DNA from: Chlamydiia bacterium
GTDB lineage: Bacteria; Chlamydiota; Chlamydiia; Chlamydiales; Parachlamydiaceae
Direction: 5' to 3'
Assembly: GCA_038257035.1 (NCBI GenBank)
Contig: JBBSJT010000047.1
Location: forward strand, 1 to 17,210
DNA: 17,210 nucleotides
Made by a program: the position numbers and the translations under genes. Below, one piece after another: positions 1 to 17,210 of this stretch. How positions within the stretch are numbered: position 1 is the stretch's first letter; the number at the start of each line of letters is the position of its first letter. The notes beneath the pieces were generated by a model. That model worked only from the letters and a program-made list of their open reading frames with translations, was not told where the DNA came from and did no database searches.

Positions 1-8
1 AGCGATCA

Positions 9-31
9 TGCATATCCTGTAAAAAATCATA
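9..31. repeat. Partial copy (right arm) of the palindromic element family seen at 4522-4652
   Basis: 9-31 TGCATATCCTGTAAAAAATCATA is the exact reverse complement of 4519-4541, and 9-28 is identical to 4633-4652. The element is probably cut by the window edge. Confidence 0.8.
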
Positions 32-109
32 AAGTTTAAATGGATTTTGCAATGCTTAAAAAAATATTTAATTGTACGATTGTGTAACATCAGTGATTTT
101 GACTATGGT

Positions 110-145
110 AAAAAAAAGGCCCGTATCACTATGTACACGGGCTTT
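110..145 (-). terminator. Intrinsic terminator of the DUF1207-like gene
   Basis: Minus strand reads AAAGCCCGT...ACGGGCCTTTTTTTT, a GC stem followed by a U-tract, 5 nt after the stop at 151. Confidence 0.75.
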
Positions 146-150
146 ACTGA

Positions 151-1386
151 TTAGTAGCTATATGAGAAGCGGATACTCAAATAGTTTGAGGCAAGTTTTT
201 GAAACTGTCCATCAAGCGAGTATCCATCATGGTACTCAATGTAGGCGCGCACTTTACGGCAAAGTCCATAGAGTTTACCAATTTCATAGCCAAGAACATA
301 AGTTTGATCTATGTGATGTTTAAAATCTTTACGAAAACGAAAATTCATCGCGTAAAAAGGTTCGCCATAAAGTTGATTGCAAAAATCTGTAAAACCAAGA
401 TGCCTTAAACGAAGCTCAGCACCAACTTCTGCAAAAACACGTCCTGTTTTAAATGTTTCATCCTGATGGATAATAACACCGACTCCGGCATAATAGCGTA
501 TTTCATCTGTGAAGTCATTAGACACAAAAAAATCGATAAATTCGGCGCTTGGATTACGACGGTCAATATAAGATTGACCTAATATAAATTCATCCCCTAA
601 ATGCGTTGAGACATGGTAGCCACGTAAACGGAATTGCCATCTACCAAAAGCATAGGTAATTGGAAAGCCTACATAATAATCGGCATTGATAAGTGGTGAA
701 TCATCACTTAAAGGGTTAAAAACGGCCCATAAAGCACCCTCTAGCTCCAACTGAAGCTCTCCATGACAAGGTCCGATGTTATTCCAGCGGTAGATTGCCA
801 ATGTATCCCCAAATGAGATATCGATGATATTTTTTCCAAGTGCCTGATCGTTAAATCTCCAACCTACTGAATAATTAATCTGTCTTGGATCTGCAAGAAG
901 GGTTCTAAAAAGAACAGGACACTCAGGCAGCCAAACACCCCATAGACCACAGCGTCTTGCAAAATCGCAATCACTTTCAGCAAAGGGACAGCGTTGAGGA
1001 TTTAAATCAATGGATGGAGGGGCAATATTGATAATACCGTTAGAATTACCTTCATAACTTCTGAAACCAATATTTCTTGTTTCTTGGGTTCCACAGCAAT
1101 CAGAAAAAGTTTCTTCTTTTTCAAATTCACAAGGTTCAATTGTGCTTAATTCACATGAAGAATTTATTTTAGTATCGTTTTTCTTAGATTTATTGTGATC
1201 ACATTCACAAGGCTTTCCTGTAGCGCAGCCACAATTGCAATTTACCTCACAAGCACATCCACAAGGTCCTGTTTCGGTTTTTGAGACATTTTGATGATGG
1301 GGGGTATTCATCTCTTGTCCAACTAGCTGGCCTGTAAATAGACCAAAAGCTAAAAAAAGACAAAACATAGACTTAAGCGTATGCAT
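151..1386 (-). CDS. Exported DUF1207-like probable outer-membrane beta-barrel protein with a Cys-rich N-terminal region
   Basis: 411 aa ORF with an N-terminal signal peptide and the motifs LLADPRQ, INADYYVG and YHVSTHLGDEF recalled for DUF1207. It has alternating beta-strand patterns and an aromatic C-terminus (SIRFSYSY). Confidence 0.75.
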   Translation of the reverse strand: MHTLKSMFCLFLAFGLFTGQLVGQEMNTPHHQNVSKTETGPCGCACEVNCNCGCATGKPCECDHNKSKKNDTKINSSCELSTIEPCEFEKEETFSDCCGTQETRNIGFRSYEGNSNGIINIAPPSIDLNPQRCPFAESDCDFARRCGLWGVWLPECPVLFRTLLADPRQINYSVGWRFNDQALGKNIIDISFGDTLAIYRWNNIGPCHGELQLELEGALWAVFNPLSDDSPLINADYYVGFPITYAFGRWQFRLRGYHVSTHLGDEFILGQSYIDRRNPSAEFIDFFVSNDFTDEIRYYAGVGVIIHQDETFKTGRVFAEVGAELRLRHLGFTDFCNQLYGEPFYAMNFRFRKDFKHHIDQTYVLGYEIGKLYGLCRKVRAYIEYHDGYSLDGQFQKLASNYLSIRFSYSY

Positions 1387-1490
1387 ATTTCACTCTCTCT
1401 TTTAGTGTCACGTTAAAATTTGAATCTCAATCTATATAGTATTTAGTATTATTCTACCAAGAAAAAAAGGTGGGCTTCTTAATAACTTTA

Positions 1491-1741
1491 CAGTTCAAGA
1501 CCTCCCGATCCCTCATAGCGATAAATTATCGTGCCCGTGCCCGTGCCCATGCCCGATTTATTTCTTGTTTACTCCTTTTGCTCCTTCATTTTTCTGAAGT
1601 TGCGAATGCTTTTACGCATTAAACAAGGATCTGCTTAAGCTTAGTTTAATAGAAATAAGAAATAAAATAATTAAATCGGGCATGGGCACGGGCACGGGCA
1701 CGATAGTTTATCGCTATGAGGGATCGGGAGGTCTTGAACTG
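1491..1741. repeat. Long inverted-repeat element with 70 bp arms (MITE/REPIN-like)
   Basis: Arms 1491-1560 and 1672-1741 are reverse complements with one mismatch, around a 111 nt AT-rich spacer. Each arm contains (GTGCCC)3-ATGCCC. Confidence 0.9.
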
Positions 1742-1947
1742 CCACCGTGGATATTTACGGGTACGATTGATCGGGAGGCATTGAAATGCTTAGAGGACGT
1801 AGATACTATTCAGGGGTGTTAACGAAAGGGCTGCCGGGTCCGGGATAGTCTGTAACGCGATAAAATATTTCAGGAAAATAGAAATAGACGATTAAGCCAA
1901 TGAGAAGGAATATAGACCAAAAAATATAAAGAAATAAAATGTAGGGC

Positions 1948-2346
1948 CTATTTGGTTTTTTCAACATAGATGTTATTTATCACCTTTTGTACGCCTAAGG
2001 TATTTTTTGCTTTGGTTTCCGCTCTTAATTTTATTCTATCGGAATCAATTAGTCCCGTTAAGGTTACTTCATGCCCTATTGTGTAAACTTGAATAGAGCT
2101 TGCATAAGGGGCAATCAAAACATCATCAAAAAAAGCCTTTTCAACTTTTAAAGTAAGTAGCTTTTCAGCATCTGTTCTATTTGGGTAAGCAAATCTTGAT
2201 GGATCAGAGCTATTTTGATTATAAGGGGAAGGCTGATTGTATTGGTAATATTGACTATTTTGATTATAAACATAGCTAAAAAGAGAAACTTCAAGAAAAC
2301 TGAATTGAAAAACAAAGATAAAGGATGTAAGGACAAATTTTTTCAT
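1948..2346 (-). CDS. BON domain protein, predicted exported
   Basis: Signal peptide, then a Q/N/Y-rich linker, then a BON pattern (D..LTLKVEKAF...IQVYTIGHEVTLTGLIDS...AETKAKNTLGVQKVINNI). Confidence 0.85.
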   Translation of the reverse strand: MKKFVLTSFIFVFQFSFLEVSLFSYVYNQNSQYYQYNQPSPYNQNSSDPSRFAYPNRTDAEKLLTLKVEKAFFDDVLIAPYASSIQVYTIGHEVTLTGLIDSDRIKLRAETKAKNTLGVQKVINNIYVEKTK

Positions 2347-2356
2347 TTATAACCTT

Positions 2357-2397
2357 AAAAAAAGCTGAATGATGAATCGTATGATTCACCATTCAGC
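2357..2397 (-). terminator. Intrinsic terminator downstream of the beta-barrel gene
   Basis: Minus strand GCTGAATGGTGAATC-ATAC-GATTCATCATTCAGC-TTTTTTT: a 15 bp stem with one G-U pair, followed by U7. Confidence 0.75.
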
Positions 2398-2423
2398 ATA
2401 AATACAACAATTAAACTATAATA

Positions 2424-3092
2424 TTAGAAGTAGTATTTAAGTCCTACACCAACATCATTGTTGTAAAGTTTGCGCTCACGTGCTTTGAAGAATCGATATT
2501 CTAAAGAAAGATCGATTTCATCGCAAATTGGGTATGCCAATCCGGCAATGATCTGCCAAGCAAAACCACCGTTACAGTGATGATGACGGCTGCTGCTGTC
2601 GCTGCTGTTATGATGACGGCCATTACGTGTATTAGCATAACCTACGCCAGCACCAACAAATGGCTTAACGCACCAATCTTGGCATCCACCGATATCATAG
2701 AAGCCATTAAACATGTAAGCGTTTTGTACAAAGTTTTTATGTTTTGAACAATAGCTTCCACTTGTGTTACCAGCAGAGTACCAACGGTGTCTACCTTGGT
2801 TACTACGGTAAGCATATTCAAATTCCATACGGATATCATGGCACCAACGGTATCCAACTGACGCATCAACTACATAACCTGTGTTGAAGTGTCTTTTGTT
2901 GTGGTATGCACTTCCACCATGTGAATGTGAACTAGAAATAAAGTTAGCACCAGCAAAAGTTCCAACGTAGAAACCAGTCTGGTCTTCACAGCAAATGTCC
3001 TCGTAGCAGCAGCCTGCATCTGTCCAAGCTTGCGCTGTACTAGCACCAAGTAGCATCATAGATGCCATTAGCAACGTAAATTTTTTTTTCAT
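2424..3092 (-). CDS. Outer-membrane beta-barrel protein (OmpA-transmembrane/opacity-porin-like, probably 8 strands)
   Basis: Signal peptide ending AQA and the motifs GFYVG, VGYR, RMEFEY, YMFNGFYD, KPFVGAGVGY, FAWQIIAGLAY and LEYRF, with C-terminal GLKYYF. The start at 3092 follows GGGGAA; the alternative start is 3104. Confidence 0.85.
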   Translation of the reverse strand: MKKKFTLLMASMMLLGASTAQAWTDAGCCYEDICCEDQTGFYVGTFAGANFISSSHSHGGSAYHNKRHFNTGYVVDASVGYRWCHDIRMEFEYAYRSNQGRHRWYSAGNTSGSYCSKHKNFVQNAYMFNGFYDIGGCQDWCVKPFVGAGVGYANTRNGRHHNSSDSSSRHHHCNGGFAWQIIAGLAYPICDEIDLSLEYRFFKARERKLYNNDVGVGLKYYF

Positions 3093-3544
3093 AATATTCC
3101 CCATAAAAGGTTTTCGGATTACGTTCTTTAAAATGGATTAAACCCCTAAATAATTTCAACATGTTTTTTTTAAGCTTGCTAAGAGCTGATCTTTCGTCAA
3201 AGGCTTTTAAGTGGCTCCAAGCAAACTTTCCATAAAAACTGAAAAACGTTTAAACTATTAATTTTAAACAATTTAAAAAAAAATTTAACCCCTTTAGGAA
3301 CTGCTTTTACCATCCACTAAAACAACTTTCTTGCCTCTTTTTTTTTTAATTTTTTTTCTTTGAACCTAAAAAAAAAGTTCTTTTTAAGAAAAAAAAAGCG
3401 TTTTTTTAACTTAAAATTATGGTTAAAATTGTCAAGACACACTTAACCTGCTGAACTAAAGAAGCTTAAAAAAATTCACTCCAGGGCTATGCCTCAATGA
3501 CAAATAATCTAAACCCCTAATTCTTAACTTATTGAACCGATATT

Positions 3545-4318
3545 CTAAGGATGCTCTTGAATAAGGTTCGTCCAATAAGTTTGTAGCTTAACATTTAAAA
3601 ACGAAGTTAGTTTGTATAAAGGGACAGGCCAGTAATGAAAATGTTCGGTATCTACAAATGCAATTTTATCATCTAAACAAAAAGGAATATTATTCAAATA
3701 AACAGAATCTTTTAAACCTGCTTCATTCATAATTACAGATAAAGCGTGCAGTTTTTCTTTTGTGACGTGTTGAGTTCCTTTCCATCTAATTGAGTTTCCT
3801 CGTTGGTCAAATATATCCATATCTTCAACTACCAAGACAAAATGTTTTTCAACATTTTCATCTCTCGGGACTTGATAAATCCATTTTTTCGGAACTTTAA
3901 AACTTTGTTGAAAGCCATATTGTTCAATTACAGAATTAATAACTAAAGCTCCCTGAATGCGTTTCATCCATTTTTCCCAATCGATAATTTCATAGCTTTC
4001 ATCTGTATAAACTTTGATCAGATAATTTTTAATTTTTTTATGTTTAAGTATAATTACCTTACTACATCCTTTCGCTCCGGTCGTTTTAAAACCTGCCTTT
4101 CTCAAAGTCTCATCATTCTTTAAAACGTCATTTGATGTAAAAATTTTGTCCAATTTTTTTCGCAATGGGTGTTGTTCCGGTAAAAAATAAGGCTTTAGTT
4201 GTTGATAAACATGTACCGGTACATAAGGCGGACAGCCCAAATCGGCGTTTAGAAAAGTTGTGTTCAAAATGATTAAATTTATAAAAATAAAAACATACGC
4301 TCTAAAAAAAACAGTCAT
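3545..4318 (-). CDS. Predicted exported protein with an atypical protein-kinase-like fold
   Basis: Hydrophobic N-terminus followed by ordered motifs GAKGCSKV, YLIKVY, VPK, LVVED, GLKDSVYLNNI and IAFVDTE. An AGAGGAG RBS lies upstream. Confidence 0.6.
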   Translation of the reverse strand: MTVFFRAYVFIFINLIILNTTFLNADLGCPPYVPVHVYQQLKPYFLPEQHPLRKKLDKIFTSNDVLKNDETLRKAGFKTTGAKGCSKVIILKHKKIKNYLIKVYTDESYEIIDWEKWMKRIQGALVINSVIEQYGFQQSFKVPKKWIYQVPRDENVEKHFVLVVEDMDIFDQRGNSIRWKGTQHVTKEKLHALSVIMNEAGLKDSVYLNNIPFCLDDKIAFVDTEHFHYWPVPLYKLTSFLNVKLQTYWTNLIQEHP

Positions 4319-4521
4319 TAAATCTCCTCTCTTGTTACATGAAAATAAATGACGATACTACAAATGAAATGAATTTAGCAATATTTTATTATTTGAAATG
4401 AAGAAGTCTGACAAGGCTTCCAGTTAGAATCTCTAACAGCGGGGTACAAAAGCTTTGAACAATTCGCATTTTGATTTACTTTTCAGTAGCACGAGTATAT
4501 AAACGTTCTACTACCTTCTAT

Positions 4522-4652
4522 GATTTTTTACAGGATATGCACTACGCTCGCGCGGCACGATAAGCAGATAATATTTACCCCTGTATTACTGAAAGTTGAT
4601 ATTTTCTTGGCTTTAATGCCGCGCGAGCGTAGTGCATATCCTGTAAAAAATC
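4522..4652. repeat. Inverted-repeat element with perfect 36 bp arms
   Basis: 4522-4557 GATTTTTTACAGGATATGCACTACGCTCGCGCGGCA is the exact reverse complement of 4617-4652, around a 59 nt spacer. Confidence 0.9.
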
Positions 4653-4720
4653 GTATAGGCTATAGCAATAGATTTTATGATCTATTTTTTTAGATTAGAG
4701 TAGAACCAGTATCTGCAGAG

Positions 4721-4942
4721 TTAGAGGTTGTACTGTTTTTTTAGTTCGTCAAATAGCGCATTGACTCTTTCAAGCGCATTATCTGAATCTTCTTGCAGTA
4801 CATGAATTTCTCTTTGGCGGGCTGCTTTTTCAGCTCTAAATCTTGCAACGCCGGGAGTATCTTCTTTTCGATTTTTCACGTTAGAAACTTGAATGCGAGA
4901 TTTTGTTTCTGAATGTTTTATATCTTGATTATTATTAATCAT
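4721..4942 (-). CDS. Small hypothetical protein (73 aa) with a helical C-terminus
   Basis: AGGAGG at 4950-4955 lies 7 nt before the ATG. The ORF does not overlap other genes. Confidence 0.65.
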   Translation of the reverse strand: MINNNQDIKHSETKSRIQVSNVKNRKEDTPGVARFRAEKAARQREIHVLQEDSDNALERVNALFDELKKQYNL

Positions 4943-5099
4943 AGCTTTTCCTCCTGTTAACTATTCAATCTTAACTAAAATAGTTATCAGAATTATACAC
5001 AACGATTTTTTATTAATATTACAAAATAAAGAATAGTTTTTTGAATGCGACAGGGAAAATGAGAAGAATGCCCGAGATAGGACAAGAAAAAATCAATTT

Positions 5100-5135
5100 A
5101 TTTTCTTCTAGTCGCATTCGCGACTAGAAGAAAAT
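5100..5135. other. Perfect 16 bp hairpin at the 3' end of rpsD (atypical terminator or stabilising stem)
   Basis: ATTTTCTTCTAGTCGC-ATTC-GCGACTAGAAGAAAAT, 9 nt beyond the rpsD stop. No U-tract immediately follows the GC core. Confidence 0.6.
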
Positions 5136-5144
5136 TTGAAAACA

Positions 5145-5762
5145 TTAAGTTGAGTGTGCTAAGAAGTCACAGATCTCAGGTAAACGAATTTCAATTGGCC
5201 AAGGCATTTGTTCTTGCGTTGGTTTAGCCATTAATTGACCAGACATGTTACCGTCTAATGTCAAATATGGAGGAACTTCACGTCTTGGGCTTTCAACTGA
5301 TTCAACAATTGCTTTGACAGTACGTGATTTTTCTTTAACTGAAATAACCATTCCAGGTTTTACTTGGAAAGAGCGGCGATCCACTTTTTTCCCGTTCACA
5401 AAAATATGACCGTGAGAAACTAATTGCTGCGAAGCAAAAATGGAATTACCAAATTTCAAGCGGTAAACCAATGTGTCCAAACGACATTCTAGCATTGAAG
5501 CTAGATTATCTGCTGTATTTCCAGGAATACGCAACGCTTCTTTATAGTATTTAACAAGTTGTTTTTCGCTAAGCATACCATAAATTGCTTTAAGCTTTTG
5601 CTTTTCTTCTAACTGCAGTCCATAATCGGATTTCTTACGGCGACGTGCCCCGTGAACTCCCGGTGGATTTGGTTTATGCAATAAAGGGTTGCGTGCTTTT
5701 CCGAAAATGTTAACGCCAAAACGTCTGGCGATTCGGTTTTTATTACCTATGTAACGGGCCAT
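5145..5762 (-). CDS. rpsD: 30S ribosomal protein S4
   Basis: Motifs MARY..., PPGVHG, SDYGLQLEEKQK, LECRLD and QLVSHGHIFVNGKKVD. AGGAG spacing favours the second Met (5762) over 5765. Confidence 0.98.
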   Translation of the reverse strand: MARYIGNKNRIARRFGVNIFGKARNPLLHKPNPPGVHGARRRKKSDYGLQLEEKQKLKAIYGMLSEKQLVKYYKEALRIPGNTADNLASMLECRLDTLVYRLKFGNSIFASQQLVSHGHIFVNGKKVDRRSFQVKPGMVISVKEKSRTVKAIVESVESPRREVPPYLTLDGNMSGQLMAKPTQEQMPWPIEIRLPEICDFLAHST

Positions 5763-5814
5763 CATATCTCCTAAAAGATTTGTAAATGATCTTCTATTTG
5801 TTTAGAAAAAACGA

Positions 5815-5844
5815 ATTATCTCATAATATTCCATTTTTTTGCAA
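5815..5844 (-). promoter_or_regulatory. Possible sigma70-type promoter for rpsD
   Basis: Minus strand TTGCAA-N18-GATAAT with TG just upstream of the -10. The AT-rich background makes this weak. Confidence 0.3.
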
Positions 5845-5887
5845 TGTAGAACTTGATCAAAAAAAAAATTCACCTTAACTTAAAGCC

Positions 5888-6931
5888 ATGGAAGATCAAA
5901 TTTCAAATATAACCACTGACGATTTTATCACTCTAACAGACAACCTTTTACAAGGTATTATTCGCATCAGGTATAATGATGGATTGATTACGGCTTTTAA
6001 TGAAAAAGCTTGTAACATGTTGAGTTTAAAAAAAGAAGACGTTTTAAATACCCATTTTTTAAAACATCTAACCGATTCATTTTTTGGATTTTCTATTCAA
6101 AAAGCAATAAATGAAAAAAAAATTACTCCTTTTGCCAAAAATCCTTATGTTAACCAAGAGAATGTTAATCATGAGATGCAAAATTGGACAATTAACTGCT
6201 GTTTTGGAAATGAAAGTCTTATCATCAACTTAAGTGATTTAAGTGAGGATAAAGCAAACAAAAGATTAAAGGATTTAGGTGGCATGACTGCTATGCTTGC
6301 CCACGAAATTAGAAATCCTTTGGGTGGAATCAAAGGATTTGCCTCCCTTTTACGAAAGGACCTCGAAGAAATGCCTCATTTGAGGCAAATGGCGGAATTG
6401 ATTATTGATGGCACGGACAATTTAAATAATTTGGTGACACACATTTTAAATTTTGCTCATCCCCTCAAAATGAAATTTTTTGAAGTCAATTTAACTGAAA
6501 TGGCGGTAAAATTAAAGTCGGCCATCGAAGTAGATGAAAAACTTAAAAACCAGCTTAAAAATCAAAACATTCACTTTGAAGTAAAATCGCTAAAGGAAAG
6601 CATTTACTTGGCGGCAGATGCCGAACTTTTACGCTCCTGCCTCTTTAATTTAATCATCAATGCCATTCAAGCTATGCCAAATGGCGGTAATTTAGCCCTT
6701 CTCCTAGATGAAAATGAACATCATGTGATCATCGAAGTCATTGATGAGGGAACAGGCATAACAGAGCAAAATCTTAAAAAAATCTTTTCGGCATTCTTTA
6801 CGACAAAAGAAGATGGAAATGGTTTTGGTTTGCTTGAAGTCAATAAAGTGGTACAAGCGCATAAGGGAACGATTGAAGTCTATTCCAAGGTCAATTCCGG
6901 AACTACCTTTACTATTAAAATCCCAAAATAA
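5888..6931 (+). CDS. atoS: Cytoplasmic sensor histidine kinase (NtrB/AtoS-like, chlamydial CtcB type) with an N-terminal PAS-like domain
   Basis: H-box AHEIRNPLGGI, N-box NLIINAIQAM, G1 DEGTGI, F-box FFTTK and G2 GNGFGL. No transmembrane segment is apparent. Confidence 0.9.
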   Translation: MEDQISNITTDDFITLTDNLLQGIIRIRYNDGLITAFNEKACNMLSLKKEDVLNTHFLKHLTDSFFGFSIQKAINEKKITPFAKNPYVNQENVNHEMQNWTINCCFGNESLIINLSDLSEDKANKRLKDLGGMTAMLAHEIRNPLGGIKGFASLLRKDLEEMPHLRQMAELIIDGTDNLNNLVTHILNFAHPLKMKFFEVNLTEMAVKLKSAIEVDEKLKNQLKNQNIHFEVKSLKESIYLAADAELLRSCLFNLIINAIQAMPNGGNLALLLDENEHHVIIEVIDEGTGITEQNLKKIFSAFFTTKEDGNGFGLLEVNKVVQAHKGTIEVYSKVNSGTTFTIKIPK

Positions 6932-6940
6932 GGCTTTTAT

Positions 6941-8110
6941 ATGGCAATTGAAAAAATTTTAGTGATCGATGACGAAGAGCTTATACGTCTTTTTTTAAAA
7001 GAGACATTATCGAGGATGCATCTTGATGTCACCTTGGCAAAAAATGGGGCGGAGGCAAATCATGCCTTGAAAAATTCAGGCTTCGATTTGATCATTACCG
7101 ATATGAAATTACCGGATACAACAGGCATCGACATTTTGAAAAAAGCAAAAGAGCTTTACCCTTTAACTCCAGTCATTGTCATTACAGCATTTGGCACCAT
7201 TGAAAATGCAGTTGAGGCAATGAAATTTGGCGCTTTTACTTACTTAATCAAACCATTTTGTGCAGAAACTATTGAAGCTGCAATCGATAAAGTAAAAGAA
7301 CATATTTTATTACTGACTGAAAATCAATACCTAAGAGATCAGGTTGCAACCGGTGGCCGCCACACTAAAAATCAGATTATTGCCAATAGCCCTGCTATGA
7401 AAGAAATTTTAGCGCAAGTTGAACAAGTGGCAAAAAGCAATGCAAGTGTTTTTATTAGCGGTGAATCGGGGACGGGAAAAGAAGTCATTGCTCAAGCAAT
7501 CCACGACAATTCACTTCGTGCTAAAAACCCCTACATCAAAGTAAATTGTGCGGCCGTGCCAGAAACTTTGCTTGAATCGGAGTTTTTTGGCCATGAAAAA
7601 GGTGCCTTTACAGGTGCCATCAATAAGCGCCTTGGTAGGTTTGAGCTTGGTAATACCGGAACTCTTTTTCTTGATGAAGTCACAGAAATCCCTTTGGGTG
7701 TTCAAGCAAAACTTCTTAGAGCTATTCAAGAGCAGGAGTTTGAGCGTGTAGGCGGACATAAATCTGTTAAAGTGGACGTGCGTTTGGTTTCAACAACAAA
7801 TCGAGACATTAAGGAAGCCATCCAAAATAAAGTGATGCGAGAAGATCTTTATTACAGATTAAATGTCGTTCCCATCCACATTCCCCCTTTAAGAACAAGG
7901 CCTGAAGATATCATTCCTCTTGCCGACTATTTCCTCGAACGAGCAAGTGTTGAAAATAAGTCCAAGAAAAAAACCTTAACGGATGCAGCCAAGAAAAAGC
8001 TTAATGCTTACGCATTCCCGGGAAATGTCAGGGAGCTTGGCAATATTATCGAAAGAGCCTCCGTAATGACACAAGGAAACGAGATTGGGGAGGCGGATTT
8101 GTATATTTAG
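6941..8110 (+). CDS. atoC: Sigma54-dependent response regulator (NtrC/AtoC-like, chlamydial CtcC type) lacking the C-terminal HTH
   Basis: Receiver domain (VIDDE, TDMKLP, KPF), Walker A GESGTGKE, GAFTGA, Walker B FLDEV, REDLYYRL and PGNVREL. The protein ends right after the AAA+ domain. Confidence 0.92.
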   Translation: MAIEKILVIDDEELIRLFLKETLSRMHLDVTLAKNGAEANHALKNSGFDLIITDMKLPDTTGIDILKKAKELYPLTPVIVITAFGTIENAVEAMKFGAFTYLIKPFCAETIEAAIDKVKEHILLLTENQYLRDQVATGGRHTKNQIIANSPAMKEILAQVEQVAKSNASVFISGESGTGKEVIAQAIHDNSLRAKNPYIKVNCAAVPETLLESEFFGHEKGAFTGAINKRLGRFELGNTGTLFLDEVTEIPLGVQAKLLRAIQEQEFERVGGHKSVKVDVRLVSTTNRDIKEAIQNKVMREDLYYRLNVVPIHIPPLRTRPEDIIPLADYFLERASVENKSKKKTLTDAAKKKLNAYAFPGNVRELGNIIERASVMTQGNEIGEADLYI

Positions 8111-8153
8111 AGGTGTTAGCGTTTTTACCACAGAGGCCAAGAGAGAAATATAA

Positions 8154-8332
8154 AATTTGCTAATTTGGAGTGCTGTGACCTGTCACAGCTTTGTTCTCAA
8201 ATCGACCAGGGCGTTGCAAGCCCGATTTTTCGGGCTTGAAGCACTCTAAATCGACAATGTCGATTTAGCAGCCCGCCAGGTCGGGCTGAAAACAAAGCTG
8301 TGACAGGTCACAGCACTCCAAATTAGCAAATT
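8154..8332. repeat. REP-doublet (REPIN)-like element with perfect 42 bp arms and three internal hairpins
   Basis: 8154-8195 is the exact reverse complement of 8291-8332. Each arm holds GGAGT followed by the palindrome GCTGTGAC-CT-GTCACAGC. Inner hairpins lie at 8217-8238, 8246-8268 and 8269-8288. Confidence 0.88.
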
Positions 8333-8374
8333 ATCATTATCTAAAGTAGTAGAATGTTTTCTTTGTAAACCTTA

Positions 8375-9100
8375 TTAGGTGGTGTAGCCTAATTGATTCA
8401 TGATGGATTGATAGGCTTTTACAGTGTCTACAGGTTTTAAAATTGCCTCATCAGGATGATTTGTTGAAATAAATTTGTCCCCAAAATTAATGGACAAATG
8501 CTCATCCAAATCATCAAAAATGGTAAATGCCACATATTCTGGGCGCATCTTTAACCATCTATTAATTTCACTTGCCCTGCATTCCCAATGTTTATAAATA
8601 AAAGCTTCCATTTCTTCTGGAGTTGGATATCGATCCATCTGATCATTATCAAGCATGCAATTTTCAACACTGATTTCAAGATGAGAAAATACGCAATGAT
8701 CTTGCCACTGATAAAATGGGGTTTTATGATCTGTTGTTTTATCAATAATATATTTTGAAAACTTATGCATTTGAAATATAGCTTTTAAGTCATCTACCGA
8801 CCTATCGGTTCGCCAAGAGGATGAAATCACAATGTGCACGTTTGCCACTTCATAAATTTTTTCTATTAAATTATGGAAGACATCTAAAACTTCTGCTTTA
8901 AATAGATAAGCCTCTGCACTACTGCAAGTATTGCATCTTTTACAAGTGTAGGCATGGTAAGGGTCTTGCACGAGTTTTTTGATAATATCATTTTTTTTCT
9001 TGGATTCATCTTCAGTGAATTCTTTGGCAGGGCCCAATACACCGTCGATATCAAGAAATAAAGCGACGTAGGGTTTACTTGCATCATGTAGAAAGTTCAT
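8375..9100 (-). CDS. HAD-superfamily phosphatase (HAD_SAK_2, Swiss-Army-knife RNA-repair type)
   Basis: Motif I LFLDIDGVL, motif II IVISSSWR, RASEINRWL and motif IV IFDD. Confidence 0.8.
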   Translation of the reverse strand: MNFLHDASKPYVALFLDIDGVLGPAKEFTEDESKKKNDIIKKLVQDPYHAYTCKRCNTCSSAEAYLFKAEVLDVFHNLIEKIYEVANVHIVISSSWRTDRSVDDLKAIFQMHKFSKYIIDKTTDHKTPFYQWQDHCVFSHLEISVENCMLDNDQMDRYPTPEEMEAFIYKHWECRASEINRWLKMRPEYVAFTIFDDLDEHLSINFGDKFISTNHPDEAILKPVDTVKAYQSIMNQLGYTT

Positions 9101-9244
9101 TTTAATCCTGGATTTTTACAATCCAAATTAGCAAGCTTTGGCTTTTTCAATCAATAAAATAATTATCCATAGTAATTCATGTGGCACCACTCTGCTCTCT
9201 CTCCGCAGCTTCTCTCGTGATCTCTGTGTAAAAAAAAATATGCG

Positions 9245-11056
9245 CTAAGGTAATTTCAGGGCCATGCGGTTGACTTCGGCCACTTTAAGAAGAAACTTGA
9301 TGCGCTCTTCGTTTAATTCAAGTTTCTTTAAAGCTTTTACTTTATCAGAAAGTTTGCTTAAACGAATATTTCGCACCTCATGGCTGACAAGACCCGAAAA
9401 GACTTCGCCAAACACTTCCAAAATGTATTTGTAGCTATCTTCTTCAAAAAGGTCAGATTCAAAAAGAGCCGCTCTTCCCGTTAAAAGATTGGTCTTCGGT
9501 TCTATTTTTTTTAAAACTTTTGCTTTTTCTTTCATGGTAACAAGTTCTTCAAGAAGAATATTTAAACACGAAATGGAATTGTCTAGACTTGAGAGTAATG
9601 TTTTCTTTAAAGCTTTTATTTTCTTCAATGTCACTTGAGGCATTGAGCCTTCTTTAATTAGTTTTGAAATTTTTGATGCAAATCGATATTTTTTTTGTAG
9701 ATACTGCTTTTTGACGCTTTTAAGTGACTGATTTTTAATGTTCGGAAAGCCAAGCCCCCCTTCTGTTGCATTGATGAGTTGAATTTCAGGATGCTCTTTT
9801 GCAAAATCTCCCATCCATTCCGATTCTACAATCCATTTCCAAAGCGTGTAGATCGGTTTCCCATAAATATCTTTTTTTAAAACAGCTTTTAAATCAAAAT
9901 CTTTTGGGTTTTCATTTTCAAATTTTAAAATTTCATTTTTACTGACATTAGGATCATCAATTATTCCATCTGCGTAACAACGCATTCCTGTAAATCCCAA
10001 ATCCATGCCCACAAAAATAATGGGATGACATCCAAGCGCTTTTGCAATTTCAACTTCAAAATTGATCACATTGTGACCCTCATCCAAAAGAGATTCGCGA
10101 TCAATATTTAATTTATCTTCAAACCACTCTGACACATCATAACCGCCACTTCCGGGAACATAAAGACGTGCTCCTTCAATCAAACTTAAAGCGTCAGGAT
10201 GAATACGGTTTCTAAAGAAAAAAGGGATTTTAACATGGCATGTTTGACTGATGCGCAAAATTTGTGCGGCATTAGGATCTATCCCTGCCCCAAAATGAGG
10301 TGTGATGCCATTTGCAACCAAAGAATTTAACGAAGAGCCTCCTGCAAAAATCAAAGCATGGTCAGATAAAGCTTTTAAGTCTTTAAAATGTTTATTTAAA
10401 GAAGGACCTGCACCGCAAATAATGGCGGGCACATTCTTGAATTTTCCAAAAAGCGAATTGCCAAGAAAGGAGCCTGGCAGTAGTTCCAAGTTTTTATAAT
10501 AATTTTTAAAAAACACCGCCCCATAATCAAGATATTCGCCAACAAGTGAATTATGAAGTAGTTGATCATTTTCTATGCGATGAAGAAGTTTTAAATAAGT
10601 ATCATTTTTTATTTTTTTATAATGTGGTGAGTTTATCACTTTGATTTTTTTCATAAAAAATTCAAAGCGTAAGCCAAGTGTAATCTCTTTGATATCATCA
10701 ATGCGGTCAAAATAGTAGAGTGAAACTTTTGGATCATTCATGATCAGGCTTCCGGTTTCATTTGAAAGAAGATGAAAAATAACCTCTGCATCATCCTCTA
10801 AAAAAATGAGACGACGATCCCCTTGCAGCCATGAAGTTAAAGCTAAATAGCCCTCGCCTTGCCCAAGTCCATAAACAAATAGAACTTCTGTTTCATCAAT
10901 TTCTGATGCATCCAACCATTTCTCTAAAACAGCCTTCGAAGTTCGCTTTTGTTGATTTTTTTCATTTTTAAGATCCAGATAAGGAAGCATCAATGCTTTT
11001 TTTGGGTCTGTTAAAGACCATTTCTCTATATTTTTTTGAAAAAGCACTTCATTCAT
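9245..11056 (-). CDS. Maf/DUF115 (motility-associated factor glycosyltransferase / MptE-like) family protein
   Basis: Motifs VYGLGQG, PAIICGAGPSL, GITPHF..IDP, LGCHPIIFVGMDLGF and LINATEGG. Confidence 0.85.
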   Translation of the reverse strand: MNEVLFQKNIEKWSLTDPKKALMLPYLDLKNEKNQQKRTSKAVLEKWLDASEIDETEVLFVYGLGQGEGYLALTSWLQGDRRLIFLEDDAEVIFHLLSNETGSLIMNDPKVSLYYFDRIDDIKEITLGLRFEFFMKKIKVINSPHYKKIKNDTYLKLLHRIENDQLLHNSLVGEYLDYGAVFFKNYYKNLELLPGSFLGNSLFGKFKNVPAIICGAGPSLNKHFKDLKALSDHALIFAGGSSLNSLVANGITPHFGAGIDPNAAQILRISQTCHVKIPFFFRNRIHPDALSLIEGARLYVPGSGGYDVSEWFEDKLNIDRESLLDEGHNVINFEVEIAKALGCHPIIFVGMDLGFTGMRCYADGIIDDPNVSKNEILKFENENPKDFDLKAVLKKDIYGKPIYTLWKWIVESEWMGDFAKEHPEIQLINATEGGLGFPNIKNQSLKSVKKQYLQKKYRFASKISKLIKEGSMPQVTLKKIKALKKTLLSSLDNSISCLNILLEELVTMKEKAKVLKKIEPKTNLLTGRAALFESDLFEEDSYKYILEVFGEVFSGLVSHEVRNIRLSKLSDKVKALKKLELNEERIKFLLKVAEVNRMALKLP

Positions 11057-13898
11057 TCTTTGTCAGGTCCTGTTTTTCAATAATTTGGCCTATGAATTGC
11101 TGCATCTCATTCATTTGACTTTTCATTAACTTAATCAGAGTACCTAATTGCTCATCTATAGATTTTTGCAGAACCGAAGATTTCCAGATAGGCTCTTCCA
11201 TAAGAAGGGCATTCCCGCTGAATTTTTCTTGAATATCTTTATTGATAGTACTCAATTTTTTTATTTCACTTTGTACGGACTGTAAATCATTTTTCAAATC
11301 TTGTACTTTATTTGCTTGGAGCTGATCTAAAAAGGGAAGCACAAGATCTGCCTTTTGAAAAAGATCATGAATTGATTCCATAAAAATATTAGTCATTTTG
11401 ATCAATTTATCAAAATAATCTTGTTCTTCTACAATCTCTTTTGGTATTTCTCTACCATCTCTTTCAAAACAGCGAATCTCATATCCTGCCTCATCGTGCC
11501 TTACTTCCTGTTTTAAAACTCCGTTATCATACCACCATTTTGAAACACCACTCGGTTTATCAGCCGTGTAGTAGGCTTCGATTAGAAGTTGCCCCTCCGC
11601 ACTCCACATGCGCTCGATTCCTTCTCTTGATCCCATTTTAAATGCAAGTTGACGTTTTAAATTTCCATTTGGATAATAAAGCAATACATCACCATGAAGC
11701 TTTCCTTGAAGGTAGGAAATTGAAGATTTTAAAGTCCCATCCTCATAATAATATTGGTGTAAGCCATTTTCAAGACCCTGTTTGAATTCTTTTTTTGCAA
11801 AAAGATTCCCTGTCAAATAATAAAATTCAGCAATCCCCTCTTTCAAGCCTTTTTCAAACCAGGAGCGTGAGAGCACTTGATCGCCTTTACTCATAAAAAC
11901 TGACAAACCATCAAGTAGTCCCTCTTTCATCTCTGTTGCAAGTTTGCCCCTATTGCTTGATTTTTTATCCTTGATTTTTTTTTGATTTTTTAAATTCGAC
12001 GAAAATATCTTCTCTACATTACTTTTGATGGCGTTCTCTAAAATACTTTTATGAGTATTGATTACCATTTGAAGAAAATGGTTACAATCAAGTTCAAGTT
12101 CAATCCTCGATTTAATTTTTGCATCTTTTAAATCTTTTTCCAAATCATAAAGAAAATAAGGCATGCGCTTTTCAAAAAGCCAAAAATATTTATCGGCAAA
12201 TGGATTTAACACATAACGGCCAAAATCTTCACTTGCCATTTTGTCTCGTAAAGTATCGAGGGTGCGGCATTTTTCTTCAAGAGAATAAGGTTTTTTTGCT
12301 TGGTAATCAGAAATAAAGCTGGAACATTCTGCAATGGCTTCTTTTAACAAATTCTCACATCTCTTTAATGATTTATCTAAACTTTTTAGTCTTTTTAAAA
12401 CATTTTCATCTGTAGTTTCTTCAGAAAAGTGACTGTTTTGAATTTTAGAATGAATTAATCCTTCGAAATCATAACTTTTTTTAAAGTACTTTAAAGCTAC
12501 ATCTTCTAAATTCATATTAACAATATCTGGAAAACCAATTCCACCTTCTGTTGCATTAATCAGGGTAATATCAGGATTGGATTTTGCAAAATAAGTGTAC
12601 CATGATGCTTCATTGATCCATTTCCAAAGCGTCGTTGTAGAATTTCCATAAATATCTTTAAACCCTATAAGCTCATCGTGAGATCCTTTCGTGATAAATG
12701 TGCGTTTATAATTGTGAAGGGCATGAAATTTAATTCCCGGTAAATACGATTGGTTATTTGTATACGCCAAATCCATACCACAAACAATAATGGGATTGCA
12801 CCCTAATGCTTTGGCAATTGACACACTAAAGTTGATCACATTGTAACCCTCATCGATTGGGTCTGACTCTTCTACACCAAATCTTTTTTCAAAAAGTTGA
12901 GGGATGACGTAACCCCCTGCCCCCGTAACATAGAGTTTTTCTCCCGAATGAAGGTTTAAGGCCTCAGGGTAAATACGGTTACGATAAAAAAATGGAGTCT
13001 CATACGCATTATTTCCAAGAAGGCGCATGAGCTGGGTTGGATTTGGATCCACTCCCACAGTCAAGTGAGGAAAAACGTTATAAGAATTTAGGGCATTGAC
13101 TGCCGTTCCTCCTGCAATAATTAAAGCTTTGTCCCCTAAAGTTTTCAGAAGCTGAATATTTTTTTCAAGAGAAGGCCCGGCACCACAAATAATGGCAGGA
13201 ATATTTTCAAATTGGTTAAATAATTTATTTCCAAGATATGAGTTTGGCAATTGTTTTAAGTTTTCATAAAAATTTAAAAAATAAGGAGCACCGCCGATTA
13301 ATAATTCCCCCGACATTGACTGTTTTGAATAGATCGCATGGGAAAAATTAAGAGTTAGATTTTCAACATCCTTGAATCTTTTTTCCTTGTAAAAATCCAA
13401 AGTTGCAAGAAGATAGGGATCAAATAAAAATGCTGTTGTTAATGAATCTAAAGCTGAATTTTCAAAAGCGGCATGATACTCTACATAATGTAGTCGACAT
13501 TGAGAGTTATGCAAAATTTCAGTTGCCATTTCGGTACGCAAAAAAGAAGAAATCATTTTTTTATCATCTTCGATAAAAATTAAAAATCTTGTGAAATCTT
13601 CTTTTAGCCATTTTTTACATGCCTCATAGTAAGCCCCGAGACCTACCCCAAACACATATAAAATTTTAACCCCATTCAAATTTAACTTTGAAAACCAGTT
13701 TAAACATTCTTCTGCCACATTTGTTGAATAAAGGGTTTCATCTTTTGGAAGTTTTAAATTAAGTTCACCCTCCTCATTTTTGAAAATGGGATAGAAAGAA
13801 GAGAATGAAATTTTATCGGCCTCTTGTTTTGAAAAGTAGGAATAACGCTCAAGATTTTTTTTGAAAATCTCTTCTTCATCATTCAAAGATGCAGCCAT
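11049..13898 (-). CDS. Maf/DUF115 family protein fused to MORN-variant repeats and a C-terminal helical region
   Basis: Motifs VFGVGLG, PAIICGAGPSL, LGCNPIIVCGMDLAY and LINATEGG, followed by repeats such as YYEDGTLKS, GKLHG..YYPNGNLK and WYDNGVLKQ. Confidence 0.85.
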   Translation of the reverse strand: MAASLNDEEEIFKKNLERYSYFSKQEADKISFSSFYPIFKNEEGELNLKLPKDETLYSTNVAEECLNWFSKLNLNGVKILYVFGVGLGAYYEACKKWLKEDFTRFLIFIEDDKKMISSFLRTEMATEILHNSQCRLHYVEYHAAFENSALDSLTTAFLFDPYLLATLDFYKEKRFKDVENLTLNFSHAIYSKQSMSGELLIGGAPYFLNFYENLKQLPNSYLGNKLFNQFENIPAIICGAGPSLEKNIQLLKTLGDKALIIAGGTAVNALNSYNVFPHLTVGVDPNPTQLMRLLGNNAYETPFFYRNRIYPEALNLHSGEKLYVTGAGGYVIPQLFEKRFGVEESDPIDEGYNVINFSVSIAKALGCNPIIVCGMDLAYTNNQSYLPGIKFHALHNYKRTFITKGSHDELIGFKDIYGNSTTTLWKWINEASWYTYFAKSNPDITLINATEGGIGFPDIVNMNLEDVALKYFKKSYDFEGLIHSKIQNSHFSEETTDENVLKRLKSLDKSLKRCENLLKEAIAECSSFISDYQAKKPYSLEEKCRTLDTLRDKMASEDFGRYVLNPFADKYFWLFEKRMPYFLYDLEKDLKDAKIKSRIELELDCNHFLQMVINTHKSILENAIKSNVEKIFSSNLKNQKKIKDKKSSNRGKLATEMKEGLLDGLSVFMSKGDQVLSRSWFEKGLKEGIAEFYYLTGNLFAKKEFKQGLENGLHQYYYEDGTLKSSISYLQGKLHGDVLLYYPNGNLKRQLAFKMGSREGIERMWSAEGQLLIEAYYTADKPSGVSKWWYDNGVLKQEVRHDEAGYEIRCFERDGREIPKEIVEEQDYFDKLIKMTNIFMESIHDLFQKADLVLPFLDQLQANKVQDLKNDLQSVQSEIKKLSTINKDIQEKFSGNALLMEEPIWKSSVLQKSIDEQLGTLIKLMKSQMNEMQQFIGQIIEKQDLTKNE

Positions 13899-14311
13899 TT
13901 ATCCCCGCCCACTCGTTTGAATTTTTTCTTGCGTTTGGCGATTTCATCAGCTTTTTGTTTATCTACAGAAACTGTTTCATCAACTGTTTTAGCGGCTTGC
14001 AATTGTAACCTTGCAGCTTCTACTTCCGCTTTTAGTTTCTTTGAAAATTCCATTATTTTTTTCTGTTTTGGATTCAAGCTCGAAGGATTTTTTATCACTT
14101 GTTCCAATTCCGTTTTACTTATCCCACCGGCATTGAAGGTAGACATGTTGAGTTCTGAAAATTTATCCACGAACCCTTTTAGCTGATCAATCCTGGCTTG
14201 AATTTCAGGGGTGACTCTCTCATGGATCGGCTTATCTTTATTTTCATCGACAAGCTTGAATAGATCTGCAAGTTCATGCAGCATTTTTTCTAAAGGATCT
14301 CCAGAATTCAT
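13883..14311 (-). CDS. Hypothetical alpha-helical/coiled-coil protein with a basic C-terminus
   Basis: 142 aa ORF with GGGGG upstream of the ATG. It overlaps the start of the Maf-MORN gene. Confidence 0.75.
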   Translation of the reverse strand: MNSGDPLEKMLHELADLFKLVDENKDKPIHERVTPEIQARIDQLKGFVDKFSELNMSTFNAGGISKTELEQVIKNPSSLNPKQKKIMEFSKKLKAEVEAARLQLQAAKTVDETVSVDKQKADEIAKRKKKFKRVGGDKWLHL

Positions 14312-14350
14312 AATGCCCCCTTTTTTCTTTATTATATAAAATATTTTAAT

Positions 14351-14803
14351 TTAAAGAGAGGATAAAAGTTCTTGATAGGGAGGAATATAGGAAAGAAAGT
14401 TGTATTGCTTCTGTTCTTGATTAAAAAAACCAAATTGGATTTCAGTTTCATTGGCAATGGCAATAAATTTAGCTTTTACATAGTGATTGTACCCGACAAC
14501 TTGATTGATCACCTTAGGAGTCAATTTAACCGCCTTACACTCGATAATTAAAAGTGGGTAAAGATTATGATCCGGATGTATATCTTTTGCAAAGCAGACG
14601 ATATCCGCACGTCTATCAGGGATTTTAATAGGTGAAAGCATAAGATGCGGCATTTGACATAATGCTTTTTCCAGTACAAGAAGGTTTTTCGGAAATTGAA
14701 GATTTTCTATTAAGTGATGGATAAGCTTTTGCCGGACGATCTCTTCCGGCAGGAAAGCCACCCACTCTTTTCTTGTAGAACAATAAATTTTACTAGGTCT
14801 CAA
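14351..14803 (-). CDS. Stand-alone type I restriction HsdR N-terminal-like (PD-(D/E)xK) domain protein
   Basis: Motifs PEEIVRQ, RRADIV, IIECKA and QVVGYN. TTG start 4 nt after the hpf stop. Confidence 0.8.
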   Translation of the reverse strand: MRPSKIYCSTRKEWVAFLPEEIVRQKLIHHLIENLQFPKNLLVLEKALCQMPHLMLSPIKIPDRRADIVCFAKDIHPDHNLYPLLIIECKAVKLTPKVINQVVGYNHYVKAKFIAIANETEIQFGFFNQEQKQYNFLSYIPPYQELLSSL

Positions 14804-14807
14804 ATCT

Positions 14808-15443
14808 TTAAACTTCCGGTTCTATGATAGCAAAGCTATCATCTCTTCTGCGGTAAATGACTTTTAATTTCCTATCAGTTTCATCCTTATAAATTAAAAA
14901 GGCATCACCTGATAATTCAAGTTTCATGATAGCTTCATCACTGGTCAATAATTTTAAAGCCAATTTTTTCTTTCTCTGAATTTTATGAGGAACAAATTTC
15001 ATTGAATTTTTTTGACTATTTTCTTCATCAATGTCATCGTTAATCTCTGTAAGCTCAGCGTCATTTGCAGCTAAAACATTGACATTCATATCTATAGATT
15101 CATTCGGTTTTAAGTGATAATCTTGAATTCTGTCTTTATATTTTAGAAGCTGAGTTTGAAGTCTATCTACAGCTTTATCTATTGAGGCATACATATTTTC
15201 TGAAATTGCATGACTTGTTACTTTTGTATGGCCGGCTTTTAAGACTATATTACAACGATGCTCAAGTTTTTGAACTTCCAAAACGACCGATACATCAATA
15301 ATGCGATTCATAAACTTTTCAATTTTAGAAATCTTTTCCATGGCATAATCTTCCATGGCATCTGTCAGTTCAATGTTTTTTCCCTGTACATCAATATTAT
15401 ATGAAACATCGGCAAATTCAGCAGCTTTTGATTTTCGACTCAT
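14808..15443 (-). CDS. hpf: Ribosome hibernation promoting factor, long form (RaiA/sigma54 modulation protein S30EA)
   Basis: Motifs GKNIELTDAM..Y..EKI, MYASIDKAVDRL..QL and C-terminal DEAIMKLEL....FLIY......VIYRR.D. The ATG at 15443 follows GGAAGG; the ORF track extends to 15488. Confidence 0.92.
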   Translation of the reverse strand: MSRKSKAAEFADVSYNIDVQGKNIELTDAMEDYAMEKISKIEKFMNRIIDVSVVLEVQKLEHRCNIVLKAGHTKVTSHAISENMYASIDKAVDRLQTQLLKYKDRIQDYHLKPNESIDMNVNVLAANDAELTEINDDIDEENSQKNSMKFVPHKIQRKKKLALKLLTSDEAIMKLELSGDAFLIYKDETDRKLKVIYRRRDDSFAIIEPEV

Positions 15444-15559
15444 AAGATACCTTCCATTTTTAGTTAAGTGAAGTGTTAGCTCCCTCAATTCTCATTATAA
15501 CTCTTTAAAATTTATAATATAAAGCAAAAAAAAATAACGATCTATAAAGATAAGGTCTA

Positions 15560-16345
15560 TTAGGATACTGAAATCCCTTGTATAACTCTACGCTCATATG
15601 GAGGATAATCAACCCTAAGCTTTACAAGAACTTGATGACCATTAAAATTTTCTTCACAATAGACCTTCCTAAGTTTTTTTGATTTAAAGTAAATGAAAGA
15701 AAGACAAATGATCGCCTCAACAATTTTTGGTTTTCTATATTGGCTTGATTGAATATCTAATACTGTTTTACAACATTTTTGTGAAGGTTTTAAACGAGGA
15801 TCAAGATGTATGGCAATCCAAGCTGATTCTTGAATGGGTTCAGATCCAAATTTTTCATAAATTTCCGGATCCATAAAATGATAATCTTCTTTGTCATTAA
15901 ATTTCCCATGTAACAGCTTTCCAATACTTTTGATGGTTATATTTTTTGGAATCCAAAAGATCAAAAATTGCTCTCCTATTTTATTATTCGTAAAGGCAGA
16001 ACTGATTTTGAAAATTTTGCCTATATTATTTGGCAATGCTTCCCACGCTTTATGTTTTTCAGAAAAGCCAAAATCATAGCCTAGATAAAGCTTGAAACTA
16101 TCGGGATTTATAAGCTTATCTCTATAAATGACATATTTCAAAAGAGCAGGATCATCAGATACTATTTTCCAATTTTTATTCACTAAAGCTAATTTTAAAA
16201 TTTTTTCAAAATTTAAAAATGAAAAAACATGGTTTAGAACATCATTAGGAATACTTTTAAAAGGGTCTTCCTGGAGGGATTCCCGATCGTGAAAACGGTA
16301 ATAAACATCATTATATAAATTTTTCATACCTCGATAGATATTCAT
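15560..16345 (-). CDS. F-box domain protein (candidate effector)
   Basis: F-box pattern IPNDVLNHVFSFL...LALVNKNWKIVSDD. The ATG at 16345 has AGGAGG upstream and overlaps the previous stop (ATGA). Confidence 0.8.
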   Translation of the reverse strand: MNIYRGMKNLYNDVYYRFHDRESLQEDPFKSIPNDVLNHVFSFLNFEKILKLALVNKNWKIVSDDPALLKYVIYRDKLINPDSFKLYLGYDFGFSEKHKAWEALPNNIGKIFKISSAFTNNKIGEQFLIFWIPKNITIKSIGKLLHGKFNDKEDYHFMDPEIYEKFGSEPIQESAWIAIHLDPRLKPSQKCCKTVLDIQSSQYRKPKIVEAIICLSFIYFKSKKLRKVYCEENFNGHQVLVKLRVDYPPYERRVIQGISVS

Positions 16346-17157
16346 TGAACACACCCTCCTGTTGAAGTATTTATCCGTGGCCAGGGGCCATAATGAACAG
16401 AAATTCCTTCAAGATAGCCTTGACTAAAACGTCTCAGGCTTACCGTGACTTGGACTCCATTCACCTGACAATGATTATTAAAAATACACCGAAAATCTCC
16501 TCTTCGATTTTTTAAATAGACGGAAGAAATACAAACTATGGACTCTAATATTGTCGGTTTTCTGAACTTGTTGTCACTCATTTTAAGGTCAAAACTATCT
16601 CCACAAACCCATCCATATCTTTTTTGTCGTAATTGCATGACAACAAAAGCCGATTCTTCTAAAGGAACATCCCCTAATTCCTTACGAATGTTTGGTTCCA
16701 TTAGATAATAATCAGTTGCCTTCCTGGTTGCTTTTTTGAAAAGCTCTCCAAAATTATTGATGGTTGTACATTTTGGCATCCAGACTATTATGTGCTTAAT
16801 AGTAGGTGAACTTTTTAAAATTTTACCAATGGTAATGGGCAATGCATCCCATGCTTTTTGATTTTTAGCGTCTCTCAAATTCAATCCAAGATGCTTTTGC
16901 CAATCGGAAGGCTTAAAAACGATATCTTTATAAACCAAATATTTTAACAATTCAGCATTATCGGATAATACATTCCACTTCTTATTGACAAGGCTTATGT
17001 TGTGGGCAACTTCACAACAATTTAATAAAGGAAAAATATGTTTTAAAAAAATATCGTCCGGGACAATCTTTTGAGGGCCTTCTTCAAAGTTCTCAGGATC
17101 ATTAATCTTATAATATAAAAACATGCAAAAATTTCGCACTTCATGGTAAGCATTCAT
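16342..17157 (-). CDS. F-box domain protein (candidate effector), paralog of the downstream gene
   Basis: F-box pattern VPDDIFLKHIFPLL...ISLVNKKWNVLSDN, with a GGAG RBS. It shares many motifs with 15560-16345. Confidence 0.8.
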   Translation of the reverse strand: MNAYHEVRNFCMFLYYKINDPENFEEGPQKIVPDDIFLKHIFPLLNCCEVAHNISLVNKKWNVLSDNAELLKYLVYKDIVFKPSDWQKHLGLNLRDAKNQKAWDALPITIGKILKSSPTIKHIIVWMPKCTTINNFGELFKKATRKATDYYLMEPNIRKELGDVPLEESAFVVMQLRQKRYGWVCGDSFDLKMSDNKFRKPTILESIVCISSVYLKNRRGDFRCIFNNHCQVNGVQVTVSLRRFSQGYLEGISVHYGPWPRINTSTGGCVQ

Positions 17158-17210
17158 AAAACAACTCCGCTATTTATCATTTATATACTGGTGCTACTTG
17201 AAAGTAAAAA

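Follow-up and report, generated by a model that had tools for sequence, protein, structure and literature searches.

To our knowledge, Maf enzymes elsewhere act only as modifiers of flagellin, and the locus described here raises the question of what a pair of them might do in a chlamydial genome that encodes no flagellin. The window, by which we mean the whole stretch of 17,210 nucleotides that was analysed, contains three overlapping minus-strand genes encoding a 142-aa helical protein, the 949-aa MafL and the 603-aa MafS. These genes, their parts and their upstream neighbours are laid out as follows.

9245..11056, minus strand: mafS, encoding a putative 603-aa Maf-type glycosyltransferase that consists of the Maf core only
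9989-10507, minus strand: PF01973 domain of mafS (Pfam)
10400-10414, minus strand: codons of the GxGPS loop of mafS (codon positions checked)
10277-10279, minus strand: catalytic-equivalent Asp260 of mafS (alignment to 5mu5_A; codon checked)
10001-10003, minus strand: catalytic-equivalent Asp352 of mafS (alignment to 5mu5_A; codon checked)
11049..13898, minus strand: mafL, encoding a putative 949-aa Maf-type glycosyltransferase with a MORN module and a helical tail
12756-13274, minus strand: PF01973 domain of mafL (Pfam)
13047-13049, minus strand: catalytic-equivalent Asp284 of mafL (alignment to 5mu5_A; codon checked)
12771-12773, minus strand: catalytic-equivalent Asp376 of mafL (alignment to 5mu5_A; codon checked)
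11409..11951, minus strand: MORN_2 repeat module of MafL, residues ~650-830 (PF07661, E 7.3e-18)
11052..11396, minus strand: C-terminal helical tail of MafL, residues 835-949, ~115 aa (alignment; invariant E..WK motif)
13883..14311, minus strand: gene for the small 142-aa helical protein (chlamydia-only family; basic C-terminal motif)
14351..14803, minus strand: HSDR_N_2-domain gene (Pfam E 1.8e-19)
14808..15488, minus strand: hpf, ribosome hibernation factor (TIGR00741 85.6 bits, over cut-off)
15523-15494, minus strand: sigma-70-like site before hpf (consensus match only)

The tight packing described in the first-pass annotation is exact at the level of coordinates: mafL and mafS overlap by 8 nt, and the small gene, whose product is predicted to be helical, overlaps mafL by a further 16 nt. 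Upstream, the HSDR_N_2-domain gene is separated by 39 nt from the small gene and by 4 nt from hpf. It is likely that hpf is the first gene of the Maf transcription unit, and the HSDR_N_2-domain gene, a conserved upstream neighbour, is probably co-transcribed with the Maf genes. The latter gene was rejected as a Maf-specific component because it was found with hpf in all five of the Maf-less genomes searched. A sigma-54 promoter upstream of the operon was likewise rejected, as the pattern TGGCAC-N5-TTGC (≤2 mismatches) occurred 12 times where 11.5 occurrences were expected, and never at a suitable position. The named homologues of the locus proteins come from Protochlamydia and Parachlamydia, consistent with a chlamydial origin. 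The window also encodes another eukaryote-like protein, this one with an F-box.

The two long genes had been read as full-length Maf/DUF115 paralogs, and profile searches agreed on the family. PF01973 (gathering score 34.6) matched MafS at 141.0 bits (E 4.3e-41) and MafL at 147.0 bits (E 6.2e-43), the two proteins are 36% identical across 582 residues (E 2e-109), and the motifs PAIICGAGPSL, DEG.NVINF, TLWKWI and LINATEGG are found in both. Their sole strong relative in the PDB is the Magnetospirillum Maf 5mu5_A, which the single proteins matched at E 1.5e-6 and 2e-3. In a PDB profile search this Maf was recovered at E 7.8e-12 (47.5 bits), versus E 0.0039 (18.8 bits) for the archaeal MptE-type kinase 8sd5_A. 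We therefore disfavour an identity as MptE 6-hydroxymethylpterin diphosphokinases, as the profile favours Maf and the proteins have 603 and 949 aa versus 241 aa for 8sd5_A. The catalytic residues of the Magnetospirillum Maf are given as E324 and D415 (bioRxiv 10.1101/2020.06.03.131540), and the positions aligned to them are Asp in both chlamydial proteins (D260/D352 in MafS, D284/D376 in MafL). Of 64 chlamydial Mafs compared, all but one retain the catalytic acidic positions (63 of 64), and GxGPS is conserved likewise. The NCBIfam PseD model, which has a cut-off of 670, aligned to MafL over model positions 2-634 of 640 at 80.8 bits and to MafS over positions 73-530 at 63.9 bits, well under that cut-off; the Pfam model Maf_flag10_N matched neither protein at E≤0.01. 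By hydropathy, MafL and MafS have neither a signal peptide nor a membrane span, which fits action in the cytoplasm, as shown for Aeromonas Maf1 (PMC4065374). Judged by alignment, MafL and MafS are of the Maf type with their catalytic residues intact, and from this we infer glycosyltransferase activity.

The absence of flagellar genes, noted earlier for the window, extends to the genome. None of the 15 window ORFs scanned with Pfam and NCBIfam is a flagellar or sugar-nucleotide gene. Flagellin_N, Flagellin_C and the rod/hook domain Flg_bb_rod had no match in the 95.83%-complete genome, and Flagellin_N was found in none of the 45 genomes of the window's family. MafL and MafS thus probably decorate some other, non-flagellin protein; the acceptors proposed in the first-pass annotation, namely components of type III secretion, effectors or the small helical protein, are guesses. 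Neither of the two outcomes that the first-pass annotation named as refuting it was observed, be it an encoded flagellin modified by these enzymes or a grouping with MptE pterin kinases together with loss of the Maf donor-binding site.

MafL is more than a longer Maf, as it carries C-terminal MORN_2 repeats followed by a helical tail of ~115 aa. A PDB profile search also matched the MORN domain of SET7/9 (E 5.3e-5). Chlamydial Mafs are invariably accompanied by a MORN module, fused to them in some families and encoded by the next ORF in others; the 38 fetched loci contain 19 standalone MORN ORFs of 167-356 aa, each directly after a Maf. We regard the module as a candidate for binding the acceptor or a partner.

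The small protein is predicted to form helices at residues 6-23, 35-61, 66-74 and 81-134, in a model with a pLDDT of 70.7 and a pTM of only 0.42. It has 32 database relatives, all of them chlamydial and all unnamed or ‘hypothetical’, and 15 of the 38 fetched loci have a family member immediately upstream of their Maf array. The family shares a conserved basic C-terminal motif, RKKKFKxLGGxxxWxPL, in which G135 and W139 are invariant in 33 sequences. Within the genome this motif is unique to the small protein, and the idea that it is a tag common to substrates was rejected because no other ORF among the 4,533 searched carries it. An identity as FliJ (PF02050) was also rejected, with a score of 20.9 bits versus a gathering score of 28.4 and a match at E≤0.01 in only 1 of 33 family members. 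Structural searches pointed to no relative: Foldseek against the PDB returned no match to the model at E≤0.001, the best hits of a wide VIA fold search (Z 6.0) were generic helical hairpins in the noise range for helical proteins, and the VIA matches to FlgN (2fup_A) and to chlamydial CT398 (4ilo_B), both at Z 4.8, fell within that noise. A PDB profile search with the family gave designer or coiled-coil matches only, and the ESM Atlas gave no usable match. Alignment by hhalign of the family to the MafL tails (probability 85%, E 5.8e-6, identity 9%) suggests, tentatively, that the tail and the small protein are possibly homologous. We consider the small protein a candidate accessory or adaptor protein.

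The arrangement seen in the window is widespread. PF01973 genes occur in 330 of the 400 genomes sampled from the phylum, and flagellin scored over its cut-off in 8 of the 400. Across families the genes occupy a conserved slot with the order hpf–HSDR_N–[small]–Maf(s)–sigma-54 regulator, and the Maf cluster is conserved in most non-Chlamydiaceae-like families; the Maf block is missing from this slot in the single small-genome representative examined of each of families f3 and f4. Conservation of the operon, which the first-pass annotation had proposed checking, was thus borne out, while its framing of the system as belonging to one lineage proved too narrow, both for the phylum-wide counts and for the presence of such genes beside flagellin in flagellated chlamydiae. 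The orthologue groups of MafS and MafL each span several families (SH-aLRT 94 and 100) in a tree of chlamydial sequences that is unrooted and gives no direction of events. In flagellated chlamydiae, Maf-MORN pairs adjoin a flagellin gene and DegT-NeuB, and these organisms also carry the hpf-linked module with its small protein (loci L077 and L092). Flagellin could be the ancestral, and maybe the only, substrate of the hpf-linked module in those flagellated organisms.

We then asked which sugar these enzymes could use. The donor-pathway search suggested by the first-pass annotation was productive, finding PseB and PseC over their cut-offs, a NeuB-family synthase, a PseH-like GNAT, a cytidylyltransferase and KdsB elsewhere in the genome. 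PseB scored 482.8 bits (equivalog cut-off 407.75), and PseC was barely over its own cut-off at 424.3 bits (423.5). The NeuB-family synthase reached 262 bits in Pfam and fell under the equivalog cut-offs (331 against 400 for NeuB, 293 against 340 for PseI), and the gene adjoining it encodes the PseH-like GNAT (PseH 70.8 bits versus a cut-off of 93.1). The second cytidylyltransferase is distinct from KdsB and scored only 26.5 versus 205.7 for PseF; its orthologues, present in 96 of 380 genomes, are distributed among families as strong NeuB is and often adjoin NeuB. PseB, over its cut-off in 96 of 391 genomes, follows this distribution too. For PseG (TIGR03590) the best match, in a 380-aa ORF, was 25.2 bits versus 153.55, which in a genome that is 95.8% complete does not prove absence. 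These genes are scattered over six contigs and are linked by co-occurrence only. By homology, the genome thus encodes a scattered pathway of the putative pseudaminic-acid type that is incomplete by curated models. Mafs are much more widely distributed than this pathway. They are present in 68 of 69 genomes of family f6, 35 of 35 of f8, 89 of 90 of f9 and 16 of 17 of f30; in the same families PseB was found in 2 of 67, 0 of 35, 1 of 88 and 0 of 15 genomes, and a NeuB-linked cytidylyltransferase in 0 of 65, 0 of 33, 0 of 86 and 0 of 14. The enzymes therefore cannot need pseudaminic acid everywhere.

Expression data are available from another genus, Protochlamydia, and are not from the window's organism. 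The P. amoebophila orthologues pc1358, pc1359 and pc1360 were classed as ‘late II’ (Koenig et al. 2017, PMC5451489, supplementary file 2), and three of the four orthologue products (pc1358, pc1360 and pc1361) were contained in the elementary-body proteome (PMC5451489). In the same study, pseB (pc0349) was ‘late I’ and its product was also detected in elementary bodies.

Taking these data together, we consider it fairly probable that the locus encodes a working non-flagellar Maf-type O-glycosylation system, and we infer for it a pseudaminic-type donor and a non-flagellin protein acceptor. The three genes would be this genome's version of an ancient module spread across the chlamydial phylum and composed of cytoplasmic Mafs and a MORN module, joined in one clade by the small helical protein. 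MafL and MafS would be products of a single operon, with hpf as its probable first gene. Most likely they would act within the bacterial cytoplasm, transferring a CMP-activated 2-keto-3-deoxy acid sugar to Ser/Thr of at least one non-flagellin protein, and in this organism the sugar would be a pseudaminic-acid-type nonulosonic acid made by the products of the scattered PseB, PseC, PseH-like, NeuB-family and cytidylyltransferase genes. Acceptor selection may fall to the MORN module, possibly together with the small protein, in a role like that of the TPR domain of Shewanella Maf-1 or of GlfM for Maf-2. By analogy with the P. amoebophila orthologues, the system would act late, at conversion to the infectious elementary body.

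The donor could instead be Kdo, transferred by chlamydial Mafs from CMP-Kdo while the pseudaminic pathway serves something else or only one paralogue, a reading that we consider rather unlikely. CMP-Kdo is made by every LPS-making chlamydia, and KdsB is encoded here, adjoining pyrG. A Kdo donor would also account for the catalytically intact Maf clusters in families without PseB, strong NeuB or a NeuB-linked cytidylyltransferase, and the Mafs of Geobacillus and Clostridium are described as capable of putting Kdo on Ser/Thr (bioRxiv 10.1101/2020.06.03.131540). Gene co-occurrence and linkage argue against a Kdo donor: among the 45 genomes of the window's family, Maf and NeuB are jointly present (39) or absent (4) in 43, with one genome having Maf only and one NeuB only, >20 genomes from several families carry PseB on the contig of the Maf cluster, at a distance of 2-25 kb, and a Maf-MORN pair sits directly beside DegT-NeuB in a flagellated chlamydia. 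That the acceptor is not a protein at all, with the ulosonic acid being added at the inner membrane to LPS, to some other glycan or to a lipid, and MORN serving as a lipid tether, strikes us as improbable. Chlamydial LPS is Kdo-rich, some eukaryotic proteins have MORN repeats that associate with lipids or membranes, and our analysis found no protein acceptor; however, the Mafs have no membrane span, the same Maf-MORN module adjoins flagellin genes in flagellated chlamydiae, and the characterised Mafs considered here all act on Ser/Thr of flagellin.

Export of MafL or of the whole set into the host cell, where the eukaryote-like MORN repeats would direct the enzymes to host membranes and host proteins would be modified, is very improbable. 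The F-box protein of the window and the detection of orthologue products in elementary bodies of the relative would accord with it, but EffectiveT3 was negative for all four P. amoebophila orthologues (PMC5451489), the CMP-sugar donor is made inside the bacterium, and the MORN module is paired with flagellin-linked Mafs as well. Just as doubtful, and already disfavoured by the profile comparison with 8sd5_A (47.5 versus 18.8 bits) and by protein length, is that the genes are a remnant without function, left over from flagellin glycosylation once the flagellum was lost, or encode a non-glycosyltransferase MptE-like kinase. The Pfam domain is named ‘MptE-like’ and NCBI labels some orthologues likewise, and chlamydial ancestors may have been flagellated, as the title of one genomic study suggests (PMC5604735). 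A relic is difficult to reconcile with open frames in 330 of 400 genomes, with catalytic residues kept in 63 of 64 sequences, with paralogue expansions and gene fusions, and with the expression of the orthologues, and the detection of their protein products, in a relative.

The favoured reading, a non-flagellar Maf system, has a broader and more tentative extension, which we regard as possible but doubtful: after loss of the flagellum, most chlamydiae may have retained the sialylation-type machinery for flagellin (Maf, MORN adaptor and Pse pathway) and re-aimed it at non-flagellar type III secretion substrates or other elementary-body proteins. If so, the infectious particles of environmental chlamydiae would carry O-glycoproteins bearing pseudaminic acid (or Kdo) that are important for entry into or survival in amoebae, and the animal-pathogen families with small genomes would then have dropped the whole system. 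It would then be the first case of a Maf acting on an acceptor other than flagellin, and the phylum would have its first defined system of protein O-glycosylation. Mafs are intact and duplicated here, one is fused to a new partner module, and some four fifths of the sampled chlamydial genomes, nearly all lacking flagellin, conserve such genes. This points to Maf substrates of a class not yet recognised, and to protein glycosylation that has gone unstudied in a phylum where genetic manipulation is difficult. A direct test is feasible, because cultivable relatives express the genes late and have the proteins in elementary bodies. Literature searches returned no paper joining chlamydiae with DUF115, and nothing relevant joining chlamydiae with pseudaminic acid, nonulosonic with chlamydial genus names, or MORN with Maf, or naming the orthologue locus tags; a match for neuB with Parachlamydiaceae was a ‘Neubauer’ artefact. 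The main texts of two chlamydial genomics papers, PMC5604735 among them, contain no Maf, pseudaminic, sialic or flagellin words.

Comparison with characterised systems places the chlamydial proteins among known Mafs while setting them apart in partner and context. With the Magnetospirillum magneticum AMB-1 Maf (5mu5), compared by sequence alone, they align at the GxGPS loop and at both catalytic acidic positions; sequence identity is restricted to the central domain and is low, Asp stands where 5mu5 has E324, and the MORN module is lacking in 5mu5. The PseD model spans almost all of MafL, in keeping with Aeromonas caviae Maf1 and Campylobacter PseD/PseE/Maf4, which transfer Pse or Leg to Ser/Thr in the cytoplasm, although the scores are far under the PseD cut-off and the substrate of those enzymes, flagellin, is absent here. 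Closer to home, the Maf-MORN pairs of flagellated chlamydiae (G348, G104, G145, G288 and G398) are 31-41% identical to MafS over 487-626 residues. Unlike the window's genome, these organisms have flagellins and extra Maf-MORN copies directly beside flagellin or DegT-NeuB, and the extra copies form a separate clade (10 sequences, SH-aLRT 100).

A system of similar anatomy is that of the flagellin pseudaminyltransferases of Shewanella oneidensis, the bipartite Maf-1 and the tripartite Maf-2 with GlfM (bioRxiv 10.1101/2023.12.03.569772). As in that organism, the window's genome combines paralogous Mafs with a Pse pathway, one Maf has a C-terminal repeat domain (the acceptor-binding TPR there, MORN here), and a bare Maf core is accompanied by a gene for a small protein of helical character, GlfM in Shewanella and the 142-aa protein in the window. 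The differences are that the window's genome has no flagellin, that MORN stands in place of TPR, and that the genes lie in an hpf operon rather than in a flagellar or Pse island. The description of GlfM, an 89-aa four-helix bundle with a conserved Asp in its last helix, also sets it apart from the chlamydial protein, which has 142 aa and a long, basic C-terminal helix. The recurring pairing of Maf with MORN would represent a third solution, beside TPR and GlfM, to the problem of how a Maf finds its acceptor.

Three overlapping minus-strand genes make up the Maf block of the window:

9245-11056, minus strand: MafS, ORF of 603 aa
11049-13898, minus strand: MafL, ORF of 949 aa
13883-14311, minus strand: small gene, ORF of 142 aa

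The first-pass annotation had described overlapping genes at these positions, and we recovered the same arrangement, with overlaps of 8 nt between MafL and MafS and 16 nt between the small gene and MafL. Its claim that the two large proteins are Maf paralogs also held: all four motifs that it quoted occur in both proteins, which score 141 and 147 bits against the Pfam model PF01973 (cut-off 34.6) and share 36% identity across 582 residues (E 2e-109). One difference beyond length is that MafL carries MORN_2 repeats (residues ~650-830; PF07661, E 7.3e-18), followed by a helical tail (residues 835-949) with an invariant E..WK motif. A simple hydropathy scan found no hydrophobic span or signal-like N-terminus in MafL or MafS. 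As the annotation had noted, the window holds no flagellar or sugar-nucleotide gene (0 of 15 ORFs scanned).

The competing identity named at first pass was that of MptE-type pterin kinases. The one strong relative of solved structure that sequence comparison gave is 5mu5_A, the Maf of Magnetospirillum magneticum, which a profile of 81 chlamydial sequences matched with E 7.8e-12 and 47.5 bits; the same profile reached E 0.0039 and 18.8 bits on the archaeal MptE-type kinase 8sd5_A (241 aa). Judged by these comparisons, the window’s two proteins are Maf enzymes rather than pterin kinases. According to 10.1101/2020.06.03.131540, which itself cites the structure paper, E324 and D415 of 5mu5 are critical, and the equivalent residues are required in two other Mafs. 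Alignments to 5mu5 place these equivalents at D260 and D352 in MafS and at D284 and D376 in MafL. Across 64 aligned chlamydial Mafs (2 from the window and 62 from fetched loci), 63 have Asp at the first catalytic position and 63 at the second, where one other has Glu; GPS of the GxGPS loop is retained by 63 and the initial Gly of the loop by 62. The NCBIfam PseD model aligned to MafL over almost its full length with a score far under the cut-off; these are therefore distant family members and not PseD orthologues.

Flagellin, missing from the window, was also missing from the rest of its genome (G000; 2.37 Mb, 210 contigs, 95.83% complete, the window being the whole of contig C47), where Flagellin_N gave no match and neither did Flagellin_C (5 candidates scored) or the rod/hook domain Flg_bb_rod (10 candidates scored). 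Of the donor pathways that the annotation had suggested looking for, a Pse-type one is present, scattered over contigs other than the window, but is incomplete by curated models. PseB (482.8 bits; equivalog cut-off 407.75) and PseC (424.3 bits; cut-off 423.5) were recovered, PseG was not found in this genome, and a NeuB-family synthase scored 262 bits with Pfam and fell under the NeuB and PseI equivalog cut-offs. The synthase gene is followed and overlapped by one for a 322-aa protein that joins a DUF218-like N-terminal half to a PseH-like GNAT half:

Contig C20 (locus L008), 8464-10505, minus strand: NeuB-family gene and 322-aa gene

The NeuB-family frame is 358 aa here and ~500-560 aa in many relatives, so fusion or splitting varies between genomes. 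G000 further encodes a 250-aa cytidylyltransferase distinct from KdsB, whose own gene is interrupted where two contigs end (C59 holds model positions 2-139; C82 holds 88-248, next to pyrG). Orthologues of this extra cytidylyltransferase occur in 96 of 380 sampled genomes (E<=1e-25), and because they are found in exactly the families with strong NeuB matches and adjoin NeuB in many genomes, the enzyme is likely a CMP-nonulosonate synthetase. PseB exceeded its cut-off in 96 of 391 genomes, distributed over families in the same way. In more than 20 genomes from several families (G215:C19, G184:C10 and G162:C22, for example), coordinate lists also put PseB on the contig that bears the Maf cluster, at a distance of 2-25 kb, a loose linkage invisible in the fragmented window genome.

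Across the phylum (401 genomes searched, 400 scored), PF01973 was found in 330 of 400 genomes, over the cut-off in 329 and typically twice per genome, and Flagellin_N passed its cut-off in 8 of 400, each from a different family, with 0 of 45 in the window’s family; the genomes are mutually related and some are incomplete, and such counts describe the searched set and are not independent trials. Families without PF01973 genes are f4 (0/29, with genomes of 1.0-1.2 Mb), f10 (0/5) and, save for one genome, f3 (1/23). Within the window’s family, Maf and NeuB occur together in 39 genomes, Maf only in one (G244), NeuB only in one (G376) and neither in four (G095, G310, G382 and G399). Four large families have Mafs without the pathway, which counts against strict coupling of Maf to Pse.

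Maf and pathway genes in four large families (genomes with the gene/genomes)
f6: Maf 68/69; PseB 2/67; NeuB-linked cytidylyltransferase 0/65
f8: Maf 35/35; PseB 0/35; NeuB-linked cytidylyltransferase 0/33
f9: Maf 89/90; PseB 1/88; NeuB-linked cytidylyltransferase 0/86
f30: Maf 16/17; PseB 0/15; NeuB-linked cytidylyltransferase 0/14

Two f6 genomes apart, these families show only weak NeuB-like matches (best E 1e-4 to 1e-13). The Maf donor there must be another sugar; CMP-Kdo is the natural candidate, given that Kdo transfer is reported for two Mafs (10.1101/2020.06.03.131540).

We compared the window’s proteins with 20 loci around Maf genes from 20 genomes in 13 families and with 18 loci from five flagellated genomes. 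Conservation of the operon, raised at first pass, was evident across families as a recurring order: hpf (a ribosome hibernation factor gene), HSDR_N, the small protein where present, between one and three Mafs and, next, a convergent sigma-54 response regulator with a histidine kinase; rpsD sometimes comes after these. Of the first 20 loci, 12 had both hpf and HSDR_N inside the fetched stretch and 13 had the regulator there. In one Maf-less genome each of f3 (hpf-HSDR_N-kinase-regulator) and f4 (regulator-hpf-HSDR_N-recO) the slot is empty; hpf and HSDR_N persist there, so we rejected them as parts of the system and regard them as conserved neighbours only. In the Maf-less G310 (locus L100, G310:C1, 5279-7193), the place of the Mafs is taken by an unrelated gene encoding a 502-aa NAD-binding/DUF2867 protein, next to an ORF that weakly resembles the small protein (BLAST E 0.001). 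The kinase and regulator pair is a conserved neighbour of the block across families. These features flank the block in the window:

5888-8110, plus strand: histidine kinase and sigma-54-type response regulator
8154-8210 and 8276-8332: arms of a 57-nt inverted repeat
15560-16354, minus strand: F-box protein (eukaryote-like domain, Pfam E 6e-8)
16342-17157, minus strand: overlapping 271-aa ORF

The 389-aa regulator seems to be without the DNA-binding part that such proteins usually have at the C-terminus, because AtoC/NtrC models matched only to ~386 of 461; no sigma-54 promoter signal was found within the window. The repeat arms, 91% complementary and 65 nt apart, lie in the gap between the convergent regulator and a HAD-like gene, and each contains the palindrome GCTGTGACCTGTCACAGC and then a T-run; the pair may act as a terminator in both directions or be a small mobile repeat. 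The F-box gene, a weakly similar counterpart of which occurs in the same-genus locus L055, and the 271-aa ORF, which belongs to no family, both lie just upstream of hpf.

Across the 38 loci, 19 standalone ORFs of 167-356 aa that match the MORN region of MafL sit directly after a Maf; other families have this region fused to a Maf, as in MafL, and many MafS-like database proteins carry MORN too. Finding one module fused in certain lineages and adjacent elsewhere is a classic sign of a functional partnership, here probably also a physical one. In the flagellated genome G348, one Maf-MORN pair adjoins a flagellin gene (L085) and a second adjoins DegT and NeuB (L084), which links the chlamydial module to the classical setting of flagellin and nonulosonic-acid genes. 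A third, divergent PF01973 class (~500 aa, 66-85 bits), missed by BLAST with the window’s Mafs, occurs at L080, L087, L088 and L091 in flagellated genomes (G145, G348 and G398): near a flagellin gene in L087, between NeuB and a UbiE-type methyltransferase gene in L088, and beside UbiE-type and menaquinone genes in L091, with a Kdo transferase gene ~3 kb off.

A quick maximum-likelihood tree of 63 Mafs (first 620 residues, LG+G4, SH-aLRT only; one 396-aa fragment omitted) placed MafS in a group of 13 last-in-array genes (SH-aLRT 94) and MafL in a group of nine first-in-array, MORN-fused genes (SH-aLRT 100). Since each group spans four families, the MafL/MafS duplication is, on this tree, old, with both copies retained. 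The extra Mafs of flagellated genomes form a separate clade of 10 (SH-aLRT 100), and three other flagellated-genome Mafs, two of them hpf-linked (G104 and G288), adjoin the non-flagellate radiation (SH-aLRT 86). The topology is midpoint-rooted, without an outgroup, and does not order the contexts in time.

Recorded proteins of Protochlamydia amoebophila UWE25 match the four ORFs of locus L056 letter for letter; for this strain Koenig et al. 2017 (PMC5451489, supplementary file 2) list three consecutive MAF_flag10 genes and a preceding hypothetical gene, pc1358-pc1361; we inferred these tags from accession numbers, consistent with the table’s Pfam column.

Temporal class and presence in the elementary-body proteome (PMC5451489)
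pc1358, hypothetical: late II; yes
pc1359, MAF_flag10: late II; no
pc1360, MAF_flag10: late II; yes
pc1361, MAF_flag10: none; yes
pc0349, pseB: late I; yes
pc1264, pseI: constitutive; no

Late genes, which include type III secretion genes, are tied there to the RB-to-EB transition and to EB function, and pc1358-pc1361 are all EffectiveT3-negative (PMC5451489). A look through public runs turned up no RNA data set from the organism of the window itself.

The most economical reading is a working, cytoplasmic Maf-type O-glycosylation system whose acceptor would be a molecule other than flagellin. In Aeromonas, Maf1 works in the cytoplasm, ahead of type III export (PMC4065374), and by that analogy non-flagellar type III substrates or other elementary-body proteins would be reasonable candidate acceptors. 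A non-protein acceptor, a secreted enzyme aimed at the host and a decaying relic are each less likely than such a system. Its donor in the window’s organism would probably be a Pse-type sugar; CMP-Kdo in its place is a serious alternative, favoured by the Maf families without a Pse pathway. Elsewhere in G000, two adjacent ORFs are rich in Ser and Thr (about 20%, where the median among ORFs of at least 200 aa is 11.7%); they are possible surface proteins and hence possible glycosylation candidates:

Contig C83, 2861-8321, minus strand: two adjacent ~895-aa ORFs

Automatic annotation already names some orthologues ‘motility associated factor glycosyltransferase family protein’, and pseB and pseI are named for Protochlamydia in the supplementary table of PMC5451489, the text of which mentions neither Maf, pseudaminic acid nor glycosylation. 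We found no paper on Maf or nonulosonic-acid glycosylation in chlamydiae in a search that left out many subscription papers and most supplements. The phylum-wide conservation of Mafs, the fixed chromosomal slot, the obligatory MORN partner, the small-protein family and the decoupling from flagellin all appear to be new.

The small protein has 32 database relatives, all chlamydial ‘hypothetical’ proteins without a Pfam domain, and the family’s hallmark is a basic C-terminal motif, RKKKFKxLGGxxxWxPL, with G135 and W139 invariant in 33 sequences. In 15 of 38 loci, three of them from flagellated genomes (two hpf-linked) and none flagellin-linked, a family HMM located it as the gene immediately before the Maf array. 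Its AlphaFold model (pLDDT 70.7, pTM 0.42, 33-row alignment) has four helices, the last of 54 residues, and gave no specific fold match; a weak match to FliJ was judged to be chance. Profile-profile comparison of its helical body with the MafL tail (probability 85%, E 5.8e-6) suggests that the two are related, a lead only because identity is 9% in helical, charged sequence. In Shewanella, Maf-1 is reported to bind flagellin through its own TPR domain and Maf-2 to need the cis-encoded four-helix GlfM (10.1101/2023.12.03.569772); the arrangement of MafL, MafS and the small gene resembles that of these systems.
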